Source: an uncultured Parcubacteria group bacterium (GTDB lineage: Bacteria; Patescibacteriota; Patescibacteriia; UBA9934; CAMTUG01). From it: a stretch of DNA of 64,000 bases. Shown here piece after piece: positions 1-64,000 of this stretch (position 1 is its first letter; each line of letters begins with the position of its first letter). The notes beneath the pieces are model-generated. The model ran no database searches. It was not told the DNA's origin and saw only the letters and a program-made list of their open reading frames with translations. The translations under genes and the position numbers were made by a program. Location of the stretch: NCBI GenBank assembly GCA_947084965.1, contig CAMTUG010000001.1, forward strand, positions 409,301-473,300. The letters are read 5' to 3'.

Positions 1-651
1 CTTTCTTCAATCCGTAAGCAGTCGTATCAGCCCGCAGAAATCATCGTCGCTGATGCTCACTCGACAGATCAGACCCGAGAAATCGCCATCCAATTTGGCG
101 CGCGGGTTGTTGAAGGGGGGATGCCGGGCCCTGGCCGCAATCGTGGCGCAGAGGCCGCTAAGACGGATTATATTTTGTTTTTAGATGCGGACGTGGAACT
201 ACGCGATCCAGAGATGCTTGAGCAGATGATGGGAGAGATGTTGGAACGTAATTTAGATTTGGCGACATGCGACGTTCTGCCGCTCTCCCCAAAACGCATT
301 GATCACCTGATGCACAAATTATACAACCGCTATTCGCGTCTGTTGGCTGATAGCCGTCCGCACGCCCCGGGATTTTGTCTGCTCGTCCGACGGGCGATCC
401 ATCAGCAGATCGGCGGCTTTGATGAATCCGTCGTTTTCTGCGAAGACCATGACTATGCCCAGCGCATCGCGCGCGTCGGATCGTTTGGCGTGCTTCGCGC
501 CGCCGTTCCGGTGTCTGTGCGACGACTTGATCGTGATGGCCGGGTAAATATTGCGGTTAAATACGTCCTCGCTGAAGCGTATTTGGCGACCATCGGCCCG
601 ATTAAATCTAATCTTTTTAACTATTCCTTTGGTCATACAAAGAAACGCTAG
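1..651 (+). CDS. Glycosyltransferase family 2, 5'-partial
   Basis: The reading frame is open from base 1. The translation ...AEIIVADAHSTDQTREIA...GRNRGAEAAKTDYILFLDADV shows the GT2 DxD-type motifs. The ORF track starts it at 121, but the frame continues upstream off the window. Confidence 0.7.
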   Translation, partial: LSSIRKQSYQPAEIIVADAHSTDQTREIAIQFGARVVEGGMPGPGRNRGAEAAKTDYILFLDADVELRDPEMLEQMMGEMLERNLDLATCDVLPLSPKRIDHLMHKLYNRYSRLLADSRPHAPGFCLLVRRAIHQQIGGFDESVVFCEDHDYAQRIARVGSFGVLRAAVPVSVRRLDRDGRVNIAVKYVLAEAYLATIGPIKSNLFNYSFGHTKKR

Positions 652-652
652 T

Positions 653-1822
653 ATGATTTTGCGCTTTCTGCCCGCACTTTTCCTGCTCTTGATTCCATCC
701 TTCGCTTCGGCGACAACGGCGGATCTCGGTTTCCGCAATCAAGAGGCGATTTTTTTCTCAAAAGAAACGCTTGTCGCCGGGGACACCATACGGATTTATG
801 CCACGATCACCAACTTTGGCGATGTCGATGTTTCCGGCTATGTCGCCTTTAATCAAGGGACGATCCCGATCGGCGATTCTCAAGTTATTTCTGTGCGTGC
901 CAATGGGGCCGAAGATGAAATTTACGTCGATTTTGTGGTGCCGGATTCATCATTTAATATCCGCGCAGAGATCAAAGGGACCGATCCTGAAGACAATAAC
1001 ACAGAAAATGACATCGTCATCTCAGGATTGTTTACGCCTGTTCATGATGATGATAACGATGGGATTGAAAACGATGAGGACAACTGTCCAAACACCACAA
1101 ACGCCAATCAGCGTGATAGCGATGAGGATGGTATCGGTGATGCTTGCGATGAAGACGACGACAATGATTCACTGAATGATGATGTTGAAGACGAACTCGG
1201 AACCGATCCATTAAATCGTGACTCGGACGGCGACGGCGTAGAAGATGCTGATGATTACGCCCCGACCGATAGTTCAATTACGGTCACGCCACCAACACCA
1301 ACTCCGACATCGGCCGTGGTTTCATCATCTCCGCAAGAGGCATCAGGAGAGGATGAGACAGAGAGCCAAACTTCCGTTGTTGTAACCCCAACAGAAGAAG
1401 AGATTTCGGCAAACACGAACAACGGCGCTGAAAAAACCGGCTTGCAAGTTTCACCAAAGGCGATCTTTTCCTACGAACAGACGGAATGGAATACGTTTTT
1501 CTTCCGGGCCAAGGGATACGATGGGGTTGGCTATCGCTATGATTGGGATTTTGGTGATGGGGTTTCTTCAAGCCGCAGCGAGATCGAACACACCTTCCGC
1601 ACGTTTGGTGATTACAACGTTTCACTGACCGTCACAGATCCAGACGGGATGGTTTCGCAGGACACGGCATCGGTAAGCATCTCGTTCTTTAACCTAGAAA
1701 ATCCGTTCTTGAAAATTTTGCTCGGCGGTCTGTTCGTTCTCTTCCTGATCTCGCTTGCATTTCTCGCTCAGTCGCTCAAGAAGCGTGACTATGTTCAACC
1801 CGTTTCGGATGACGTTGAATAG
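653..1822 (+). CDS. Secreted surface protein with TSP type-3-like Ca-binding Asp repeats, a Pro/Thr linker, a PKD domain and a C-terminal TM anchor
   Basis: ATG at 653 directly follows the stop of the preceding gene. There is a signal peptide (MILRFLPALFLLLIPSFASA), DxDxDG repeats (DDDNDGIENDEDNCPN..DSDEDGIGDACDEDDDND..DSDGDGVEDADD), a PTPTPT linker, a PKD-like WDFGDG...GDYNVSLTVTD segment and a C-terminal hydrophobic helix. Confidence 0.6.
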   Translation: MILRFLPALFLLLIPSFASATTADLGFRNQEAIFFSKETLVAGDTIRIYATITNFGDVDVSGYVAFNQGTIPIGDSQVISVRANGAEDEIYVDFVVPDSSFNIRAEIKGTDPEDNNTENDIVISGLFTPVHDDDNDGIENDEDNCPNTTNANQRDSDEDGIGDACDEDDDNDSLNDDVEDELGTDPLNRDSDGDGVEDADDYAPTDSSITVTPPTPTPTSAVVSSSPQEASGEDETESQTSVVVTPTEEEISANTNNGAEKTGLQVSPKAIFSYEQTEWNTFFFRAKGYDGVGYRYDWDFGDGVSSSRSEIEHTFRTFGDYNVSLTVTDPDGMVSQDTASVSISFFNLENPFLKILLGGLFVLFLISLAFLAQSLKKRDYVQPVSDDVE

Positions 1823-3422
1823 GGAAGTGAAAACGATCGCGAGCGCGGCGACGATCGTCGCTGCGTTTTCGTTTCTTTCGCGATTCGTCGGGTTCATCCG
1901 CGATCGTATTTTGGCCGGTCATTTTGGCGCTGGCGATATTTTAGATAGTTATTACGCCGCCTTCCTCGTTCCAGATACGATCTTTAATTTGCTGGTCGTT
2001 GGGGCGCTCTCTGCCAGCTTCATCCCCCTTTTTTCCAAGCATCTTCATGGATTCGGAGGGAAACAAAAAGCCTGGGATTTTACCAACAACGTCGTGACCA
2101 TCCTTGGCATAACGATTCTGATTATTTCGGCGATCCTCTTCTTTTTTACAGGCCCACTTGCCGAAATAATCGCCCCGGGCTTCAGCGTTTCGAAGCAACG
2201 TCTTGTGGCTGAGTTTACCAGAATCATGTTTATCTCCGACTTTCTTCTGGCGATCTCAGCAGTGTTTGGTTCAGTCCTTCAGGGAATGAAGCGATTTCTC
2301 GTCTATTCGTTCGCCCCGATCCTTTATAACATCGGGATCATCACCGGTGCGCTTGTCTTCACAGATTTTCTCGGTCCTGCTGGCCTCGCTTGGGGCGTGG
2401 TCTTTGGTGCGGCGATGCATTTCGTTCTCCAACTCATTGCCACGATGTCCACCGGATATCGCTACCGGTTTCTTTTTCAGCCCAAGGACGTCGAAACAAA
2501 AGAGATGGGGCGGTTGATGCTCCCGCGGACGATGGGCGTCGCCGTCAACCAGCTGAACGCCTTCGTGATGGTGATCGTTGCCTCCACGCTTGTGGCCGGG
2601 AGTGTCACAGTTTTCAACTTTGCTTATAACATTCAGTTTTTTGTCGTCGGTATTTTTGGCGTCTCATTTGCTGTAGCCGCGTTTCCAACGCTTTCTGAAT
2701 ATGCCGCGCGTGATGATCACAAGGCGTTCGTCTCTGCATTCTCAAATACCGTTCGGCAGATGCTCTATTTCATCATCCCTTCGACTGTCCTCTTTCTTCT
2801 TGTGCGGTCCCAGATCGTTCGCGTTGTTGTTGGAGCAGGGAAGTTTGGCTGGACGGAAACGATCATGACCGCTGATACGCTCGCATTCTTTACGCTATCT
2901 TTTTTTGCTCAAGGACTCGTCTTTTTGCTTGCTCGCGCCTTCTTTGCCTACCGGGATACAGCCACGCCGTTTGTAGCCGGACTCGTCAGCGCCTGCTTTA
3001 ACGTTATCGCCGCCCTTCTTTTCACCCGCGAATTCGGGGTGATGGGCCTGGCGATGGCGTTCTCGCTTTCGTCCATCGTCAACCTCGTGCTCCTCTGGCT
3101 TCCGTTGCGCCAAAAACTTGGCTCGCTCAATGAATCGGCGATCGTGCAGTCTCTTTTTACGATCTCGATCGCCGCGATCGTGCAGGGGGTTGTGACTCAG
3201 GGACTAAAGGTGGCTCTCGGTTCACTCTTTACCTTGGATACGTTCACGAGCGTCTTTTTCCATGGATTTATCGCCGGGGGGATCGGCCTTCTTGTCTATC
3301 TCGGTATTACGCTCGCCTTAAAATCGCCGGAAGCGATCACCTTTATCGGTTCCATCCGCCGCCACATGCTCCGCTCGTTCGAGCCGTCTGAAGCGGGCGG
3401 AAAGGATCAGTCGATTCTGTAA
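1809..3422 (+). CDS. murJ: Lipid II flippase MurJ (MviN)
   Basis: The protein has the MurJ N-terminal signature ...FLSRFVGFIRDRILAGHFGAGDILDSYYAAFLVPDTIFNLL..., is multi-TM and about 540 aa. Alternative in-frame starts are at 1755 and 1791; 1809 avoids overlap with the upstream gene. Confidence 0.8.
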   Translation: MTLNREVKTIASAATIVAAFSFLSRFVGFIRDRILAGHFGAGDILDSYYAAFLVPDTIFNLLVVGALSASFIPLFSKHLHGFGGKQKAWDFTNNVVTILGITILIISAILFFFTGPLAEIIAPGFSVSKQRLVAEFTRIMFISDFLLAISAVFGSVLQGMKRFLVYSFAPILYNIGIITGALVFTDFLGPAGLAWGVVFGAAMHFVLQLIATMSTGYRYRFLFQPKDVETKEMGRLMLPRTMGVAVNQLNAFVMVIVASTLVAGSVTVFNFAYNIQFFVVGIFGVSFAVAAFPTLSEYAARDDHKAFVSAFSNTVRQMLYFIIPSTVLFLLVRSQIVRVVVGAGKFGWTETIMTADTLAFFTLSFFAQGLVFLLARAFFAYRDTATPFVAGLVSACFNVIAALLFTREFGVMGLAMAFSLSSIVNLVLLWLPLRQKLGSLNESAIVQSLFTISIAAIVQGVVTQGLKVALGSLFTLDTFTSVFFHGFIAGGIGLLVYLGITLALKSPEAITFIGSIRRHMLRSFEPSEAGGKDQSIL

Positions 3423-3481
3423 AAGATTTAAGGTACAACCATATTGAAAACCATTCACTTGTCGGGTAAGATGCCTGCATT

Positions 3482-5338
3482 ATGAATGCCCACGAAATCC
3501 GCCAGAAATATCTCGAGTTCTTCAAAGCTCACGGCCACGTGATCGTACCGTCGTCGCCGCTTGTGCCGGAAAACGACCCTTCAACGCTTTTTACTGGCTC
3601 AGGGATGCAGCCGATGGTCCCGTATCTGCTTGGGGAAACCCACCCTCAAGGCAAACGTTTAGTTGATTCCCAGAAGTGCTTCCGTTCGCAAGATATTGAA
3701 GAAGTGGGCGATAATCGTCACACCACGTTCTTTGAAATGCTCGGCAACTGGTCGCTCGGGGATTATTTCAAGACAGAGCAGATCGCCTGGATGTTTGAAT
3801 TTTTGACCAAGGTCGTTGGGCTCGATCCCAAGCGTCTGTACGTCACCGTTTTTCAAGGTAACGACGCGATCGGCATTCCGCGTGATGATGAATCGATCAA
3901 ATTGTGGCAGGAACAGTTCGCAACCGTTGGTATCGACGCTCAGGTCGGTGAAAGAATTTTCCTCTATCCAGAAAAGAAAAACTGGTGGTCGCGAGCGGGA
4001 ACACCGGACAAAATGCCCGTGGGTGAACCGGGCGGACCTGACTCAGAAATGTTCTGGGATTTTGGCGCTGACCTGAAGCTTCACGAGAACTCACCGTTCG
4101 CGGCCGAAGCCTGCCACGTGAACTGCGACTGTGGCCGCTACATGGAGATCGGCAATAACGTCTTCATGCAGTACAAAAAAACGGCCGATGGATTTGAGCA
4201 GCTTCCTCAAAAGAACGTTGACTTCGGCGGGGGATTAGAACGCATCGCTGCGGCCGCCATCGGCAGTTCAGACATGTTCATGATTGAGCTCTTTACTGGT
4301 GCTCGTCAGGCATTAGAAGTTGTCACTGGCAAGGCGTACGTCTCAGATTCTGCTGATGCCTATGCCATGCGCGTCATTCTGGATCACCTTCGCGGTGCCA
4401 CATTCTTGATTACAGATGGAATCCTCCCTTCAAATAAGGATCAGGGCTACTTCGTGCGCCGTTTGATCCGTCGTTCTGTGCGATTTGCCCATAAACTCGG
4501 AGTCAAAGAGAACTTCTGCGCTAAAATCGCCGAGGCGTATATTGAAACGTATAAAGACGTGTATCCAGAGCTGCATGACCGACGCGACGTGGTCTTGGCT
4601 GAGTTTGTCCGCGAAGAAGAAAAGTTCCGTGCCTCGCTTGAAAAGGGTTTGCGTGAATTTGAAAAGATCTTTGCAACAAACAGTGCTGTCAGTGGCGTTG
4701 ATGCTTTCAACCTGTATCAATCCTACGGCTTCCCGTGGGAACTGACCGAAGAACTCGCGCGGGAAAAAGGACAGGCCGTCGATAAATCGATCTTCGAATC
4801 TGAATTCAAAAAGCACCAGGATCTGTCGCGTACTGGATCAGAAAAGAAATTTGCCGGCGGGCTCGCTGATCACTCGGAACAATCAACGAAGTATCACACC
4901 GCTACGCATCTGCTGCACCAAGCGCTGCGTACGGTGCTCGGAACCCACGTTGAACAACGGGGAAGCAACATCACTCAAGAACGTCTCCGTTTCGATTTTT
5001 CGCACGGCGACAAGATGACCGACGAGCAGATTAAAGAGGTCGAGGCGATCGTCAACGAACAGATCAAAAAGGATTTGCCCGTACACTTTGAATTGTTGAC
5101 CGTCGACGAAGCCAAGGCTAAAGGGGCGATCGGACTGTTTGAGGATAAGTACGCCGCCCTGGGGGATAAGATTAAGGTCTACTTTGTCGGCGATGCCACG
5201 ACAGGGGTCTACTCCAGCGAGATTTGCGGCGGTCCGCACGTTGAAAAGACAGGGAAAATGGGGGTTTTCCGCATTACCAAGGAAGAGGCTTCCTCTGCTG
5301 GGGTTCGCCGAATTAAAGCCACCCTATCCGACATTTGA
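3482..5338 (+). CDS. alaS: Alanine--tRNA ligase, short form lacking the C-Ala domain
   Basis: N-terminus MNAHEIRQKYLEFFKAHGHVIVPSSPLVPENDPSTLFTGSGMQ is the class II AlaRS catalytic core. The editing-domain motif HTATHLL...CGGPHV is present. The protein is only 618 aa. Confidence 0.85.
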   Translation: MNAHEIRQKYLEFFKAHGHVIVPSSPLVPENDPSTLFTGSGMQPMVPYLLGETHPQGKRLVDSQKCFRSQDIEEVGDNRHTTFFEMLGNWSLGDYFKTEQIAWMFEFLTKVVGLDPKRLYVTVFQGNDAIGIPRDDESIKLWQEQFATVGIDAQVGERIFLYPEKKNWWSRAGTPDKMPVGEPGGPDSEMFWDFGADLKLHENSPFAAEACHVNCDCGRYMEIGNNVFMQYKKTADGFEQLPQKNVDFGGGLERIAAAAIGSSDMFMIELFTGARQALEVVTGKAYVSDSADAYAMRVILDHLRGATFLITDGILPSNKDQGYFVRRLIRRSVRFAHKLGVKENFCAKIAEAYIETYKDVYPELHDRRDVVLAEFVREEEKFRASLEKGLREFEKIFATNSAVSGVDAFNLYQSYGFPWELTEELAREKGQAVDKSIFESEFKKHQDLSRTGSEKKFAGGLADHSEQSTKYHTATHLLHQALRTVLGTHVEQRGSNITQERLRFDFSHGDKMTDEQIKEVEAIVNEQIKKDLPVHFELLTVDEAKAKGAIGLFEDKYAALGDKIKVYFVGDATTGVYSSEICGGPHVEKTGKMGVFRITKEEASSAGVRRIKATLSDI

Positions 5339-5378
5339 CACAATTAAGCCGTTTCGTTAAGATACCGGCGCATTTCAC

Positions 5379-5606
5379 ATGACAGGTCAATCAGATTCCA
5401 AACAGTTTATCGAGCTCGAAGGGGAGGTCCTAGAACTCCTCCCTTCTGCGGCTATGAAGATCCAGCTCGACAACGGGCAGATCATTACTGGTCACCTCTC
5501 TGGCAAGATGCGTTTGCATCGCATTAAGGTGTTACCCGGGGATCATGTCAAAGTGGAGATGTCCCCGTACGATCTGACCAAAGGCCGCGTAACCTACCGC
5601 AAGTAA
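5379..5606 (+). CDS. infA: Translation initiation factor IF-1
   Basis: 75 aa with the S1-like IF-1 sequence ...[54 protein letters not shown]. Confidence 0.9.
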
Positions 5607-5612
5607 CACAGT

Positions 5613-5726
5613 ATGAAAGTTCGATCCTCTGTCAAAAAAATTTGTCGCGATTGCAAAGTGCTCCGTCGCAAGGGGCGCGTCTGTGTTGTGTGCAAAACCG
5701 TGAAGCATAAACAGCGTCAAGGATAA
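5613..5726 (+). CDS. rpmJ: 50S ribosomal protein L36
   Basis: A 37-aa ORF not in the supplied track (below its 60-aa cutoff): [37 protein letters not shown], a zinc-ribbon L36. It sits at the canonical infA-rpmJ-rpsM position. Confidence 0.85.
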
Positions 5727-5727
5727 T

Positions 5728-6114
5728 ATGGCACGTATTGCAGGTGTAACCATTCCCGTCAACAAACAGGTCGGCATCGCCCTGACGTATATTTACGGCG
5801 TTGGAGATACACGCGCCGCGCAGGTGCTGAAGACTGCCGGAGTGGACCCAACCATCCGCGTCACGGACCTTTCTGAAGAACAGGTTAACGCTGTCCGTGA
5901 TTTAATTGAAAAGTCCTACCGCGTCGAAGGTGAATTGCGCCGCGACGTGCAGTCGAACATCAAGCGCTTGAAGGAAATCGGCGCCTACCGCGGAACACGT
6001 CACGCCAAGCGTTTGCCGGCACGTGGTCAGCGCACCAAAACAAATTCCCGCACCGTGCGTGGCAACGTCCGTAAGACGCAGCGCTCAGGTCGTCGTATTC
6101 TGACCAAGACCTAA
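5728..6114 (+). CDS. rpsM: 30S ribosomal protein S13
   Basis: MARIAGVTIPVNKQVGIALTYIYGVG... is the typical S13 N-terminus. Confidence 0.9.
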   Translation: MARIAGVTIPVNKQVGIALTYIYGVGDTRAAQVLKTAGVDPTIRVTDLSEEQVNAVRDLIEKSYRVEGELRRDVQSNIKRLKEIGAYRGTRHAKRLPARGQRTKTNSRTVRGNVRKTQRSGRRILTKT

Positions 6115-6115
6115 T

Positions 6116-6568
6116 ATGGATGAAGTGATTGACAAAAAGCCGGTTGAAGCCACCGCAGAGGTCGAAACCAAAGGGCAGCCCAAAGGAAAACGCGCCCCAG
6201 CCAAAAAGAAGGCGATGCGCAAAGTTTCCCAAGGTCGCGCTTATATTCAAGCTACCTACAACAACACGATCGTTACCTTGACGGATGCCAACGGCAACAC
6301 GTTAGGATGGGCCAGTGCCGGTAACTGCGGATTTAAAGGCCCGAAGAAGGCCACTCCGTACGCCGCGAGCACGGTCGTCAAATCCGTTGCTGAAAAGGTT
6401 GCGGAAACAGGGCTGCGCGATATCTCGGTGTTTGTTAAAGGAATTGGTCAGGGCCGCGACGGAGCGCTCCGTGCCTTGAATGCCAACGGATTCAACGTGC
6501 TTTCTGTTAAGGACCAAACCCCTGTGCCGCACAACGGCTGCCGCCTGGCCGGTCGCCGCCGCATCTAA
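6116..6568 (+). CDS. rpsK: 30S ribosomal protein S11
   Basis: ...RAYIQATYNNTIVTLTDANGNTLGWASAGNCGFKGPKKATPYAA is the S11 core. It has a Lys-rich N-terminal extension. Confidence 0.9.
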   Translation: MDEVIDKKPVEATAEVETKGQPKGKRAPAKKKAMRKVSQGRAYIQATYNNTIVTLTDANGNTLGWASAGNCGFKGPKKATPYAASTVVKSVAEKVAETGLRDISVFVKGIGQGRDGALRALNANGFNVLSVKDQTPVPHNGCRLAGRRRI

Positions 6569-6573
6569 AGATT

Positions 6574-7182
6574 ATGATCAAAGGAACTTGCAAACAGTGT
6601 CGTCGCGAAGGCGTGTCTCTCTGTGGACGCGATAAATGTGCGTTGAAGCGCCGTCCATTCGCGCCAGGTGTTCATGGGCCAACGGCTCGCAAGCCGCGTC
6701 TTTCTGGTTTCGGGACCCAGCTCCGCGAAAAACAGAAAGCCAAGCGCTTGTACGGAATCATGGAACGCCAGTTCCGCAACTATTTTGAAAAGGCGACCCA
6801 GAAAAAGGGTGATACCGGTGTTTTCTTAGTGCAACAGCTTGAAATGCGTCTTGACAACGTCGTCTACCGCTTGGGCTTTGCCATGACGCGCAGCCAAGCG
6901 CGTCAGATGGTCAGCCACGGGTTTTTCGATGTCAATGGGAAGAAAGTGGATATCCCATCGTATCACTGCTCGATTGGTGAGGTGATCAGCGTTCGTGAAA
7001 GCAAGAAAGCCAAGGGCTTGATGCCTTCGGTTGCTGAACGCTTGGCCAAGCACGAAGTGGCCAACTGGTTGACGCTCGAACCGGCCAAACTTTCTGGCAA
7101 GATTCTCGGCATGCCGGAAGGCGCCGATCTTGCATCCGTGTTTGATCCAAAACTTATTGTCGAATTCTACTCACGTACATAA
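6574..7182 (+). CDS. rpsD: 30S ribosomal protein S4
   Basis: MIKGTCKQCRREGVSLCGRDKCALKRRPFAPGVHG... shows the S4 zinc-finger N-terminus and S4 domain. Confidence 0.9.
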   Translation: MIKGTCKQCRREGVSLCGRDKCALKRRPFAPGVHGPTARKPRLSGFGTQLREKQKAKRLYGIMERQFRNYFEKATQKKGDTGVFLVQQLEMRLDNVVYRLGFAMTRSQARQMVSHGFFDVNGKKVDIPSYHCSIGEVISVRESKKAKGLMPSVAERLAKHEVANWLTLEPAKLSGKILGMPEGADLASVFDPKLIVEFYSRT

Positions 7183-7185
7183 CGT

Positions 7186-7875
7186 ATGGAACACATTTTG
7201 CTTCCATCCAACTTTCGGTTCGAAGAGGGGGCGACCGACCGTGAGGCCACGCTGGTCATTGAGCCGTTGTATTACGGCTACGGACGCACTATCGGAAACG
7301 CGCTCCGCCGCGTGATGTTATCGTCCTTGAACGGCGCCGCTGTGACGGCTGTTAAAATCAAGGGCGTGCCGCATGAATTCACCGCCATCCCTGGCGTGAT
7401 GGAAGATGCTGTGGAAGTGATCTTGAACCTGAAAGGTCTTCGCTTGAAGATGCACACCGAAGAACCAGTGAAGTTGACCTTAAAGAAGAAAGGGAAGGGC
7501 GATGTGACTGGTGCCGATATCGAAGCGAACGCCGAAGTCGAAATCATCAACAAAGACATGAAAATCTGCACCCTTTCCGACACCGACTCGGAAGTGGAAA
7601 TGGAAATTGTCGTTGGTCGCGGTCGTGGCTATGTGCCGACCGAAGAACGTGACCCTTCTGGTGAAATCGGTTTGATCGCTGTCGACGCCATGTACTCGCC
7701 GGTCCGCAACGTTGGGATCAAGGTGGAAATGACCCGTGTCGGCGAAATCACTAACTACGACAAGTTGGTCATGCCGATCGAAACCGATGGAACGATCACT
7801 CCAGCAGAGGCGGTCAAACAATCGCTGGCCATCCTCTTGGAACACTTTAATCTGATCGATCAGAATCTTGGCTAA
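7186..7875 (+). CDS. rpoA: DNA-directed RNA polymerase alpha subunit, NTD only (229 aa)
   Basis: ...LVIEPLYYGYGRTIGNALRRVMLSSLNGAAVTAVKIKGVPHEF is the alpha N-terminal dimerisation domain. The ORF ends before any alpha-CTD. Confidence 0.85.
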   Translation: MEHILLPSNFRFEEGATDREATLVIEPLYYGYGRTIGNALRRVMLSSLNGAAVTAVKIKGVPHEFTAIPGVMEDAVEVILNLKGLRLKMHTEEPVKLTLKKKGKGDVTGADIEANAEVEIINKDMKICTLSDTDSEVEMEIVVGRGRGYVPTEERDPSGEIGLIAVDAMYSPVRNVGIKVEMTRVGEITNYDKLVMPIETDGTITPAEAVKQSLAILLEHFNLIDQNLG

Positions 7876-7877
7876 GT

Positions 7878-8231
7878 ATGCGCCACCGCAATGCAGGAAA
7901 AGTTTTCGACCGAGTCAAAGCCCCGCGCGAGGCGATGTTAAAGTCGCTCGTCGGATCGGTTGTGATTCATGAGAAAATTCAAACAACCGAAGCGAAAGCA
8001 AAGGCGATCAAACCGTTGGTCGAAAAGTTAGTGACGCGTAGCATGGACCCATCGCTTGCTAACCGCCGCTACCTGCTTTCGTACTTCAAAGGACAGGAAT
8101 TGCCGGTCAAGAAGCTCCTCGAAGTGCTCGGACCGCGCTTTAAATCCCGCAAAGGTGGCTACTGCCGCATTACCAAAGTCGGACCGCGCAAGGGCGACGG
8201 CGGGGAAATGGCTCAGATTGAATTCGTCTAG
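7878..8231 (+). CDS. rplQ: 50S ribosomal protein L17
   Basis: MRHRNAGKVFDRVKAPREAMLKSLVGSVVIHEKIQTTEAKAKAIKPLVEKLVT matches L17. Confidence 0.9.
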   Translation: MRHRNAGKVFDRVKAPREAMLKSLVGSVVIHEKIQTTEAKAKAIKPLVEKLVTRSMDPSLANRRYLLSYFKGQELPVKKLLEVLGPRFKSRKGGYCRITKVGPRKGDGGEMAQIEFV

Positions 8232-8232
8232 T

Positions 8233-8586
8233 ATGACCATTGAACGCAAGACCATTGAAATCGACGCCACTGGCAAAGTGCCTGGTCGTTTGGCTTCCGA
8301 AATCGCTCGGTTGCTTCAGGGCAAGCACAAGGCCACCTACAGCCCGAACGTGGATATGGGCGACACCGTTATCGTCACCAACGTGGCTTTGATGAAAGTC
8401 AGTGCCAAGAAGGCGGAAGAGAAAATTTACAAACACCACAGCTTCCATCCAGGCGGACTCAAGAAGGTCAGCATGAAGGTGGTGATGGAAAAGCATCCAG
8501 AACGTGTGCTCCAGATGGCAGTCAAGAACATGTTGCCAAAGAATAAGTTGCAAACGGAGCGCATGAAGCGCCTGAAAGTTAGCTAA
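8233..8586 (+). CDS. rplM: 50S ribosomal protein L13
   Basis: In-frame ATG at 8233 inside track ORF 8056..8586. MTIERKTIEIDATGKVPGRLASEIARLLQGKHKATYSPNVDMGDTVIVTN matches L13. Confidence 0.85.
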   Translation: MTIERKTIEIDATGKVPGRLASEIARLLQGKHKATYSPNVDMGDTVIVTNVALMKVSAKKAEEKIYKHHSFHPGGLKKVSMKVVMEKHPERVLQMAVKNMLPKNKLQTERMKRLKVS

Positions 8587-8587
8587 T

Positions 8588-8995
8588 ATGGCAGAGGCAA
8601 ATTTCACCGGTAAATATACTGAAGCGGTCGGACGCCGCAAGCGCGCCATTGCTCGTGTTCGGATGTACCCAGGCAAAGGCCAGATCATCATCAACGAACG
8701 TGCGATGGAAGCATTTTTTGGTACCGCCAAGCTGCGCGAAACCGTTCGCCAGGCCCTGAAGACCGTCGGTCGTCCAGAATCCTTCGACATCTCGATCTAC
8801 GTCGTCGGTGGGGGAACCACGGGCCAGGCCGAAGCGATTCGCATGGGTATCGCCCGCTGTCTCTTGAAGGAGGACGCGGACATCAAGACCACGCTCAAGA
8901 AAGATGGACTGTTGACCCGCGACTCACGTCGCCGTGAACGCAAGAAGCCAGGGAAGCTGTCAGCACGTCGTTCGCCACAGTGGTCGAAACGTTAA
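8588..8995 (+). CDS. rpsI: 30S ribosomal protein S9
   Basis: ...GKGQIIINERAMEAFFG...YVVGGGTTGQAEAIRMGIARCLL... with the basic C-terminal tail ...RRSPQWSKR. Confidence 0.9.
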   Translation: MAEANFTGKYTEAVGRRKRAIARVRMYPGKGQIIINERAMEAFFGTAKLRETVRQALKTVGRPESFDISIYVVGGGTTGQAEAIRMGIARCLLKEDADIKTTLKKDGLLTRDSRRRERKKPGKLSARRSPQWSKR

Positions 8996-9007
8996 GCATC
9001 GATTACA

Positions 9008-10498
9008 ATGGGAGAGCTCGAAAGGGCTCTCCTTTCGGTTATGTCCACCATTGCCAAGAACACCATGCTCCTGACGCTCGCGTCGGTCGGCCAAAAGGCG
9101 ATCGCCTTTGTTTATTTTACGCTGATCGCCAACGCAATCGGCAAGGAAGCGACAGGCGATTACTTCCTCGCGCTTTCAATTACCACGATCTTTTCCGTTG
9201 TTGCCGACTGGGGTTTGACTCCGGTCTTGATCCGCGAAATCGCCAAACGACCAGGTGAAGCAGGGAAGATCCTGCGTTCAATCATGGCGCTCAAGATCCC
9301 GTTGATTCTGCTCGGTGCGGCTGGATCGATCGGTGCAGCGATGTTACTCGGTTACTCTGTCTCCGTCGTACAACTCGTTGCGGTCGCCAGTTTAGTTATG
9401 GCCGCGGATGCGATCTCGTTAACCTGTTTTGGTGTTCTGCGCGGCTTGCACAATCTGCGCTACGAATCGCTTGGAATCTTTGTTGGTCAGTCCGTCACCA
9501 CGCTCATCGGTCTTTTCTTCCTTTTTACAAATCCGTCGCTGACTCTTCTCATTATCGCTCTCCTTGCCGGAAGCACCTGGAACGCCATCTACTCCGCATC
9601 ACGTGTTGGTAAACACATTGGAGTTAAAGCACTCGTCCCATCGTTCGCTGGAGCAGAAGCAAAAAAGTGGCTCAAGCTCTCCGTGGCTTTTGTTCTCGCT
9701 GGCGCCTTTGTCAAAGTCTACTCGTACGTCGATTCGCTGATTCTGCATTCGATTCTCGGTTCCGGTGCCGTTGGGGCCTATTCCGTCGCTTATAAAATCA
9801 CCTACGCCTTTCAATTCCTCCCGATGGCATTCGTTGGTGCCTTGTACCCGCTCATGTCCACCCTTTGGGGGGAGGGGAAGAAGGCGGAGCTCGCTAAGCT
9901 CTTCGGCGACGCCATGTGGTACGTGATGCTCCTCGCCGCCCCAATCGTGTTTGGGATCTGGAGCATTGCCGATAAATTGATCCCTGCTTTTTATCCAAAC
10001 GGTTACGAAGAGTCCGTTCTTCCGCTACAGATCCTCGTTTTTGCCCTCCTCCTGCTCTTCGCCGATTTTCCGATCGGATCGCTTTTGAACGCTGCGGGCA
10101 AACAAGGGGTAAAAACAGCGATCATGGGTGGAACAATGGTCATCAATGCCGTTGCTAACATTATTTTGATCCCGCGCATTGGTCTCGAGGGGGCAGCCAT
10201 TTCGGCGGTCATCGGCGACACCTTCCTCCTGTTTGCCGGCTTGGCCATGGTTCCTCGCCTTATTGACACTTCGATGACGGGACTACTGGGCCGTATCGGT
10301 CCTATTCTCGCTAGCGGACTCCTGATGGCCGGAAGCGTGATTCTCCTCAAGCCATACCTCCATTTTGTGTTGTTGATTGGCGTTGGTGCTATCGTGTACA
10401 CGACCGTGCTCATTGCAACCAAAGCCTTAACGATTGAACACCTGCGCACGGCGTATAGAACGATGCGCGGCGGTGCTCCGGCATCTGAACCTGTATGA
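9008..10498 (+). CDS. Polysaccharide biosynthesis flippase, Wzx-like (MOP/PST family)
   Basis: 496-aa multi-TM protein. Its N-terminus NTMLLTLASVGQKAIAFVYFTLIANAIGKEATGDYFLALSITTIFSVVADWGL is typical of PST-family O-unit flippases. Confidence 0.65.
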   Translation: MGELERALLSVMSTIAKNTMLLTLASVGQKAIAFVYFTLIANAIGKEATGDYFLALSITTIFSVVADWGLTPVLIREIAKRPGEAGKILRSIMALKIPLILLGAAGSIGAAMLLGYSVSVVQLVAVASLVMAADAISLTCFGVLRGLHNLRYESLGIFVGQSVTTLIGLFFLFTNPSLTLLIIALLAGSTWNAIYSASRVGKHIGVKALVPSFAGAEAKKWLKLSVAFVLAGAFVKVYSYVDSLILHSILGSGAVGAYSVAYKITYAFQFLPMAFVGALYPLMSTLWGEGKKAELAKLFGDAMWYVMLLAAPIVFGIWSIADKLIPAFYPNGYEESVLPLQILVFALLLLFADFPIGSLLNAAGKQGVKTAIMGGTMVINAVANIILIPRIGLEGAAISAVIGDTFLLFAGLAMVPRLIDTSMTGLLGRIGPILASGLLMAGSVILLKPYLHFVLLIGVGAIVYTTVLIATKALTIEHLRTAYRTMRGGAPASEPV

Positions 10499-11538
10499 AG
10501 AATCTCGTTCTCTTCACCATTGATTATCCGCCATCGCGCGGCGGGGTCGCGCGGTATCTCTCATCGCTCGTTGCGCATTTCGGTGATCGCGTAAAGGTGA
10601 TCGCGCCGCCAGAGTATCAGTTGTTGTCTAAGATTCTCTGGCCGAAGTGGCTGCGCGCTGTGTACTTGATGCGCACAAAAACGAATCGCGACGATACGAT
10701 TTTGACAAGCCATTTGCTTCCGCTCGGACTCGCCGCCCGATTGTCTGGCCGACCGTATGTGGTGATGATGCACGGAATGGACTTTGCCTTAGCTCGAAGA
10801 AATTCCTGGAAGCGAGCGCTCACAAAGTGGATTTTGAAGAGAGCGAAGGTTGTCGTAACAAACACCGAAGCACTGGCTCGAGAGGTGAGAGGATTTGTGA
10901 AAGTGCAAGAGCTCGTCGTTGTTCATCCCTGCTTATCTGAAGAACTGTTGCGCGTTGGAGCCACACTGGATCGTCCACCAAAGTACGACGCGATTAATCT
11001 TCTAACGGTTGCGCGTTTGGTGCCTCGTAAGGGCCACAGCGTTGTCCTCGATGCCTTAGCAACGATTCGCGATCAAGGGTTTCCGGTGCCCCTCCGTTAC
11101 TACATCGTTGGTGACGGTCCACGCTATCGTGAACTGATGGAGCAGGTCAAAGCGCTCAAACTTCAAAATCAGGTGATCTTTAGCCGCAACGCCTCTGATG
11201 AACAGTTACTCGAGTATTACAAAAACGCCGACATCTTTGTGATGCCCACCGAGCACATGGGCCGCGATATCGAAGGGTTTGGAACGGTTTACATCGAAGC
11301 GGCGGCGTTTGGGGTGCCTTCCATCGCCTCGGAGCTTCCGGGCGTCGATGAGGCTGTCTTGCATGAGGAAACGGGGATCCTTGTGCCGTCCAACTCGGTC
11401 ACCGATCTGGCTGTGGCGATTCAACGCCTAGCCACAGATGCCGAATTGCGATCACGCCTCGGTGGAAATGCGCAGGCCCGCGCCCAGGCAGAGTTTCATT
11501 GCGATACCCAATTCGCCAAGCTCGACCACTTGCTATGA
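10495..11538 (+). CDS. Glycosyltransferase family 4 (GT-B)
   Basis: C-terminal EGFGTVYIEAAAFGVPSIASELPGVDEAVLHEETGILV is the E-x7-E retaining GT4 motif. The start overlaps the flippase stop by 4 nt. Confidence 0.75.
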   Translation: MKNLVLFTIDYPPSRGGVARYLSSLVAHFGDRVKVIAPPEYQLLSKILWPKWLRAVYLMRTKTNRDDTILTSHLLPLGLAARLSGRPYVVMMHGMDFALARRNSWKRALTKWILKRAKVVVTNTEALAREVRGFVKVQELVVVHPCLSEELLRVGATLDRPPKYDAINLLTVARLVPRKGHSVVLDALATIRDQGFPVPLRYYIVGDGPRYRELMEQVKALKLQNQVIFSRNASDEQLLEYYKNADIFVMPTEHMGRDIEGFGTVYIEAAAFGVPSIASELPGVDEAVLHEETGILVPSNSVTDLAVAIQRLATDAELRSRLGGNAQARAQAEFHCDTQFAKLDHLL

Positions 11539-12233
11539 TCTCCGTGATTATTCCAACCTACCAGCACGCTTCAACGCTTTCGCGTTGTCTTGAAAGTGTG
11601 TTTAAGCAGACGTTTAAAGACGTGGAAGTGATTGTGGTCGATGACGGATCGACTGACGGAACAGAGGAGGTTATAAAGCCGTACCTGGATCGCATTCAGT
11701 ACATCAAACAGGCCAATCAAGGTGCACCAGCGGCGCGCAATCGAGGATTTGATGCCTCCAAGGGCGAGGAAGTGATCTTTTGCGATGCGGATATTGTCAT
11801 GCGCGCCAATATGCTTGAGGTGTTGCACAGAACGCTTACAAACAATCCTGAGACGGCCTACGCCTACTCCGCGTTCCGCTTTGGCTGGAAAGGATTCACT
11901 TCGTATCCATTTTCTGCTGAACGTCTGCGTCAGATGAATTTTATTCATACGAGTGCACTGATTCGCCGTGCTGACTTTCCACGGTTCGATCAATCATTGC
12001 GGCGCTTTCAGGACTGGGACTTATGGCTGACAATCCTCAAACAGGGGAAGGGTGGGGTACACGTACCGCTTGAGCTCTTCCGCGTGATCGATGAGCGTGG
12101 TCGGGCCGGGATCAGCCAGTGGCGGCCGTCCCTTTGGCACAGAATCCCCTGGCAGAAGTTTGGTTGGAAACCGAAGTCCGTGAAAAAATATGATGATGCG
12201 AAGCGGGTGATTGCAGAAAAGCACGGGCTCTAA
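11535..12233 (+). CDS. Glycosyltransferase family 2
   Basis: MISVIIPTYQHASTLSRCLESVFKQTFKDVEVIVVDDGSTDGTEEV... and ...IFCDADIVM give the GT2 DxD motifs. ATG at 11535 overlaps the GT4 stop (ATGA). Confidence 0.75.
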   Translation: MISVIIPTYQHASTLSRCLESVFKQTFKDVEVIVVDDGSTDGTEEVIKPYLDRIQYIKQANQGAPAARNRGFDASKGEEVIFCDADIVMRANMLEVLHRTLTNNPETAYAYSAFRFGWKGFTSYPFSAERLRQMNFIHTSALIRRADFPRFDQSLRRFQDWDLWLTILKQGKGGVHVPLELFRVIDERGRAGISQWRPSLWHRIPWQKFGWKPKSVKKYDDAKRVIAEKHGL

Positions 12234-12251
12234 AATATTTTAGAATAGCGC

Positions 12252-12280
12252 GAACCCACCAGGAGTGTACTGGTGGGTTC
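12252..12280 (-). terminator. Intrinsic terminator hairpin shared by gene A (minus) and the GT2 gene (plus)
   Basis: GAACCCACCAG-gagtgta-CTGGTGGGTTC is an 11-bp perfect stem. It is flanked by TAAAATATTTTAGAATA on the left and a U-rich run on the minus transcript. It is paralogous to the hairpin at 49543-49569. Confidence 0.5.
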
Positions 12281-12307
12281 ATCGTGTGAGGGTCGTCGGA
12301 GTGCCGA

Positions 12308-13009
12308 CTACCTCGGGGGCGGCGGGGGTGGGGGGACCGCCACGACCTTGAGCGAGGCGGTGACGACCGGGTCCTTCGGCGTGAGCGTCAGGAGGCCGGT
12401 CATCGGGTCGCCGCGCTTGGTCTTCGGCTCGTAGAGGTCGACGCCGAGCAGGGTGAAGCCGACCTCGGTTCCGACCAGCGCCGTGGGACGGACGGAGCAG
12501 ACGAGGTCCACCCGGACCTCGCTGCCGGTCGGCGCCTTCTCGGGCGTCGGCCAGCGCAGTCCCATGCCGCCGGCGGTGTTGGGGAGGTAGCCGATCGACT
12601 TGTCGTCGCGGCCGGGGTACACCACCACGTGGCACAGCTCGAGGGTCTGCTGGGCCAGGGACTCGACCGGGGGCGCACCGGGTGGGAGCTCGGCGTTGAA
12701 GGGATCGACGATCCACTTCGCCCCGGAGCCGTCGCGGACCCACACCGCCATCTTGACATGGGGCACCGTGAAGACCTCGAACTGGTCCGCGGTGATGATC
12801 CACGTCCCGACGACGACGTTCTCGGCTCCGGGCCGGGCCTCCGCCGGCTTGTTCTCCGGCTCCTCCAGCTTGTAGGTGATGGGGACGTTGTCTTCGGCCC
12901 GGTCGTGCCAGTTGTCGCGCGCCATGTGCTTGGCGTGCCACTTGTGGAACCAGGGGCCAGCTTCTGCCGTCGGGGTGACGGCGACCATCAGGACGAGAGA
13001 CAGAATCAT
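12308..13009 (-). CDS. High-GC secreted protein of unknown function with a C-terminal poly-proline tail
   Basis: 233 aa with signal peptide MILSLVLMVAVTPTAEA and no recognisable catalytic motif. It ends ...VVAVPPPPPPPR. Third codon positions are strongly G/C. A GGAGG RBS sits 7 nt upstream of the ATG. Confidence 0.55.
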   Translation of the reverse strand: MILSLVLMVAVTPTAEAGPWFHKWHAKHMARDNWHDRAEDNVPITYKLEEPENKPAEARPGAENVVVGTWIITADQFEVFTVPHVKMAVWVRDGSGAKWIVDPFNAELPPGAPPVESLAQQTLELCHVVVYPGRDDKSIGYLPNTAGGMGLRWPTPEKAPTGSEVRVDLVCSVRPTALVGTEVGFTLLGVDLYEPKTKRGDPMTGLLTLTPKDPVVTASLKVVAVPPPPPPPR

Positions 13010-13128
13010 CGGTTCCTCCGATCTGGGTGAAGGCAGGCCTAAGGGCCCTGCAAGGGACGATCACAGCGCCGCTGTCGGCGTGGAATCTATGCCCAAAAGG
13101 CGCACATTCCATGTCGACAGGACCGTAA

Positions 13129-13157
13129 AAAGTAGCAGAAATTGGCCAAATTGTCAA
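13129..13157 (-). promoter_or_regulatory. Sigma70-like promoter of island A gene (TTGACA-17-TACTTT on the minus strand)
   Basis: The minus strand reads TTGACAatttggccaatttctgcTACTTTttac, followed by a leader of about 120 nt. It is paralogous to the island B plus-strand promoter (shared TCTGCTAyTTTTAC). Confidence 0.4.
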
Positions 13158-13200
13158 TGCCCATAGCTAAATTTAGCCAAATTTGATACATTTCTGGCGT

Positions 13201-13881
13201 ATGATGCAACGATTACAGAAGATTATCGCCGAGGCAGGGGTCGCTTCACGCCGGGCGGCTGAAGAGATGATTTTGGCTGGACGCGTAAAAGTGAACGGCC
13301 GGGTCGTGCGCGAACTGGGCACCAAGGCGGATCCGGAAACGGATCAGATCAGAATCGGAAACAAGGTTCTTTCGACGGAGAAGAAGGTATACATCAAACT
13401 CAATAAGCCGGTTGGCTACATCTCATCCAACTCAGGCGAGCAAGGCCAGAATGTTTTGAAGCTTGTGAAGGTCAAGGAACGCATCTATCCTGTCGGACGC
13501 CTGGACAAAGAAAGCGAAGGCTTAATGATTCTGACCAACGACGGGGAATACGCCCTGCAGATGATGCATCCGCGTTTTGAACACGAAAAGGAGTATCTTG
13601 TTGGGATCAGCCGGGCGATGACCCCTGAGGATTTTGAACGCATCGCTTCTGGCCCGCAGATCGACGGAGAGAAGATGCGGCCAATGAAAATTCGGGCGGC
13701 GTCCGAAGACGGTCTCACCGTTAGTATGGTGTTGAAGGAAGGGAAGAAGCGACAGATTCGCCGGGTGATGCAAAAATTTGGCTATCATGTCAATTCACTC
13801 AAGCGTGTTAGGATCGGTCGAGAATTGCTTGGTAACTTGGCGCCAGGAAAATGGGAATTCTTTACCCCGGAGACGTTTTAA
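13201..13881 (+). CDS. Pseudouridine synthase, RsuA/RluB family
   Basis: An S4 domain (...GVASRRAAEEMILAGRVKVNGRVV...) is followed by ...YIKLNKPVGYISS...YPVGRLDKESEGLMILTNDGE with the catalytic Asp. ATG at 13201; the track start at 13183 is a TTG. Confidence 0.8.
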   Translation: MMQRLQKIIAEAGVASRRAAEEMILAGRVKVNGRVVRELGTKADPETDQIRIGNKVLSTEKKVYIKLNKPVGYISSNSGEQGQNVLKLVKVKERIYPVGRLDKESEGLMILTNDGEYALQMMHPRFEHEKEYLVGISRAMTPEDFERIASGPQIDGEKMRPMKIRAASEDGLTVSMVLKEGKKRQIRRVMQKFGYHVNSLKRVRIGRELLGNLAPGKWEFFTPETF

Positions 13882-13888
13882 GTGAAGT

Positions 13889-15469
13889 ATGCTCGACCAA
13901 TTTTTAGGCAAGGCGTTTTGGGTTACCTACGGAACGTTAGCTGTAGCCTACATCGCTGGATTTTTTGCGATCAACACCTCTGTTGCCTATGCTCTCACAG
14001 GAATTACTGCACTGATCACGTTTGTGGTATCGGTCAGACGCCTCGAATTTGGCCTCCTGATCGCGTTTGCAGAGTTAATCGCCACTTCCCACGGTCATCT
14101 CTTTCCCTACGGCCGTATGGCGATTTTTGCTGCCGTGATGCTCGCTTGGGGAATCCACCAACTTCTCCCCTCATCCAGATACCGGCTTCTGAAGCCGGTA
14201 TCAAGATTTGGTGAAATCCTGATGCCATTCGGCCTTCTGCTTGTCGCTGTTGCTTGGGGGATCTTCATGGGACTGCGTTTCGGAAATGAACAAGGAAACG
14301 TCATCAACGACGCCAATGGGTATCTCTATATCCTCTACCTTTTGCCAATTCTTAGTGTTGAATGGACGAGCGCAGCCAAGCGCCTGCTCCTCCAGGTCTT
14401 TGCTGGGGCTGCAGGATTCGTCATCGACCTCACACTGCTCATCCTTTACCTCTTCACCCATCTTTCCGAGCCGGTTCAGCGGGCGATGTACACCTTCTTC
14501 CGCGACGCCCGGATCGCCGAGCTCACCCGCGTGGTCGACGATATTTTCCGTGTTTTCCTTCAAGCTCAATTTTTCCCGATGATCTTGCTCTTTATCGCTC
14601 TCAGCGCCATCTTTTGGTTCTGGAAATCACGCCGCGATCAGAACGCAATCGCGATCGTCATTATCGGCGCACTTTCGACGATGATCATCTCCATGTCGCG
14701 CAGTTTCTGGGTCGGGATGATCGTGGCTTTTGTTGTCATTATCGGATCCGTATTTGTGGTCAAACGACCGAGCATCAAGGAGAGTATAAGGCTCTCGTCT
14801 GCCGGTGTACTGATGCTCGTCACCTCTGTCGCCACGCTCTGGTTTGTTTTGGCCTTCCCGTTCCCGCAAGCCCGCAACGTCAGTGGTTTCGGCTCGTTCC
14901 TCTCTGACCGCGTCAGCTCGAGTGATGCGGCGATCAGTTCGCGCTGGAATTTGTTGCCAGAGATGAATCGCGAGATCGCAGAACACACGATCTTTGGAAG
15001 TGGTTTTGGCACAATCATCGCTTTTGAATCGGACGATCCACGAGTGCGCGAAATGTATCCAGATGGGAAGTGGCGCACGTACGCCTTTGAATGGGGGTGG
15101 CATGATGCCCTCATTAAAATGGGGATTCTTGGACCACTCGCATTCCTTTGGATCGGGTACGTTCTTGGCGCTGGACTCCTGCGTGGATTTAAAAAGGAAA
15201 CAGGCTGGCTTTCGATTGGCCTCTTTGCTGGCCTCATCGCCCTGTACGCCACGCACGCCTTCAGTCCGTACCTCAATCACCCGATCGGGCTCGGGTATCT
15301 GCTGTTCTTGATCCCGTTTCTCACCCCAAAAACACAAAAAGCTTCCGAAGAAGCCATGGTGCCTGTGGCCGACATTATCCGCGCAGAGTTCCGTACCCCC
15401 GTTCAAACTCCGGTGTCGTCATCGGTTTCTTCCCTTCAGGTTGAACCATCTGATTCGGAAGGAGCTTAA
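13889..15469 (+). CDS. O-antigen ligase/polymerase-like membrane protein (Wzy_C family)
   Basis: 526-aa polytopic protein. The ...GALSTMIISMSRSFWVGMIVAF... segment resembles the Wzy_C motif. It contains the in-frame palindromic insert at 14178-14205. Confidence 0.55.
   Translation: MLDQFLGKAFWVTYGTLAVAYIAGFFAINTSVAYALTGITALITFVVSVRRLEFGLLIAFAELIATSHGHLFPYGRMAIFAAVMLAWGIHQLLPSSRYRLLKPVSRFGEILMPFGLLLVAVAWGIFMGLRFGNEQGNVINDANGYLYILYLLPILSVEWTSAAKRLLLQVFAGAAGFVIDLTLLILYLFTHLSEPVQRAMYTFFRDARIAELTRVVDDIFRVFLQAQFFPMILLFIALSAIFWFWKSRRDQNAIAIVIIGALSTMIISMSRSFWVGMIVAFVVIIGSVFVVKRPSIKESIRLSSAGVLMLVTSVATLWFVLAFPFPQARNVSGFGSFLSDRVSSSDAAISSRWNLLPEMNREIAEHTIFGSGFGTIIAFESDDPRVREMYPDGKWRTYAFEWGWHDALIKMGILGPLAFLWIGYVLGAGLLRGFKKETGWLSIGLFAGLIALYATHAFSPYLNHPIGLGYLLFLIPFLTPKTQKASEEAMVPVADIIRAEFRTPVQTPVSSSVSSLQVEPSDSEGA
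14178..14205. repeat. In-frame palindromic insert, copy 1 (GATACCGGCTTCTGAAGCCGGTATCAAG)
   Basis: A 10-bp arm palindrome inside the ligase-like CDS, encoding RYRLLKPVS. Confidence 0.65.
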
Positions 15470-16208
15470 CGCGTAGCGGCGCGCCGTTGTGCTGAACGAT
15501 CGTATAGCACCCTGGCCAAGGGTGATAGGCACGGATCTTTCGATCGATCGTTTCAGGCGATTCAGTAAAATCGATCTTACCTGATTCTCGATCGAGGAGC
15601 GTGGTAATGGTCGCTCTGCTGTCATCCTGAGGGATCGGCTGAAGGGCGCCAGAAGCATACCCGCGCAGAACGTCGACCAGAAATGGACCCCCGACTTCCT
15701 GCAAACGCGAAGCGAGCGTTGCATAGGTATCATCTGTTTTTACTTCAACGGTCTTTTGACCAAGGATAGGACCGGTATCCATGCCAGCATCAAGCAGCAT
15801 GATCGAGATAGCTGTTTGCGTGTCGCCGTTTGCGATCGCCGCTTGGATAGGCGATGGACCGCGATAGTTTGGAAGTAAAGAAGGATGGACGTTGACGCAG
15901 CCGAGGCGTGGGATGTCGAGGATCTCTTGAGGGATCAATTTTCCATAAGCAACGACGACGAATACATCGGCACCGAGCGCTTTGAGTGTCTCAGGTGCCT
16001 CCGATTTTCGAAGGGAAGGGAATTGCAAAACAGGAATACTCGCCTCGATCGCACGAACTTTTACTGCAGGTGGTGTAAGAATTCGATCGCGCCCGACCGG
16101 TTTATCTGGTTGTGTCACAACAGCCAAAACCTCGAGGTCTTTTTCCTCGAGCAGGGCGCTCAGAAATGGAGCAGAAAAATCTGGTGTACCAAAGAATACT
16201 AACTTCAC
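15375..16208 (-). CDS. fmt: Methionyl-tRNA formyltransferase
   Basis: KLVFFGTPDFSAPFL...VVAYGKLIPQEILDIPRLGCVNVHPSLLPNYRGPSPIQAAI matches Fmt. A GTG start at 16208 (MKLVFFGTPDF) is preferred; the upstream ATG at 16268 would be encoded by the R1 hairpin repeat. Confidence 0.8.
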   Translation of the reverse strand: MKLVFFGTPDFSAPFLSALLEEKDLEVLAVVTQPDKPVGRDRILTPPAVKVRAIEASIPVLQFPSLRKSEAPETLKALGADVFVVVAYGKLIPQEILDIPRLGCVNVHPSLLPNYRGPSPIQAAIANGDTQTAISIMLLDAGMDTGPILGQKTVEVKTDDTYATLASRLQEVGGPFLVDVLRGYASGALQPIPQDDSRATITTLLDRESGKIDFTESPETIDRKIRAYHPWPGCYTIVQHNGAPLRVKLLPNQMVQPEGKKPMTTPEFERGYGTLRG

Positions 16209-16220
16209 AGCAAGAAAATT

Positions 16221-16283
16221 GGTAAGTGGTAAATAGAAAGCTGAGACACGAGCGTCTCCACTTACCACTTACTGCTTACTCTG
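16221..16283. repeat. Hairpin repeat, GTAAGYGG/GAGACAC family (R1)
   Basis: GGTAAGTGGTAA...GAGACACGAGCGTCTCC-ACTTACCACTTAC in the def-fmt intergenic region. Confidence 0.6.
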
Positions 16284-16286
16284 AAT

Positions 16287-16757
16287 CTAAAGTCTCGGAG
16301 GATTGGTAAACTGCTCAACTTTATCGATGAACAACACGCCGTCTAGGTGATCGATTTCATGTTGGAAGATCACAGAAAGTAGGCCGCTTCCCTTGACCGT
16401 CACCTTTTTGCCGTGTCGATCAAGCGCCTTGACCGTCACCGAGCGATAACGATGGACAAAGCCCCAGACACCGGGGACTGAGAGGCAGCCTTCTTCAAAA
16501 TCAAATTTACGGAAACTCTTCGCGGTGATGCGCGGGTTAATATACTCACGCGCCCCTTTACCTTCGTCCACGACGATGATTCGCTTGTTGACGCCAACCT
16601 GCGGTGCAGCCAAGCCCACACCATTAGCATTACGCATCTCAACGAACATTTCATCAATCAGCGTCTGCGTTTCTTCAGAACGCAAATCATCGAGTGAAAT
16701 CTCTACAGACTTCACGCGCAATCGGTCGTCCGGTTCGTGGAGAATCTCTAGTGACAT
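16287..16757 (-). CDS. def: Peptide deformylase
   Basis: GVGLAAPQVG...EGCLSVPG...HEIDHLDG are the three Def motifs. Confidence 0.9.
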   Translation of the reverse strand: MSLEILHEPDDRLRVKSVEISLDDLRSEETQTLIDEMFVEMRNANGVGLAAPQVGVNKRIIVVDEGKGAREYINPRITAKSFRKFDFEEGCLSVPGVWGFVHRYRSVTVKALDRHGKKVTVKGSGLLSVIFQHEIDHLDGVLFIDKVEQFTNPPRL

Positions 16758-18127
16758 ACCTTGATAATTATATCGTCATCGAGCATTTTGAGCGAGGATT
16801 TTTGTTGTTCAAACTCTGTGCGCGATATCCGCTTCTCTTCCGAACCAACGGTCAGGAGAACACCGAACGGCGGATAATTGAGTGCTTTTCGCGCCTCAAG
16901 TTCACTCGCGAGCAACGCTCTAGGGTCTTGCATGATCCGCTGAATCAGCGCTCCATCGTATGTCTGCACAATAAACGGGGTCTGCAAGCGCGCGGCGATC
17001 CCGCGTAGTTCATACAGACGAATGATCGCTTGTTCAATCGCGTCGTATTCGCCGCCATGAAGTCCGATATCCGCCTGTAGATCGACGATCAGTCCAAGGT
17101 TTGGTGGATCAAGCGGCTGATAGATGCTTTCCGTAAAGTAGCGCGTCGTAAGGAGGATCGCAGGTTCGGTCGGTAACGTCGCCTCAAACCCTTTTTCGAT
17201 GTGCAAAATGGGATTGCCGGGAAAGTATTCACGAAGTGTCCGATCTACCTCCTGCTCTCTACGGTTATACGAAAGTAGCACAGATTTTCCGCTCTGTAAA
17301 GCCTTATTGGCCGCTTCTAACGTCTTTTCTGAAAGAAGTTTTACCATGTCCCCACGCTTGGATTCGGCTCGAAGATCAACGACGTCGACAGGAGCTCTCG
17401 GTACCGGCTCCTGAAGCCGGTACCAGAGGGGGACTTCTCGAACACGAGGCGTGACGTCAGCGTAGACAACTCTGGTGCCGTAGATCTCAGACGCTAACTC
17501 AGCAAAATCACGCACATCATAGCGTGGATTACGGTCGTACGATGCGTGTTCTGGGCAACCGGAGCGGAGGATCACGATCGTGTCCGGCTTTTCAGCGCTT
17601 GCAAGAACGTCCATGCGGGTCATCGCCTGGGGGACCGTTAACGCATCGTGATGATGAGGCACAACGACCCACGTGATCCCTTGAATTGACTTGCGGATTC
17701 CTTCAGCCAAGGCTGCCCCTTGAACCAGATCCAGGATTTCGATGAACGTCTTTGGTTGTGTTTTGATCAGTGCAATGACCGAACGCAGATACGGTACCTC
17801 GGCGTGCTTGATACGGGCAGAGCTTATGGCGGGGAGAATCACCTTGCGTTTCGGCTTTTTTTGTAACGCAATATGCAACAGGGACGCCGTCGATTGAATC
17901 AGATCACTCGCCAAGCGTTCGAAGATCGTCAAACGATCCGAGCTGATGACGTTCGACTCAAGAAGAGAGATGATCGGCTTAATTTTTTTGCTTGGTACAC
18001 TGTCACTGACCGCTAACACAACTCCGCGAAGGATAGAGGAACGAAAGGGGATCTCGACAAGGTTGCCACGCGATACGACCATATCATCAGGCACAGCGTA
18101 ATCAAAAAAATCGAAGCGTCGAGGCAT
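16748..18127 (-). CDS. Primosomal protein N' (PriA)-like, apparently lacking helicase motif I
   Basis: N-terminal 3'BD-like ...DYAVPDDMVVSRGNLVEIPFRSSILRGVVL; PriA-like ...GKSVLLSYNRREQE... and C-terminal ...ELEARKALNYPPFGVLLTV. No GxGKT Walker A or Cys-rich zinc region is seen. ATG at 18127; the track start at 18157 is a GTG. Confidence 0.5.
   Translation of the reverse strand: MPRRFDFFDYAVPDDMVVSRGNLVEIPFRSSILRGVVLAVSDSVPSKKIKPIISLLESNVISSDRLTIFERLASDLIQSTASLLHIALQKKPKRKVILPAISSARIKHAEVPYLRSVIALIKTQPKTFIEILDLVQGAALAEGIRKSIQGITWVVVPHHHDALTVPQAMTRMDVLASAEKPDTIVILRSGCPEHASYDRNPRYDVRDFAELASEIYGTRVVYADVTPRVREVPLWYRLQEPVPRAPVDVVDLRAESKRGDMVKLLSEKTLEAANKALQSGKSVLLSYNRREQEVDRTLREYFPGNPILHIEKGFEATLPTEPAILLTTRYFTESIYQPLDPPNLGLIVDLQADIGLHGGEYDAIEQAIIRLYELRGIAARLQTPFIVQTYDGALIQRIMQDPRALLASELEARKALNYPPFGVLLTVGSEEKRISRTEFEQQKSSLKMLDDDIIIKVCH
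17400..17424. repeat. In-frame palindromic insert, copy 2 (GGTACCGGCTCCTGAAGCCGGTACC)
   Basis: A 10-bp inverted-arm palindrome inside the priA-like CDS, coding (W)YRLQEPVP on the minus strand. Homologous to the copies at 14178 and 61180. Confidence 0.6.
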
Positions 18128-18170
18128 GCGGCGAAGTGGGGCAACGTGAGCGATCACAGAAGGGCACCAG

Positions 18171-19016
18171 CTAGGTCAGTTCAAAATGCACGACAAGATA
18201 TCCGACACCAAAAGGAGATTCGTAAGAATGAACGACGGGCGTGTAGTTCACCCTCTCTAGTACACCAAGAAGCATGAGCAGTGGTCGATACGAGCACTCC
18301 TTGGCCTTGGCAAGTTTCTTCGCGTCCATCTTCAGAAGCGCTGCTGTGTTCATATTGGTAATACAGCGTTGAACGACTGCATCGTATTCCACACCCTCCT
18401 TGGCGTAGCCAGCTGGGGCGTCAGATGTCAGGGTATGCGATTGATCGCCCGTTGCGATAACCGCCACGCGTTTCTGCTCATTCATGATGACATCTTTTAA
18501 CGCGTCGCCAAAAGCGAAGTGCTCTTTGGGTGAGAGGCCCGAATAGGAGATCGGAACGATCTTGATTTGCGGAAGTTTTGGTGCCAAAAGCAAAAGGGGG
18601 ACCGCCGCCCCATAATCAAGCTTGGCATCAGAGGAAAGAGTTAGCTTGATCTGCTTCTTGCGCAACGAGCGCTGAATGCGATCGATCAGCATCAGATCTG
18701 GAGCGAAGTGTTTTTGGGTAGACAGGTCACCAAACTCGTTGAGATCAACAGAAAATTCGTCATGCAGATTGATGGAAAATGCTTCATCAAACATCGTCGC
18801 GTGCGAAGAGATAATCACGATCGTGTCCGGCCGCGCGCTGTACAACTCTCCGGCCAATAGCTCCATCGCCTTGCGCGTCTCCGCGACCTTATTCAACTGC
18901 TCCTTGTTTACAGAAGGCAGCAGTAAAGGGGAGTGCGGGGTAAGAGCGGCAAATACGAGCACAGATTGGGAATGGAGTAAGCGGCAATTAGTAAGCGGAG
19001 ACACTGACAAGGTCAT
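18171..19016 (-). CDS. Extradiol ring-cleavage dioxygenase class III-like protein (LigB/DODA/YgiD family)
   Basis: ...VLVFAALTPHSPLL...TIVIISSHATMF...HDEFSVDLNEFG... parallels YgiD ALFLGHGSP/IVVVSAHW/HDFGGFP, and the His residues are retained. The start is uncertain: ATG at 19016 (its first 15 codons lie in repeat R2) or GTG at 18962. Confidence 0.4.
   Translation of the reverse strand: MTLSVSPLTNCRLLHSQSVLVFAALTPHSPLLLPSVNKEQLNKVAETRKAMELLAGELYSARPDTIVIISSHATMFDEAFSINLHDEFSVDLNEFGDLSTQKHFAPDLMLIDRIQRSLRKKQIKLTLSSDAKLDYGAAVPLLLLAPKLPQIKIVPISYSGLSPKEHFAFGDALKDVIMNEQKRVAVIATGDQSHTLTSDAPAGYAKEGVEYDAVVQRCITNMNTAALLKMDAKKLAKAKECSYRPLLMLLGVLERVNYTPVVHSYESPFGVGYLVVHFELT
18974..19004. repeat. Half-copy of the GTAAGYGG/GAGACAC repeat (R2)
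   Basis: GGAGTAAGCGGCAATTAGTAAGCGGAGACAC overlaps the stop and last codons (..VSVSAY*) of gene 18988..20391. Confidence 0.45.
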
Positions 19017-20391
19017 CCTCGACAACTTCGATTTCAATCGATTCGCCGAGTTCATGTAAATTGACCGTTTTGGCGTCAGTGACGACGATATTTTCCCACG
19101 AATATCCGAGCGTCTCAAAAACCTCGCCAGAGAGGATCGGACGGCGCTTGCTATCCGAAATCACATAAACCGCGGGGGTATCGTCCGCCTTCACCAGCGT
19201 CCCTTCGGCGAGCTTCACCGGATCACCTGTTTCGTACGTCTCAAGCAATTCCGGGGCGGTCGGGACGATCGCCCAGTCCTTAAAGTTCAGATCAAGGATG
19301 GTGCGCGAAAGAAGTGGGTGTTTAATACCATCAGCAACGAAGTACACACCACCGGTCGTTGAATTTTGGAGGAGGTGGCCTTTCGGATCTGCCGATTCTT
19401 CCGTGATTGAGGCGCCGACATCGTAGGCGTCCAGATCCTCATCCGTGACATCGATCACCTCGTCTTCGTTGAACCCAATGGCGCGGAAAGCCTCCATGGA
19501 TCGAATCCAGCGACGCTCATCGTCAACGATCAGATAAATTTTGCCCTCCTCGTTGCGCAGCAGCGAATAGTTCGGGAAGGCGATCGGATCACCGATGTCA
19601 TATTGCAGGAGGGTGGAGGCATCAACCTGGATGATATTGTCCGGATTGTAGCGTGAAACAAGAGCTGCTCGACTGGTAATCGGTCGGCGTTCGCCGTACT
19701 TGATTAACCAAACACCGTCTTCGCCTCTGGCTTGAAGAAGCGAGCCGCTCGGATAGTTCTGCGTGAAATAGTTGGTCCAAAGGGCAACAAAATTTTCATT
19801 GCCATGGAGATGCGGAGTGTAGGTATAGAGGGCAGCCGTGGCGGCATTTTGAGGGGTCACGTGTACGTCATCGATCGTTGTACGAATGCCTGGACCGTAG
19901 CCAGCTACCGTTTTTCCATACGCTTCGATGTCGGCGAGATAGCCATCACGAAACTGCATCGCTGCAGAATTCACCTGCTTCCCAAATCCTTTCCAGCGTT
20001 GTGCTGATTCTGTCGTTGTCGTGCAGACATCGCAAATGCCGTAGCCTGTCGCCCAATCAAGCTGTTTTTGCGTTGGATCATCATCTTCAATCAACGACTG
20101 CTCTTTTTGAAGCAGGACGAGCAAAAATCTCGGAGACATTTGATGAGCGATCGCCGCATCGTAAATAATCTCCGCCGCGGTCTTTTCTTCACCCTCGTGA
20201 TTTTCCGTTTCGTATTCGCCGAGGTATCCACGCCGCAAGAACGTTTCGATATCACGAAGGGACATCGCCGTTGCGTCGGTTAATTCTTCGTCCGAGATTA
20301 GATAATTCGGATTAAAAGCCAAAAGTGGAAAGATCGATGGGAAGAGGACTCCGAGAAGGGCAAGTGCGACAATCGGCTTAGAACGTTTCAT
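18988..20391 (-). CDS. Secreted hypothetical protein (467 aa)
   Basis: Signal peptide MKRSKPIVALALLGVLFPSIFPLLA. No motif is recognised by eye. The start overlaps the upstream gene stop (ATGA). Confidence 0.4.
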   Translation of the reverse strand: MKRSKPIVALALLGVLFPSIFPLLAFNPNYLISDEELTDATAMSLRDIETFLRRGYLGEYETENHEGEEKTAAEIIYDAAIAHQMSPRFLLVLLQKEQSLIEDDDPTQKQLDWATGYGICDVCTTTTESAQRWKGFGKQVNSAAMQFRDGYLADIEAYGKTVAGYGPGIRTTIDDVHVTPQNAATAALYTYTPHLHGNENFVALWTNYFTQNYPSGSLLQARGEDGVWLIKYGERRPITSRAALVSRYNPDNIIQVDASTLLQYDIGDPIAFPNYSLLRNEEGKIYLIVDDERRWIRSMEAFRAIGFNEDEVIDVTDEDLDAYDVGASITEESADPKGHLLQNSTTGGVYFVADGIKHPLLSRTILDLNFKDWAIVPTAPELLETYETGDPVKLAEGTLVKADDTPAVYVISDSKRRPILSGEVFETLGYSWENIVVTDAKTVNLHELGESIEIEVVEDDLVSVSAY

Positions 20392-20789
20392 AACTGTCGT
20401 TTGAAATAGGTAAAGGCGGCAGTAGCACCGATGAAGTCCATCACAAGGTCGAGCATCGTGTCACCCAGGGAGAGTTGTGATCGGTCCCAGTTCCACCAGA
20501 TCGCTGCCGTATTGTCGAGAACGTATTCGTGAAACTCCCAAGCGACGCCGATGAGCATCACCAATCCAACAACGAAGGTAAAATGGTACCACGCCGGAAT
20601 ACTCGGTGTGCGGTGATGTTCAACCATTTTATGATGAATAGCGATCGCTAACATGCCGATGACAAAGCCTCCGGCGAAGTGCATCAGGATGTCGATGTCA
20701 CCGATGCGGCTATAAGTCCCGAGAACCAAAAAGATGATGTGGACAACTATCACCAGAAGAATGGCCCGAAAAGCCCTTTTAAACGTCAT
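20388..20789 (-). CDS. VanZ-like family membrane protein
   Basis: 133 aa, 4 TM. ...GDIDILMHFAGGFVIGMLAIA... and ...LDLVMDFIGATAAF resemble VanZ motifs. Confidence 0.4.
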   Translation of the reverse strand: MTFKRAFRAILLVIVVHIIFLVLGTYSRIGDIDILMHFAGGFVIGMLAIAIHHKMVEHHRTPSIPAWYHFTFVVGLVMLIGVAWEFHEYVLDNTAAIWWNWDRSQLSLGDTMLDLVMDFIGATAAFTYFKRQL

Positions 20790-20820
20790 AGTAAGGGCAT
20801 TTTAGCACGTTTTGCGTGGC

Positions 20821-20860
20821 TTGACACCTCGAATTAGCAGTCGTATTATGTGAGTGCTAA
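20821..20860 (+). promoter_or_regulatory. clpB promoter (TTGACA-17-TATTAT) overlapped by a CIRCE/HrcA operator
   Basis: TTGACAcctcgaaTTAGCAGTCgTATTATgtGAGTGCTAA. The inverted repeat TTAGCAGTC-N9-GAGTGCTAA is one mismatch from the CIRCE consensus TTAGCACTC-N9-GAGTGCTAA, and the -10 lies inside it. clpB starts about 125 nt downstream. Confidence 0.6.
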
Positions 20861-20983
20861 CAGGCGACGGCGGAGGTTCGAGCTGACGAGTTCTCTTTTC
20901 GCGCGCAGCCCTTATCCTTTCTTCGGGGTCGAGCACGAAAAGAGTGTCAGCGAGACCGAGTACGGCGCCTCAGTAAAAACTTT

Positions 20984-23626
20984 ATGCTGCCAAACAACTT
21001 CACCAACAGAGCCCAAGAAGCGATTCAAGCCGCGCATGTTATCGCGGACGAAAATGGCCAGCCTGCGCTCGAACCGATCCACCTGCTCGGCGCGCTTTTG
21101 GCCCAACCGGACGGGTTGATTCCAGCCGCGCTCAACAAGATGGGGATCGATCTAAACGGCCTGATCGTCAAACTTGGGAGTATCCTCGAAACGTTGCCAA
21201 AACAGCTTGAGCGTCAGATGGCCGGAGGGGTCGGCCAGGTATTTCTTTCCCCGTCGATGGCCAAGCTTATTCAAGCCGCAAGCAAAGTGAGCAAGCAGTT
21301 CGGTGATGAGTTTATTTCCACCGAGCATCTTTTTTTGGCACTCCTTTCGGATAAAGCGGTCGGGCGACTACTGGCTCAATTTAAAATCGACGCCGATCCG
21401 TTCTTGAAAGTCCTAAAAGAGATCCGTGGCACCCAAAAGATCGACTCTCCGGAACCAGAAGGGAAGATGCAGGTTCTTGAAAAGTACGCCATGAATTTGA
21501 CGGAGCAGGCGCGCCGCGAAAAGCTCGACCCGGTCATCGGTCGCGATGCGGAAATTCGTCGGGTGATGCAAGTCTTGTCGCGACGCCGCAAAAATAATCC
21601 GGTGTTGATTGGGGAGGCGGGCGTTGGTAAAACGGCGATCATCGAAGGACTTGCTCAACGGATCGTGGCCAAGGACGTCCCTGAATTGCTTATGGATAAG
21701 GAGCTCGTCGCCCTCGACCTGGGGGCCATGGTCGCCGGGACAAAGTATCGTGGGGAATTTGAAGATCGCCTGAAAGCGGTGTTAAAGGAGATCGAAGCCT
21801 CGGCCGGCAAATACATTTTGTTCGTAGACGAACTACATACGTTGGTAGGGGCAGGCACCAGTGAAGGGAGCCCGCTCGACGCCAGCAACATGCTGAAACC
21901 GGCGCTCGCTCGCGGGGAGCTGCGTTGCATCGGCGCGACGACGCTCAAGGAATATCAGAAGCATATTGAAAAAGACGCCGCCCTTGAACGTCGGTTTCAG
22001 CCGATCGTCGTCGACGAGCCCACGGTTGAAGACACGATCGCCATTCTGCGCGGAATCAAGGAAAAATACGAACTCCATCACGGTGTGCGCATCGCCGATC
22101 ACGCCATCGTCGCGGCGACGGAACTTTCTGCCCGCTATGTGACAGATCGCCAGCTACCGGACAAGGCGATCGATCTGATCGATGAAGCGGCCTCAGCGCT
22201 ACGCATGCAGATCGATTCGATGCCAGAGGAATTGGACACCAAAAAGCGAGCTCTGATGCGCCTTGAGATTGAGCGTCAGGCCTTGCTGAAGGAAGAAGAC
22301 ACCAGTTCAAAAGAGCGGCTATCGGTGGCGGAACGACAGATCGCCGACCTCAAGGAGGCCGTTGGTGGGATTGAAACGAAGTGGATGAATGAGAAAGAAA
22401 AGATCGGGGAGATTCGAGCGATCAAGAAGACGATCGATGAGCTGCGCGCCAACTCTGAAATCGAAGAGCGCAAAGGTGACTTGCAGAAGGTTGCTGAGAT
22501 TCGCTATGGCCAGATTCCGGCCGAACAAGAAAAGTTGAAAAAGGCAGAAGAGGCGCTCACAGCGCTCCAGCGCGAGCGCGGCATTTTGAAAGAGGTCGTT
22601 TCGGAGGAAGAAATCGCCGCCATCGTTTCGCGCTGGACGGGAATTCCTGTTGCTAAAATGCTGGAGACAGAGACACAGAAGCTCGTGGTGATGGAATCCG
22701 AGCTTGGCAAGCGGGTGATCGGACAAAAAAAGGCGATCGAGGCGGTGTCTAACGCCCTTCGTCGTTCACGCGCGGGAATCGGCGAAGAGAAGCGGCCGAT
22801 CGGCTCTTTTATCTTCCTCGGTCCGACCGGGGTAGGGAAGACCGAACTCGCCCGAGCGCTCGCTGAATTCATGTTTAACGACGAACAGTCCTTGATTCGG
22901 GTGGACATGTCGGAATTCATGGAGAAACACGCCGTCTCCAAAATCATCGGCTCGCCGCCGGGGTACGTTGGATTTGATGAAGGTGGGCAGTTGACCGAAA
23001 AGGTTCGCCGCCGCCCCTATTCCGTCATTCTGTTTGATGAGATCGAAAAAGCCCACCCAGACGTCTTCAACATTCTGCTACAAGTTCTCGATGACGGACA
23101 TCTGACCGACGCCAAAGGCCGCAAAGTGAACTTCAAAAACACGATCATCGTCATGACCAGCAATATCGGTTCAGACATGATCCTCAGCATGTCGACGAGC
23201 AAGTCGATCGGGTTTGCTGACGGCAACGGAAAAGATGACAACGTGCGCGACCGCGAAGAGATGGAAACGCGGGTCACCGACATGCTCAAGGAGCAGTTCC
23301 GGCCTGAGTTTTTGAACCGCATCGACGATATCATTATCTTTGATTCGCTGGGGGAAAAAGATATGGTAGAGATCGTTGAGCTGCAGCTCGCGCTGATGGT
23401 CAAGCGCCTCAAGGACAATAAGCGCATCAGCGTCACGATTGACGCTCCAGCCAAAAAGCTTCTTGCCAAAAAGGGGTACGATCCACTCTTTGGCGCACGG
23501 CCGCTCAAGCGTGTCATTCAACGCGACATTCTCGACGCCCTGGCGCTCAAAATCATCAAGGGTGAGGTCGAGGAAGGCGGGAGTATCAAGATTACGGGAG
23601 CAAAAGATCAGATTGTGATAAAATAG
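20984..23626 (+). CDS. clpB: Chaperone ClpB (AAA+ disaggregase)
   Basis: 880 aa with an N-domain, two AAA+ modules ([21 protein letters not shown]) and a long middle coiled coil. Confidence 0.9.
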
Positions 23627-23632
23627 CGCCGT

Positions 23633-24373
23633 ATGCTCGGCGTGCGGATTGATCCAGTTAACCCAAAGGAACTCGAGGAAAAGCTCCTCGGGTTTCTTCA
23701 GGATGGGGAACAGCACGCCATTTTCACGCCGAATCCAGAAATTTTACTCCTAGCCCACAAAGATAAGGGGTATCGACACCTTTTGAATCAAAGCGCGCTG
23801 AATATCCCGGATGGCACCGGCTTGGTCTTGGCCTCGCTCTTTCTCGGCGAGGATAACGTGCGCCATCGCATTACTGGGGTCGATACGCTTGGGCTCCTAG
23901 CAAAAATCGCTGCCCATGAACACAAAAAGTGTTACTTGTTAGGTGGCGATCCAAGGATCGCGGAACAGACAGCAGCAGTCCTCAACGTGAAGTATCCCGA
24001 GCTTGAAATCTATGCCGATGAAGGTGGGCCGATCGACTATCACGATGGCCACTGGCACATGAATCCAGCGATTATTGCATCCATTCAAGATAAAAAACCG
24101 GACATTCTTGCCGTCGCCCTTGGCCAAGGCAAACAGGAACAATGGATCCACGACCACCTCAAGCTCCTGCCCAGTGTCTCCATCGCCATCGGCGTTGGCG
24201 GCGCCTTTGACTACATTTCTGGTTCAGTCGCCCGGGCACCGGAATGGATGCGTAATCTCGGTCTCGAATGGCTCTTCCGCTTGATCCTTCAACCAGGCCG
24301 GATTCGTCGGATTTTTAAAGCCGTTGTGGTATTCCCAATCGTTGTTATTTGGGATAAGATGAAGGCCTTATGA
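23633..24373 (+). CDS. WecB/TagA/CpsF family glycosyltransferase
   Basis: ...AIFTPNPEILLLA...LNIPDGTGLVLAS...IGVGGAFDYISG... are the family motifs. Confidence 0.75.
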   Translation: MLGVRIDPVNPKELEEKLLGFLQDGEQHAIFTPNPEILLLAHKDKGYRHLLNQSALNIPDGTGLVLASLFLGEDNVRHRITGVDTLGLLAKIAAHEHKKCYLLGGDPRIAEQTAAVLNVKYPELEIYADEGGPIDYHDGHWHMNPAIIASIQDKKPDILAVALGQGKQEQWIHDHLKLLPSVSIAIGVGGAFDYISGSVARAPEWMRNLGLEWLFRLILQPGRIRRIFKAVVVFPIVVIWDKMKAL

Positions 24374-25824
24374 TTCGTGTTCGTTTCGCCCCATCTCCAA
24401 CCGGATATCTGCACATCGGCGGTCTTCGGACGGCCTTGTATAACTATCTTTTTGCCCGCAAAAACAATGGCGCTTTTTTGTTGCGCATCGAAGACACCGA
24501 CCGCGAGCGTTTTGTGGAAGGAGCGACCGAATCGCTCTTGCACATCTTTCCGCGCGTCGGTTTGAATTATGATGAAGGGCCAAAACTTATTGATGGAAAG
24601 CTCGAGCAGGCAGGGAACGTCGGTCCGTACATTCAGTCCTTGCGCTTAAATCTGTACAAAACGCATGTCATGGAGCTGATCGAGAAGGGCCATGCGTATT
24701 ACTGTTTCTGTTCAAGCGACGAGCTTGCTTCGCAGCGCAAGGAGCAAGAGATGCTCAAACTTCCGACAAAATATAATCGCCACTGCCTGAAGCTGACAAA
24801 AGAAGAGATCGCCAGAAAACTCGAGCTGAATGAGCCTCATGTCATCCGCATGCAGGTGCCAGAAGGGGAGTCATCTTTCAACGACGTCGTTCGTGGCAAA
24901 ATCACGATCAATCATGCAGAAGTGGACGACCAAATCCTTCTCAAATCAGACGGATTCCCGACCTACCATCTCGCCAATGTCGTTGATGATCATCTGATGA
25001 ACATCACACATGTCATCCGCGCCGAAGAATGGATTTCGTCTACACCAAAACACGTTTTGCTCTACCAGATGTTTGGCTGGAACGCCCCGGAATTCGCCCA
25101 CCTGCCTTTGCTTTTAAACTCCGATCGTTCAAAGCTCAGTAAGCGTCAGGGCGATGTTGCTACAGAGGATTACCTTGAAAAGGGATATCTTCCAGAAGCC
25201 CTAATCAACTTTGTCGCCTTAATGGGCCACAACCCGAAAGGGGACCAGGAACTCTATACGCTTAATGAGCTCGTTGAATTATTTGATCTGACCAAAGTAA
25301 ATCCTTCTGGTGCGGTTGTAAACTTCGAAAAGCTCGATTGGATGAACGCTCAGCACATGAAGCGCAAAACTGCGAACGAGCTTGCCGATCTCTGCCAGCC
25401 ATTTTTGGATCGGGCAGGGAAGAGCGTGGATCGTTCCGTTCTGGAGCGCGTACTGAAAGTGGAAGTCGAGCGGATGACGACCCTCGCGGATATTGTCGAC
25501 CGCGTTGAAATGTACATCGCCCAACCAGAATACGATGCCCAGCTTCTCGTTTGGAAGAAGGCAGACGAAGCCGATGCCAAAGCGCAGCTAACAGGTGTAC
25601 AATCGATCATGGAGGCGCTTCAGGACACGACAAAAGAGGGGATTGAGGCTACAATCAAGGCACATATTGAACAGAACGGCTTAAGTAATGGGAACGTTCT
25701 TTGGCCGTTACGGGTAGCGCTTTCCGGACAGAGCCAATCGCCAGGGCCGTTTGAACTTGCTGAAGCGTTAGGGAAGGAAGAAGTTTTACGACGCATTGCC
25801 GTGGCGATCGCCAAATTGTCCTAA
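24370..25824 (+). CDS. gltX: Glutamate--tRNA ligase
   Basis: MIRVRFAPSPTGYLHIGGLRTALYNY... (HIGG) and ...KLSKRQG (KMSKS). Confidence 0.9.
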   Translation: MIRVRFAPSPTGYLHIGGLRTALYNYLFARKNNGAFLLRIEDTDRERFVEGATESLLHIFPRVGLNYDEGPKLIDGKLEQAGNVGPYIQSLRLNLYKTHVMELIEKGHAYYCFCSSDELASQRKEQEMLKLPTKYNRHCLKLTKEEIARKLELNEPHVIRMQVPEGESSFNDVVRGKITINHAEVDDQILLKSDGFPTYHLANVVDDHLMNITHVIRAEEWISSTPKHVLLYQMFGWNAPEFAHLPLLLNSDRSKLSKRQGDVATEDYLEKGYLPEALINFVALMGHNPKGDQELYTLNELVELFDLTKVNPSGAVVNFEKLDWMNAQHMKRKTANELADLCQPFLDRAGKSVDRSVLERVLKVEVERMTTLADIVDRVEMYIAQPEYDAQLLVWKKADEADAKAQLTGVQSIMEALQDTTKEGIEATIKAHIEQNGLSNGNVLWPLRVALSGQSQSPGPFELAEALGKEEVLRRIAVAIAKLS

Positions 25825-25835
25825 CAACGTTCGTT

Positions 25836-27053
25836 ATGCGGAGGAATTTACAACAGATTGCAGTCATAGTGATCCTTGGAGCGCTGCTTTTTGGATTGTC
25901 TGATCGCGCCGTGGTGGCAGAGGAGGCAACAACGGAGCAGATCAATGAACTGAATGATGATATCGCCGAAAAGCGCGCGAGATTAGAACAATTGGATTCG
26001 AAACTCGAGCAATATACCAGCATCATTAGGCAGAAGGAGGCCCAGGCAGATTCGTTAACAAACGAGCTTGAAATCCTTGATAACAAGATCGCCAAACTTC
26101 AGCTCGATCTTGAATCAACGAAGCTGGAGATTGATGCTACAGACAGCGAAGTGCGGTTGCTTGATCTGGAAATTGCGGAGCAGTCCAAAAATCTTGAAAA
26201 CCAGAAGCAGATCATCGCCGGGGTGTTGCGCGAGATGCAAGTTGAAACCGACGTCTCGCTCCTCGAACTTGTCTTCGGTAATAGTAACTTTTCCGCCCTC
26301 TTTGACGAATTATCACGGCTGGAATCAATCAACAGCGACCTGCGCCAGATTCTTACTGATACCCGACAAACACGTGCAGTTCTCGAGTCAAAGCGCGGAT
26401 CAAAAGAAGAAAAGCTGGCTAATCTCGAAACACTTGAACGTGACCTAGCCAGACAAAAATCTCAAGCAGAGGACGCCCAAGGGGCTAAAACGGTTCTCGT
26501 TTCTGAAACACAACAGAGCGAGGCACAGTACCGCGCCCTTGTGTACGAATTGCGCGAAGAACAACAATATATCGACGCCCAAGTGCTGACCTTACAGCGG
26601 CAGATTGAACAACGGATCCTCGATTCTGACGAACTTGGTGATTCCTCGCTTTTGACCTGGCCGGTTACCGGATACCGCATCACCACGCTCTACCACGATC
26701 CAACGTATCCGTTCCGCTATCTCTTTGAACACTCCGGCCTTGACCTTGCTATTCCGCAGGGAAGTCCGGTTGTCGCTGCCGCTCCTGGTTACGTCGCCTT
26801 CGCCCGCACAGGCCGGATGTACGGCAACTACATTATGGTGATTCATGGCGGTGGCAAGGCGACGCTCTACGCCCACTTGTCGCAGATGCTCGTTGAGCCA
26901 GATCAGTTCGTCGCTCGAGGGGAGGTGATCGCTAAATCTGGTGGGTTGCCAGGGACAGCTGGCGCTGGATTTTCCACCGGCCCGCACTTGCACTTTGAAG
27001 TTCGTTCCGACGGGATTCCGGTTGATCCGTTCGGATACTTAGTTTCGCTATAG
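25836..27053 (+). CDS. M23 family metallopeptidase with N-terminal coiled coil (EnvC-like)
   Basis: Signal/TM, a long heptad-repeat region, then C-terminal ...HSGLDLAIPQGSPVVAAAPGYV...GGLPGTAGAGFSTGPHLHFEV (LytM/M23). Confidence 0.75.
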   Translation: MRRNLQQIAVIVILGALLFGLSDRAVVAEEATTEQINELNDDIAEKRARLEQLDSKLEQYTSIIRQKEAQADSLTNELEILDNKIAKLQLDLESTKLEIDATDSEVRLLDLEIAEQSKNLENQKQIIAGVLREMQVETDVSLLELVFGNSNFSALFDELSRLESINSDLRQILTDTRQTRAVLESKRGSKEEKLANLETLERDLARQKSQAEDAQGAKTVLVSETQQSEAQYRALVYELREEQQYIDAQVLTLQRQIEQRILDSDELGDSSLLTWPVTGYRITTLYHDPTYPFRYLFEHSGLDLAIPQGSPVVAAAPGYVAFARTGRMYGNYIMVIHGGGKATLYAHLSQMLVEPDQFVARGEVIAKSGGLPGTAGAGFSTGPHLHFEVRSDGIPVDPFGYLVSL

Positions 27054-27094
27054 GGAAGGAGCCGGAAGAGCGTTATTGAGGGTCGCACAATATA

Positions 27095-27127
27095 CCTTTC
27101 ACGACACTGGATCGGTGTCGTGAAAGG
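27095..27127 (+). terminator. Hairpin downstream of the M23 gene
   Basis: CCTTTCACGACAC-tggatcg-GTGTCGTGAAAGG is a 13-bp perfect stem. Confidence 0.45.
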
Positions 27128-27433
27128 TGGCAGTATTTTGCAACACATTAAATGCGGCTTATAAATGTGTCGCAAGAATACTGCTCAACTAATCGCAAAT
27201 GAAAAAGCCCTGGCGTTAAAGCCTGGGCCTTTTCATACACGTTTGGTTAGGCAGCGGCTTCGGTAGCTGCTTCTTCGGCCGGAGCGGCTTCTGGAGCGGT
27301 CTCTTCAGCCGGAGCGGCTGTGGTTTCGTCGTCGAAGAACATAAGCTTCTTCTTATGAGTAATGGTGCCCAAACGGGCCACGTCAAGTATACACAGATAT
27401 CTATGGATCGTCAACCCAAATTCTCATCTGCCG

Positions 27434-28357
27434 TTAGCGTAATTTATAGTATACGTGAGATCCAAATCGGACATCAATATACTCAAGCGCCGATCTGTCG
27501 GAAATCTCATTTTGAAGGACTGTAAGGGTGTTCCCGATCTGCTCTTCAACGTCCTGTTTAGTGTCGTACAATATATAGAATCCTTCGTTCGTATAGGCAC
27601 GAACCCATGGACCAGCACTCCGCTCAGCCTCAGACCGAGTAATCACAACCCCGCGCTCTCGCATCGCCCGAACGAACGCAAGAACCGACCTTACATCGCC
27701 GTCCTTGAGGACCTTCTTCCCCACCTCGACATCGGCCTTGGTGTCATCAATAATCAATGGGAGCGAATTGAGGTATAAGAGGAGCGGGAATGGCCCAAGG
27801 AGCGGCTCATCCCCTAGCAACGGTGTTGGTAGCCCGCGGTAGGTAAAGTAACCAAGTTCTTCAGGCGGCAGCGATCGAATGACTGTCCCAGATTCGTCGA
27901 CATAGTAGACGTAGGCATCTGATCGCCACAACAGTTGCGAAATGCGCTCTTTCACCGTTATGACAACAACGCTCTGTTCGATTGAGACATCCAGTGTCTC
28001 GAAGGAATACTTTTCGCCGATCAATCCAGTGAGTTTGTCCTGATCATAAAATAGACGATTCGATTGCGGAAAGATGAGAAATCGTCGACGCGCCAGCTGA
28101 TCCTCCGCCAGCTGCTTGATCTCTGCTCCGCTCATGAACTGCAGTCCGTCAACGCGCACGCCCTGAATGGTCCAAAGCGGAATAAAGCCGATGAGATAGA
28201 TGCACAGGCAGATGACCGCAGCGACGCCTGCACCGATAGCGTAGGACTTCCAGTGCCGCTCGGGCTTTGACTGGCGCGTAAAATATGGATTACGAAATGG
28301 GCGCGCCTCGCGGCGGTGCATCTGATAACGACGAAGGTAGTCTTTTTTCTCCGCCAT
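27434..28357 (-). CDS. ftsQ: Cell division protein FtsQ/DivIB-like
   Basis: Basic N-terminus, one TM (AIGAGVAAVICLCIYLIGFIPLW), then a POTRA-like IQGVRVDGLQFMSGAEIKQLAE. It lies in a division/wall cluster with alr. Confidence 0.55.
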   Translation of the reverse strand: MAEKKDYLRRYQMHRREARPFRNPYFTRQSKPERHWKSYAIGAGVAAVICLCIYLIGFIPLWTIQGVRVDGLQFMSGAEIKQLAEDQLARRRFLIFPQSNRLFYDQDKLTGLIGEKYSFETLDVSIEQSVVVITVKERISQLLWRSDAYVYYVDESGTVIRSLPPEELGYFTYRGLPTPLLGDEPLLGPFPLLLYLNSLPLIIDDTKADVEVGKKVLKDGDVRSVLAFVRAMRERGVVITRSEAERSAGPWVRAYTNEGFYILYDTKQDVEEQIGNTLTVLQNEISDRSALEYIDVRFGSHVYYKLR

Positions 28358-28358
28358 A

Positions 28359-29513
28359 TTATGTAACGATCCGCGGGATCAGCGGATGGATGCGCGTCGT
28401 TACTTCATAGGCAATTGTTCCCGTGCGGTCTGCGATATCCTCAGCGCGCATCCGATTCTTACTTGAACGGCCGATCAAAACAACTTCGTCTTCAATCATG
28501 ATTTTCGGAATTTCGGTGACGTCGACGATGATCATGTTCATGCAGACCCGGCCTAAAACTCGACACAGCTGTCCGCGAATAATAACTTCACCGACCGAGC
28601 TGAGGCGACGATCGTAGCCATCATAGTACCCCACCGGAATGATAGCGACTTTTGAGTGGCGTCGCAGCACTTCGGAGCAACCAAAACCGATCGGCGTGCC
28701 CATAGGGGCATCTTTTATTTGGGCCACCCGCGTTTTCCAGGACATCACCGGTTCTAATTCAATACGACGATTGAGCAATCTCGCCGCGTGCCGCGCTTGG
28801 CGGGAGGGCCAAAAGCCGTAGGTTGAAACTCCTGGTCGCACGAGTGTTCCATGCGTTTGTGGGTACAAGATGACGGCTGCAGAGCAGGCCAAGTGAATCC
28901 ACGGCGGATGAAAGCCTTCGTCCCTTAGAATGTTGCAGGCGAGCCAAAACCGTTCGGTCTGATATTCGGCAAAGGCCTGACTCTCGGCTTCATCCACATT
29001 GGCATAATGTGTAGAAACTCCGACCAACTCAACGTTACGCAAGGGGGCGATCATCTGCGCGATCGCCGCCACCTGTTCAGGCCAGATCCCCTGCCGCATC
29101 GTTCCGGTTTCAATCTTCAAGTGAAGCTTGGCCGTCCGCCCCGCCTTTGCAGCGACGTCGTTTAACATCTGAATTGTTTCCGGATCATACACCGTCTGTT
29201 GCGCTTCAATCTCCACAACATCGGCCAGGCGATCATGCAAGGTGTAACCAAGAATAATGATCGTCGCTGAGGGGGCAAGCGCGCGCACCAGGATCGCCTC
29301 ATCAATACTGTCTACACAAAAAACGGCCACGCCATCATCACGCATGATCGGGACAATCTGACTGAGGCCGTGTCCGTAGGCATTGGATTTCACCACCCCG
29401 GCGTAGGTTACCCCTTCAGACAACAAAGAACGAAGCGCCGCGATGTTGGATCGAAGCGCTTGCGCGTTAATTTCTACCCACGTTTTCGCCCCTTGCATAC
29501 GTTCATTTGACAA
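28359..29513 (-). CDS. alr: Alanine racemase
   Basis: ...GVVKSNAYGHGL... is the PLP-lysine motif; the C-terminal domain is conserved. Confidence 0.85.
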   Translation of the reverse strand: MSNERMQGAKTWVEINAQALRSNIAALRSLLSEGVTYAGVVKSNAYGHGLSQIVPIMRDDGVAVFCVDSIDEAILVRALAPSATIIILGYTLHDRLADVVEIEAQQTVYDPETIQMLNDVAAKAGRTAKLHLKIETGTMRQGIWPEQVAAIAQMIAPLRNVELVGVSTHYANVDEAESQAFAEYQTERFWLACNILRDEGFHPPWIHLACSAAVILYPQTHGTLVRPGVSTYGFWPSRQARHAARLLNRRIELEPVMSWKTRVAQIKDAPMGTPIGFGCSEVLRRHSKVAIIPVGYYDGYDRRLSSVGEVIIRGQLCRVLGRVCMNMIIVDVTEIPKIMIEDEVVLIGRSSKNRMRAEDIADRTGTIAYEVTTRIHPLIPRIVT

Positions 29514-30774
29514 CCGTTCTGCCGCCCATGAATGGACGGAGCACTTCAGGAATCATCACGCTCCCGTCTTCTTGCTGATAGTTTTCCAAAATGGCAACAA
29601 GCGTGCGTCCAGCAAACGCCGTGGCGTCGTTCATGTGCACCAGTTGATTCTTGCCGTCAATCTTCACCTTCGTATTTAATCGCCGTGCCTGATAATCGCT
29701 CATGTAATCCGCCGAGTGCGTCTCGCGGTACTTCCCTTCCCCGGGCATCCACGTTTCGATATCGATATGACGCGCGTCAGGATCCCCCTGATCACCGGTG
29801 CAAGTCATCACCACTTGATACGCAAGTCCGAGCTGCTGATTTATATGCTCTTCGATCGCCACAAAAAAATCTTGCTCGGCAATCCCCTGCTCGGCGGTAG
29901 TGAACGACTCCATCTCTAATTTTTGGAATTGATGCAGGCGCAATAATCCGTGCGTATCTTTGCCATAGGAACCCGCTTCTCGACGGAAGGCCGGCGTAAA
30001 CGCGGCATAGCGTCGGGGGAGATCTTCTGCCTTGAACGTTTCGTCCATGTGGAGCGGCCCGAGGGTGTGTTCAGCAGAGCCGATCAAATAAAGGTCGTCA
30101 GACGGGATGTGATAACGCTCGTCCGTTGGATGCAACCGGGCCATCTTTTCAAAAACGTCCGGCTTGATCATCATCGGCGGCATAACAGGGATAAAGGCTG
30201 TTGGCTGCACGTCGAGCCCGGCCTTTTCGGCAATGGACTTCAGTGCGAGCTCATCGGTCAGAATAGAGAGGACGTACTGCACCATCGCCTGCTCGAGCAA
30301 TACGAGCCCCCCGAGCATATAAGCAAAGCGAGCGCCGGACACGTTTGAAGCCGCCTCTTTGTTGACAATGCCAAGTTTTACCCCGAGTGTTTCGTGATCA
30401 AGAGGCTTAAAGGAAAATTCCGGGCGCGTGCCCCACTGACGTAAAACAACGTTTGCCGATTCATCTTTTCCAACCGGAGTGTCATCGCTCGGCAGATTGG
30501 GGACTTTCCAAAGAAGGTCTTTCAGCGTCTCTTCAAGGACTGCCAGCTCCGGCTCTAGAAGTGCTGACTCAACTTTAAGTGCCTTCCCCTGTTCAATATT
30601 CTTCTCTTTTGCCGCTTCGTTGCGCAGACGATTTAACTCATCAAGCTTGCCCTGTACTTCGCGCTTGCGGCTGTCTAACCGCAAGATTTCGTCGATATCG
30701 ACGCTGCTGTTCTTGCTCTTGCAAGCGGCTTTAACGCGATCGGTCTGTTCGCGAATGATGGTAATGTCAATCAT
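29503..30774 (-). CDS. serS: Serine--tRNA ligase
   Basis: N-terminal coiled-coil arm, then class II motifs ...FRREAGSYGKDTHGLLRLHQFQKLE... The start MIDITII is at 30774; the track ORF is extended upstream. Confidence 0.9.
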   Translation of the reverse strand: MIDITIIREQTDRVKAACKSKNSSVDIDEILRLDSRKREVQGKLDELNRLRNEAAKEKNIEQGKALKVESALLEPELAVLEETLKDLLWKVPNLPSDDTPVGKDESANVVLRQWGTRPEFSFKPLDHETLGVKLGIVNKEAASNVSGARFAYMLGGLVLLEQAMVQYVLSILTDELALKSIAEKAGLDVQPTAFIPVMPPMMIKPDVFEKMARLHPTDERYHIPSDDLYLIGSAEHTLGPLHMDETFKAEDLPRRYAAFTPAFRREAGSYGKDTHGLLRLHQFQKLEMESFTTAEQGIAEQDFFVAIEEHINQQLGLAYQVVMTCTGDQGDPDARHIDIETWMPGEGKYRETHSADYMSDYQARRLNTKVKIDGKNQLVHMNDATAFAGRTLVAILENYQQEDGSVMIPEVLRPFMGGRTVVK

Positions 30775-30775
30775 A

Positions 30776-31213
30776 TTAAGCTGAGGCGCGGCCGGAACGA
30801 TCACCGGCAGGCGGCGGGATAAGGGAGGATTTGTACAGATCCGGACGGTGGGAGGAGATCGTCACCGTTTCAATCTTCAGCCCATGCGCGGCGATCCACG
30901 CTTCGATCTCTTCTTTTAGGGCTGTTTGATCGTAGCCGAGGGCGATCAGATCCGGTTTGACCTCTTCAAGAATCTTCCAGCTTCCGAGCTCGCGATCCCC
31001 ATAGAACACTTCGTCCACGACGGTGCATTCCGCCAGCGCCTCACGCCGTTCAATTTCAGGCCTCTTTGGCTGATGGCCTTTTAATTCTACAACAACGGAA
31101 TCTCGGGCGATACAGACAACCAGACGACCCCCGAGCTTCTTTGCTTCTTCGAGAAAATACTCATGTCCTGGGTGCACACCGTCAAACGTTCCGAAGACCA
31201 TCACTGTTTTCAT
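30776..31213 (-). CDS. Cytidylyltransferase-like nucleotidyltransferase (TagD/RibL-like)
   Basis: MKTVMVFGTFDGVHPGHEYFLEEAKKLG..LVVCIARD carries the (H/T)xGH nucleotidyltransferase motif. Confidence 0.5.
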   Translation of the reverse strand: MKTVMVFGTFDGVHPGHEYFLEEAKKLGGRLVVCIARDSVVVELKGHQPKRPEIERREALAECTVVDEVFYGDRELGSWKILEEVKPDLIALGYDQTALKEEIEAWIAAHGLKIETVTISSHRPDLYKSSLIPPPAGDRSGRASA

Positions 31214-31214
31214 A

Positions 31215-33197
31215 CTATTCTGCCGCATCCACTTCCTCTGGTGATTCAGCGATCAGGTAATCAGCAAGATTCATGCGGATCGAATCGGTCAGACTCCCGG
31301 CATTGAAGAAGATCTCTTCGTTTTCTTTAAGCCGTTGATCCATGTGCGTGACGAGGCCGAGCACGGACCCGAATGGAGGAACAGATCCCGGAACGCAGGA
31401 GGTCACCTCAATCACCTCTTCTGGAGAGGCAAAACTGAAGCGTTCACCGATGATCTTCCCGACTTTTTTCTGATCAAGTTTGCAATCGTCCGGTAAAACG
31501 AAATGGTAAAACTTCCCCGTTTTCTTTCCTTTGACAATGATCGCTTTCGCCCCTTGATGGTGCGGACGCTTCGCTGGATCAAACCCAAGCGCTTCGTCCG
31601 AATCCTCCGGGCGCGAACCGTGATGCTTGGTGATATAGGCGATTTTTTTCTCTTCCAACCGCTGTTTAATCGCCCCAAAAACATCGTCGGTTTTCTCGCG
31701 TTTCATGGACACAGATTCGTCGACAGGTGCTTCTGGCTTAAGCGTCGGAAAGAGAATAACCTCCTTAATGCTGTGATTGCCTGAGAGAATAGCGCAAAGA
31801 CGATCGATACCCATGCCATAACCAGCTGCCGGTGGCATACCGATCTTCAGCGCTTCGATGTAGTCATGATCAACACGATGCGCATCTTCGCTCCCCTGCT
31901 CGCGGAACGCTTCCTGTTCTTCGAACCGTTCAAGCTGTTCGAGTGGATCGTTTAATTCGCTCCAACCATTAATCACTTCCATCCCCTTCACCAGGAGCTG
32001 AACGTTCTCGGCCTTTTCTGGATCATCTTTCGAACGCTTGGCGAGCGGCTTCATCGCTGACGGATATTCAAAAACAAAGGTCGGTTGAATGATATTCACA
32101 CGGACACGTTTTTTCCAAACCTCATCGCAGAGCTCGCCGAATCCAACAATCCCCTCTTCGTTAATCTGACAACGCTTCATCTCTGCACGCAATGCTTCTT
32201 CTGTATTCGCCACTGAAAGATTAATTCCTGTATCTTTTAGAACAAGATCATAAAAGGAAGCACGAGCGATCTTTGAGAAATCGAGCAGATCTTCGCCGTG
32301 GGTAATTTGCATTGCTCCACCAGTTGCTGCTTTGACACAAGCCATCAACAATCCTTCCAGATGATCGATCATTTGATCACGATCAGTGTATGCCGAGTAA
32401 CACTCGACTTGAGTGAATTCCGGATTGTGCTGAAAGCTGATTCCTTCGTTGCGGAAACAACGTGCAAGTTCAAAAACCTTTTCAAATCCTCCGACCATGC
32501 AGCGCTTTAAATACAGCTCAGGAGCAATACGCAAGTAAAGATCGGCATCGAGGGCATTATGATGGGTCACAAACGGACGCGCCTCCGCACCACCAGCAAG
32601 CGGCTGAAGAATCGGCGTTTCAACTTCCATGAACCCTTCGTCATGCAAAAATGTACGGACCGCATGCACAACACGCGAACGCATTTTAAAAACTTCGCGC
32701 ACCGTCGGGTTGCTGGCCATATCGAGATAGCGCTTTCGATAGCGCACCTCGGTGTCCGACAAGCCGTGCCACTTTTCTGGTAGGGGTAACAATGTTTTGG
32801 TTAATAGGCGGACTTCGGAAACCAAAACGGTCGGCTCCTCCGTTTTCGTCAGATAAGCGACCCCGCGCACTTCTATAAAATCCCCATGATCGAAATGATC
32901 ATGGAAAAATTGATAACGTTCTTCACCGATGTCATCCCGTTTGAGGGCGATCTGCGTGCCACCGAAATCGTCTTCCAGCGAAACAAAGGTCATCCCACCA
33001 TGTTTACGCACAGCGAGCATGCGTCCAACGAGCGTCAACGGCTGCTGAGAATCGACAAGATCACGAAAAACGGCATTGAATTGCGCTGTTGTGTGCGTGC
33101 GCACTGCTGACGTCGGGTAAGGATTGATTCCTTTGGCCCGCAGGTCTGCAAGCCGCGCCCGTCGTGCGCCTTCTTCTTCGATCATATTATTCAACAC
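31215..33197 (-). CDS. lysS: Lysine--tRNA ligase (class II) fused to a C-terminal YbaK/ProX-like deacylase domain
   Basis: The LysRS core (...FRNEGISFQHNPEFTQVECY...GMGIDRLCAIL...ILFPTLKP) is followed by a ~185-aa extension ...KAIIVKGKKTGKFYHFVLPDDCKLDQKKVGKIIG...SCVPGSVPPFGSVLGLV...FFNAGSLTDSI that matches the YbaK pattern (LDLKK..G...GGISPLG...SGG.RG). Confidence 0.85.
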   Translation of the reverse strand: MLNNMIEEEGARRARLADLRAKGINPYPTSAVRTHTTAQFNAVFRDLVDSQQPLTLVGRMLAVRKHGGMTFVSLEDDFGGTQIALKRDDIGEERYQFFHDHFDHGDFIEVRGVAYLTKTEEPTVLVSEVRLLTKTLLPLPEKWHGLSDTEVRYRKRYLDMASNPTVREVFKMRSRVVHAVRTFLHDEGFMEVETPILQPLAGGAEARPFVTHHNALDADLYLRIAPELYLKRCMVGGFEKVFELARCFRNEGISFQHNPEFTQVECYSAYTDRDQMIDHLEGLLMACVKAATGGAMQITHGEDLLDFSKIARASFYDLVLKDTGINLSVANTEEALRAEMKRCQINEEGIVGFGELCDEVWKKRVRVNIIQPTFVFEYPSAMKPLAKRSKDDPEKAENVQLLVKGMEVINGWSELNDPLEQLERFEEQEAFREQGSEDAHRVDHDYIEALKIGMPPAAGYGMGIDRLCAILSGNHSIKEVILFPTLKPEAPVDESVSMKREKTDDVFGAIKQRLEEKKIAYITKHHGSRPEDSDEALGFDPAKRPHHQGAKAIIVKGKKTGKFYHFVLPDDCKLDQKKVGKIIGERFSFASPEEVIEVTSCVPGSVPPFGSVLGLVTHMDQRLKENEEIFFNAGSLTDSIRMNLADYLIAESPEEVDAAE

Positions 33198-33645
33198 TCA
33201 AAATCTTGTAACTCATCTTACCAGACGGGACGGTTACCTCAACGGTGTCGCCTGCCTCCTTACCAACAAACGATACGCCGATCGGCGATTCATTGCTGAT
33301 CTTCCCCGCGAGCGGATCGGCCTCCGTCGCACCGACCATCTGAAACGTTTTCTCCACGCCGCCGACCTTCACCTGAAAGGTGCTCCCGAGGTTAATCTTT
33401 CCTCCGGATTTTTTCACAACAACGCTGGCGTTGCGAATCATATCTTCCAGATCAAGAATGCGTGACTCATTCTGTGCCTGATCGTCCTTGGCAACATGAT
33501 ATTCAAAATTCTCGGAAAGATCGCCGAGTTCCTTGGCGGAAGCGATGCGCGAAGTGATCTCCAGCCGATTGACCGTCTTGCGCATGGCGAGCTCATCTTT
33601 GAGCTGCTGCAGACCTTCTTCTGAAACGTACGTCACTTGACTCAT
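33187..33645 (-). CDS. greA: Transcription elongation factor GreA
   Basis: MSQVTYVSEEGLQQLKDELAMRKTVNRLEITSRIASAKELGDLSENFEYHVAKDDQA... The track ORF is extended upstream of the real start. Confidence 0.85.
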   Translation of the reverse strand: MSQVTYVSEEGLQQLKDELAMRKTVNRLEITSRIASAKELGDLSENFEYHVAKDDQAQNESRILDLEDMIRNASVVVKKSGGKINLGSTFQVKVGGVEKTFQMVGATEADPLAGKISNESPIGVSFVGKEAGDTVEVTVPSGKMSYKILSVE

Positions 33646-33679
33646 AAAACCTATGCTTTGAACAGAAGAGACCAGCCCA

Positions 33680-35737
33680 TCAGACGGGCCGGTCAGCATC
33701 ATTAGATCCATCGTAATTCGCTGGAAGATTCGCGTCAAGTGGATTCTCCACAGGGGTGGGGGTGGGTGCAGGTGGCGGTGAAGCGATCTCAAATTGTGTA
33801 AACCACCAAGCCAGAATCTCCTGGGCAATCGGAACAGCGACAGCATCACCGGCCCCACCCTCTTCTATCAATACGGTGATCACCACCTGCGGATCCTCAA
33901 ATGGCGCGAACCCGGTAAACCAGGCGTGGGTTTTGTAGAGGCTTGACCACTGGGCGGTACCGGTCTTCCCCGCCGACGTCACCGGCAGAGAGAGCAATCT
34001 ACGAGCACTACCTGAAGTAACGGCTTGGCGCATCCCGTCGCGCACAATCGCAATTGTCTGAGCATCGACGACCTGTTCGCTCTGAACGATCGGCTCGGCC
34101 AGAGCCTCCCCCGCCTCACTTTCGAGAGCGTGCATCACCCGCGGCTGGTAGAGCGTTCCCCCGTTTGCCACCGTCGATGTCATGGAAGCGATCTGCAGAG
34201 GGGTAACGAGCAAATCTCCTTGACCGATGGAAACGTTGTACGTGTCCCCGATATACCAACGCTCGCCCTTCGCCTCTTCCTTCCACACCTTACTTGGTAA
34301 AAACCCACTCGCTTCATTTGGCAGATCAACCCCAAGAACCGTTCCGAATCCGAACCGAGCCGCGTACGTCATGATCCGCTCAACACCGAGTCCAACAAAT
34401 CCGTCATAGCCGCCACCGATGTAGTAAAAAAAGGTATTAATGGATTCGGCCAGAGCACGCGTCACATTTGTTATCCCATGACCGCCTAGGTTCCAATCAT
34501 AAAAACTCCAAATTCCAACATGGATCGAGCCGGTTGAGAGAAAGCTTGTGGAGCGATTGATCAACCCCTCGGCAAGGGCAGCCGCGGCTACGACTGGCTT
34601 AAACGTAGAGCCCGAAGGAAACTGACCTGAGATCGCGCGATTAAAAAGGGGGCGATTCACATCTTCAAGAAGGGCGGTGTACGTTTTCTGATCAATCCCC
34701 TCCGCAAATTTATTGCTATCGAAGGCCGGCGTTGAGACGAGGGATAAGATCTCTCCCGTGGTCGGGTCCATCATGACGACCGCCGCCCGAGCCGATGTTC
34801 CCAAATGCCCCTCGAGCACCTGTTCAATCTTAGCGGTCAGTGTGGCGTCAATGGACAAGATGACGTTTTGGCCATCGATCGGGTCTTCTTTGGTGATGAT
34901 CGCAGCAGCACGCCCGAGCGCGTCCACTTCCACAATCTTGCGTCCGTACGTCCCACGCAAAACAGACTCATAGGATTCCTCCACCCCAAGCTTGCCGATA
35001 TTATCGATCATCCGATATCCGCTTTCGTCCAGCCGATCGTATTCTTCGGCGCTGATCCGCCCTGTGTAGCCGAGAACGTGTGAGAGCGTTGGAATCTCAT
35101 CCGTCTTATACGTGCGAATTGTTGCCGATTCCACTTGCACCCCAGGAAAGCGATCCATTTGTGTCATGAGCGAAAGGGCTGCGTCGTACGAAAGCGCTTC
35201 ATTTAGTACAACCGGATCTTTTTCGTTGGCAGCACTTCCGAGAATGGAGAGCATCTGCGGGACAGGTGTACCGGTCACTTCAGCCAGTTCCTCCAAAAAA
35301 GCCACACGCTGATCGATCACTTTTGGAATCGTGGCCGGCGTCGCCACCAGCCGAAAGGTCGAAGCGTTTTCCGCGAGCGGAGTGCGATTGCGGTCGTAAA
35401 TAATCCCCCGCTTTGAGGGGATCATTTCAATTCGCACGCGATTGCCTTCCGCCTCGGTGCGAAACTCATCCCCAAGGACGACTTGTAAATGAGCGGCCTT
35501 GGCCAAAAATAATCCAAATACCGTTGTTAAAACGATCGCGCCGATACGCAAACGGCGATCGGAAAGGGTCACCCCAATAAATTGGCGCGTCGGAGGATCA
35601 TCGCGCAGACGTGCCGACTCGGCTAATGATTCGTCAAAAAAAGAACCGGCCGCATATTCGCGCACCACCCCAAGCGTCGGATCATCTCCGAGCAAAAAAA
35701 CGGCGCTCTCCGGTTTTTTTCGACGAAAGAAGTTCAT
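33680..35737 (-). CDS. mrdA: Penicillin-binding protein 2 (peptidoglycan D,D-transpeptidase)
   Basis: Motifs STFKP, SGS and KTGTA. It lies immediately downstream of mreBCD. Confidence 0.8.
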   Translation of the reverse strand: MNFFRRKKPESAVFLLGDDPTLGVVREYAAGSFFDESLAESARLRDDPPTRQFIGVTLSDRRLRIGAIVLTTVFGLFLAKAAHLQVVLGDEFRTEAEGNRVRIEMIPSKRGIIYDRNRTPLAENASTFRLVATPATIPKVIDQRVAFLEELAEVTGTPVPQMLSILGSAANEKDPVVLNEALSYDAALSLMTQMDRFPGVQVESATIRTYKTDEIPTLSHVLGYTGRISAEEYDRLDESGYRMIDNIGKLGVEESYESVLRGTYGRKIVEVDALGRAAAIITKEDPIDGQNVILSIDATLTAKIEQVLEGHLGTSARAAVVMMDPTTGEILSLVSTPAFDSNKFAEGIDQKTYTALLEDVNRPLFNRAISGQFPSGSTFKPVVAAAALAEGLINRSTSFLSTGSIHVGIWSFYDWNLGGHGITNVTRALAESINTFFYYIGGGYDGFVGLGVERIMTYAARFGFGTVLGVDLPNEASGFLPSKVWKEEAKGERWYIGDTYNVSIGQGDLLVTPLQIASMTSTVANGGTLYQPRVMHALESEAGEALAEPIVQSEQVVDAQTIAIVRDGMRQAVTSGSARRLLSLPVTSAGKTGTAQWSSLYKTHAWFTGFAPFEDPQVVITVLIEEGGAGDAVAVPIAQEILAWWFTQFEIASPPPAPTPTPVENPLDANLPANYDGSNDADRPV

Positions 35738-36234
35738 GAAGTACGAATCAGGAAGAGTGATTGCAGGAGACGCGACAGGCGCCGACTAACGATAAAGGTA
35801 AGTGCGAGAACAAAGGCAAAGAGAAAAACTTGTATCAGAGGAGCACGTAGTTGTAGTTCTGAAGGATCAATAATTAGCAGGACGGCACCGTTCGCAAGAT
35901 GCAGAGCGAGATCCATGGATAAACCTAATCCCATCATGGCATAGAACGATCGATTGGTGAACACCTTTTTCTGAAGAAGAACGCCCGTTAAACCGGCACT
36001 ACTGTAGGCAAAGGTGATCAGGTGTCCAGGCGTACCCATCAGATCAAGCAGGATCCCCCCAATAATCATCCAGATACAGCCGACATTTGGACGCACAAAG
36101 TGAGCGATCAGGACCCCAAAGAGCAGAACGAGCGGAAAAGATCTGATCGGCTCCGGAAAAGAGGCAAGAAACGAGAGCTCTGTTGTGACTACCCCTATCA
36201 GCAACAAAAAGCTAAGGAAGGCCTGGAGGATCAT
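35734..36234 (-). CDS. mreD: Rod shape-determining protein MreD
   Basis: 166-aa polytopic membrane protein between mreC and pbp2. Confidence 0.55.
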   Translation of the reverse strand: MILQAFLSFLLLIGVVTTELSFLASFPEPIRSFPLVLLFGVLIAHFVRPNVGCIWMIIGGILLDLMGTPGHLITFAYSSAGLTGVLLQKKVFTNRSFYAMMGLGLSMDLALHLANGAVLLIIDPSELQLRAPLIQVFLFAFVLALTFIVSRRLSRLLQSLFLIRTS

Positions 36235-37022
36235 AAAATTTCAACAACGCTCAGATGCTCAAGGTCGATCAGCGGTTCGACAAGTACGGCCTGAAACGGA
36301 TCATGCTCATCCTTAAGCACTTCGCGCACAACACCGATTACGAGCCCGGGAGGGATTTGCGGATCGAGCCCTGACGTTGCCAAAAGCTGATCAATGGCGA
36401 CGTCCGCTGACTGCGGAATAAAGGAAACCTTAAGTAGAACGCCCCCCTGTCCTTCAGCAATCCCGATCGTTTCGGTCGCATTCATGAGCTTCGCTCCCAC
36501 ATTACTTGATTCGTCAATCAGGAGTCTGACCACAGAAGCGTGTGGTTCGACGGCAACCACCACCCCAACAAACATCCCGTCACCAGAAATGACCGCCGCA
36601 CCGACCCGACTCCCCTCCTCCGACCCTTGGTCCACTAACAAAGTATCACCTTCAATTTCGCCGCTACGTCCCATGACCTGAGCGAGCAGTCCGTTCCTAT
36701 CGGACGTCTGCATGTAGTTCAGCAGGGCCTGCAGCTCTTTGACCTGGCCCTGCAGCTCCTGATAGTCAACCCGGTCAATAGCAAGCGCAGTTAACTGTCG
36801 CTTCAACTCCGTGTTCTCCTCTTCGAGCTTCAGACGTGAATAAAAAATGTCGTCAGTGAAGCGAGAAATACTTGTTCCAGCCGAAAACAGTCCAGCCCGA
36901 AGGGTGTGAAAAGCTACAACAACCGGGGTCGTGTTCCGCAATAAAAGAACGAGCAAGAAAAACCCGGCGATCACCGCCGCAAACGTGAGCAATCGACCGT
37001 GACGAAGGACACGTACGCGCAT
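36231..37022 (-). CDS. mreC: Rod shape-determining protein MreC
   Basis: N-terminal TM, coiled coil (...TELKRQLTALAIDRVDYQELQGQVKELQALL...), beta-rich C-terminus. Confidence 0.65.
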   Translation of the reverse strand: MRVRVLRHGRLLTFAAVIAGFFLLVLLLRNTTPVVVAFHTLRAGLFSAGTSISRFTDDIFYSRLKLEEENTELKRQLTALAIDRVDYQELQGQVKELQALLNYMQTSDRNGLLAQVMGRSGEIEGDTLLVDQGSEEGSRVGAAVISGDGMFVGVVVAVEPHASVVRLLIDESSNVGAKLMNATETIGIAEGQGGVLLKVSFIPQSADVAIDQLLATSGLDPQIPPGLVIGVVREVLKDEHDPFQAVLVEPLIDLEHLSVVEIL

Positions 37023-37025
37023 AGA

Positions 37026-38075
37026 CTAAGATCCATGGCCTGTAGCAGAAGGAAGTTGAACTTCGTTTAGTAACGTTTCATCATCCAGCAAAACACCTGC
37101 GCCACGAACAACGGCTGTCAGTGGGTCTTCGATAATTCTGACAGGGATCGCCGTTTCCTTGGCGATGACTTCATCGAGTCCACGCAACAAGGCCCCACCG
37201 CCAACAAGCGCGATCCCCCGCTCATAAATGTCGGCAACCAGCTCCGGAGGGGTGACTTCAAGCGTTGCTTTTATGTTATCAACAATAACCCGGATGGAAC
37301 GATAGATCGCTTCGCGAATCTGTCCGTCATTGACGATAATCTGTTTCGGTAATCCAGAAATCAGATCGCGGCCACGCATCTCTGTTTGCAGAACTTCTTT
37401 TTGTGGAGCGGCAGATCCAATAGCAATCTTGACCTCTTCAGCCACACGTTCCCCGAGCAATAAATTAAAGGTATCACGGGCGTATTGCACGATATTTTTG
37501 TTCAGTTCGTCCCCGGCTATAGCCAAGGCCTTCCAGGTCACGACCCCAGAGAGGGAGAGCACAGCGATCTCGGTCGTGCCACCGCCGATGTCTACGATCA
37601 TATGACCGACGGATTCCGTGATCGGAATGCGGCCGCCGAGAGCGGCGAGGATCGGCTCTTCTACCAAATACACTTTGCGCGCTCCCGCAGAAAGCACTGC
37701 GTCTTCCACCGCCTTGCGCTCCACTTCCGTAATCTCAAGCGGCACGCCGATCACGACGCGCGGACGCGGAACGATCGTGAACGTTTCTTCATGCACCTTA
37801 TCGATGAAATACTTGAGCATCTTTTCGGTCACCTCGAAATCTGAAATGACCCCTTTTTGTAACGGCTTGACCGTGATGATGTGCGGTGGCGTTTTGCCAA
37901 GCATGTCCTTGGCATCATGCCCAACCGCCAAAATTTGATCGGTACGTGTGTTGATCGCAACAATAGAGGGCTCGTTAATAACGATCCCCTTTTCTTTGAC
38001 ATAGACCAAGGTGTTGGCCGTTCCAAGGTCAATCCCGATATCCTTTGAGAACTGACCAAAAAATTTGTTCAACAT
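37026..38075 (-). CDS. mreB: Rod shape-determining protein MreB
   Basis: ...IGIDLGTANTLVYV... is the actin-fold ATPase motif; 349 aa. Confidence 0.9.
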   Translation of the reverse strand: MLNKFFGQFSKDIGIDLGTANTLVYVKEKGIVINEPSIVAINTRTDQILAVGHDAKDMLGKTPPHIITVKPLQKGVISDFEVTEKMLKYFIDKVHEETFTIVPRPRVVIGVPLEITEVERKAVEDAVLSAGARKVYLVEEPILAALGGRIPITESVGHMIVDIGGGTTEIAVLSLSGVVTWKALAIAGDELNKNIVQYARDTFNLLLGERVAEEVKIAIGSAAPQKEVLQTEMRGRDLISGLPKQIIVNDGQIREAIYRSIRVIVDNIKATLEVTPPELVADIYERGIALVGGGALLRGLDEVIAKETAIPVRIIEDPLTAVVRGAGVLLDDETLLNEVQLPSATGHGS

Positions 38076-38132
38076 ATCAACCGCCCTCCATTAAGGACTC
38101 TATTGTACCACTTAGTCCCTCCTAGGCAAGGC

Positions 38133-38259
38133 GGCCGAGACCTCTAAAATTGATGAGATGTCGGTGCACGGGGTGACGTCGAACGAGACGTACAACTGGT
38201 ACGTTGAGGAGACGTTGGGGCCCCGTAAACCGACAGATCGCAATTTTAGAGGTCTCGGG
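38133..38259. repeat. About 127-nt imperfect palindrome with 18-bp perfect terminal arms
   Basis: GGCCGAGACCTCTAAAATTG...CAATTTTAGAGGTCTCGG. The interior is self-complementary (ACGTCgaacgaGACGT, GGGGCCCC, central GTACaactgGTAC). It lies between mreB and the upstream membrane-protein gene. Confidence 0.45.
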
Positions 38260-38632
38260 GTCGGGAGGTTTGAACAAAGGCCTCCAGAAAGGCAAAAAAG
38301 AGGATCACGAGCCCGATCGACCACCAACGCAGATAGCCAAAGACCGCCATGGTCAAAGCGGCGAGAATAATGAGGGAAAAAAAGAGTGCTTGGCGAAAAG
38401 CGCGATGGACTTCGCGCGACACAAGCTCACTCTTATGGATAACCAGCACACGAAGGACCGTTCCGATCATGGTCAGAAGACCGACGAGCGCAACAAATAA
38501 GGTTGCAAAAAAGGCGGCTTTTGGAACAACCCCCGAGCTCGTCGGATCAATCAAGAATAAAACAACGAGCCAAGCACTGATGGCGGCGAGCGTTCCGATG
38601 CTCATGAAAAGTAAGTACTGTTTAAAGCTCAT
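38246..38632 (-). CDS. Small polytopic membrane protein, unknown function
   Basis: 128 aa, four hydrophobic helices, no motif. Confidence 0.35.
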   Translation of the reverse strand: MSFKQYLLFMSIGTLAAISAWLVVLFLIDPTSSGVVPKAAFFATLFVALVGLLTMIGTVLRVLVIHKSELVSREVHRAFRQALFFSLIILAALTMAVFGYLRWWSIGLVILFFAFLEAFVQTSRPRDL

Positions 38633-38936
38633 ACTCCTCCATCGAACGAATCTGAACCAGGATTGTTTTCACGTCCGCGCGCGGATCCATCGTGATAATC
38701 GCTTCACGGATACCTGGCTCGAGTAACGTTACCTCGTGTGCAGCAACACTATTCTTACAAGCAATTCTCAACAACCCCTGATGAAACGAGACAACGCGTA
38801 CCATCCCCTGCATCTCTTTTACCAGGGCTGCCTGCAAAAACTGTCGTGCGGTCATCACCGCCGAACTGGCCGAAATCTGTCGCGTGAGTCCGGCGCGACC
38901 GATCGCTTTCTGCAGCATCGATTTAAGTTCGAGCAT
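38622..38936 (-). CDS. DUF721/DciA-like small protein (tentative)
   Basis: MLELKSMLQKAIGRAGLTRQISASSAVMTARQFLQAALVKEMQGMVRVVSFHQGLLRIACKNSVAAHEVTLLEP has a DUF721-like pattern. It lies downstream of the helicase. Confidence 0.3.
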   Translation of the reverse strand: MLELKSMLQKAIGRAGLTRQISASSAVMTARQFLQAALVKEMQGMVRVVSFHQGLLRIACKNSVAAHEVTLLEPGIREAIITMDPRADVKTILVQIRSMEEYEL

Positions 38937-38937
38937 A

Positions 38938-41901
38938 TTAGAGTTGGCGGAATTCGCAAATCTCTTTAAAGTCGCACCAGTTGCACATGAATCCCGGGGT
39001 TGGTTTGAAGTCCGAGGTGCGGATCGCCTGGGCCGTTTCAACGATGTCCTCGGCGAGCGCCGCTAACTCCTCTTCCGTTGCTAAGAACGAAACACGGGCG
39101 TTATTTTCAAGATAGTGATACGTCAATTTCACTGGCTTAAGCGGCGGGTTGAAGCACTGGACAGCAGCGATCTGATAGAGCATCAACTGACGCTTATCAT
39201 CAGAAGAGAGCTCTTCTTTTGGCGTCCCTGTCTTGTAATCAATGATCTCTACCCCGCCCTCAATCGTATCAACGCGGTCAATTCTACCACGAACGACGAC
39301 GTCCCCAAACTTGACTGTGAACCCCTTTTCGAGAAAAAGTGGCGACGGGCGATCTGCCTTGATCTGACCGTAATAGTCCATCAACGCCTTACGCCCTTTG
39401 GCTCGATAGTTCTCGCGAGCAACGTCGTTTTCATACCACTCATCGATCCAGGATGCGTCGTAGAGATCAGAGAGCTCTTCAATCGTCACCGGGATCGCGT
39501 CTCTGTTTTCCTCTTTCCTCTTTCCTCTTCCCTCGAACAGCGAAACTTGCTTGACACTCGTCCGCTCAATCCACAATTCGAAAAACTTCTGCAAGGTGTT
39601 GTGCATTGTTTTTCCGAATGATAACGAGTGCCGACCAAACACCGGCACGTGCAAGATGTGGGCAAACTTATACTGCAATGGACAGGTGGTGAACGCGGCG
39701 ATCTGCGTGAAGCTAAAGGACTTCGGAGGCAGGATGTGGGCGTTGGTGAGGTCGTAGCGATGCGGTGGAGCTACGCTCTCAATACTATTCATTGTTACGG
39801 GGCTTAACAGACTTTCGCTTGCAGCGACGTCTGTCACTCCGTAGCCAAGTTCAACAAGAAACCGCGAAAGTTTTTTCTTGCGCGCCCCGCCGTAATCTTC
39901 GGCTGAAGTGAGATAAACGGCATCCTTCGCGCGCGTCAAAGCGACGTACATCAACCGCCGTTCTTCTTCGAGGTGCACGTCCCCTTCCGGGATCTTCTCT
40001 TTAATCAAGGCGTCTGAGAGCGGAATGGCGTCGTGCTTTTCGCTCGTCGGAAATCGACGATCCACCATGCTCACGATAAACACATGACCGAACTCGAGGC
40101 CTTTTGATCCGTGAACGGTCATGATCTTCACTGTCTCTGGCCCTTCTTCGGGATCCATCTTCAACGCCCCTTCGTCACCAGACGATTGTTCGTGTTCCAG
40201 CTCTTCCAGGAACCGATGCAGCGTCGTATCCGCCGTGATCGATTCAAAGGACTTCATCCGTTCGTAAAACTGCTGAAGCAGACGAAACTCCTCTTGCTGA
40301 ATGCGTTCCGGACTCATCTTTACAAACCCGAGTAATCCAGATTCTTTTATCACATCCACAAACAACTCGCTCACCGGCTTGCGCTTAGCCGCATCGCGCC
40401 AGCGGGCAACAAGCGTCAACAAATGCGCCGACTGCTCAACGGTTTCGCGATCAACACCACGGATGGCGGTCGGATGTTCAAGAATCTGATTCAACGCCTT
40501 CCCTGCCCGATACGATTCATGGGTGATCTTCACTAACTCCTCTGGCTTCACCCCCAGCGTTTCATGCGACAAAATGCGATACCAACTTTGCGAGTGGAAC
40601 GGATGATCGATCACACGCAGCAGAGCGAGTGCGTCTAAGATTAACGGCTTGCGATACAAGCCACGCAACGCCATAAACTGATACGGCACAGCTTGGCGCT
40701 CCAGATGCCGGATGAACGGTTCGGCTGTATCGTTGGCACGGACCAAAATGGCGATTTCAGACAAGGCGACGCCTCCTTTATGGAGCGCCAAGATTCGATC
40801 AACAACGGCTTTGGCTTCATCCTCAAGCGCGTGGCAGTGAATGTGCTCGATCGTTCCTGTCGCCTCGCGCCCAGAGGTCAGTCGCTTGGAAAGTCCTTCG
40901 CCGAGCTGAGCCTCAAGGCGATTGGGGTTATTCTGTTTAATAAACTCATACGCACAATCCAAAATCGCCTGGCCGCTACGATAGTTTTCTGTGAGGATCA
41001 CTTTCTTGGAGTTTGGGTAGTCAGAATCAAACTGCAAAATATTTGACAGCGCCGCGCCACGGAACTTGTAGACAGACTGATCATCATCCCCAACGACCGT
41101 CAGATTATTCTTCGGCGCACTGAGCATCTTCACTAATTCATACTGCGCCCAGTTGGTATCCTGAAACTCATCAACCAACACATATTTGAACTGCCCCTGG
41201 TATTCGGCCAGAATCTTCGGTCGCGTTTTAAACAGCTTTAACGTGTAGGCGATGAGATCTCCAAAATCAAGCGCGCTGTTTTCGAGTAACATCTGCTGAT
41301 AGACGTGGTAGGCATTGGCGATCTCCTCAAGCCGCGAAAGCTCCGTGGCATCAATTCCCCCGGCTTGGGTCGAGTCCTTGTCTGCTTTTCGTCCTTCAAC
41401 GTAGGCGAGATATTCGTCCGGCGTGATGTTTTCGTCCTTGGCGCGTGAGAAATGCTGCAAGAGCGCATGAATAAACTTTGTCGGATTTCCTGCTGGGCGA
41501 TAATAATCCAAGTTGAAACGATCGAAGTTCTGGCGGACGAGGAGCCAAGCGTCGGTCTGATTCAGTAATTTGAAATCATTCGGCACACCGATATCAAGAG
41601 CGTGCGCTTTTAAAATGCGTTCGCAAAAGGAGTGAAAGGTCGAAATCCAAAGGTCCACATACCCGATTGGCAGCAAACGATCGACACGTTCTTCCATTTC
41701 CGCCGCCGCCTTTTCGGTAAAGGTGAGGGCGAGGATCTCATCGGGCTTTGCTTTCCCCTGCTCAATCAAATAAGCGATACGATGGGTAATGACCGTTGTT
41801 TTGCCCGTCCCAGCCCCAGCAATAATCATCAGCGGGCCCTGGTCGTGCATGACCGCCTCAAGCTGGGCCTTATTCAGTTTTTCAAGGAGGTTGTCTTGCA
41901 T
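38938..41901 (-). CDS. UvrD/PcrA-family helicase fused to a C-terminal RecB/Cas4-like PD-(D/E)xK Fe-S nuclease (AddA/AdnB-like)
   Basis: Walker A ...IIAGAGTGKTTVI... plus UvrD motifs. The C-terminal nuclease has ..RIDRVD...IIDYKTG.. and a four-Cys cluster (CPLQY...CNWCDFKEIC). ATG at 41901 (MQDNLLEKLNKAQLEAV). Confidence 0.8.
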   Translation of the reverse strand: MQDNLLEKLNKAQLEAVMHDQGPLMIIAGAGTGKTTVITHRIAYLIEQGKAKPDEILALTFTEKAAAEMEERVDRLLPIGYVDLWISTFHSFCERILKAHALDIGVPNDFKLLNQTDAWLLVRQNFDRFNLDYYRPAGNPTKFIHALLQHFSRAKDENITPDEYLAYVEGRKADKDSTQAGGIDATELSRLEEIANAYHVYQQMLLENSALDFGDLIAYTLKLFKTRPKILAEYQGQFKYVLVDEFQDTNWAQYELVKMLSAPKNNLTVVGDDDQSVYKFRGAALSNILQFDSDYPNSKKVILTENYRSGQAILDCAYEFIKQNNPNRLEAQLGEGLSKRLTSGREATGTIEHIHCHALEDEAKAVVDRILALHKGGVALSEIAILVRANDTAEPFIRHLERQAVPYQFMALRGLYRKPLILDALALLRVIDHPFHSQSWYRILSHETLGVKPEELVKITHESYRAGKALNQILEHPTAIRGVDRETVEQSAHLLTLVARWRDAAKRKPVSELFVDVIKESGLLGFVKMSPERIQQEEFRLLQQFYERMKSFESITADTTLHRFLEELEHEQSSGDEGALKMDPEEGPETVKIMTVHGSKGLEFGHVFIVSMVDRRFPTSEKHDAIPLSDALIKEKIPEGDVHLEEERRLMYVALTRAKDAVYLTSAEDYGGARKKKLSRFLVELGYGVTDVAASESLLSPVTMNSIESVAPPHRYDLTNAHILPPKSFSFTQIAAFTTCPLQYKFAHILHVPVFGRHSLSFGKTMHNTLQKFFELWIERTSVKQVSLFEGRGKRKEENRDAIPVTIEELSDLYDASWIDEWYENDVARENYRAKGRKALMDYYGQIKADRPSPLFLEKGFTVKFGDVVVRGRIDRVDTIEGGVEIIDYKTGTPKEELSSDDKRQLMLYQIAAVQCFNPPLKPVKLTYHYLENNARVSFLATEEELAALAEDIVETAQAIRTSDFKPTPGFMCNWCDFKEICEFRQL

Positions 41902-41947
41902 AGATCTTCTGTATGGTATACGATTTCGGGCCACCCGTGGAGGCCCC

Positions 41948-42592
41948 ATGAGCTACAGCACCTTGTTGAGCGGAACGCACCGGCTCCTCGATGCCCTGCA
42001 GGCGCACGACCCCGCGACGCGAGAGCACAGCGAGCGAACGGGTGTCCTCGCCGCGGCCCTGGCAGCCGAGCTCAGACTCTCCCTGCGCGACCAGGCGATC
42101 CTGCGCCTCGGCGGAGCCTTGCACGATGTCGGCAAGCGCTCTGTTCCACGGGAGATCCTGACTGGCGACATGCGCTTCGTTCGCACCGATCCCCTGTTCA
42201 TCGAGCACATCATCCCCCACCCGACCGCCGGGGCGTACCTGTGCAGCCTCGAACGGATCGATGATGAAGTGATTCAAGTGATCGTCGAGCACCATGAACG
42301 ACTGGACGGTCTCGGCTACCCCTTCCGGATGAAGGCAGGTCAGATCAACTGGCGGTCGATGTTCGTCTCGATCGCCGACATGTTCGACGCCATGACCGAC
42401 ACAACCCGCATCTACCGACGGCCGAAGACCGGCGATGAAGCGATCACTGTCCTGCGGGATGCCGTCGGCAACGGCGAGATCCCCGAGCATCCCGTGCGCG
42501 CCCTTCTCGCCATTCACGAACGCGGCGAAATCGCTATCCTCCACGAACGCGCCGAGCCGCTCGAAGAGATCATTCGGTACCTCTCCACCTAA
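41948..42592 (+). CDS. HD-GYP domain protein (putative c-di-GMP phosphodiesterase), high-GC island C
   Basis: ...HSERTGVLAAALAAEL...LGGALHDVGK...HHERLDGLGYP are the HD and GYP motifs. 214 aa. GC3-rich at about 64% GC versus ~50% in neighbours. GGAGG RBS. Confidence 0.7.
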   Translation: MSYSTLLSGTHRLLDALQAHDPATREHSERTGVLAAALAAELRLSLRDQAILRLGGALHDVGKRSVPREILTGDMRFVRTDPLFIEHIIPHPTAGAYLCSLERIDDEVIQVIVEHHERLDGLGYPFRMKAGQINWRSMFVSIADMFDAMTDTTRIYRRPKTGDEAITVLRDAVGNGEIPEHPVRALLAIHERGEIAILHERAEPLEEIIRYLST

Positions 42593-42607
42593 ACACCTCT
42601 CAAGACA

Positions 42608-42640
42608 AGCGCCGCCGGGGGAACTCCCCGAGCGGCGTCG
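42608..42640. terminator. Hairpin between convergent HD-GYP and atpC
   Basis: CGCCGGGGGaactCCCCGAGCGGCG followed by TCATTTC. Confidence 0.4.
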
Positions 42641-42646
42641 TCATTT

Positions 42647-43099
42647 CTAGATTTCACGATCGGGCTGAGCCGTCGTTGTTCGACCTCGTGCCCGCTTGCT
42701 AGCCACTTTAAACCGAGCCAGTTCACGCTCCATCGCTGCTGCGGCATGAGCAAAGGCCTCGGCATCCTCGTGACGCTTTTCCGTGAGGATGACCCGTGCC
42801 CGTTCACGCGCCTCTTCGATCGTTTTCAGATCAAGTTCTTCGGCACGCTCCGCCGTATCTGCCAAAATCACCACTTCGTTCCCTGGGCGCACTTCGACGA
42901 ACCCGGTCGAAACGGCTAACAACGTCTCTTCTTTCCCTGTGCGAGTCAGCACTTCACCAGCGCGCAACGTCGAAACGAGCGGGATATGATCTTTCATGAT
43001 CGTGATCTCGCCCGCGGTGGTTGGCAACGTCACTGAATCAACGGTGTCTTCGTAGACCACGCGCTCAGGAGTGACAATTTTGAGATTGATTTTTGGCAT
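42647..43099 (-). CDS. atpC: ATP synthase epsilon subunit
   Basis: MPKINLKIVTPERVVYEDTVDSVTLPTTAGEITIMKDHIPLVSTLRAGEV... Confidence 0.85.
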   Translation of the reverse strand: MPKINLKIVTPERVVYEDTVDSVTLPTTAGEITIMKDHIPLVSTLRAGEVLTRTGKEETLLAVSTGFVEVRPGNEVVILADTAERAEELDLKTIEEARERARVILTEKRHEDAEAFAHAAAAMERELARFKVASKRARGRTTTAQPDREI

Positions 43100-43107
43100 A
43101 GGAAATT

Positions 43108-44541
<1,434 letters not shown>

Positions 44542-44547
44542 TTAAAT

Positions 44548-44654
44548 CCGAAAACCGAAATTCGAAATTCGAAACAAATTCGAATCAGAAAAGATTACTA
44601 TATTTTCTCCTTTCCCTATTTCCGTTTGTTTCGAATTTCGATTTTCGAATTTCG
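44548..44654. repeat. Inverted repeat of GAAATTCG-type tandem units in the atpG-atpD intergenic region
   Basis: Left arm CCGAAAACCGAAATTCGAAATTCGAAACAAATTCG; right arm CGTTTGTTTCGAATTTCGATTTTCGAATTTCG; about 40-nt AT-rich spacer. Confidence 0.5.
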
Positions 44655-44665
44655 TATTTTTCATA

Positions 44666-45562
44666 TTACTCAAGTGCCGCTTTACCCGCGCTAATCTCCG
44701 CAATTTCGCGGGTGATGCCGGCTTGGCGAATCTGGTTAAAGGTGAAGGTCAAGTTATCGATCATCTCTCCGGCCGCGTCGCTCGCGCTTCTCATCGCCAT
44801 CATGCGGGCGCTGTGTTCCGATGCAGCAGATTCGAGGAGCGCTTGCCAGACCATCGTTTCGACGATCCGCGGCAGGATCGCGTCGAGGACTTCTTTCGGC
44901 GAAGGTTCGAATCTGTACTCCGCTTGCTTCTCCTCTTTCCTTGTTCCTCTTTCCTCTTCACCTATCTCACCGATCTCTTCATCCGGCTTCAGCGGCAGGA
45001 GGTCGATCACTCTCGGGGTCTGGGTGATCGCACTCCGGAAGTCCGTGTAAGCGATCGCCACCTTGTCGTACTTCCCTTCTGCATAATCCTGCAACACGAG
45101 CTTGCTGATCGGGAGAGTATCTGTAAACTTCGGAGTATTGGTTAGGTCTGTGAATGAAGCGATGATGTTCTTTTGAATTCTACGCATGGCGTCCGCCCCA
45201 CGGCGACCGACCGTAATCGTATCGACTTCCACCTCGTGATAAACCCCGAGCGCCTTGGTCGCCTCCTTAATCATGCGCACATTGAATCCGCCGCACAGGC
45301 CGCGATCAGAAGTGAAAAGGACAAACAAAACGCGTTTGACCTCCGTGCGCGGAGCAAGCAAGGGATGCGTCGCTGGATCCGTTACCTTGGCGATCGCCCG
45401 CACCGTTTCCCAAGCGAGCTGGGTGAACGGTCGCGTACCCACCACCGCCGCGGTCGCTTTGCGCATCTTCGAAGCAGCCACAAGCTCCATCGCTTTGGTG
45501 ATCTTCTTCGTATTCTTGACCGACTTGATGCGGCGTTTAATTGTGCGAGTATTTGCGGGCAT
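44666..45562 (-). CDS. atpG: ATP synthase gamma subunit
   Basis: MPANTRTIKRRIKSVKNTKKITKAMELVAASKMRKA... Confidence 0.9.
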   Translation of the reverse strand: MPANTRTIKRRIKSVKNTKKITKAMELVAASKMRKATAAVVGTRPFTQLAWETVRAIAKVTDPATHPLLAPRTEVKRVLFVLFTSDRGLCGGFNVRMIKEATKALGVYHEVEVDTITVGRRGADAMRRIQKNIIASFTDLTNTPKFTDTLPISKLVLQDYAEGKYDKVAIAYTDFRSAITQTPRVIDLLPLKPDEEIGEIGEEERGTRKEEKQAEYRFEPSPKEVLDAILPRIVETMVWQALLESAASEHSARMMAMRSASDAAGEMIDNLTFTFNQIRQAGITREIAEISAGKAALE

Positions 45563-45585
45563 AGCCGGAAATTCAGGGCTTCATA

Positions 45586-45620
45586 GATCTGCCTCTCGAG
45601 AGGCAAATCTTTCAGAGGCA
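45586..45620. repeat. Palindrome TGCCTCTCGAGAGGCA element, copy 1
   Basis: gatcTGCCTCTCGAGAGGCAaatctttcagagg lies immediately after the atpA stop. A copy is at 56171-56203. Confidence 0.5.
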
Positions 45621-47123
45621 TTATTTTTCGAAGGTCCCGTTAAACTCTTCAACGACCGCTTTCATCATCTCAACCGTCGCATCTTCCAACTTACCAGATT
45701 CCCTGATCGTCTTTAGAAGGTCCTCCTTCTGCGAACGAGCAAAGTGCAAGAACCCTGCTTCCCAGTCGCGAATCTTCTCAGGCGCAATGGCGTCGAGCAT
45801 GCCGTTCGTCACCGCCCAAATCACCACCACCTGTTCTTCGAACGGCATTGGTGAGTACTGGCCCTGCTTCAAAAGTTCGACGGTGCGGCGACCGCGTTCA
45901 ATCTGCTTGCGTGTTCCTTCATCCAAGTCCGTGGCGAACTGAGCAAACGCTTCCAGTTCGCGGAACTGCGCCAAGTCCAAGCGCATCTTTCCAGAAACTT
46001 TCTTCATCGCTTTGGTTTGAGCGGCCGAACCGACACGCGAAACAGACAACCCGACGTTCAACGCAGGACGAATGCCGCGATAGAAGAGATCGGTTTCAAG
46101 ATAAATCTGACCGTCGGTGATCGAAATCACGTTGGTTGGAATGTACGCCGAGACGTCGCCGGCTTGCGTTTCAATAATTGGCAATGCGGTGAGCGATCCC
46201 CCACCATGTTCCTTGCTCAAGCGAGCCGCGCGTTCCAAAAGACGCGAGTGCAGGTAGAAGACGTCCCCTGGGTACGCCTCACGGCCCGGAGGGCGGCGAA
46301 GCAAAAGTGAAACTTCTCGGTAAGCCCAGGCGTGCTTGGACAAGTCGTCGTAAATGACGAGCGCGTCTTCGCCCTTTTCCATAAAATATTCACCGATGGT
46401 GCAACCGACGTATGGCGCGATGTAGCTCATCGAAGCCGGGTCAGAAGCGCCAGCCACCACGATCGTGGTGTACTCCATCGCTCCCGCCTCTTCGAGTTTG
46501 GCAACGATTTTCGCCACTTTCGATTCTTTCTGTCCGATGGCGACGTAAATACACTTCACTCCCAACCCTTTTTGGTTGATGATCGTGTCGACAGCCACAG
46601 CGGTCTTCCCTGTTTGACGGTCTCCAATAATCAATTCACGTTGTCCACGGCCGATCGGAATCATGGCGTCGATCGCTTTGATCCCAGTTTGCATCGGGGT
46701 GTCGACTGGCTGGCGGGCCATGACGCCCGGAGCCACGCGCTCGACGTTCATGCGTGTCTTGCCTTTGATTGCCCCTTTGCCATCGATCGGCTGGCCGAGT
46801 CCATTCAAGACGCGACCGACGACATCGTCGCCAACTTCGATCGACAAAATCTGACCGGTCGATTTGACCGTGTCCCCTTCACGGATGGCGCTGGCATCCC
46901 CGAAAATAATGGCGCCGACCGTTTCCTCTTCTAAGTTCAAGACCACACCCATCACGCCGCCCGGGAATTCAAGCATTTCGGCAGACTGCGCTCTAGACAA
47001 CCCACTCAAACGAGCGATGCCGTCGCCGACCGAAATAACGGTGCCGACCGTTTCTTTTTGGGCGCCGCGTTCGAAGTCCGCAACGGACTTCTGGAGGGAT
47101 TCGATGATGTCGGATTTAGGCAT
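45621..47123 (-). CDS. atpA: ATP synthase alpha subunit
   Basis: [11 protein letters not shown] Walker A; 500 aa. Confidence 0.95.
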
Positions 47124-47124
47124 A

Positions 47125-47508
47125 TTATTGTGTCATTTCGTTTTGCAATCGTTTGAGCTGTCCGGCGATCGATCCGTCGTACAAGGCGTCGTCGACTTGG
47201 AGGATCGCACCGCCCATCAGTTTGTCGTCCACACTGTGGGTGACGTCTGCGTTGGGGTAGGCATCGTGCACCTCGTCGAGAAACTTTTTGGTTGGATCAT
47301 GTGCTGTCGTTACATGGACGTTCGCTGATCCGTATTCGCGCCGCCACAAGTTATCGAACGCCCTGACGATCTCTCGCCAGCGCGTTAACTCATGCCTAGC
47401 GCCGAGCTTCTTCACAAAGGCATCGGTCGCCTTGCTCAAATCACGCCCAGATAAGTCCTTGGTGAGTTTGAACAAGACGCTGGCGTATTGTGCAGAAGTC
47501 ATCTTCAT
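47125..47508 (-). CDS. atpH: ATP synthase delta subunit (short, 127 aa)
   Basis: Identified by operon position between atpF and atpA. OSCP-like C-terminus ...[25 protein letters not shown]. Confidence 0.7.
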
Positions 47509-47511
47509 ACG

Positions 47512-48057
47512 TTAGGTCATTTTGCGCACGACCTCTTCAGCTAACGAATGCGACTTTTTTTCGTTGATCTCATCACCGATGATCTTTTTGGTCGCCGAAA
47601 GAGCGATCTCAATCAGATCCTTGCGTGCTTCACGGATCATTGCTTCACGCTCCGCAACAAGCTGTGTCTTCCCTTGCGAGATAACACGTTCCACTTCGCG
47701 CTTGGTCTTTTCGACCATTTCGACTTTGCGTTCTTCGGCCACGGCCATAGCGTCGTCGATCACTTTTTGCGCCTGTGCCTTGGCGTCACGAAGCATCTCT
47801 TCCTGCTCCGTTTCCACACGACTCATGCGCGCTTCGATCTCTTCAGCGCTCTTCACGCTCTGCGCGATCTTCTTTTCGCGCTCTTCGAGTAAACGCACGA
47901 TCGGCTTGTAGGCCCATTTCCAGAGCACCAAAAGGACGATCGTGAAGTTCACGAGCTGAGCGACGAAAATCTTTGCATTGATTCCCAAGGCGGCGATGCC
48001 ACCCGTGGCTTCAACAGCTTCGGCTGTTCCTTGAATTGCTTCTGCTTCCACGGACAT
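47512..48057 (-). CDS. atpF: ATP synthase B subunit
   Basis: N-terminal TM helix then a long charged coiled coil; operon position. Confidence 0.75.
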   Translation of the reverse strand: MSVEAEAIQGTAEAVEATGGIAALGINAKIFVAQLVNFTIVLLVLWKWAYKPIVRLLEEREKKIAQSVKSAEEIEARMSRVETEQEEMLRDAKAQAQKVIDDAMAVAEERKVEMVEKTKREVERVISQGKTQLVAEREAMIREARKDLIEIALSATKKIIGDEINEKKSHSLAEEVVRKMT

Positions 48058-48068
48058 AGCCCGTTAGA

Positions 48069-48293
<225 letters not shown>

Positions 48294-48302
48294 TTAGATA
48301 TT

Positions 48303-48360
48303 AGTAAGTAGTAAGTGGTAATTGGAGACAGCTGTCTCTACTTACCGCTTACCAATTACC
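48303..48360. repeat. Hairpin repeat, GTAAGYGG/GAGACAC family (R4)
   Basis: AGTAAGTAGTAAGTGGTAATTGGAGACAGCTGTCTCTACTTACCGCTTACCAATTACC in the atpB-atpE intergenic region. Confidence 0.6.
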
Positions 48361-48364
48361 AATT

Positions 48365-49195
48365 TCAATGCGCGTGCGCCATCTTTGCTTCATGATTCCC
48401 CTCCTCGTGCTCCTCTCCGTGTGCTTCGGTAGCAACGGTCAGATATGCGAGCGTGAGCATCGCAAAGACCGTCGCTTGAATCACCGCGACGAGAAGTTCG
48501 AGGAAGATGAATGGCAGAGGGAGGAAGTAGGCGAAGATTCCGAGAACGATCGTAATCAACACTTCGCCGGCAAAGATATTTCCAAAGAGACGCAAGGAGA
48601 GCGAAAGGACTTTGGCAATTTCTGAAACAATTTCGATCAACCCAACACCAAATTCAATGATCGCCACAATGACCGCCATTGGCCCTTTCGGAATCGCTTT
48701 GAAGATTCCGCGGATGTTGACGAATTTGGAAAGATGGGCGATCGGGCCAAGCTTTACTAATCCAAAGAGGTGCGAAGCGAGAACGGCCACCGCGGCGATC
48801 GCAAGCGTCATGTTCAGGTCGCTCGTTGCGGGACGCAGGAGCGGGATAAGGGCCATCTCACCATGGATGACTTCGCGGACCCCAATCGATCCCGTGCCCG
48901 GCATCTGGCCAAGCAAATTGGAGACGAGCACGAATAAGAAGATCGTTCCAACGATCGGCAAGAACTTTTTGGCGCGCTCGCGATCTTCCGTCACCTTTTG
49001 TGATTCCGTGAGCATGAATTCCACGATCGCTTCGAAGATATTGTGAATCCCTTTTGGCACGAGCCCCACGCGACGGCGGGCAATCGCCGCGACGACAACA
49101 AAAAAGATCACAGCGATCCAGGCGTTCACCATGGAGTTTGTGATCGGCAATGCGGCGATATGAGCGATTGGTTCAGCGGCGAGGGATACGGACAT
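48365..49195 (-). CDS. atpB: ATP synthase a subunit
   Basis: ...LSLSLRLFGNIFAGEVL... carries the conserved Arg helix; polytopic. Confidence 0.9.
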   Translation of the reverse strand: MSVSLAAEPIAHIAALPITNSMVNAWIAVIFFVVVAAIARRRVGLVPKGIHNIFEAIVEFMLTESQKVTEDRERAKKFLPIVGTIFLFVLVSNLLGQMPGTGSIGVREVIHGEMALIPLLRPATSDLNMTLAIAAVAVLASHLFGLVKLGPIAHLSKFVNIRGIFKAIPKGPMAVIVAIIEFGVGLIEIVSEIAKVLSLSLRLFGNIFAGEVLITIVLGIFAYFLPLPFIFLELLVAVIQATVFAMLTLAYLTVATEAHGEEHEEGNHEAKMAHAH

Positions 49196-49200
49196 ACATT

Positions 49201-49458
49201 CTATTTTCCCTTTTCCTTGCCTCCGCTTTCAAAGATCCTCTGATATTCCTTCCCATATTCCTTTGCAATTCTGGCCACGTGGATAGCGGTCAGGACAAAG
49301 GCGAGCACAAGAAGGCCGATCAGGAACCAGGGAGAGGTGTTGAAACGCGTGTCCAGCCACTTTCCGGCTAAGGCCGCCAAAACGGCCGGGACAGCGATCG
49401 CAACCCCGAAATTCCCAAGGATTTTGAAGGCGAAGAGGTACAAGGAGCGGTCGTTCAT
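49201..49458 (-). CDS. AtpI/AtpZ-like small membrane protein preceding atpB
   Basis: MNDRSLYLFAFKILGNFGVAIAVPAVLAALAGKWLDTRF...; two TM helices. The track start at 49497 is a TTG that coincides with the operon -35. Confidence 0.4.
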   Translation of the reverse strand: MNDRSLYLFAFKILGNFGVAIAVPAVLAALAGKWLDTRFNTSPWFLIGLLVLAFVLTAIHVARIAKEYGKEYQRIFESGGKEKGK

Positions 49459-49468
49459 AAGCGCGGAT

Positions 49469-49497
49469 AGTATAGCCGAATGGCTGTAGTAGGTCAA
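49469..49497 (-). promoter_or_regulatory. Putative ATP synthase operon promoter (TTGACC-17-TATACT, minus strand)
   Basis: The minus strand reads TTGACCtactacagccattcggcTATACT, about 10 nt before the ATG at 49458. Confidence 0.45.
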
Positions 49498-49542
49498 GGC
49501 AATTTGTCATTTTTGAAAGTCATTTATCCCCATAAATCGCGA

Positions 49543-49569
49543 AACCCACCTGAAGTGCTCAGGTGGGCT
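49543..49569 (-). terminator. Terminator hairpin of island B minus-strand gene, paralogous to 12252-12280
   Basis: AACCCACCTGA-agtgc-TCAGGTGGGCT. It has compensatory base changes relative to the island A hairpin (AG/CT versus TGA/TCA). The flanking sequence shares CGCGAA...TCGTG.G.G...GGAGTGCC..CTAC with island A. Confidence 0.5.
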
Positions 49570-49594
49570 CGACGTGGGTGAAGCAGGGAGTGCC

Positions 49595-50479
49595 CTACTT
49601 CGTCTGGGTGGTGGGGATCGGTTGCATCTCTGGGCCGGAGACGCCGCCGAACTTGGCGAAGCCGCAGCAGCCGCAGAACAGGACGAGGAGGAACCCGACG
49701 ATGATGATCAGCGGCAAGTTGCCCGCGATCGCGCCGCTGATGGTCGGCTGGGTCGGGGTGCCGGTGGCGCTCGTCGCCTTCCCTGCTTCCTCGCGACCCT
49801 TCTTGGCGGCGTCCTTCCGCTTCTTGCGCTCCTCCGCGCGTTCGTCCCGCGCGGCCTGCTGATCGGCCGTCGGGTTGGCCCAACGGTCCCGGGCCCGAGC
49901 GACGGCGGCGTCCTGGCGAGCACGCGCCGCGGCAGCTTCCGCCGCACGCGCGACCTCGGCTTCGTGGGCCGCGGCGGCCGCCTTGGCTTCGGCGGCCTTG
50001 CGATCGTCCTCGGCCTTCTTCGCGGCGGCGCCAGGGTCGACGGGCTTCACGGTCTCGGCCGGCGTCTCGGGCGCGCCAGCCTTCTTCGCGGCAAGGGCAG
50101 CGGCTGCTGCGGCTCCGGCTGCGCCAGCGGCGACCTCCTCGTCGAGGTCCGGGATGCCGTCCCCGTCTTCTTCGACGACCGCCTCCTCGGGCTCCTCCTC
50201 TTCCTCGCTCGGCTTCTCGGCCTTGACGCCGGTCAGCTTCTCGAGGATCGGGTGGACGACCTCGGCCATGGCGCCGATCACGCTGCCCAGCGTGCCGGCC
50301 TCCTTGGCGTCGAGGAGCTCGGTGAGGAGCTTCTGCGAGGGCTCGTCGAGCACGTCGGCCATTTCGTCGGCCTTGACGGCGTCCGCGGTCCAGGCGGCGC
50401 TGAGGTCCGACCACTCCTGGTCGGTGAGCTCCTCGCCATCCAGACACTTCTTCAACAGGGCCTTGATCTTCGGGTCCAT
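49595..50479 (-). CDS. High-GC tail-anchored membrane protein of unknown function (294 aa)
   Basis: ATG at 50479 (MDPKIKALLKKCLDGEELTDQEW...) with a GGAG RBS. It has an acidic linker (EEEEEPEE), an Ala-rich helix (AEAKAAAAAHEAEVARAAEAAAARARQDAAVARARD), a single C-terminal TM (LPLIIIVGFLLVLFCGCCGF) and a short tail. The track start at 50635 is upstream of the promoter. Confidence 0.55.
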   Translation of the reverse strand: MDPKIKALLKKCLDGEELTDQEWSDLSAAWTADAVKADEMADVLDEPSQKLLTELLDAKEAGTLGSVIGAMAEVVHPILEKLTGVKAEKPSEEEEEPEEAVVEEDGDGIPDLDEEVAAGAAGAAAAAALAAKKAGAPETPAETVKPVDPGAAAKKAEDDRKAAEAKAAAAAHEAEVARAAEAAAARARQDAAVARARDRWANPTADQQAARDERAEERKKRKDAAKKGREEAGKATSATGTPTQPTISGAIAGNLPLIIIVGFLLVLFCGCCGFAKFGGVSGPEMQPIPTTQTK

Positions 50480-50564
50480 TCGGTACTCCGTGGGTGGGGG
50501 TAGATGTCCTGACTGCGGGATCCTTGACGCCTGAAGCGTCGGAACGGGAGAAATCCAGCCGCCA

Positions 50565-50593
50565 AATATAGCATAAAAAACCGATTTTGTCAA
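50565..50593 (-). promoter_or_regulatory. Sigma70-like promoter for island B minus gene (TTGACA-17-TATATT)
   Basis: The minus strand reads TTGACAaaatcggttttttatgcTATATT; the leader of about 85 nt contains the hairpin GACGCttcagGCGTC. Confidence 0.45.
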
Positions 50594-50657
50594 TCCAGCC
50601 CAACAATAAGGGCAAAAAGCGAAAAAGAGGCACAAATAAAGCCAAAATCTTATCTAG

Positions 50658-50693
50658 GCAGACTTGACAAAATCAAAAAAGTCTGCTATTTTA
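50658..50693 (+). promoter_or_regulatory. Sigma70-like promoter for island B plus gene (TTGACA-16-TATTTT), with -35 inside an 8-bp inverted repeat GCAGACTT-N13-AAGTCTGC
   Basis: gGCAGACTTGACAAAATCAAAAAAGTCTGCTATTTTAcaagg; leader of about 120 nt with a GGAG RBS. Confidence 0.5.
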
Positions 50694-50812
50694 CAAGGCT
50701 GTGCAGGACCCTAAAAGAGAGGGCTGGCAGTGGTTTTCCCCGACAGCGGGGCTGATCGAGAGAGAAAGGACACAACACCCAAACGGCGGCCAACCCGCCA
50801 ACGGAGCACACC

Positions 50813-52408
50813 ATGGCGACCCTCGCCGAACAGCTCGCCGCGCAAGCGGCCAACGCCAGCAAGAAGAACGACAAGGGCAACAAGAAGGGCGGTCTCGCGG
50901 CGCAGGCCGCGGCCGGCAACAAGCCCGACGCCAAGGCGCAGCAGGAGGCCCGGGCGGCGGCGTTCGCCGACGCGCAGAACGACCTGGCCGCCGACGCGGT
51001 GATGAAGATCGGGGAGCTCGCCCAGGGCAACCGCCGCGCCCAGGCGGACCTGATCTCCCGCATCGTCCGCAACGGAGAGAAGCTCGCCATCTTCGAGGTC
51101 AGCCCCCGGCAGGAGGAGGGACGGCACGGCGAGGGCCTCAAGTGGGTCGGCGACACCACGATCGACGGCGTCGGGGAGACGGTCGGCTTCACCAGCCACA
51201 TCATCCTCTTCGACCTGGTCGCCGGGAAGAAGGTGTGGTGCTGCCTCGTGCAGGACAAGAAGCGCAAGGACAGCTACAGCGCCTTCCCCCTCGGCCTCTG
51301 CGAGGTGTCCCTCATCAACAACTGGAACGGGAACCGTTCGAAGGAGGACCCGACCATCACCGTCATCACCGGCTCGATCCGCGACGCCCACCGCAGCGTC
51401 AAGCTGACGGTCCGCGAGATCGTCGAGCTGCGTGGGCGGGGCGGGGGTCAGCACCTCGCCTGGCTCAAGGGCTTCCGCCTGGTGAAGCACGAGCGGTGCC
51501 AGCCCTTCGCGCTCAACGTCAAGTCCGTGTTCAAGATCGAGCTGGGCGAGCGCGGCGCCACCCTCCGGTTCGTCTCCACGGCCGAGGCCTTCCAGGGCTT
51601 CGATCACAAGGCGATCGCGATCGGCGGGGCCTCGAGCAAGCCGGTCGATCCGCTCGCGGCGGTCGGCAAGGTGACGATCGAGGAGGTCAACCCGGACATC
51701 GTCCACGGGCTGATCAACAAGCTGAAGGGAGAGAAGAAGACGGACGAGCACCCCACCGTGAAGGCGATGAAGGCGGCCGGGCGCAAGGTGTCGGACGACA
51801 TGGCCGGGCGCGAGGGCCCCATCAACTCGGTCCTGGAGAAGGAGGTCAAGCCGGCGCTCCTCGAGGCGCTGGACGTGGAGATCGAGAAGCGCGAGAAGCT
51901 CCTCGGCGACCTCCCCACCCTGCGCGTGTTCCTGGGGCTCACCACCTCGGACGACATGCGCAGCACCCACCGCAACATCAGCAACCGGCGCGACGCGCCG
52001 AAGGAGGGCAAGGACTCGCCCGCCGAGTTCATCGCCGAGAAGACCAAGATCCCGTTCACCTGGTCCCTCTTCGGCCGCTACTTCCGGGCCGGACTCCTCG
52101 CCAAGATCGCCCAGGCGGAGGAGAGCCACGATCTGGCCGTCAAGATCGTGGTGCTCGAGAAGGAGGTCGAGGTCAACGCCGAGGACATGCTCGGGTGGCC
52201 CGACTGGACCAAGGAAGGGATCGCCGCCCGACTCGAGGCGATCGAGAAGGGCGACGTGCGCGGGGCCGTCTGGGTGGTGAACCAGGCGCTCCGGCAGCAC
52301 AAGGTGGAGATCGACCTCGGCAAGGAGGGCCACCTCGACATCGTGAAGGCTGCGGTGAAGACCGTCGCCGACGCGGTGATCGCCAAGATCACGCCCGCCG
52401 CCAGCTAG
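50813..52408 (+). CDS. High-GC 531-aa soluble protein of unknown function
   Basis: ATG at 50813. The N-terminal ~60 aa are A/Q/K-rich low complexity (MATLAEQLAAQAANASKKNDKGNKKGGLAAQAAAGNKPDAKAQQEARAAAF...). No P-loop, HTH or catalytic motif is recognised by eye. Strong GC3 bias. Confidence 0.6.
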   Translation: MATLAEQLAAQAANASKKNDKGNKKGGLAAQAAAGNKPDAKAQQEARAAAFADAQNDLAADAVMKIGELAQGNRRAQADLISRIVRNGEKLAIFEVSPRQEEGRHGEGLKWVGDTTIDGVGETVGFTSHIILFDLVAGKKVWCCLVQDKKRKDSYSAFPLGLCEVSLINNWNGNRSKEDPTITVITGSIRDAHRSVKLTVREIVELRGRGGGQHLAWLKGFRLVKHERCQPFALNVKSVFKIELGERGATLRFVSTAEAFQGFDHKAIAIGGASSKPVDPLAAVGKVTIEEVNPDIVHGLINKLKGEKKTDEHPTVKAMKAAGRKVSDDMAGREGPINSVLEKEVKPALLEALDVEIEKREKLLGDLPTLRVFLGLTTSDDMRSTHRNISNRRDAPKEGKDSPAEFIAEKTKIPFTWSLFGRYFRAGLLAKIAQAEESHDLAVKIVVLEKEVEVNAEDMLGWPDWTKEGIAARLEAIEKGDVRGAVWVVNQALRQHKVEIDLGKEGHLDIVKAAVKTVADAVIAKITPAAS

Positions 52409-52488
52409 AGGAAGCTGGACTTCAAGAGAAGGGCTAGAGGTAGCAGATGAATCAGTCTACCTCGCCCAACTCATCCTCACTCACGAGC

Positions 52489-52517
52489 GACACCCACGGA
52501 AAACTTCCGTGGGTGTC
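52489..52517 (+). terminator. Terminator hairpin of island B plus gene
   Basis: GACACCCACGGAA-aac-TTCCGTGGGTGTC is a 13-bp stem in the ACCCAC family. A second hairpin, TAGACGGGGCgcagtgGCCCCGTCTA (52526-52551), abuts the tatD stop. Confidence 0.5.
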
Positions 52518-52551
52518 ATCGCGTTTAGACGGGGCGCAGTGGCCCCGTCTA

Positions 52552-53394
52552 TTAAATTCCAAAGAGCTTTTCGGCGTTTGCCGTCGTAACACGATCAACT
52601 TCTTCAACCGTGATCCCTTTAAGCACCGCGACTTTGGCCGCTACAAATTCGACCATCCACGGTTCATTGCGCTCCCCGCGATGCGGTTCAGGAGTTAAAT
52701 ACGGTGCGTCGGTTTCGAGCATCATCATTTCGAGCGGACAATCACGCACTACTTGTTGCAGCGCAGAAATTGCCCCTTCCGATTTACGTGGCGGAAAGGT
52801 GATGATCCCGGTGAAGCTGGTGAGGAATCCGATTGCGTGATAGGCGCGAGCTTCTTCAATCGTTCCCGTAAAACAATGTACAACTCCGCGACGTTTCATC
52901 CGTCCCGCTTCGATGTATTCTTTCAAAATAGCCACCTGATCGGCGTGCGCGTCACGACAGTGAATGACCACAGGCAGATTCAGCTCATCCGCCAGATCAA
53001 ACTGCTTGCGCACTTCCACCTTCTGCTTTTCAATCAACGTCGCACGATCCACCTCCGGCGGGATGCGATAGTAATCCAGCCCACACTCCCCGATCGCCAC
53101 CACCTTTGGATGCTTGGCAAGATCACGGTAATACTCCATGTCAAAACTTTCACAGCGCGTCTTGATCTCTTCCAAATCATCTTGAAAATGCTGTTCGCAC
53201 GTATGATTCGGATGTAGACCGATCGTGGTGTAGACGCCGTCGTACTGTTCCGCAACTCCAATCCCCTTCTTACTTGTTGTTGACTGCGTCCCAACGGTCA
53301 CCATGCGCACCCCTTTTTCAAGAGTACGCGTGATCACGGCGTCCATGTCATCTTTGTACGCCTGAAAGTGGACGTGGCAATGCGTGTCGATCAT
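52552..53394 (-). CDS. tatD: TatD family hydrolase (DNase)
   Basis: MIDTHCHVHFQAY... plus the TatD His/Glu/Asp motifs. Confidence 0.85.
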   Translation of the reverse strand: MIDTHCHVHFQAYKDDMDAVITRTLEKGVRMVTVGTQSTTSKKGIGVAEQYDGVYTTIGLHPNHTCEQHFQDDLEEIKTRCESFDMEYYRDLAKHPKVVAIGECGLDYYRIPPEVDRATLIEKQKVEVRKQFDLADELNLPVVIHCRDAHADQVAILKEYIEAGRMKRRGVVHCFTGTIEEARAYHAIGFLTSFTGIITFPPRKSEGAISALQQVVRDCPLEMMMLETDAPYLTPEPHRGERNEPWMVEFVAAKVAVLKGITVEEVDRVTTANAEKLFGI

Positions 53395-53903
53395 ACGGTT
53401 GGAATTCTGGCACGTAACGTTTCCGGGAGGAGACCAACAAAGATCGTGAAGAGACCCATCAGATAGGTCGCTACTTTTGAACTATCGATCACTTCAACGA
53501 CCGTGGCTTCAGGAAACAGAAGTTTGGCGATGTACACGACCGAAGCGACGACCACAAGTCCTTCAAGGAATCCAAGGAATCCGCCAAGCAGTCGATTAGC
53601 CGTTTTCAAAAACGGAATGATTGAGATGATGTTAAACGCTTTTTCTACGACCCAGAAAATAAGACCGACGAGGCGCGAAACGATCAGAAAGACGAGGATG
53701 AACGAAAGGATCGTTGGCAAGACTTCGGCGCCTGTTACTTCGGAAAGCCACGCCCCGAACGGCACGGCGGCGCGTGAGGCGACGAAAATTCCAGCGACCG
53801 TGCCGACCAACGCCCCGAGCGTCTGGATAAATCCAAGAAACGCACCAACAAGACCGAAGGAAAAGACGATCAGAATCAAGATGACGTCGAGGAGAGAGAA
53901 CAT
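53391..53903 (-). CDS. cvpA: CvpA family membrane protein
   Basis: MFSLLDVILILIVFSFGLVGAFLGFIQTLGALVGTVAGIFVA... is a CvpA-like N-terminus; 4 TM. Confidence 0.6.
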   Translation of the reverse strand: MFSLLDVILILIVFSFGLVGAFLGFIQTLGALVGTVAGIFVASRAAVPFGAWLSEVTGAEVLPTILSFILVFLIVSRLVGLIFWVVEKAFNIISIIPFLKTANRLLGGFLGFLEGLVVVASVVYIAKLLFPEATVVEVIDSSKVATYLMGLFTIFVGLLPETLRARIPTV

Positions 53904-53939
53904 AGGAAAAGGAAAGAGGTGAGAGGTAGAGAAGAGGTG

Positions 53940-55439
53940 CTAGGGGCGACGGGGGAAGAGAGGGTCTGATTTTTGCAGGACGTGTCCAGGTTCAAGCCCG
54001 CCCCACACCCAAGCCGATTCCGCAGACTGCGTGAATTCTTTTGGCGTTTCTAATCCGAGTTGGGCGAGCATTTTTTCGGCCGTCTCTGGCATGAATGGCA
54101 ACAGCATCCACGCGATGTGACGCAACGTTTCGAGCAGAACGTACATTGTCTGATCGATCATCTTCTGCTCCCCTAACTTGGCGAGCTTCCATGGCGCCTG
54201 CTGATCAATGAACTGATTGCTTTCGCGTACTAGTTTCCACGTTACTTCGAGGGCGTCGAGGAAGCGCACCTCTTCCATTGCTAACTGATACGCTGGCCAA
54301 GCCCCGGCCAAAAATCCGTCGGCGCGTTCTGGAACTTTTCCATCGCAAAACTTTTCGGCCATCGTAATCACCCGACTCAACAAGTTTCCAAGCTCGCTCG
54401 CCAGATCGCTGTCATAGCGTTGCTCCATGCGTGCCAGGGCAAAATCCCCATCTTCGCCGTACTTGATTTCGCGCAGCAAGAAATAACGCAGCACGTCATT
54501 GCCAAAGTTTTGTGCCAATTCGATCGGATCGATGGCGTTGCCGAGCGACTTAGAAATTTTATCGCCATTGATCGTAAAAAACCCGTTCGCAAAGACCCGC
54601 GTCGGCAGCGGCAGTCCGGCTGACAAAAGCATCGCCGGCCACAGAGCGCAGTGGAACTTGATGATATCCTTTCCAACCAAATGCACATCTGCCGGCCAAT
54701 ACTTGGCGAACATCGCCTCATCGCTCCCGTAGCCGACAGCAGTCAGATAGTTGATCAGCGCGTCGAACCAAACGTAGATACGCTGGGAGTCATCGCCAGG
54801 CACAGGAATACCGCACTTCACCGTTTCGCGCGAAATACTGACGTCGGTCATGAACTTATCGATGTACGAACGAATTTCATTGCGACGCGAAGTTGGCTGC
54901 ACGAACTCTGGATGCTCATCAATTAACTTCAGCAACGCCTCACGATACTTCGTCAGACGGAAAAAGTAATTCTTTTCAGAAAGTCGATCTGGCTCTCGTT
55001 TATGCAACGGACATTTGCCGTCGACCAAATCATCTTCTGTTTTATACGACTCACACCCGACACAGTACAGACCTTCGTACTGCCCTTCGTAAATGTCGCC
55101 ATTTTCAAACGACGCTTTCCAAAACTTCTCAACCGCCTTCACGTGTCGCTCCTCCGTCGTACGGATAAAAGCGTTGTTGGTGATCCCAAGCGAGTCCCAT
55201 GTTGATTGCCAGGTGGCACTCATCTGGTCCAGATACTTGGTGAGATCCGCCTCCCCCGCCTTCTTTGCCGCCTCAACGTTCTTCTGCGAATTTTCGTCTG
55301 TGCCAGTCACGAAAAAAACATCATGCCCGAGCATGCGATGATAACGCGCCAACACATCCGCCGCGATCGTCGTATAGGCATGCCCAACGTGCGGTTTGTC
55401 GTTGACGTAGTAGATGGGGGTAGTGATGTAGAACTTCAT
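53940..55439 (-). CDS. metG: Methionine--tRNA ligase (minimal form)
   Basis: MKFYITTPIYYVNDKPHVGHAYTTIAAD... (HVGH) and ...KISKSLGN (KMSKS); CxxC...CxxC knuckle. ATG at 55439; the track ORF is extended to 55508. Confidence 0.9.
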   Translation of the reverse strand: MKFYITTPIYYVNDKPHVGHAYTTIAADVLARYHRMLGHDVFFVTGTDENSQKNVEAAKKAGEADLTKYLDQMSATWQSTWDSLGITNNAFIRTTEERHVKAVEKFWKASFENGDIYEGQYEGLYCVGCESYKTEDDLVDGKCPLHKREPDRLSEKNYFFRLTKYREALLKLIDEHPEFVQPTSRRNEIRSYIDKFMTDVSISRETVKCGIPVPGDDSQRIYVWFDALINYLTAVGYGSDEAMFAKYWPADVHLVGKDIIKFHCALWPAMLLSAGLPLPTRVFANGFFTINGDKISKSLGNAIDPIELAQNFGNDVLRYFLLREIKYGEDGDFALARMEQRYDSDLASELGNLLSRVITMAEKFCDGKVPERADGFLAGAWPAYQLAMEEVRFLDALEVTWKLVRESNQFIDQQAPWKLAKLGEQKMIDQTMYVLLETLRHIAWMLLPFMPETAEKMLAQLGLETPKEFTQSAESAWVWGGLEPGHVLQKSDPLFPRRP

Positions 55440-55457
55440 ACGGTAGAAAGCGGAAAG

Positions 55458-55480
55458 CAGTAAGTGGTAAATTGAGACAC
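55458..55480. repeat. Half-copy of the GTAAGYGG/GAGACAC repeat (R5)
   Basis: CAGTAAGTGGTAAATTGAGACAC in the rsmI-metG intergenic region. Confidence 0.4.
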
Positions 55481-56148
55481 TAGCGGATTGGAGCGAGTAC
55501 CACCACAAATTCTCCTTTAATACTAGCTTTTTTCAAGGCTTCTGTCACTTGGGTAGGCGTGCCGCGATACGTCGTTTCAAACATCTTAGTCAATTCACGA
55601 CAGACGACGATCTTGCGGTCACCGATGCGTTTCTCAAGTTCAGCCAAGGACTTGATGATGCGATGCGTGGATTCGTAAAAGACGACCGTCGATTCAATGC
55701 TCGCCGCGCGATCAAAAAACTTCTGCCTCCCGTTTTTGTGCGGAGGGAATCCCATGAACAAAAATTCATCAGCCGGGAATCCACTAATGGAAAGGGCGGC
55801 GATGACTGCGGATGGTCCAGGGATAGGAACGATCTTCACATCGTCGCCAAATCGCACGACGACTTCTTCAACCAATTTTCCTCCGGGATCGGAAATGCCC
55901 GGAGTGCCGGCGTCTGTGACGAGTGCAAGGTTCTTCCCCTCTGCGAGCATCTCGAGGGCCTGTGTCGTTTGGGAGTGTTGGTGATAACTGACAAGTGGGC
56001 GCTTGATTCCAATCAGAGAGAGCATCTTCCCCGTGACGCGTGTGTCTTCGCAAAGAACGGCGTCAACTGAGGAAAGCGTTGTCTTGGCGCGCTCGGTTAA
56101 ATCAGAGAGATTGCCGATCGGTGTGGCAACGATAAAGAGTTGGGGCAT
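55480..56148 (-). CDS. rsmI: 16S rRNA (cytidine1402-2'-O)-methyltransferase RsmI
   Basis: MPQLFIVATPIGNLSDLTERAKTTLSSVDAVLCEDTRVTGKML... is the tetrapyrrole-methylase-fold RsmI N-terminus. Confidence 0.85.
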   Translation of the reverse strand: MPQLFIVATPIGNLSDLTERAKTTLSSVDAVLCEDTRVTGKMLSLIGIKRPLVSYHQHSQTTQALEMLAEGKNLALVTDAGTPGISDPGGKLVEEVVVRFGDDVKIVPIPGPSAVIAALSISGFPADEFLFMGFPPHKNGRQKFFDRAASIESTVVFYESTHRIIKSLAELEKRIGDRKIVVCRELTKMFETTYRGTPTQVTEALKKASIKGEFVVVLAPIR

Positions 56149-56170
56149 ACCGAAATTTTTACCTCAGTAG

Positions 56171-56203
56171 GAATTTGCCTCTCGAGAAGCAAATCTCTCA
56201 AGG
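56171..56203. repeat. Palindrome TGCCTCTCGAGARGCA element, copy 2
   Basis: gaatTTGCCTCTCGAGAAGCAAatctctcaagg between the DUF3179 gene stop and the rsmI start. Confidence 0.5.
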
Positions 56204-56211
56204 GGTTCTTT

Positions 56212-57075
56212 TTAGAGATCCCCTGCCGTGATCTGCGTATCCGGATACATCGCCACCCATGCAAACCAGTAGGCATAGATGTATTGCTCCGGCACAAAAC
56301 CATCTTCAACGAACGGTACAGCGAGCGGCGTTCCATTGTTGATCACCCCGTAGACCAACGCCTTGGGAGGCAAGCGGTCATCCAGATTTGAAAGGGGAAA
56401 CCAGATATCCGTCGGAGCGAGATGATACTCGGCATACGGATCCGTGGTGTAATCGCGGATCGCTCCTGTTTTACGCGAAAGCACTTGCGCACTCGGATAA
56501 TCTGAACGGAAATCCGCCCACGTCGTGACGGTATACGGATAGCTGCGCAGGGAGACGTCCGCTCGCTCACCGACCACGCCCTTGCCCAGAATCTGCGACC
56601 ACAACGATTCTGTTTCACGGTCGTACATCAGCAGATTGTTGTTATAAAGTTTTCCGGAAACGCCAAATTCAACTACGGTCTCCCCTACGCGACGATCAAA
56701 AACGGCCACGCTTTGTGTAAGCGGGCTGTAGGTGACAGCAAGAGGGGTTCCTTCGATCACATCATTGACAATCTCGTGCCAAACCAAAATTTGGAACGGA
56801 TAAAAGCGACGTGTGTTTCCGATCTTCAGGTTGATTCCTGAGCCTGTATCCGAAAGATACACGTCTGCCACCTGAACCGATTCAAATTGCGGAGCATCGA
56901 TCGATGGGATCCCGTCCTTCCCCGGACCACCGCTTACGATCGCATCTACGACCTGCTTTTCTTGTTGGGCGATCTGTTCTGACAACGGCTGAAGATCAAA
57001 AAAACGCTCCAGTCCGTAATAGATACCGGACAGGACGAGCAGACTGATGATCGCCACGATGTAGGGATTTTTCAT
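56212..57075 (-). CDS. DUF3179 domain protein (membrane-anchored)
   Basis: N-terminal TM, then ...GPGKDGIPSIDAPQF...YPFQILVWHEIVND...LLMYDRETESLWSQ... Confidence 0.5.
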   Translation of the reverse strand: MKNPYIVAIISLLVLSGIYYGLERFFDLQPLSEQIAQQEKQVVDAIVSGGPGKDGIPSIDAPQFESVQVADVYLSDTGSGINLKIGNTRRFYPFQILVWHEIVNDVIEGTPLAVTYSPLTQSVAVFDRRVGETVVEFGVSGKLYNNNLLMYDRETESLWSQILGKGVVGERADVSLRSYPYTVTTWADFRSDYPSAQVLSRKTGAIRDYTTDPYAEYHLAPTDIWFPLSNLDDRLPPKALVYGVINNGTPLAVPFVEDGFVPEQYIYAYWFAWVAMYPDTQITAGDL

Positions 57076-57130
57076 ATGGACATTCGGGCGCGATCAGGAT
57101 AACATCGAAAGGCGAAATTAACAACGCACT

Positions 57131-57709
57131 ATGGCTTACGAAGCAAAGAATTATGACCACTTGCTCGGGCTTGAAGGCATGAGCGAAACGTTGCTCAAAA
57201 ACCACTTCACGCTCTACCAGGGGTACGTCAAAAACGCCAACGGATTACTCGAAAAGCTCGATACACTTGAAGTCGGCAGCGCAGAGTATGGCGAATTACA
57301 ACGTCGATTTGGGTGGGAGTGGAACGGGATGCGCTTACATGAGTTTTATTTCTCAAATCTTAAATCTGGCGGCTCCGAGTGTGCCGGACCGATCAAAGAG
57401 AAGATCGAATCCATTTACGGAAGCATAGAAAATTGGCGCAAAAACTTTGTGGGCGTCGGAACGATGCGCGGAATCGGTTGGGTCATTCTTTACCTTGATG
57501 TCGCCAGTGGAGAACTCTTTAACACCTGGATAAACGAGCATGACGTTGGTCACCTCTCTGGCGCCATGCCGCTCCTCGTGATGGATGTTTTCGAACACGC
57601 CTACATGGTCGACTATGGCTTGAAGAAAGCGGACTATATCGAAGCGTTTATGCATGCGATCGACTGGGACGAAGTAAACCGTCGCCTCGCCCTCGTTACT
57701 CATCTATAA
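57131..57709 (+). CDS. Fe/Mn superoxide dismutase family protein (divergent N-terminal His pattern)
   Basis: C-terminal ...FEHAYMVDYGLKKADYIEAFMHAIDWDEV matches the SOD W-E-H-A-Y region. The N-terminal helix retains only one of the usual His pair. Confidence 0.65.
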   Translation: MAYEAKNYDHLLGLEGMSETLLKNHFTLYQGYVKNANGLLEKLDTLEVGSAEYGELQRRFGWEWNGMRLHEFYFSNLKSGGSECAGPIKEKIESIYGSIENWRKNFVGVGTMRGIGWVILYLDVASGELFNTWINEHDVGHLSGAMPLLVMDVFEHAYMVDYGLKKADYIEAFMHAIDWDEVNRRLALVTHL

Positions 57710-57720
57710 TCTATCCTCCT

Positions 57721-58245
57721 ATGATCCACGTTGGACAACCGGCCCCGGACTTTAGCAACGTCACCGCATATCACAAAGGCGAATTCCACAGCGTCTCCTT
57801 AGCGGACTACAAAGGCAAGTGGCTCGTTCTCTTCTTCTACCCGCGCGACTTCACCTTTATCTGCCCAACGGAAATTAAAGGATTCGGCGCGCACAAAGCG
57901 GAGTTTGAAAAGTTAAATGCGGAAGTCGTTGGGGCTTCCACCGACTCGGAGTGGTCACACAAAAACTGGTTCGAGCGTGATCTCAAAGAAGTAGAGTACC
58001 CGGTCTTGGCCGATGTGACCCACGAGGTGTCCAAAGCGTACGATGTGTTTAACGCCAAAGAGGGCTTGGCAGAACGCGGACTGTTCATCATCGATCCAGA
58101 AGGGATCGTGAAGTATGCGCTGGTCAGTGCCGGATCGGTCGGCCGCTCGGTCAAAGAAACCCTACGCGTCCTCGAGGCGCTGCAATCCGGCGAGCTCTGT
58201 CAGATGGAATGGGAACCGGGATCGGAAGGGTTAGGAAAGGCGTAG
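57721..58245 (+). CDS. Peroxiredoxin (AhpC/TSA family)
   Basis: ...FFYPRDFTFICPTEI... contains the peroxidatic Cys. Confidence 0.85.
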   Translation: MIHVGQPAPDFSNVTAYHKGEFHSVSLADYKGKWLVLFFYPRDFTFICPTEIKGFGAHKAEFEKLNAEVVGASTDSEWSHKNWFERDLKEVEYPVLADVTHEVSKAYDVFNAKEGLAERGLFIIDPEGIVKYALVSAGSVGRSVKETLRVLEALQSGELCQMEWEPGSEGLGKA

Positions 58246-58250
58246 AAAAA

Positions 58251-58320
58251 CAGTAAGCAGTAATTGGAAAGTGGAGACGCTCAATGAGTGTCTCCACTTA
58301 CTACTTACCAATTACCGCTT
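58251..58320. repeat. Hairpin repeat, GTAAGYGG/GAGACAC family (R6); bidirectional terminator between convergent prx and pepA
   Basis: CAGTAAGCAGTAATTGGAAAGTGGAGACGCTCaatGAGTGTCTCCACTTACTACTTACCAATTACCGC. Confidence 0.6.
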
Positions 58321-58321
58321 T

Positions 58322-59857
58322 CTACAGCCCCCGAACTAATTCCATCAACGTTCTGACGCCGACCCCTGTACCACCCTTGCCGGTGTAGGCGTTGATCGGG
58401 CGCTCGGCAAACGATGGACCAGCGATGTCCAGATGGGCCCACGGAATGTTATCGACGAATTCTTGCAGAAATAATCCGGCCGTTAACGCGCCGCCGTAGC
58501 GCCCGGCGAGATTTTTTAGATCTGCCACTTCCGACTTCAACTCGCGTTTGTAATTCTTCTCAAGTGGCAGTGACCACATCTTTTCTCCAACCGCTCCTGA
58601 GGCGGCCAAAATCCTGTTCTCTAACTTTGCGTCGTTGCTCATCACCCCGGTGATCTCTTCCCCAAGCGCGACCACGCAGGCACCGGTCAACGTTGCAAGA
58701 TCAACGATCATGTCCGGCTTTTGACGTACAGCATAGGACAAGGTGTCGGCCAGAGTGACGCGACCCTCAGCATCGGTGTGCAACACTTCAATCGTTGTAC
58801 CGTTCATGGCGGTCACCACGTCGCCCGGGCGAATCGCTTTGCCGGACGGCATGTTTTCACAAGCGCCAAAAATCCCTTCGACGATCACGTTCGGCTTGAG
58901 TTCTTTGATCACCGAGAAGAGTCCGAGGACCGCAGCCGCGCCAGCCATGTCGAGTTTCATTGTGTACATCCCTTCTGCCGGTTTGATCGAAAGTCCACCT
59001 GAGTCAAAGGTGATCGCCTTTCCAACAATCGCGATGCGCTTCCGCGTTTCGGTTTTTCTGTTTTTCTGTTTTTCTGTTTTTCGTATGTAGGTCATCTGCA
59101 CCATCGCTGGTGGATGATCCGCCCCTTGGGCGATGCCGAGCAATCCGCCCGCGCCCATCTTTTCCAGCGCGGCCTTATCCATCACCTTCACCTTGATCAC
59201 TCCTTTGCTCGCCTTGCCAATTTCGAGGGCTTTGGCGACCAACTCCGCCGGCTGCATGTGACCGGACGGCGTATTGACCAAGTCGCGGGCATACATCGTT
59301 CCGGCAACACCCAAATTTCCGAGCGTAATTCCGGCTTCAGCTTGCTTCACGGCTCGACCATCGTTGGTCATGATCGTGAACGTCTGCACACTCGGCTTGT
59401 TCTTCTTTTTCTTATACTTATCAAACTTGTATACCGCCAGCTGGGCCCCTTCCGTGATCGCCCGAGCGCATTCCTTAGGCGCAAGCTTCCCTGCCCCAGC
59501 GCCGTGTAAAATCGAAACGACGCTCTTTGCACCAAGTTTCTCCGCACACTGAGCAGAAAGAGCCGCCGCCTCGCGGACATTCTCAATGGTAAAGTCTTCT
59601 TTTTTTCCAAGGCCGACGAGCAAGATGCGCTTGGCTCCAAACTTCGACGATGGCCGAACAAGTAACGTTTCATTCACACCCCCCTTAAATCGATCCTCTT
59701 TGGCAACGCTCATCAATTCACCCCCCAGAACAGCATCAACATCCGCTGTCGCCCCACCAAACTTCTCGAATCCTTCAAACGCATTGAGAACAAGCAGATC
59801 AGCTTTCACCGCTGTGAGATCCCCTTTTTGAACAGAAAACATCATACACATTTGCAT
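58322..59857 (-). CDS. pepA: Leucyl aminopeptidase (M17)
   Basis: ...HTDAEGRVTLADTL... (NTDAEGR motif) and a conserved C-terminal catalytic domain. The first ATG is at 59857; in-frame alternatives are at 59851, 59845 and 59842. Confidence 0.85.
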   Translation of the reverse strand: MQMCMMFSVQKGDLTAVKADLLVLNAFEGFEKFGGATADVDAVLGGELMSVAKEDRFKGGVNETLLVRPSSKFGAKRILLVGLGKKEDFTIENVREAAALSAQCAEKLGAKSVVSILHGAGAGKLAPKECARAITEGAQLAVYKFDKYKKKKNKPSVQTFTIMTNDGRAVKQAEAGITLGNLGVAGTMYARDLVNTPSGHMQPAELVAKALEIGKASKGVIKVKVMDKAALEKMGAGGLLGIAQGADHPPAMVQMTYIRKTEKQKNRKTETRKRIAIVGKAITFDSGGLSIKPAEGMYTMKLDMAGAAAVLGLFSVIKELKPNVIVEGIFGACENMPSGKAIRPGDVVTAMNGTTIEVLHTDAEGRVTLADTLSYAVRQKPDMIVDLATLTGACVVALGEEITGVMSNDAKLENRILAASGAVGEKMWSLPLEKNYKRELKSEVADLKNLAGRYGGALTAGLFLQEFVDNIPWAHLDIAGPSFAERPINAYTGKGGTGVGVRTLMELVRGL

Positions 59858-59904
59858 TAAGTCTTAAGATTCGATACCATGTGGATACAAATTAATCAAG
59901 GTTT

Positions 59905-60018
59905 ATGGGGATGCGAAAAGTAGGACGCAATGCCTGGAAGGCGAATCGCAAAGTCGAAAAGGCCGGTCGACGCAAAAAGGCAGCGATCCGTCACAAAAAG
60001 GCGGCGGCGAAAAAGTAA
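59905..60018 (+). CDS. Small basic protein (37 aa), possibly ribosome- or nucleic-acid-associated
   Basis: MGMRKVGRNAWKANRKVEKAGRRKKAAIRHKKAAAKK. It is followed immediately by a clean intrinsic terminator. Not in the ORF track (below its 60-aa cutoff). Confidence 0.35.
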   Translation: MGMRKVGRNAWKANRKVEKAGRRKKAAIRHKKAAAKK

Positions 60019-60026
60019 ATCAAAAA

Positions 60027-60057
60027 CGACCCTTTCAGGGGTCGCTTTGATTTTGTT
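60027..60057. terminator. Bidirectional intrinsic terminator
   Basis: CGACCCtttcaGGGGTCG followed by CTTTGATTTTGTT; the reverse complement also ends in a T-run. It abuts the stop of the minus-strand gene at 60056. Confidence 0.6.
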
Positions 60058-60874
60058 AACTGATTTGCACTTCGTCTTCGACGTTCGGAATGAACCCGTA
60101 CTGCTCCTTAATGTACAGACGTGCGCCGGGCAATCCGACGATACCCGTGCGACGGGCGATCTCGAGGCCTTTGTGCGCAAAACTCGATCCAGTAATAAGC
60201 CCAAGTTCGCCTGGGGCGAGGAGCGTCAATTTTTCGCGATAGATAAGCTTCATCTCTCCGAGATGCTTACCGTCCCGGATTAAGCGCACGGTATATTCCT
60301 TTCCGACTTCCAGCGGACGCTGGGAAGCGAGTTTCATATTATCGAACGAATCGATCCAAGCCACGCGATCGGTCGCAACAGACGGAATCGGATAGCTGGC
60401 TACAGGATGAGTGACATACAACGTGTCGCGCTCTCCATCGGCTGTTGCCACAAATTCCCCGGCGGCCTTTGGGAATACATAGGCCGAACGGAACTGCGAT
60501 CCGCTGGTGTTCCCGTCATCTGTCCGTTTGGTATAAATCGTTTCGATCTGATCTTTTATTAACGTCAGCGAGTATCCTTCGTTTGGGCCGACGAGCAGAC
60601 CGCCCGTTTTCACCTTCACAAAAACCATTTCGCCGGCGCGGTTCCCTTCTAACTTTTCCGTGGCGTTGCGCGGTGCGGCGTTAAACAGCACCACGTCCCC
60701 TTCCGAGAATTCTGCTTCCGCTAACAAAAAACTGAGCGAGAGCGTCGCGAATGGTTCGGCGGCGTAGAACGTTGTTGGGACACCGGGAAACGCCTGAGCA
60801 ACCTGCGCTTCAATGCGCAAGCGAGCATTGGCGTCAGAACAGTCATTGATGATGATGATACGCTTAGCTTCCAT
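60056..60874 (-). CDS. SAM hydroxide adenosyltransferase-like (DUF62) protein, divergent
   Basis: MEAKRIIIINDCSDANARLRIEAQV... and C-terminal ...AWIDSFDNMKL resemble DUF62 TDFG.../IDHFGN, but the DFG motif is replaced by DCS. The track ORF is extended upstream. Confidence 0.4.
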   Translation of the reverse strand: MEAKRIIIINDCSDANARLRIEAQVAQAFPGVPTTFYAAEPFATLSLSFLLAEAEFSEGDVVLFNAAPRNATEKLEGNRAGEMVFVKVKTGGLLVGPNEGYSLTLIKDQIETIYTKRTDDGNTSGSQFRSAYVFPKAAGEFVATADGERDTLYVTHPVASYPIPSVATDRVAWIDSFDNMKLASQRPLEVGKEYTVRLIRDGKHLGEMKLIYREKLTLLAPGELGLITGSSFAHKGLEIARRTGIVGLPGARLYIKEQYGFIPNVEDEVQIS

Positions 60875-60902
60875 AATGATTGTGATGCTATCATGTGAGC
60901 GT

Positions 60903-61793
60903 ATGAAAATCAAACGGAAGTTATTGATTTGGTATAAAAAGAACGGGCGCGATCTGCCATGGCGCAAAACGCGCGATCCGTACAAAATTTTAGTCTCCGA
61001 GGTGATGCTCCAACAAACCCAGGTACCGCGCGTGCTCCTGTACTACAAAAAGTGGCTGAAACGATTTCCGAACTGGTCAGCGCTGGCCAGAGCGACAAAC
61101 GCTGACGTGATCCGCGAATGGGCAGGACTCGGATATAACCGCCGAGCGCTCGCCCTCCGCGATATTGCTAAAAACTTCCGATACCGGCTTCTGAAGCCGG
61201 TATCAAGTCAGGATTGGCAAACATTCAAAGGGATTGGCCCGTACACGGCCGCGGCCCTGGCCGTGTTCACTCGTACCGAGCGCGTTATGCCGATTGATAC
61301 AAATATTCGCCGCGTCCTTGGGCGGCTGTTGCTCGGGAATCCATGGCCTGATCCCAAGCTCGACGAGAAACTTCAGGCCCGCGCCGAGCCGATGATTCGA
61401 GGAAAAAACTTTGATCTCATCCCCCAAGCCCTGTTTGATCTCGCGACCTCGATCTGTAAAAAAGTTCCTGATTGCGCTCTTTGCCCCCTTCGCAACGACT
61501 GCCCTGCGGCAAAAACGTTCCTCTCAGGTACAATGAAAACACCGAACGCGCTGATCAAAAAATCAAATGAAAATATTCACCGCAACAAAAAGTTTCCTGA
61601 CCGCATTTACCGCGGGCGCATTTTGCGGCTCGTGCAGGAATCTTCGCGAGCGCTTCGTGTTTCTCAGATCGGCTCAATGATCGATACCACCTTCGATTCT
61701 TCACTCGATCAGCCTTGGCTCGAAGCGATGATCGGTCGACTCGAGGCAGATCAATTCATTAAACGACAAGGACGAACGATCAGGCTCTACTGA
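60903..61793 (+). CDS. mutY: A/G-specific adenine glycosylase MutY-like (HhH-GPD with 4Fe-4S)
   Basis: ...LPWRKTRDPYKILVSEVMLQQTQV... and ...CKKVPDCALCPLRNDC. It contains the in-frame palindromic insert at 61180-61207. Confidence 0.8.
   Translation: MKIKRKLLIWYKKNGRDLPWRKTRDPYKILVSEVMLQQTQVPRVLLYYKKWLKRFPNWSALARATNADVIREWAGLGYNRRALALRDIAKNFRYRLLKPVSSQDWQTFKGIGPYTAAALAVFTRTERVMPIDTNIRRVLGRLLLGNPWPDPKLDEKLQARAEPMIRGKNFDLIPQALFDLATSICKKVPDCALCPLRNDCPAAKTFLSGTMKTPNALIKKSNENIHRNKKFPDRIYRGRILRLVQESSRALRVSQIGSMIDTTFDSSLDQPWLEAMIGRLEADQFIKRQGRTIRLY
61180..61207. repeat. In-frame palindromic insert, copy 3 (GATACCGGCTTCTGAAGCCGGTATCAAG)
   Basis: Identical 28-mer to 14178-14205; encodes RYRLLKPVS inside mutY. 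Confidence 0.65.
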
Positions 61794-62434
61794 TCATCCC
61801 AAGTCACCTGGCCGTTGCCGGTGATCGGGATCGGTTCACCGAGGTAGGTCGACGAAGGCTTCAAGATTAAATCTTTAGTCGCTTTAATGCGGGCCAAAAG
61901 TTCGCGGGCAGAAAACTGAAGCTGCTTCACGTATCGCTGGCGGTCGGCAACAACACCCGTCGCTTCAATCCCTAGGATGCGAGCGGTCATGACGGCACGT
62001 GGGAGGTGAAACTTCTGGGTAACCACGATCGCGTCTTCAACGTGAAAAACAAATCGCGCGCGGTACATCGTGTCGTACGTATCAAAACCAGCGTGATCAA
62101 GAAAAAGATCATCCGGCTCAACGCCGTACTCGAGCAGAAAGTCACGCATCGCCATAACTTCGTCGTAGCTCTCTGTGCCGTGATCGCCAGAGAGAAGGAC
62201 TTTGTCGACGTTACCATTCTGATACAACTCAAAAGCCGTGATCAGACGATCCGCCAAAACATCTGACGGATTTCCATCAGCATTCACCTTCGCCCCGAGC
62301 ACAATCGCCACCGTCGCACTCGGCGCCTCGTTGCGATCAAAGGTGTGCGGGGCCGCCAGGACCAAAAAAGCTAACTGAATTCCTATAAAGACGGTGGCGG
62401 CCGCAATGATAGCTGTAGAAAATATTTTCTTCAT
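61787..62434 (-). CDS. SanA/YdcF (DUF218) family protein
   Basis: N-terminal TM, then ...VAIVLGAKVNADGNPSDVLADRLITAFELYQNGNVDKVLLSGDHG... Confidence 0.55.
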   Translation of the reverse strand: MKKIFSTAIIAAATVFIGIQLAFLVLAAPHTFDRNEAPSATVAIVLGAKVNADGNPSDVLADRLITAFELYQNGNVDKVLLSGDHGTESYDEVMAMRDFLLEYGVEPDDLFLDHAGFDTYDTMYRARFVFHVEDAIVVTQKFHLPRAVMTARILGIEATGVVADRQRYVKQLQFSARELLARIKATKDLILKPSSTYLGEPIPITGNGQVTWDDQ

Positions 62435-62524
62435 ACGTTTTGATGGCCGATGGACTTCCCAGGTACCTCAAAATACAACTTTTCAATTCGTTTGAGCAAA
62501 TAATGTAGTCAAACGAAGTGTAAC

Positions 62525-63682
62525 CTATGCTTTTGAGACACCCGCTGCAGCCGCGACAGCGCGAGCGACCGCCAGAGCCACGTTCTTATCTAATGGATCC
62601 GGAATGATCTTATCAACCGTCGGTTCACCAACATACTCAGCAAGGGCACGGGCGGCGGCGAGCTTCATCTCTTCAGTGATCTTTTTCGCCCCCGCATCGA
62701 GTGCACCGCGAAAGACCCCTGGAAACGCCAAAACATTATTGATCTGATTCGGATAATCACTTCGACCAGTAGCGATAATCTTTGCTCCAGCCAACTTGGC
62801 GAGATCGGGCATAATCTCTGGCACAGGATTGGCCATCGCAAATACGATCGGATCAGGAGTCATCGAACGCACCATTTCTTCCGTCAAAACTCCAGCCGCA
62901 CTGACGCCAATAAAAACGTCCGCCCCTTTGATCGCATCAATCAACGTACCGTCGATCTTTTCTGGATTGGTGAGCGCGAGCAATCGCTGTTTGGATTCGT
63001 TTAAATCCGTGCGCGTCGGGGAGATGATCCCTTTGCTATCAACCGCAACGACATTCGTAGCCCCTTGCGACAATAGAATCTTGGCGATCGCCACACCGGC
63101 CGCGCCCGCGCCACTGATCACCATCTTCACACTTGCAAAATCACGACCCGTCAACTTCAGCGCATTGATCAGTCCTGCAAGGACAACGATCGCCGTGCCG
63201 TGCTGATCATCATGCCAAAGAGGAATGTCGAGTTCGGCTTTGAGTCGTTCTTCAATCTCAAAACAACGTGGAGCAGAGATATCTTCCAAATTAATCCCCC
63301 CAAAAGAAATCGCCATGTGTTTGACCGTGGCGACAAATTCTTCAACATCTTGTGTATCAATCAAGATCGGAAAAGCATCAACACCACCGAATTCTTTGAA
63401 CAACACCGCCTTCCCTTCCATCACCGGCAGTCCAGCGAGCGGCCCAATATCTCCGAGACCTAAAACTGCGGATCCATCTGTGATCACCGCCACCCAATTG
63501 CGTCGCGACGTCAGCTCCCAGACTAATTCCGGGTCTTTGGCGATCGCCAAACACGGCGCGGCAACCCCCGGCGTGTAAGCCCAAGATAAATCTTCGCGTG
63601 TATGAATGTGGACCTTTGGCTCAAGCGCAATCTTCCCTTTTAATTGACGGTGCATCTCCATTGACTTTTCATTAAAATCCAT
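62525..63682 (-). CDS. NAD(P)-dependent malic enzyme (short form)
   Basis: ...YTPGVAAPC...VISGAGAAGVAIAKILL... ATG at 63682 (MDFNEKSMEMHRQLKGK); the track start at 63697 is a TTG. Confidence 0.8.
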   Translation of the reverse strand: MDFNEKSMEMHRQLKGKIALEPKVHIHTREDLSWAYTPGVAAPCLAIAKDPELVWELTSRRNWVAVITDGSAVLGLGDIGPLAGLPVMEGKAVLFKEFGGVDAFPILIDTQDVEEFVATVKHMAISFGGINLEDISAPRCFEIEERLKAELDIPLWHDDQHGTAIVVLAGLINALKLTGRDFASVKMVISGAGAAGVAIAKILLSQGATNVVAVDSKGIISPTRTDLNESKQRLLALTNPEKIDGTLIDAIKGADVFIGVSAAGVLTEEMVRSMTPDPIVFAMANPVPEIMPDLAKLAGAKIIATGRSDYPNQINNVLAFPGVFRGALDAGAKKITEEMKLAAARALAEYVGEPTVDKIIPDPLDKNVALAVARAVAAAAGVSKA

Positions 63683-63690
63683 ATATTTGC

Positions 63691-63719
63691 TTGACAAAAC
63701 AAGATTTTTATGATATCAT
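63691..63719 (+). promoter_or_regulatory. Sigma70-like promoter (TTGACA-17-TATCAT) for the small Cys-rich ORF
   Basis: TTGACAaaacaagatttttatgaTATCAT lies about 28 nt before the ATG at 63748. Confidence 0.4.
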
Positions 63720-63747
63720 GGCGCTATAAATAAGTAACGTCTCTTGT

Positions 63748-63843
63748 ATGGAAACATGCACGACGTGCGGAATGGAAATGGAGGGCGACACCTGTCCAGG
63801 ATGTGGAAAAGCGGTCGCTGAGTGTACCTGCGAACACGTTTAA
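63748..63843 (+). CDS. Small Cys-rich (zinc-ribbon-like) protein, 31 aa
   Basis: METCTTCGMEMEGDTCPGCGKAVAECTCEHV has six Cys in CxxC/CxGC spacing. It has its own promoter and is followed by a perfect intrinsic terminator. Confidence 0.4.
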   Translation: METCTTCGMEMEGDTCPGCGKAVAECTCEHV

Positions 63844-63850
63844 ATAACAC

Positions 63851-63886
63851 AAAACCGCTCCGAGCTTACTCGGAGCGGTTTTGATT
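63851..63886. terminator. Bidirectional intrinsic terminator
   Basis: AAAACCGCTCCGAGcttaCTCGGAGCGGTTTT. Confidence 0.65.
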
Positions 63887-63890
63887 TGAC

Positions 63891-64000
63891 TTACTTTTTC
63901 ATCACGCGATATTTTCCTGGAGCGATATAGGCCGCGGCAAGGGAGGCGAGCAGAAGCATCGCTTCGTATTCGTATCCGCCAGCAAATCCTTTGGACCACT
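63891..64000 (-). CDS. 3'-terminal fragment of a membrane protein gene (partial at window end)
   Basis: The minus-strand frame is open to the window edge and ends ...WSKGFAGGYEYEAMLLLASLAAAYIAPGKYRVMKK*. Confidence 0.3.
   Translation of the reverse strand, partial: WSKGFAGGYEYEAMLLLASLAAAYIAPGKYRVMKK

Follow-up and report, generated by a model that had tools for sequence, protein, structure and literature searches.

The window analysed here, a 64,000-nt stretch of DNA from a ~52% GC Uhrbacteria-like patescibacterium, carries three GC-rich genes in two islands. Island A (12231–13199) is a 969-bp insertion, with a GC content of 0.66 against a background of ~0.52, that lies between the last sense codon of a GT2 glycosyltransferase gene and the start of rluB (TATGATG) and itself supplies the GT2 stop codon. 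Its gene, gene A, is read from the minus strand (12308–13009; GC1/2/3 0.68/0.47/0.94) and encodes an orphan protein of 233 aa that starts with a signal-peptide-like segment and carries PPPPPPPR at its C-terminus. In three relatives (L020, L021 and L022) the stop codon of GT2 directly adjoins the rluB start or overlaps it, leaving the GT2|rluB junction uninterrupted; island A, absent from these syntenic genomes, is thus an insertion. Island B fills the space between tatD and the atp genes with a divergent pair. The product of the minus-strand gene, B-minus (49595–50479; 294 aa, GC3 0.89), has an N-terminal domain and an acidic linker, followed by a helical region rich in Ala, Arg and Glu and by a transmembrane helix at the C-terminus, and the plus-strand gene, B-plus (50813–52408; GC1/2/3 0.66/0.41/0.97), encodes 531 aa.

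All three island proteins are orphans, B-plus having a single homologue. No match to any of them was found in Pfam, PHROGs, a PDB sequence search or phage tblastn, and no donor homologue for any island gene appeared among 5.8–15 billion proteins. The one homologue of B-plus among 1.84 billion representative proteins, P0006 (35% identity), is located in the syntenic slot of the related genome L007. AF2 models were poor for gene A (single sequence, pLDDT 45), which gave no fold match and returned only generic beta-sandwiches in Foldseek (TM<0.3), and for B-plus (2-sequence alignment, pLDDT 37). The island proteins are predicted to be secreted or membrane-anchored. Literature searches returned nothing specific to these cassettes.

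The base composition of the island genes is that of real coding sequence with a foreign-like character (GC1/2/3 ~0.67/0.44/0.95 across the three), and their GC3 of 0.89–0.97 stands against 0.48–0.67 in native genes. Because the ribosomal-protein and rpoA genes of this genome show no elevated GC3 (0.58–0.66 for S13, S11, S4, L17 and RpoA), codon bias arising from high expression was ruled out as the cause. Elevated GC3 was present in the slot genes of 9/9 genomes carrying them, whatever the background GC. The GC3 of B-plus also exceeds the highest value for a native gene in L009 (a 65% GC genome with mean GC3 0.81 and maximum 0.93), which argues against a simple high-GC relative as donor. The islands have the atypical composition and sharp borders of a classical HGT island, and the rise in GC is bounded by the transcription unit: GC climbs from the transcription start, with promoters at 0.34–0.37, UTRs at 0.53–0.65 and native intergenic DNA at 0.46, and no rise is seen at the TatD and atpI edges. 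Over window positions 48110–54777, which span both island B junctions, the sequence is matched at 100% identity by an independent Logan assembly; the DNA of island B is real and not an assembly artefact.

Each island gene is preceded by a predicted sigma-70 extended -10 promoter, recognised by a TTGACA-like -35 element, a 16–18 nt spacer and a TAnnnT -10 element that has TG one base ahead of it. A scan of the 64-kb window for TTGACA-N13-16-TGNTA, with 100 shuffles as control, gave 4 matches where 0.2 were expected (0/100 shuffles reached 4); three of these belong to genes A, B-plus and B-minus, and the fourth is native, at 63691. The earlier note had aligned the promoters of A and B-plus as homologous. 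The patterns are indeed present, and B-minus shares the common TTGACAA-N13-TGCTA extended -10 form, but the bases common to the island promoters are mostly sigma-70 consensus (-35, 17-nt spacer, TG-extended -10), so that promoter likeness alone is no proof of homology. The gene A promoter (13130–13157, minus strand) joins a perfect TTGACA to a 17-nt spacer ending in TGC and a weak -10 (TACTTT, 3/6), which explains why the scan tool missed it; it agrees with the minus-type promoter of L008 at ~27/32 positions, counted by eye in the alignment. The B-minus promoter (TTGACAAAATCGGTTTTTTATGCTATATT, 50565–50593, minus strand; 11/12 consensus positions plus TG) lies back to back with that of B-plus (TTGACAAAATCAAAAAAGTCTGCTATTTT, 50664–50692, plus strand; 10/12 plus TG), and the former is preserved at 26/27 positions in L007 and 27/31 in L008. 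Across 317 kb of the window and its relatives, 9/11 stringent consensus promoters precede island or slot genes and every strong GC3 outlier has one; the promoter pattern had no matches in viral contigs. Such signals suggest that the island genes would be highly expressed.

The leaders, ~80–120 nt in the window and ~35–90 nt in L007 and L008, connect two of the three genes. The sequence CCGACAGCGGSGCTG has exactly two zero-mismatch matches in the window, in the leaders of A and B-plus, where the 21-nt motif lies in the same register, 54 nt (A) and 51 nt (B-plus) downstream of TGCTA. In the gene A leader it reads CCGACAGCGGCGCTGTGATCG (13058–13078, minus strand), containing the palindrome ACAGCGgCGCTGT, and a GGAGG ribosome-binding site follows 5 nt before the start codon (13015–13019, minus strand); in the B-plus leader it reads CCGACAGCGGGGCTGATCG (50740–50758, plus strand). 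The local alignment scores 26, where shuffles average 15.4 and reach 25 at most (z 4.9; 0/1000), which upholds the proposal of a leader common to A and B-plus, but the motif is genome-specific and links only 2/3 genes: neither the B-minus leader nor the orthologous leaders of relatives contain it. Leader folds were no better than shuffles, and a riboswitch or known leader RNA was rejected since Rfam gave no window match at the gathering threshold and, even at E<=1, nothing within the two islands. Four matches to the leader motif occur in viral contigs; a single one was inspected (L003), which falls in coding-like DNA of high GC and appears to be a chance match.

The 3' flanks also align between the islands. 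Gene A is followed, 2 nt after its stop codon, by the motif GGCACTCC (12298–12305, minus strand) and then by an 11–12 bp hairpin, GAACCCACCAG / CTGGTGGGTTC, with CGCGCTATTC after it (12250–12282, minus strand; flank fold -28.7 kcal/mol, z -5.2). B-minus has the same GGCACTCC directly after its stop (49587–49594), where the L007 minus-strand counterpart has GGGCACT, and a 3' module composed of CACCCACGTCGA, the hairpin GAGCCCACCTGA / TCAGGTGGGTTTC and then GCGATTT (49537–49582, minus strand). The corresponding module of B-plus is CACTCACGAGC, the hairpin GACACCCACGGAA / TTCCGTGGGTGTC and then ATCGCGTTTA (52478–52527, plus strand). Between A and B-minus, 31/39 positions are identical (z 8.3; 0/1000 shuffles), and the alignment, described earlier as about 75 nt long, is real but convincing over ~40–60 nt. 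The B-plus flank represents a third copy that has diverged further (z 2.8 against B-minus and 0.9 against A). When set against shuffled controls, the A/B-minus 3' flank and the leader motif thus beat all 1000, and the other pairs are weak; blastn-short alone rated no promoter, leader or 3' similarity as significant. Hairpins with an (A/G)CCCAC core occur in the window solely at the three island gene ends (3 against 0.01 expected), and none was found in the loci of relatives. At native gene ends in the window the hairpins belong to another family (GGAGAC/GTCTCC).

All three hairpins are stable, with stems of 11–13 bp and flank MFEs of -28.7 to -51 kcal/mol (z -3.7 to -5.7). Their earlier designation as terminators is harder to sustain, as a simple intrinsic-terminator scan called 0/3 and the T-run (at least 5 of 8) expected after the stem is missing; the island tails read TTCGCGCTATTC, TTTCGCGATTT and CATCGCGTTTA, and T-runs are present on the orthologous hairpins of L007, L008 and L024. 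The compensatory change that had been taken as a sign of selection on RNA structure exists but is thin, at one or two pairs: RNAalifold of A against B-minus recovers one fully compensatory pair (A-U to U-A) together with wobble changes, and the B-plus stem adds ~3 compensatory pairs only when the stems are registered by hand. The hairpins probably end and/or stabilise the mRNA.

Island B occupies a conserved tatD|atp slot that is syntenic in at least six lineages. A divergent pair lies between tatD and atpI in L007, L008, L009, L010 and L026, driven in each case from predicted back-to-back TTGACAAA...TGnTA promoters, while the slot is empty in L019 and holds an IS5-like fragment in L011. Next to that fragment, the L011 slot shares 17 nt with the upstream edge of island A (E 0.26), a match that was taken as chance. 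Neighbouring proteins are 77–89% identical (TatD 80–89%, AtpB 77%), and core-gene distances among the window genome, L007 and L008 are roughly star-like. The slot contents behave differently from these neighbours. The N-terminal domain of B-minus is homologous to a 399-aa protein of L007, and a 364-aa protein of L026 has the same architecture; the 546-aa slot protein of L008 has no similarity to B-plus, though the TatD of L008 is 89% identical to that of L007. Comparison of the B-plus family with the L009/L010 slot family gave an hhalign probability of 0.8%, and homology of B-plus with the L009/L010 or L008 slot proteins was rejected at the sensitivity used. On these comparisons, slot coding sequences turn over while their neighbours stay stable. 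The ends of the island differ between genomes as well: in L026 the 3' modules form 76-nt inverted repeats (84% identity) that enclose the whole island between the tatD stop and the atp promoter, direct evidence that 3' modules become duplicated or homogenised, whereas island B of the window has only weak inverted similarity at its ends (z 2.8) and the ends in L007 and L009 are dissimilar. No recombinase, transposase or integrase-like gene was found among the island neighbours, and no target-site duplication was detected at the boundaries of A, B or the L026 island.

We consider it about an even bet (probability roughly 0.5) that the three genes represent a lineage-restricted family of autonomous, moron-like expression cassettes in Uhrbacteria-like Patescibacteria, whose modules are duplicated or converted and whose coding sequences are exchangeable and stay GC-rich over time. 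Each cassette would be a stand-alone transcription unit. Its sigma-70 promoter, close to consensus and with TG extending the -10 (TTGACAAAAT-N10-TGCTAT), is followed by a GC-rich leader that closes with a GGAG ribosome-binding site, then by a coding sequence of extreme GC3 for an orphan protein, predicted to be secreted or membrane-anchored, and lastly by a stable 3' hairpin, also GC-rich, whose tail reads TT(T)CGCG. Two such cassettes would sit head to head in an old tatD|atp operon slot, where the promoter skeleton is kept across genomes and the coding sequences would diverge extremely fast or be swapped, and cassette A would have been inserted later into the GT2|rluB junction. The likeness of the modules could then have two reasons, namely purifying selection on strong signals typical of the clade and copying or gene conversion between cassettes in one genome, the latter a process we infer from the modules themselves. 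Exchange of coding sequences between lineages is likewise inferred, and may run via uptake of DNA followed by recombination, for which the conserved modules or the flanking genes would serve as homology arms. The three high-GC genes form, as had been proposed, one coherent class with a common regulatory architecture and not three unrelated transfers. The further proposal of a duplicated or mobile cassette family fares less evenly: island A is inserted and the L026 modules are duplicated, but island B is not freely mobile because the same tatD|atp slot is used in several related genomes.

Among the alternatives, a possible but rather doubtful one is that these are native, vertically inherited and very fast-evolving genes, for example for surface or host-interaction proteins, with nothing mobile about them and a local force that keeps their GC high. 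A recombination hotspot with GC-biased gene conversion could provide that force, as could selection on the composition of the mRNA, and the modules would simply be the optimal signals of the clade. Synteny of the slot across at least six lineages, the families of B-plus and B-minus recognisable in L007 and the B-minus-like architecture in L026 all fit such inheritance, as does the confinement of the GC rise to the transcription unit, and high GC3 in 9/9 genomes is better explained by a persistent force than by repeated transfers. Vertical descent sits less well with the absence of island A from three syntenic relatives, with the unrelated slot protein of L008 beside so similar a TatD, and with the flat composition at the TatD and atpI edges; moreover, the genome-specific leader 21-mer and ACCCAC hairpins would require copying and not convergence alone. 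In a more speculative and on balance unlikely reading, tatD|atp is a dedicated "expression slot" of a patescibacterial clade. Its conserved skeleton, with consensus promoters back to back and hairpins at the ends, may double as homology arms through which entire coding sequences are swapped by DNA uptake and recombination; its GC-keeping process is limited to the transcription unit, acts over evolutionary time, and its copies seed new sites. Extreme GC would in that case be kept by GC-biased conversion from incessant recombination or by selection on mRNA, and island A would be a cassette copy seeded at a new site.

It is improbable that island B is, or stems from, a non-autonomous transposable element with terminal inverted repeats at its borders, the putative terminators being its ends and island A a half-element. 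The inverted repeats that bound the L026 island exactly, the weakly similar inverted ends of island B, the empty site in L019 and the IS5-like fragment in the L011 slot are all features such an element might leave, yet neither the islands nor their surroundings hold a transposase, target-site duplications are absent, the same site is used in every genome, the two ends of the island are dissimilar in L007 and likewise in L009, and only one end of island A has a hairpin. That each of the three genes came by its own recent transfer from an unrelated high-GC donor, with signals alike by convergence or chance, is very unlikely and already largely refuted. Extreme GC3 outliers with sharp boundaries, a promoter identity that is mostly consensus and extends to one native gene, and the blastn-short result would all be expected of such transfers; against them stand the failure to find a donor among 5.8–15 billion proteins, the fact that the sole relative of B-plus occupies this very slot in a related patescibacterium, the matching register of the leader motif (z 4.9) and of the 3' module (z 8.3) in both copies, the restriction of the hairpin cores to island gene ends at far above their expected number, and a slot architecture kept across genomes. 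An assembly chimera or contaminating high-GC DNA, which abrupt composition shifts in a metagenome-assembled genome might suggest, is highly improbable overall, is already refuted for island B by the identical Logan assembly across both of its junctions, and runs against the GC-rich genes in the same slot of relatives from other samples and the coincidence of the junctions with functional signals.

Several known systems resemble the proposed cassettes in part. Phage "morons" (Hendrix/Juhala) are reportedly extra genes in lambdoid prophages with their own promoter and terminator and an atypical composition, and the island genes are similarly single-gene units with their own sigma-70 promoter and 3' hairpin, inserted in a co-linear backbone and deviant in composition. 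Unlike morons, they lie in a housekeeping chromosome (atp, tatD, metG, GT2, rluB) and not in a prophage, searches for a phage context gave no PHROG or phage tblastn matches, the composition anomaly persists across diverged lineages, and the regulatory modules are common to the cassettes. In the Mycoplasma vsp/vlp and pilE/pilS-type systems, loci for surface proteins or antigens are hypervariable between expression flanks that are conserved. They share with the islands conserved 5' and 3' flanks around divergent coding sequences, predicted secreted or membrane-anchored products and a fixed locus, but the window has no silent donor copies, invertase or phase-variation repeats, and the variation here lies between lineages and not within a genome. 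Integron cassettes are likewise exchangeable single ORFs, each followed by an imperfect palindromic 3' element; the islands differ in having no integrase-like gene among their neighbours and no evident attI/attC signature, in their divergent and not arrayed orientation, and in carrying a promoter for each unit where integron cassettes are usually promoterless. The genes flanking the islands match the synteny of relatives. Genome-specific terminator palindromes are also known, as in the DNA-uptake sequences paired in the terminators of Neisseria and Pasteurellaceae and in REP elements. The islands show the same pattern of one hairpin core at several gene ends that is absent from relatives, with the difference that the window has three copies only, all on island genes.

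In summary, GC-rich genes occupy the island B slot in relatives and island A is missing from three of them, in a group with tiny genomes, a dependence on other cells and lineage-specific proteins that are mostly unexplained. A conserved slot and a spin-off insertion would here carry orphan proteins, predicted to be strongly promoted and secreted or membrane-anchored, that turn over far faster than the core genome and remain GC-rich in all lineages examined, which suggests that the slot is a defined locus for host-interaction or surface diversification. The islands also offer a natural test case for a local base-composition anomaly that persists against genome-wide mutational pressure, and the promoter skeleton and slot position provide signatures for finding such genes in other MAGs. 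The reading of tatD|atp as an expression slot, if true, would amount to a previously undescribed route by which ultra-small symbionts diversify their secreted and membrane proteins.

Our analysis best supports reading the genes of islands A and B as moron-like, autonomous expression cassettes that together form a lineage-restricted family. We assign this reading a probability of about 0.5. Gene A (12308-13009, minus strand, 233 aa) and the divergent island B pair, B-minus (49595-50479, minus strand, 294 aa) and B-plus (50813-52408, plus strand, 531 aa), have GC3 values of 0.89-0.97 with ordinary GC2, in a window with ~52% background GC whose native genes vary very little (GC3 0.48-0.67 across about 58 ORFs). 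High GC3 combined with ordinary GC2 identifies real coding sequence under strong GC pressure, not random GC-rich DNA. The GC rise sets in at the transcription start, with promoter regions at 0.34-0.37, leaders and 3' UTRs at 0.53-0.65, and native intergenic DNA at 0.46. The B-plus value of 0.97 exceeds the maximum native-gene GC3 (0.93) of L009, a relative with 65% GC. Expression-linked codon bias was ruled out as its cause, because the genes for S13, S11, S4, L17 and RpoA reach only 0.58-0.66 in the window. Long ORFs lie open in several frames on both strands across the islands (49524-50645, 50701-52437, 50711-52333 and others) because AT-rich stop codons are scarce in high-GC DNA, and the true frame was identified by the GC1/2/3 pattern. 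A milder compositional outlier (GC3 0.80), an HD-domain (PF13487) gene at 41948-42592 on the plus strand, sits between a 1003-aa gene and the final atp-cluster gene; no stringent consensus promoter precedes it, and a canonical-looking terminator follows it at about 42600-42650.

The three products match no Pfam or PHROG family, PDB relative or phage, and their AF2 models were too poor for use. The gene A product has a signal-peptide-like N-terminus. In the B-minus product an N-terminal domain is followed by an acidic linker and a helical stretch rich in Ala, Arg and Glu, and a transmembrane helix lies at the C-terminus. Among 5.8 billion clustered proteins, A and B-plus match nothing but themselves, and when 1.84 billion representatives were searched exhaustively with phmmer, the single relative of B-plus to emerge was P0006, at 35% identity. 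It is encoded on contig L007, whose gene order (atp operon, atpI, a 399-aa minus-strand gene, a 553-aa plus-strand gene, tatD, cvpA, metG) is syntenic with that of the window; the L007 island has 62-70% GC against a background of about 52%. Between L007 and the window, TatD is 85% identical and AtpB 77%, the island proteins only 31-35%. Scans with TatD as query gave 12 GTDB loci and 10 metagenome loci, and those with meaningful record names are Patescibacteria or Candidatus Uhrbacteria MAGs. The content of this tatD|atpI slot is highly variable across the clade, since the junction is essentially empty in L019 (10861-10891, about 30 nt) and in L012, L013, L016 and L017 contains short inserts, 0.7-1.1 kb long, that carry single small genes. 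Divergent gene pairs occupy it in the window, L007, L009 and L026, and likewise in L008 and L010, where the contig ends within the second gene. Every divergent-layout locus has back-to-back TTGACAAA...TGnTA promoters as its control region, and the B-minus promoter is matched at 26/27 positions in L007 and 27/31 in L008. The 546-aa slot protein of L008 shows no similarity to B-plus or P0006, and TatD is 89% identical between L007 and L008. The slot proteins of L009 and L010 form a family of their own (34% identity), which hhalign relates to the B-plus family with a probability of 0.8%. L009 belongs to the same clade, with the same slot architecture and with AtpB and TatD 73% and 64% identical to those of the window; with this high-GC member, genome GC among the relatives spans 41% to 65%. 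In L011 (41% GC), an ORF near the contig end in the slot downstream of tatD (8875-9327) may, as read by eye, be an N-terminal fragment of an IS5/InsH-like transposase.

The 64 kb contain four matches to the pattern TTGACA-N13-16-TGNTA where 0.2 would be expected, and three of the matches precede A, B-plus and B-minus. This confirms the promoter likeness that the earlier note saw between A and B-plus and extends it to B-minus, which was not listed there, but most of the common bases are consensus bases. The fourth match precedes a native 31-aa Cys-rich ORF (63749-63843, METCTTCGMEMEGDTCPGCGKAVAECTCEHV); here the putative promoter TTGACAAAACAAGATTTTTATGATATCAT, the window's sole native stringent extended -10 promoter, lies within 63691-63884, and a textbook terminator follows at 63849-63884. 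A consensus scan scored B-minus at 11/12 and B-plus at 10/12, with TG in both, and did not call the gene A promoter because its -10 is TACTTT. Over 317 kb of window and relatives, 9/11 stringent promoters precede island or slot genes, and all strong GC3 outliers have one. A leader 15-mer has exactly two perfect matches in the window, 54 nt (A) and 51 nt (B-plus) downstream of TGCTA. The proposed common leader module stands for these two genes, whose 21-nt local alignment outscores 1000 of 1000 dinucleotide shuffles (z 4.9), but the motif, a palindrome, is absent from the B-minus leader. Leaders fold no better than shuffled sequences, and no Rfam family matches either island.

The 3' flanks of gene A and B-minus are indeed alike (31/39 identities, z 8.3, 0/1000 shuffles as good), with GGCACTCC immediately 3' of both stop codons, and the B-plus flank is a version that has diverged further (CACTCACG..GACACCCACGG..CCGTGGGTGTC..CGCG). 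Within the window, the three island gene ends are the only places with (A/G)CCCAC-core hairpins (0.01 expected), and none of the relatives' loci has one; the ACCCAC core is specific to the window genome. All three fold stably; a terminator scan calls none of them, and none has a proper T-run. As for the compensatory stem changes reported earlier, covariation is thin: between A and B-minus RNAalifold counts a single pair that is fully compensatory, and further pairs appear only once B-plus has been brought into register manually. Blastn-short flags no promoter, leader or 3'-flank similarity among the island genes. Together with the 76-nt inverted repeats at the 3' ends of the L026 gene pair, of which the two ends of island B are a weaker version, this pattern fits within-genome duplication or gene conversion of modules better than convergence. 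Native gene ends share a different hairpin, GTAAG..GGAGAC..GTCTCC..CTTAC with CCAATTACC-like flanks, in the atp operon region and downstream of an AhpC-like gene (43105-43170, 48311-48352, 58265-58303); these repeated 3' palindromes make up a second family, native and separate from the island hairpins.

Island A is an insertion, since the stop codon of the GT2 glycosyltransferase gene directly adjoins or overlaps the start of rluB in L020, L021 and L022, three syntenic relatives. The window has 969 bp (12231-13199) between the two genes, and the GT2 stop codon comes from the insert. Neither a target-site duplication nor a nearby recombinase was seen. Gene A looks like a slot-cassette derivative with a different coding sequence, because its promoter resembles the L008 minus-type promoter (about 27/32 positions, counted by eye in the alignment) and its 3' UTR belongs to the B-minus type. 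At the island's left edge, the GT2 stop codon lies within a perfect 14-nt palindrome, CTAAAATATTTTAG (12229-12244), which may belong to a bidirectional 3' structure. The main rival explanation holds that the island genes are native, inherited strictly vertically and evolving fast, with their GC kept up by a local force. It explains well that slot genes exceed the native mean GC3 in all nine genomes carrying them (by +0.08 to +0.4), but accounts poorly for the insertion of island A, the unrelated L008 slot gene and the genome-specific sharing of modules, and we consider it rather unlikely.

Other explanations rank lower. A transposon bounded by terminal inverted repeats is suggested by L026, in which the 3' ends of the gene pair are 76-nt inverted repeats of 84% identity (5401-5476 and 8445-8520) that bound the island exactly, from tatD stop to atp promoter, and extend a few codons into both coding sequences; the ends of island B show a weaker version of this arrangement (z 2.8). 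Such an origin is nevertheless doubtful, as transposase, target-site duplications and multiple sites are all lacking. Independent random transfers, contradicted by the absence of donors, by slot synteny and by the module statistics, are less probable again. Assembly artefact is highly improbable, contradicted by the relatives and by an independent Logan assembly (run ERR3478686) that is 100% identical to 48110-54777 across both island B junctions, so island B is not a chimera.

The cassette-family reading, which the earlier note had set against random horizontal transfer, draws support from the module statistics, slot synteny and the insertion of gene A, but must accommodate an island B that sits in an old slot. 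Each cassette would combine a consensus promoter and a GC-rich leader with a GC-rich orphan coding sequence and a hairpin at the 3' end. Two would stand head to head in the old slot, where coding sequences may turn over or diverge extremely fast, and gene A would represent one secondary insertion elsewhere. The regulatory modules would owe their relatedness in part to constraint across the clade and in part to copying inside the genome. We further infer that the cassettes are highly expressed, that their hairpins serve as terminators or stabilizers and that lineages exchange coding sequences.

Follow-up and report, generated by a model that had tools for sequence, protein, structure and literature searches.

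A GC-rich orphan gene for a probably exported protein, inserted between a glycosyltransferase gene and rluB in a Patescibacteria-like bacterium

Phage morons are said to be autonomous promoter-ORF-terminator units that lie between genes adjoining in related phages, and their base composition reportedly often deviates. An integron gene cassette consists of an ORF and a 3' attC hairpin and is expressed from the promoter of the integron platform. Bacterial ORFans, also called taxonomically restricted genes, have reportedly been set apart as a group as well; the classical ones are richer in AT than the genome around them, and their composition shifts towards that of the host. A foreign-looking composition is usually taken as the mark of recent transfer. 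Small-genome, partner-dependent bacteria are thought to rely on fast-evolving surface proteins, almost none of which has, to our knowledge, been characterised.

Here we describe an orphan gene, ORF233 (island A), within a 64-kb stretch of DNA that we call the window. A predicted promoter and a predicted hairpin terminator of its own enclose this single ORF, as in a moron, and no homologue is detectable beyond a narrow lineage, as in an ORFan or taxonomically restricted gene. On balance, we lean towards reading the locus as an autonomous, retained unit whose GC content at third codon positions (GC3) is maintained and which encodes an exported surface or envelope protein.

The insertion and its transcription unit

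The 233-aa ORF has exactly the boundaries and the strand given in the initial annotation (Table 1), and its protein begins with MILSLVLMVAVTPTAEA and ends in VAVPPPPPPPR. Its GC content is 69.5% (0.68, 0.47 and 0.94 at the three codon positions). The GC3-biased codon usage noted earlier is borne out by comparison with the ~58 host-gene ORFs of the window, whose GC3 is 0.45-0.68 (0.48-0.61 in the neighbours of ORF233). An orthologue with 67% amino acid identity sits at this locus in another sample, L121 (run SRR6488953). Between the two genes, mismatch is 0.20, 0.19 and 0.37 by codon position, and the indels are of 6 and 3 nt. The third-position excess of changes and the multiple-of-three indels together confirm the frame, and this is the one frame in which GC and substitutions peak at the third position. 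ORF233 is a real coding gene, and the identical protein is on record in NCBI and in the Logan read assembly.

ORF233 is flanked by a GT2 glycosyltransferase gene (PF00535) and the gene of an RluB-type pseudouridine synthase (PF00849 + S4). These belong to a flippase-GT4-GT2 / rluB-Wzy_C cluster, which agrees with the surface-polysaccharide locus proposed earlier. The proposed insertion at the GT2-rluB junction also stands: in the more distant relatives L081 and L082 (rluB 60-65% identical) the two genes are 1 and 12 bp apart, with gene order otherwise identical, and the intervening segment is therefore a lineage-specific insertion. L121, the close relative with the sole known orthologue and an rluB 91% identical, carries the insert; a search of genome contigs with rluB returned only relatives of at most 50% identity. 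Over ~8 kb to the left and right of ORF233 every gene is a syntenic housekeeping or envelope gene, and none encodes a recombinase. The neighbourhood holds ribosomal, envelope and translation genes and is not that of a phage or prophage. We conclude that one lineage of a small-genome Patescibacteria-like bacterium gained a self-contained transcription unit within a conserved operon of envelope-polysaccharide and housekeeping genes, and that the unit has been inherited at this locus since.

Table 1. Coordinates of the ORF233 unit and of related island B elements in the window
Feature	Position	Strand	Remarks
Lineage-specific insert, 967 bases	12234..13200	minus	GT2 stop 12233 to rluB start 13201
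3' hairpin GAACCCACCAG-N7-CTGGTGGGTTC	12252..12280	minus	Inverted repeat: 11-bp stem, 7-nt loop
3' UTR spacer with GGCACTCC	12281..12307	minus	Part of 87-nt module shared with 294-aa gene
ORF233 CDS, orphan protein	12308-13009	minus	233 aa; coding frame backed by L121 comparison
5' leader, ~113 nt	13010..13122	minus	Start site inferred from -10 element
Shine-Dalgarno GGAGGA	13014..13019	minus	4 nt upstream of ATG; conserved in L121
Leader hairpin CGCCG-ACAG-CGGCG	13067..13080	minus	Overlaps palindrome CAGCGGCGCTG
8-codon uORF MECAPFGH	13086..13112	minus	Present, coding unsupported
Sigma-70-type promoter, extended -10: TTGACA-N14-TGCTACTTT	13129..13157	minus	Predicted; conserved in L121
AT-rich segment with 12-nt palindrome GCTAAATTTAGC (13166-13177)	13158..13200	plus	Conserved in L121
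Island B 3' hairpin copy	49545..49567	minus	Directly downstream of 294-aa orphan gene (49595-50479, minus)
Island B promoter of 294-aa gene, TTGACA-N14-TGCTATATT	50565..50593	minus	Promoter motif search
Island B promoter (50664-50692) and leader	50664..50812	plus	Precedes 531-aa orphan gene (50813-52408)

Conservation is concentrated at the promoter end of the unit. The block 13070-13220 is the best conserved in 4 kb, with an identity to L121 of 0.90-0.95 in promoter and leader versus 0.7-0.85 in coding DNA. Within the leader, identity is ~95% in the 5' half; the 3' half is divergent and contains indels. The GC palindrome reported for the leader is present (13074-13064). The small uORF claimed alongside it exists too, but its coding role finds no support: it lacks a Shine-Dalgarno sequence and reads MGCAPFGR in L121, with only two substitutions, both non-synonymous. 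A perfect 12-nt operator palindrome in the promoter spacer was considered and rejected, only TTGGCCAA being palindromic; 12-nt palindromes are common in the window. Against Rfam, nothing in the window reached the gathering thresholds, and 12150-13250 gave only chance-level matches (E > 1).

How might the unit be expressed? Transcription from the near-consensus extended -10 promoter would yield the leader with its conserved 5-bp/ACAG hairpin, followed by the Shine-Dalgarno sequence and the 233-aa preprotein. The U-poor 3' hairpin is a probable terminator and insulator, which would end the transcript and shield it from the convergent glycosyltransferase operon. At the other end, we infer that the AT-rich segment beside rluB supplies this gene with a replacement promoter; the relatives would transcribe rluB from the glycosyltransferase operon.

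Modules common to islands A and B

Island B contains two genes that encode orphan proteins of 294 and 531 aa. Shared regulation with island B had been suggested from the sequence, and promoter, leader hairpin and 3' module all agree with it, in 2-3 copies within the one 64-kb window. The relaxed promoter motif TTGAC-N14-17-TGCTA occurs three times in the 64 kb, each time preceding a high-GC orphan gene, and the strict form TTGACA-N14-TGCTAYWTT stands in front of these three orphan genes only. The leader of the 531-aa gene carries a hairpin, CCCCG-ACAG-CGGGG (50738-50751), which lies as far from its promoter as does the hairpin in the ORF233 leader, and the two hairpins differ by one compensatory pair. 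As standalone evidence the 14-mer leader motif was set aside, being no more frequent than chance when 2 mismatches are allowed; we count it as evidence only when it is taken together with where it lies and with the compensatory pair.

ORF233 and the 294-aa gene have a 3' module in common that covers the last ~8 codons and continues to the end of the hairpin, with 69% identity over 87 nt (pairwise E 9e-6). The pattern CCCACCWG-N7-CWGGTGGG is found only at these two 3' hairpins (0.03 expected). When viral sequences were scanned for the leader motif and for the 3' hairpin, only unrelated low-GC terminators and chance matches came up, and a scan of JGI metagenomes for promoter plus leader hairpin gave no further copies, its single hit being a tRNA gene.

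ORF233 and the island B proteins are unrelated, with no paralogy at the protein level. Relative synonymous codon usage correlates at r = 0.85-0.91 among four high-GC genes, versus 0.45-0.54 with the host. In the three orphan proteins Lys is at least as frequent as Arg. Separately, the neighbouring island gene HD214 (K 1.4%, R 10.3%) has the typical signature of a high-GC proteome, and in L122 the gene content of the HD island has turned over at a fixed site. Altogether, island A and the two island B genes form a small set of unrelated orphan ORFs with a common codon usage and promoter architecture, subsets of which additionally share the leader hairpin or the 3' module.

These units might represent a new class of chromosomal cassettes in a Patescibacteria-like lineage, although we consider this unlikely. 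Such a cassette would begin with a conserved head, made of promoter and leader hairpin. In the middle would lie an orphan ORF that can be exchanged and whose share of G/C-ending codons is fixed at about 95%, and a P/T tail with hairpin would form the conserved foot. The conserved ends would then be recombination or processing sites for swapping ORFs. Alternatively, a dedicated mechanism or selection (e.g. for mRNA stability or nuclease escape) would keep the genes GC-rich in a mid-GC reduced genome.

Codon composition and origin of ORF233

Where does such a gene come from? Searched against 5.8 billion clusters, and by full phmmer against 1.84 billion representatives, ORF233 retrieves itself alone. 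It has no sequence match in Pfam, NCBIfam, PADLOC or the PDB, none by tblastn in phages and plasmids, and a metagenome scan with conserved peptides was empty. Nothing in PHROGs scored below E 0.07; a tail-fibre PHROG at that value was dismissed. A strong homologue in a housekeeping family, which would have contradicted the initial annotation, was absent from the protein, Pfam and NCBIfam searches. Literature searches turned up nothing of use on comparable GC-rich islets in Patescibacteria.

Comparison with L121 indicates how the gene has changed. The coding sequence is 75% identical, with a dN of 0.23 and a dN/dS of ~0.38 versus 0.04-0.07 in neighbours, and protein change runs at 2-4 times the rate of the neighbours; these statistics come from one orthologue pair, whose L121 member is incomplete at the C-terminus. 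At fourfold sites, C<->G differences (0.44) have reached the saturation value of 0.43 (neighbours 0.33). At twofold sites, 47 of 53 are G/C-ending in both orthologues, and just 5 of the 53 differ, versus 93 of 271 in neighbours. The G/C-ending fraction is 0.93 in both lineages, and GC3 is 0.94 in both. If ORF233 is assumed to have diverged vertically with its neighbours, then a process like that of the host would give 0.76, even if the ancestor had 100% G/C-ending codons (p ~2e-6). Decay of synonymous sites towards host composition was thus looked for and not found. Since the choice between C and G is saturated and A/T-ending codons are nevertheless excluded, GC3 appears to be actively maintained. 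We conclude from these codon comparisons that a gene-specific force holds the G/C-ending codons, which foreign-gene decay would have eroded.

Could the gene instead be renewed from outside? ORF233 might be repeatedly re-imported or converted, via its conserved flanking modules, from an unsampled high-GC pool in a plasmid, phage or partner. Alleles evolving outside the genome would account for the strong divergence as well as for the retention of GC3. Identity to L121 does fall exactly at the leader hairpin, from the level of the conserved block to 0.58 (13011-13069); however, purifying selection on promoter and leader yields the same profile. The 3' module shared by unrelated ORFs, the turnover of genes at a fixed site in L122 and a C<->G divergence at least at the neighbour level all point towards re-import, whereas neither an external replicon nor a homologue was found in the collections searched and the surroundings within ~8 kb are recombinase-free, syntenic housekeeping genes. 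We regard this as an improbable source of the gene's composition.

In the view of the initial annotation, a high-GC bacterium, for example an actinobacterial partner, passed the gene on recently and amelioration has had no time to act. That view draws on a GC3 of 0.94 in a 53% GC genome, on sharp compositional edges, on the absence of the insertion from relatives and on the proteome signature of HD214. The U-poor hairpin terminator, which we take to be like those of high-GC bacteria, counts in the same direction. However, searches of about 15 billion proteins and of phage and plasmid collections yielded no donor or homologue, and the Lys content of the three orphan proteins does not fit such a source. 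Moreover, ORF233 predates a lineage split at which its neighbours have a dS of ~1.4-1.7, and its GC3 has survived the saturation of C/G at fourfold sites in both lineages. Maintained GC3 does not fit simple recent transfer; we therefore hold it to be quite unlikely, and prefer an old insertion whose composition is actively kept.

The predicted protein and comparison with known systems

The N-terminal 17 residues are the only strongly hydrophobic stretch of ORF233 and are followed by AEA|G. This putative signal peptide (residues 1-17; 13009-12959) is identical at 15 of 17 positions in L121. Its 11-residue Kyte-Doolittle mean over residues 1-15 is 2.1-3.0, as expected of an h-region of ~7-15 residues, and both orthologues conserve the cleavage motif TPTAEA|G(A)P, a small-x-small site after a helix breaker. 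A charged n-region is missing, with no Lys or Arg before the core in either orthologue (MILSLVLMVAV / MLLSLALMVAV). Both Cys residues (126 and 171) are conserved. The poly-proline tail emphasised by the initial annotation is present (residues 226-233; 12334-12311) but spans only 8 residues and does not define the protein, since L121 reads ...WSTTPPPATT... there. AlphaFold2 single-sequence models are all-beta with a pLDDT of 48 for the full-length and 57 for the mature protein, which suggests an all-beta fold at low confidence. Foldseek against the PDB returned only generic Ig-like beta-sandwiches (TM <= 0.34, all above E 1e-3). No family emerged by sequence or fold search, consistent with the earlier remark that no fold motif is recognisable.

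Most likely, ORF233 encodes a protein that evolves rapidly, is exported and belongs to the envelope or surface; localisation signals and evolutionary rate suggest this role. Sec would export it, and cleavage after AEA17 would leave a mature protein of ~23.6 kDa with the N-terminus GPWFHKWH, mostly beta and probably a sandwich. It would combine a conserved His/Trp-rich N-terminal helix with an H-x2-H-x2-H pattern, the Cys pair, likewise conserved, and a tail that is variable and rich in Pro/Thr. Its site of action is probably the cell surface or the envelope, where a partner cell, host or phage may exert diversifying pressure.

The hydrophobic segment might instead be an uncleaved type II anchor that tethers the protein to the outside of the membrane rather than releasing it. 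An n-region without positive charge and a short (10-11 residues), highly conserved core are compatible with such an anchor, but a core of this length is short for a transmembrane helix and is directly followed by the helix-breaking TPT and the canonical AEA site, conserved in both orthologues; we doubt it strongly. That ORF233 is an assembly chimera, contamination or a chance ORF in high-GC DNA, the real feature being non-coding or in another frame, is very improbable: the source is a metagenome-type assembly and such DNA holds several long frames, here a 292-aa alternative and an open antisense frame, but the gene recurs at the same locus in the independent L121 run, NCBI and Logan hold the protein without differences, the flanking genes are intact, the third-position and indel patterns single out one frame, and the other frames and antisense strand lack Pfam matches and are broken by stops in the L121 orthologue.

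As a real, probably exported accessory protein in a conserved operon, ORF233 is a clean and datable case: the regulatory parts have been mapped, and the gene can be compared with an orthologue. It bears on the amelioration assumption, because in a 53% GC genome C and G have fully turned over at synonymous sites while A/T-ending codons are excluded. If the force behind this is mRNA selection, biased conversion or re-import via conserved cassette ends, it would be a new aspect of the way accessory genes are kept and renewed in reduced genomes.

How does the locus compare with described systems? The predicted protein resembles Sec-exported Ig-like surface proteins of monoderms in its hydrophobic leader with an AXA site and its all-beta model. 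A conserved Cys pair and a Pro/Thr-rich C-terminus further recall those with Pro-rich, wall-associated tails. Unlike them, it has no LPXTG-like sorting signal and no significant sequence or structure match, and its tail, of just 8 residues, is not conserved. As in integron cassettes, unrelated ORFs of islands A and B carry a related 3' hairpin module and a promoter-proximal element, and gene content turns over at fixed sites (HD island, L122). However, there is no IntI or attI platform within ~8 kb of ORF233 and no cassette array; each unit has a promoter of its own, and the units are scattered singly. The ORF233 hairpin also differs from attC, lacking R''-L''/L'-R' boxes, and its flank GTTCGCG does not fit GTTRRRY.

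Like a moron, the ORF233 unit appears to have its own promoter, a hairpin terminator and a single ORF of unassigned role; it splits genes that abut in relatives, and its composition is far from that of the surrounding DNA. Unlike morons, it resides in a cellular chromosome operon rather than a prophage, promoter, leader and 3' modules are homologous among several island A/B units, and the compositional deviation has been kept over a long divergence. Finally, ORF233 is like ORFans in being short and fast-evolving, in lying between conserved genes and in having homologues confined to a very narrow lineage. Unlike classical ORFans, the orphans of islands A and B are extremely GC3-rich, and remain so.

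A GC-rich orphan gene at the GT2-rluB junction

We rate the transcription unit around ORF233, the 233-aa orphan gene of island A, as a horizontally inserted ORFan islet. The initial annotation placed the ORF exactly (ATG to TAG; N-terminus MILSLVLMVAVTPTAEA, C-terminus VAVPPPPPPPR) and named its flanking genes correctly. Flippase, GT4 and GT2 genes lie upstream; rluB (RluB-type pseudouridine synthase), a Wzy_C-like gene, fmt, def and priA lie downstream. The reported GC3 bias is also borne out: ORF233 has 69.5% GC (GC1/2/3 0.68/0.47/0.94), compared with a GC3 of 0.48-0.61 in immediate neighbours and 0.45-0.68 across ~58 other long ORFs of the window. Three more genes in the window have raised GC3.

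Positions of the ORF233 transcription unit and other features in the window
Feature	Position	Strand	Details
RpoA gene	7186-7875	plus	229 aa
Palindrome TCTAAAATATTTTAGA	12229-12244		16 nt
Insert	12234-13200		967 bp
3' hairpin	12280-12252	minus	11-bp stem, 7-nt loop; weak U-tract
3' UTR spacer		minus	27 nt
ORF233 CDS	13009-12308	minus	233 aa
RGD tripeptide	12407-12415		residues 199-201
His/Trp-rich helix	12904-12951		residues 20-35
SD GGAGGA	13019-13014	minus
Leader		minus	~113 nt; TSS inferred
Leader hairpin CGCCG-ACAG-CGGCG	13080-13067
uORF	13112-13086		8 codons
Extended -10 TGCTACTTT	13137-13129	minus
-35/-10 spacer		minus	14 nt
-35 TTGACA	13157-13152	minus
Candidate rluB promoter	13158-13200		AT-rich
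HD-GYP-type gene	41948-42592	plus	214 aa; GC3 0.80
Island B, 294-aa gene	49595-50479	minus	GC3 0.89
Island B, 531-aa gene	50813-52408	plus	GC3 0.97
Island B right-edge hairpin	52491-52515	plus	CACCCACGG-AAAACTT-CCGTGGGTG, then TCATCGCG
Cys-rich peptide unit	63691-63843	plus	TTGACA-N14-TGNTANNNT promoter; 31 aa at 63748, METCTTCGMEMEGDTCPGCGKAVAECTCEHV

ORF233 is a real gene. The identical protein is on record twice, in an NCBI genome (476,519-bp contig) and a Logan read assembly. A further protein, P0123 (run SRR6488953), falls in the 90% cluster of rluB. Its 4,092-bp contig, L121, has a high-GC gene on the minus strand immediately upstream of rluB; this is an ORF233 orthologue, incomplete where it runs off the contig end. 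The two copies differ by indels of 6 and 3 nt and by mismatches of 0.20/0.19/0.37 by codon position. Alternative frames open in the window gain stops in L121, and no alternative frame has a Pfam match. The independent records, the orthologue and the frame evidence together dismiss an artefact.

The nearest retrievable relatives by rluB, L081 (Logan, 65% identity) and L082 (JGI, 60% identity), follow the window's gene order over a stretch that begins with the ribosomal protein cluster and continues through flippase-GT4-GT2-rluB-Wzy-fmt-def-priA. The best pointer to taxonomy is another record from a related rluB cluster, whose annotation reads 'Patescibacteria group bacterium'. Their GT2-rluB junctions, which the initial annotation proposed to compare, are intact, with 1 bp (L081) and 12 bp (L082) from GT2 stop to rluB start, and neither locus shows a GC anomaly. 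ORF233 was therefore inserted, and the 967 bp are specific to the lineage of the window and L121. The best-supported reading is one acquisition in the common ancestor of the two, with retention since. Searches for an integrase, a tRNA gene, a target duplication and terminal repeats found none of these, and the 64 kb contains no tRNA genes and no Rfam families at the gathering threshold. Right at the insert's left edge, a perfect palindrome covers the stop codon of GT2; about one of this length is expected per 64 kb and five are present. Perfect palindromes of at least 12 nt occur at about twice the expected frequency in the window, the CGATCG core being common among them. The siting within a polysaccharide cluster may be a coincidence. 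The HD-GYP-type gene's island adjoins ATP synthase genes, and island B lies between ATP synthase genes and tatD.

The 3' hairpin of ORF233 lies 19 nt past the stop of the convergent GT2. Since rluB is translationally abutted to GT2 in the relatives, the insert would also have to give rluB a promoter, for which an AT-rich segment is the candidate. The leader palindrome noted initially is present, though better described as a hairpin. The 8-codon uORF also exists but lacks an SD, and both L121 substitutions are non-synonymous (MECAPFGH versus MGCAPFGR), so its conservation is at the nucleotide and not the peptide level. Non-coding positions 13070-13220, which take in the promoters and the leader's 5' half, are the most conserved of the 4-kb alignment with L121 (0.90-0.95 identity); divergence climbs sharply once past the leader hairpin on its 3' side. 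In the window, L081 (1098-1787) and L082 (2835-3524), RpoA has just 229 aa; Pfam covers the N-terminal RNA_pol_L and RNA_pol_A_bac in the latter two, with no alpha-CTD match. The alpha C-terminal domain may be absent from the lineage, and UP-element and activator-dependent promoters would then be affected.

Evolution of ORF233 and its product

ORF233 evolves at 2-4 times the rate of its neighbours. Nei-Gojobori dN/dS is crude at such skewed composition, and we relied instead on direct site counts, all from one orthologue pair with an incomplete L121 copy.

Divergence between the window and L121
Measure	ORF233	rluB, Wzy-like, fmt
Amino-acid identity	67%	83-91%
dN	0.233	0.06-0.10
dS	0.61 (crude)	1.4-1.7
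dN/dS	~0.38 (crude)	0.04-0.07
Fourfold sites G/C in both	82/93	186/463
C<->G among these	44% (saturation 43%)	33% (saturation 50%)
Twofold sites differing	5/53	93/271

Why is ORF233 so GC-rich? The initial annotation suggested horizontal acquisition, and a recent transfer would make the high GC3 a leftover. GC3 is 0.94 in the window and L121 lineages alike, and 47 of the 53 conserved twofold sites are G/C-ending in both (Fisher p = 1.4e-4 versus neighbours). Under a two-state decay model fitted to the neighbours, the G/C-ending fraction at these sites would be no higher than 0.76, even from a 100% G/C-ending ancestor; the observed value is 0.93 (p ~2e-6). The high GC3 is therefore no such leftover. 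Some force specific to ORF233 keeps A/T-ending codons out, with free exchange between C and G. The candidates, which our data do not discriminate, are selection at the level of the mRNA or its translation, GC-biased conversion, and alleles evolving outside the chromosome with repeated import.

Residues 1-17 form the sole strongly hydrophobic N-terminal stretch, ending in TPTAEA ahead of G; L121 has the identical residue at 15 of these 17 positions, and a charged n-region is absent. The putative mature protein has 216 aa (23.6 kDa, pI ~5.9). Conserved with L121 are both cysteines (C126 and C171), a His/Trp-rich predicted helix, FHKWHA(K/R)HMxRDNWHDRAED, and the blocks DPFNAxLPxGAPPVESLAQQTLELCH, GYLPNTAGGMG and VGTEVGFTLxGVxLxEPKTKRGDP. 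The helix carries H-x2-H-x2-H at the predicted mature N-terminus, and an RGD tripeptide within EPKTKRGDP is also kept. RGD could be a binding motif and the helix a metal- or pH-sensing element, or both could be chance. The poly-proline tail highlighted initially is not conserved. The L121 sequence there is ...KVVWSTTPPPATT, with more to follow, and the 294-aa protein of island B has PIPTTQTK as its C-terminus. The tail is thus a variable end rich in Pro/Thr, encoded by a C-rich tract of the shared 3' module. L121, the sole contig with the orthologue, stops within this tract (positions 1-40), where strain heterogeneity or slippage could have broken the assembly graph.

Models of the full-length protein (pLDDT 48, pTM 0.48) and mature part (pLDDT 57, pTM 0.54) are all-beta with low confidence. 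Fold searches with them gave generic Ig-like sandwiches at best, all short of significance, and there is no family in Pfam, NCBIfam, PADLOC or PDB sequences, in line with the initial claim of no recognisable fold motif. A PHROGs tail-fibre match (E 0.07) was dismissed. Searches of 5.8 billion protein clusters and, by filter-free phmmer, 1.84 billion representatives returned only the self-match. The 50,697 phage and 72,556 plasmid records searched with tblastn contain no match, and a back-translated pattern scan of JGI metagenomes was likewise empty. The L121 orthologue presumably escaped the protein searches because the contig end cuts it. The 531-aa protein likewise has no homologue among the 5.8 billion clusters.

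Modules shared by the GC-rich islets

TTGAC-N14-17-TGCTA occurs at three sites in the 64 kb, one before each of the three orphan genes. The looser TTGACA-N13-15-TGNTANNNT adds one site only, before a 31-aa Cys-rich peptide with zinc-ribbon-like CxxC pairs, whose gene is followed by a canonical U-tract terminator. The 531-aa gene has a leader hairpin, CCCCG-ACAG-CGGGG, 49 nt past its -10 (52 nt in island A); the two hairpins differ by one base pair, changed on both sides. The 3' modules of ORF233 and the 294-aa gene (last ~8 codons, TAG, GGCACTCC and hairpin) are 69% identical over 87 nt (pairwise E 9e-6). The window has the 3' hairpin pattern at these two genes and nowhere else, versus 0.03 expected, with a compensatory change at one stem pair. 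Codon usage correlates at 0.85-0.91 among the four high-GC genes and at 0.45-0.54 with the host pool. With these promoter, hairpin and 3' module matches, describing ORF233 as "paralogously regulated" with island B is fair for the non-coding parts, but the proteins share no similarity. Scans of viral contigs and JGI metagenomes turned up none of the modules.

A CCCAC-type hairpin at the right edge of island B, with a shorter stem than the other two, is suggestive of a third copy. Its plus-strand orientation matches that of the left-edge hairpins of islands A and B, so what these hairpins mark may be the borders of islands and not the 3' ends of genes.

The island B genes are divergently transcribed. 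The 294-aa protein is Ala/Glu/Lys-rich with one C-terminal hydrophobic segment (tail-anchored?), and the 531-aa protein is Lys-rich and apparently cytoplasmic. Lys at least equals Arg in all three orphan proteins, unusual for genes with ~95% GC3. The HD-GYP-type phosphohydrolase (Pfam HD_5; K 1.4%, R 10.3%) lies between the start of uvrD/pcrA and atpC. In another strain, L122 (positions 985-1226; atpC at least 90% identical), only a 16-codon remnant of its C-terminus is left, adjoining a different high-GC minus-strand gene; at least this islet site therefore turns over.

Interpretation and relation to known systems

The best-supported reading is that ORF233 forms an autonomous, moron-like transcription unit for a fast-evolving, probably Sec-exported and beta-rich protein, one of few co-regulated GC-rich orphan units in the source genome. 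The export signals, Cys pair and elevated rate suggest that the protein acts at the surface or envelope, under diversifying pressure.

The unit resembles an integron cassette in its shared 3' hairpin only and fails integrase and attC tests. It is improbable, though conceivable, that the locked GC3 and the head and foot modules shared between units are signs of an undescribed cassette system. Like classical ORFans, ORF233 is an ORFan, but its compositional bias is opposite in direction and is not decaying. Although the unit is not in a phage, it is functionally similar in behaviour to a phage moron, an autonomous promoter-ORF-terminator unit.

Follow-up and report, generated by a model that had tools for sequence, protein, structure and literature searches.

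The window, by which we mean the whole stretch of DNA analysed (64,000 nt), carries core housekeeping genes, among them the atp operon, mreBCD, rpoA and the genes for ribosomal proteins and aminoacyl-tRNA synthetases. Nothing resembling a transposase was conspicuous in an ORF map of the window drawn up without a Pfam scan. Three genes of the window, unrelated to each other, are the subject of this report. The first (13889-15469, plus strand) encodes a Wzy_C/O-antigen-ligase-like membrane protein of 526 aa, here called ligase-like. The second (16748-18157, minus strand) encodes a short PriA-like protein of 469 aa, for which PriA_3primeBD is the sole Pfam match. The third (60813-61793, plus strand) encodes a MutY-like adenine glycosylase of the HhH-GPD type; its true start probably lies downstream of the called one, since the database protein has 305 aa. 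Named homologues of the three proteins come from Candidatus Uhrbacteria/Patescibacteria, and all three ORFs are intact, with full-length homology to their orthologues. In the alignment, both the PriA-like protein and its orthologue from a sister genome are without a Cys-rich segment of ~49 residues that is present in more distant relatives.

Two compositional features of the window may be mentioned here. Positions 49524-52437 form a high-GC island (65.7% GC at 50-52 kb versus about 52% elsewhere); it has long ORFs on both strands with low-complexity, Arg/Gly/Pro-rich translations, so that its gene content is doubtful. The cumulative GC skew computed over the window (1-64000) peaks near 26 kb and falls steadily thereafter, and this peak may correspond to a replication terminus or origin within the window.

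A palindrome within three coding sequences

The three genes share a short palindromic sequence. The exact 28-mer GATACCGGCTTCTGAAGCCGGTATCAAG is found twice in the window, both times on the plus strand: at 14178-14205 in the ligase-like gene (copy 1) and at 61180-61207 in the mutY-like gene (copy 3). A variant, GGTACCGGCTCCTGAAGCCGGTACC, lies at 17400-17424 in the PriA-like gene (copy 2). These are the occurrences given in the preliminary description, and dinucleotide-preserving shuffles of the window lead to an expectation of 0 matches. The copies are spaced 3.2 kb and 43.8 kb apart, all within genes, and both orientations relative to transcription are represented among them. In copies 1 and 3 a single T at the centre separates two 12-nt arms, which makes a perfect palindrome of 25 nt; in copy 1 the palindrome, GATACCGGCTTC-T-GAAGCCGGTATC, occupies 14178-14202 and is followed by AAG. 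The arms of the priA copy are 10 nt long and enclose CCTGA (GGTACCGGCT-CCTGA-AGCCGGTACC, written for the plus strand). This anatomy differs slightly from the initial depiction of the element as a palindrome with 10-bp arms around YCTGA. Copy 1 lies within a longer, imperfect palindrome (14166-14214, plus strand), the 24-nt arms of which are 79% complementary. Compared with the other copies, the priA copy has G-C instead of A-T at stem position 2, an outer pair that is changed on both arms with stem pairing preserved (GATACC/GGTATC versus GGTACC/GGTACC); it also has one mismatch adjoining the centre.

As single-stranded DNA the three copies fold into hairpins of -11.9 to -13.8 kcal/mol, with z = -5.5 to -7.8 relative to shuffles (copy 1: -12.1 kcal/mol, z = -7.6; copy 2: -13.8 kcal/mol, z = -5.5). 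They are the only perfect palindromes with arms of at least 9 nt that lie clearly inside identified genes of the window. Of the remainder, three are intergenic hairpins, taken to be terminators, and another (49545-49567) is in a doubtful high-GC ORF. The bases flanking the palindromes are CCA/AAG, TCC/AAG and CTC/AGA. No direct repeat or target-site duplication flanks any of the three copies, and no conserved flank or target motif beyond the 25-28 nt is evident across the three sites. The priA and mutY flanks lengthen the hairpin by 4 bp past a small bulge, as do ~2.5% of random window positions (about p = 0.025 for each site).

The reading frame is kept in all three host genes, and the peptide (R/W)YRL(L/Q)(K/E)PV(S/P), noticed at the outset, is indeed encoded in each of them: RYRLLKPVS in the ligase-like protein (R97-S105) and again in the MutY-like protein (R123-S131), there directly before the helix-hairpin-helix motif, and WYRLQEPVP in the PriA-like protein, whose coding strand is the minus strand. 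The codons are identical at the ligase-like and mutY copies. Because the palindrome yields YRL(L/Q)KPV both ways, it can be read through in frame in either orientation; its third reading frame contains a TGA stop. A placement in loops or linkers, originally a prediction, is supported by AF2 models for two of the proteins and by the alignment for the remaining one. In the MutY-like model (pLDDT 88), residues 123-131 cover the last part of helix 109-124 together with the loop (125-131) that precedes the helix-hairpin-helix. Residues 97-105 of the ligase-like model (pLDDT 85) are in or adjoin a loop (93-104) that connects two transmembrane helices and has a pLDDT of only 61-71. The PriA site belongs to an indel-rich stretch of the alignment.

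Other identities for the palindrome were considered and rejected. Its core, CCGGC-TTCTGAA-GCCGG, resembles the anticodon arm of tRNA-Gln(CUG), but the palindrome is 4 bp longer on each side and the window contains no tRNA. A reading in terms of restriction sites (RCCGGY, ACCGGT, GGTACC) fails in that such sites are neither enriched nor depleted. The copies are not CRISPR repeats either, as they lie inside genes and not in a regularly spaced array.

Recent gain and replacement of loop codons

To place the palindrome in evolutionary context, we compared the host genes with their homologues; the comparison genomes are metagenome assemblies throughout. Of the 398 homologues obtained for the three genes, none but the three proteins of the source genome has the motif.YRL[LQ][KE]PV. 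In a sister genome (Logan SRR6488953), the orthologues of PriA (P0122, 77% amino-acid identity) and of the ligase-like protein (P0293, 85%) have neither the palindrome nor the peptide. The closest MutY relatives (64-68% identity, the nearest being P0002 with 68%) also have no palindrome. Since the element is missing from the sister orthologues and from the closest MutY relatives, these alignments show the palindrome to be a derived, lineage-specific and recent gain, made after the split from the sister genome. This agrees with the earlier proposal of a gained segment as opposed to an ancestral motif, as close orthologues are without both peptide and palindrome.

The manner of the gain differs from what had been proposed. 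In the ligase-like protein, 18 residues (QLLPSSRYRLLKPVSRFG) separate the conserved WGIH and E(I/V)x(M/L)PF, versus 11 (FLRGRRPNIKH) in the sister, a net gain of seven residues; more distant ligase homologues match the sister in both length and basic patch. A codon alignment with the sister contig (L015) sets the block LPSS-RYRLLKPVS-RFG against RGRRPNIKH, and the differing block is roughly coextensive with the imperfect palindrome at 14166-14214. At the PriA site, 27 nt stand in place of the sister's 21 nt (net gain of two residues). The MutY loop has 19 residues, whereas 97 of 108 homologues have the canonical 18 (net gain of one), and its sequence differs throughout except for the Pro of KPV, which falls at the family's conserved Pro position. 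At this site P0002, a relative without the insert, has a hairpin of 6 bp. Judged from the alignments, then, no site is a clean insertion, and the ancestral loop codons are replaced at all three. The plain insertion of about 9 aa that the preliminary description envisaged is not what the alignments indicate: the ancestral codons give way to the palindrome in each of the three genes, with net changes of +7, +2 and +1. As a consequence of this replacement, loop length changes little.

Logan assemblies of run ERR3478686 carry the mutY copy (contig L012) and the ligase copy (contig L016), and L016 is identical to the window over their 16,114-nt overlap. These contigs extend the window by 7.3 kb of flanks (4.3 kb to the left from L016 and 3 kb to the right from L012), so that the three copies are contained in ~71 kb. 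No fourth copy was found in the window or the 7.3 kb of flanks, even when up to 5 mismatches were allowed in the 21-nt core. Scans for the exact pattern in collections that do not include the source genome gave 2 hits in 185,579 species genomes (one per GTDB species), 6 in JGI metagenomes and 0 in IMG/VR. All of these hits are at chance level and in unrelated organisms; mostly they correspond to a VPAPEAG motif of lipoyl domains, read in another frame. Rfam at gathering thresholds gave no match anywhere in the window. At the protein level, exact 9-mers of the palindrome peptide score only E = 240-800 at protein-database size.

Hairpins in the MutY loop of relatives and elsewhere in the window

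Two relatives have strongly hairpin-forming, in-frame inserts of 50-60 nt in the same MutY loop; both resemble REP dimers, with GTAG...CTAC or ATAG...CTAT ends. In P0004 (L017:1183-1241) the insert reads ATAG-GCGGGGC-TACCAT-GCCCCGC...GCGGGGC-GCAGTG-GCCCCGC-CTAT, and RNA folding of the loop region yields -48.6 kcal/mol (z = -8.4). In P0003 (L018:845-898) it reads GTAG-GGGCCGGG-TCT-CCCGGCCC...GGGCGGG-AAAA-CCCCGCCC-CTAC (z = -6.2), arranged like a dimer of GTAG REPs whose tags are outermost. The P0004 insert consists of two units of a hairpin that is intergenic beside tatD in another genome (L013:1645-1670; 24 of 25 positions identical, E = 2e-6). It also matches a hairpin of the window, TAGACGGGGC-GCAGTG-GCCCCGTCTA (52526-52551, plus strand), at 22 of 23 positions (E = 3e-5), with a compensating stem change. 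This window hairpin is intergenic too and abuts the tatD stop codon, and it is its counterpart that is dimerised in frame in the MutY loop of L017. Different hairpin inserts are thus present in the same MutY loop in three lineages, and one of them can be traced to an intergenic hairpin. Within the window, the hairpin at 52526-52551 has a neighbour at 52489-52517; the two are adjacent, both perfect, and bounded by a high-GC ORF on one side and the stop codon of tatD on the other.

Not every loop insert in the relatives is a hairpin. The MutY protein P0006 (L013:10274-10354) has an AT-rich insert with the 9-nt direct repeat AAATACTAA on either side, P0061 (L020:10274-10333) has a tandem duplication of CTACCACCTACCAA (two units), and the ligase homologue P0150 (about L019:10300-10340) has a (GAGC)4 microsatellite in the loop. 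Upstream of mutY in one relative (GCA_004297215.1, L020:2443-8300) we noticed genes for a ResIII helicase, an N6_N4 methyltransferase, a DUF4231/SLATT protein, a ThsB-like TIR protein and a GIY-YIG protein, a cluster that looks like a defence island.

The window also harbours a second hairpin family of ~70-80 nt, with arms of (GGTAAGY)n around a ...GGAGACA / TGTCTCC... centre. We counted about eight full or partial copies, at 16213-16279, 18968-19003, 39497-39531, 43100-43173, 44926-44959, 48295-48366, 55444-55479 and 58244-58322. The full hairpins of this family are intergenic, for example between def and fmt or between atpD and atpC. The def/fmt copy (~80 nt) represents a clean filled site when compared with the sister genome (L015), in which def directly adjoins fmt; therefore, hairpin DNA has been gained recently in this lineage.

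Relation to known repeats and possible origin

Among known repeats, the closest parallel to the palindrome is offered by REPs, stem-loops of 20-40 bp that have stems of 5-13 bp, short loops and a GTAG or CGTC tag, the GTAG tag also occurring in the degenerate forms GYAG, GYRG, GTRG, GTMG and GTGG (Di Nocera, De Gregorio and Rocco 2013, PMC3733652). According to the same study, REPs are mostly intergenic, downstream of ORFs, and number tens to thousands of units per genome; some lie wholly within ORFs and are translated, many of the hosts being replication or repair genes (Uvr, Rec, Pol). REP families divide into subfamilies by complementary stem changes, recB of two Xanthomonas species carries different REPs at nearly the same position, RPE-4 and RPE-6 of R. 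conorii are grouped with CGTC REPs, and only the GTAG-class REPs are associated with RAYT (Y1 transposase) genes (PMC3733652). The palindrome is similar to REPs in its size (25 nt), its stem of 10-12 bp and loop of 1-5 nt, and the absence of a target-site duplication. Further similarities are the complementary A-T/G-C stem change between copies, the occurrence of different hairpins at one gene site in relatives (mutY here, recB in Xanthomonas), the in-frame intragenic position and the replication/repair hosts, PriA and MutY being two of the three. It is unlike REPs in having no GTAG or CGTC on either strand (its ends are GATAC...GTATC or GGTACC...GGTACC), in being fully symmetric and perfect, in its replacement sites, and in its CPR/Patescibacteria host. 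All three known copies are intragenic, a further difference from REPs that derives from a small sample (~71 kb), and the copy number may be low. Because the tag is missing and no intergenic copy has been seen, we class the palindrome as REP-like and place it outside the GTAG/CGTC superfamilies. By appearance it is a relative of REPs, unusually small and located inside genes, rather than a new kind of element.

Two other classes are less similar. As described by Ogata et al. (2000; cited in PMC3733652 and PMC3184786), Rickettsia palindromic elements (RPEs) sit in frame in unrelated, apparently functional genes and are tolerated as an extra peptide. They are about 105-146 bp long and encode tens of residues (PMC3184786). 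The palindrome likewise lies in frame inside three intact genes, but it is only 25-28 nt (9 codons) long, has no sequence relation to RPEs, and is found in a different host phylum (Candidatus Uhrbacteria, as assigned by protein homology). The earlier comparison to a much shorter RPE therefore holds as regards the likeness to in-frame palindromic elements, whereas the shortness itself has a precedent in intragenic REPs of 20-40 bp (PMC3733652). MITEs are also non-autonomous, hairpin-forming, dispersed repeats that are at times fused to ORFs; however, they consist of terminal inverted repeats around a core and are accompanied by a target-site duplication, and the palindrome has neither core nor duplication.

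In our view, the 25-nt palindrome is probably a lineage-specific, REP-like mobile hairpin, and we infer mobilisation of the Y1/HUH type followed by selection on reading frame and loop length. Under this scenario, copies would spread to new sites as DNA hairpins, moved in trans, most likely by a RAYT/IS200-IS605-type tyrosine transposase or a similar hairpin-recognising enzyme. Enzymes of this type leave no target-site duplication, and none is present at the sites described here. The hairpin has come to lie in structurally tolerant loop-coding DNA of three unrelated genes; selection would then have purged those copies that shift the frame, bring in the TGA stop or over-lengthen a constrained loop. 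Because of such a filter, only in-frame and nearly length-neutral events would be observed. The identity over 28 nt at two loci implies copying between loci. The palindrome itself is probably neutral or mildly selfish and not functional. The REP-like reading is supported by the stable hairpins, the stem pairing kept through changes on both arms, the other hairpin inserts in the MutY loop of relatives, the filled def/fmt site and the published precedent of intragenic REPs. There are also observations that do not fit well. Replacement is not expected from simple hairpin cut-and-paste and, being seen at all three sites, counts against the REP-like reading. The same is true of the small number of known copies (three, all intragenic), the absence of a GTAG/CGTC tag, the lack of a conspicuous transposase-like ORF in the ORF map of the window and the absence of a conserved target motif from the three sites.

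The main alternative is that the replacements result from copying that requires no transposase, a possibility that we take seriously and yet consider unlikely. A break or stalled fork in loop-coding DNA would lead the nascent strand to use a distant hairpin as a template and then return, with the loss of local bases. Replacement at all three sites, the small net change in length and the lack of a target-site duplication are consistent with such copying, and so is the in-frame MutY insert of a relative, in which a terminator-like hairpin known from intergenic positions in two other genomes occurs as a dimer. The 4-bp extension of the hairpin at priA and mutY fits seeding by pre-existing inverted repeats, as does the 6-bp hairpin that P0002 has at the site without any insert. 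Templated copying explains the replacement junctions and the link between the terminator hairpin and the insert at least as well as the transposase model does. On the other hand, ordinary insertion followed by selection accounts equally for the replacement pattern, and no donor copy of the 25-mer was found in the ~71 kb examined. In addition, templated insertions from distant loci are rare in the systems studied.

It is improbable, in our estimate, that the palindrome is a selected cis-acting site, either a binding site for a dimeric protein (similar to parS, NBS or an operator) or an mRNA hairpin. Its perfect dyad symmetry and the symmetric compensatory change in the third copy would be expected of such a site, and palindromic chromosome-organising sites such as parS do occur inside genes. 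However, the palindrome is missing at the orthologous positions of the sister genome and the closest relatives, it occurs in both orientations relative to transcription, the public collections gave only chance hits in unrelated organisms, and there is no Rfam match. Moreover, since the 28-nt identity includes 3 non-palindromic bases, it argues for copying and not for convergence. Finally, the few copies, and the fact that the window and the Logan assemblies may share the same reads, might suggest that the peptide motif is ancestral, that the match arose by chance or that the assembly is at fault, but we give this hardly any credence in view of the 0 matches expected by shuffling, the identical codons at two loci, the frame kept at three of three sites, the absence of the motif from 395 homologues and the presence of copies in independent Logan assemblies.

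Our searches of the literature turned up no REP-like repeats reported from CPR/Patescibacteria, the genomes of which are very small, so that scarce selfish DNA might be expected there. As an untagged and perfectly symmetric 25-mer, the palindrome is among the smallest such repeats still recognisable. The near-conserved loop length at the replacement sites constrains models of how hairpins enter genes. One might go further and imagine a process in Uhrbacteria, possibly transposase-independent, that pastes terminator-like or REP-like hairpins into loop-coding DNA by replacement, with the MutY loop that precedes the helix-hairpin-helix as a recurrent target across lineages; we regard this broader idea as speculative and rather doubtful. 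If it is true, the bias of the hosts towards replication and repair (MutY and PriA in this genome, and Uvr, Rec and Pol genes in the study of Di Nocera et al.) would reflect either targeting by DNA structure or selection for altered repair, that is, tunable mutation rates. Taken alongside the excess of intragenic REPs already published for replication and repair genes, the small size of the palindrome, its replacement sites and the hairpins of the MutY loop provide a concrete, testable case for distinguishing targeting from selection.
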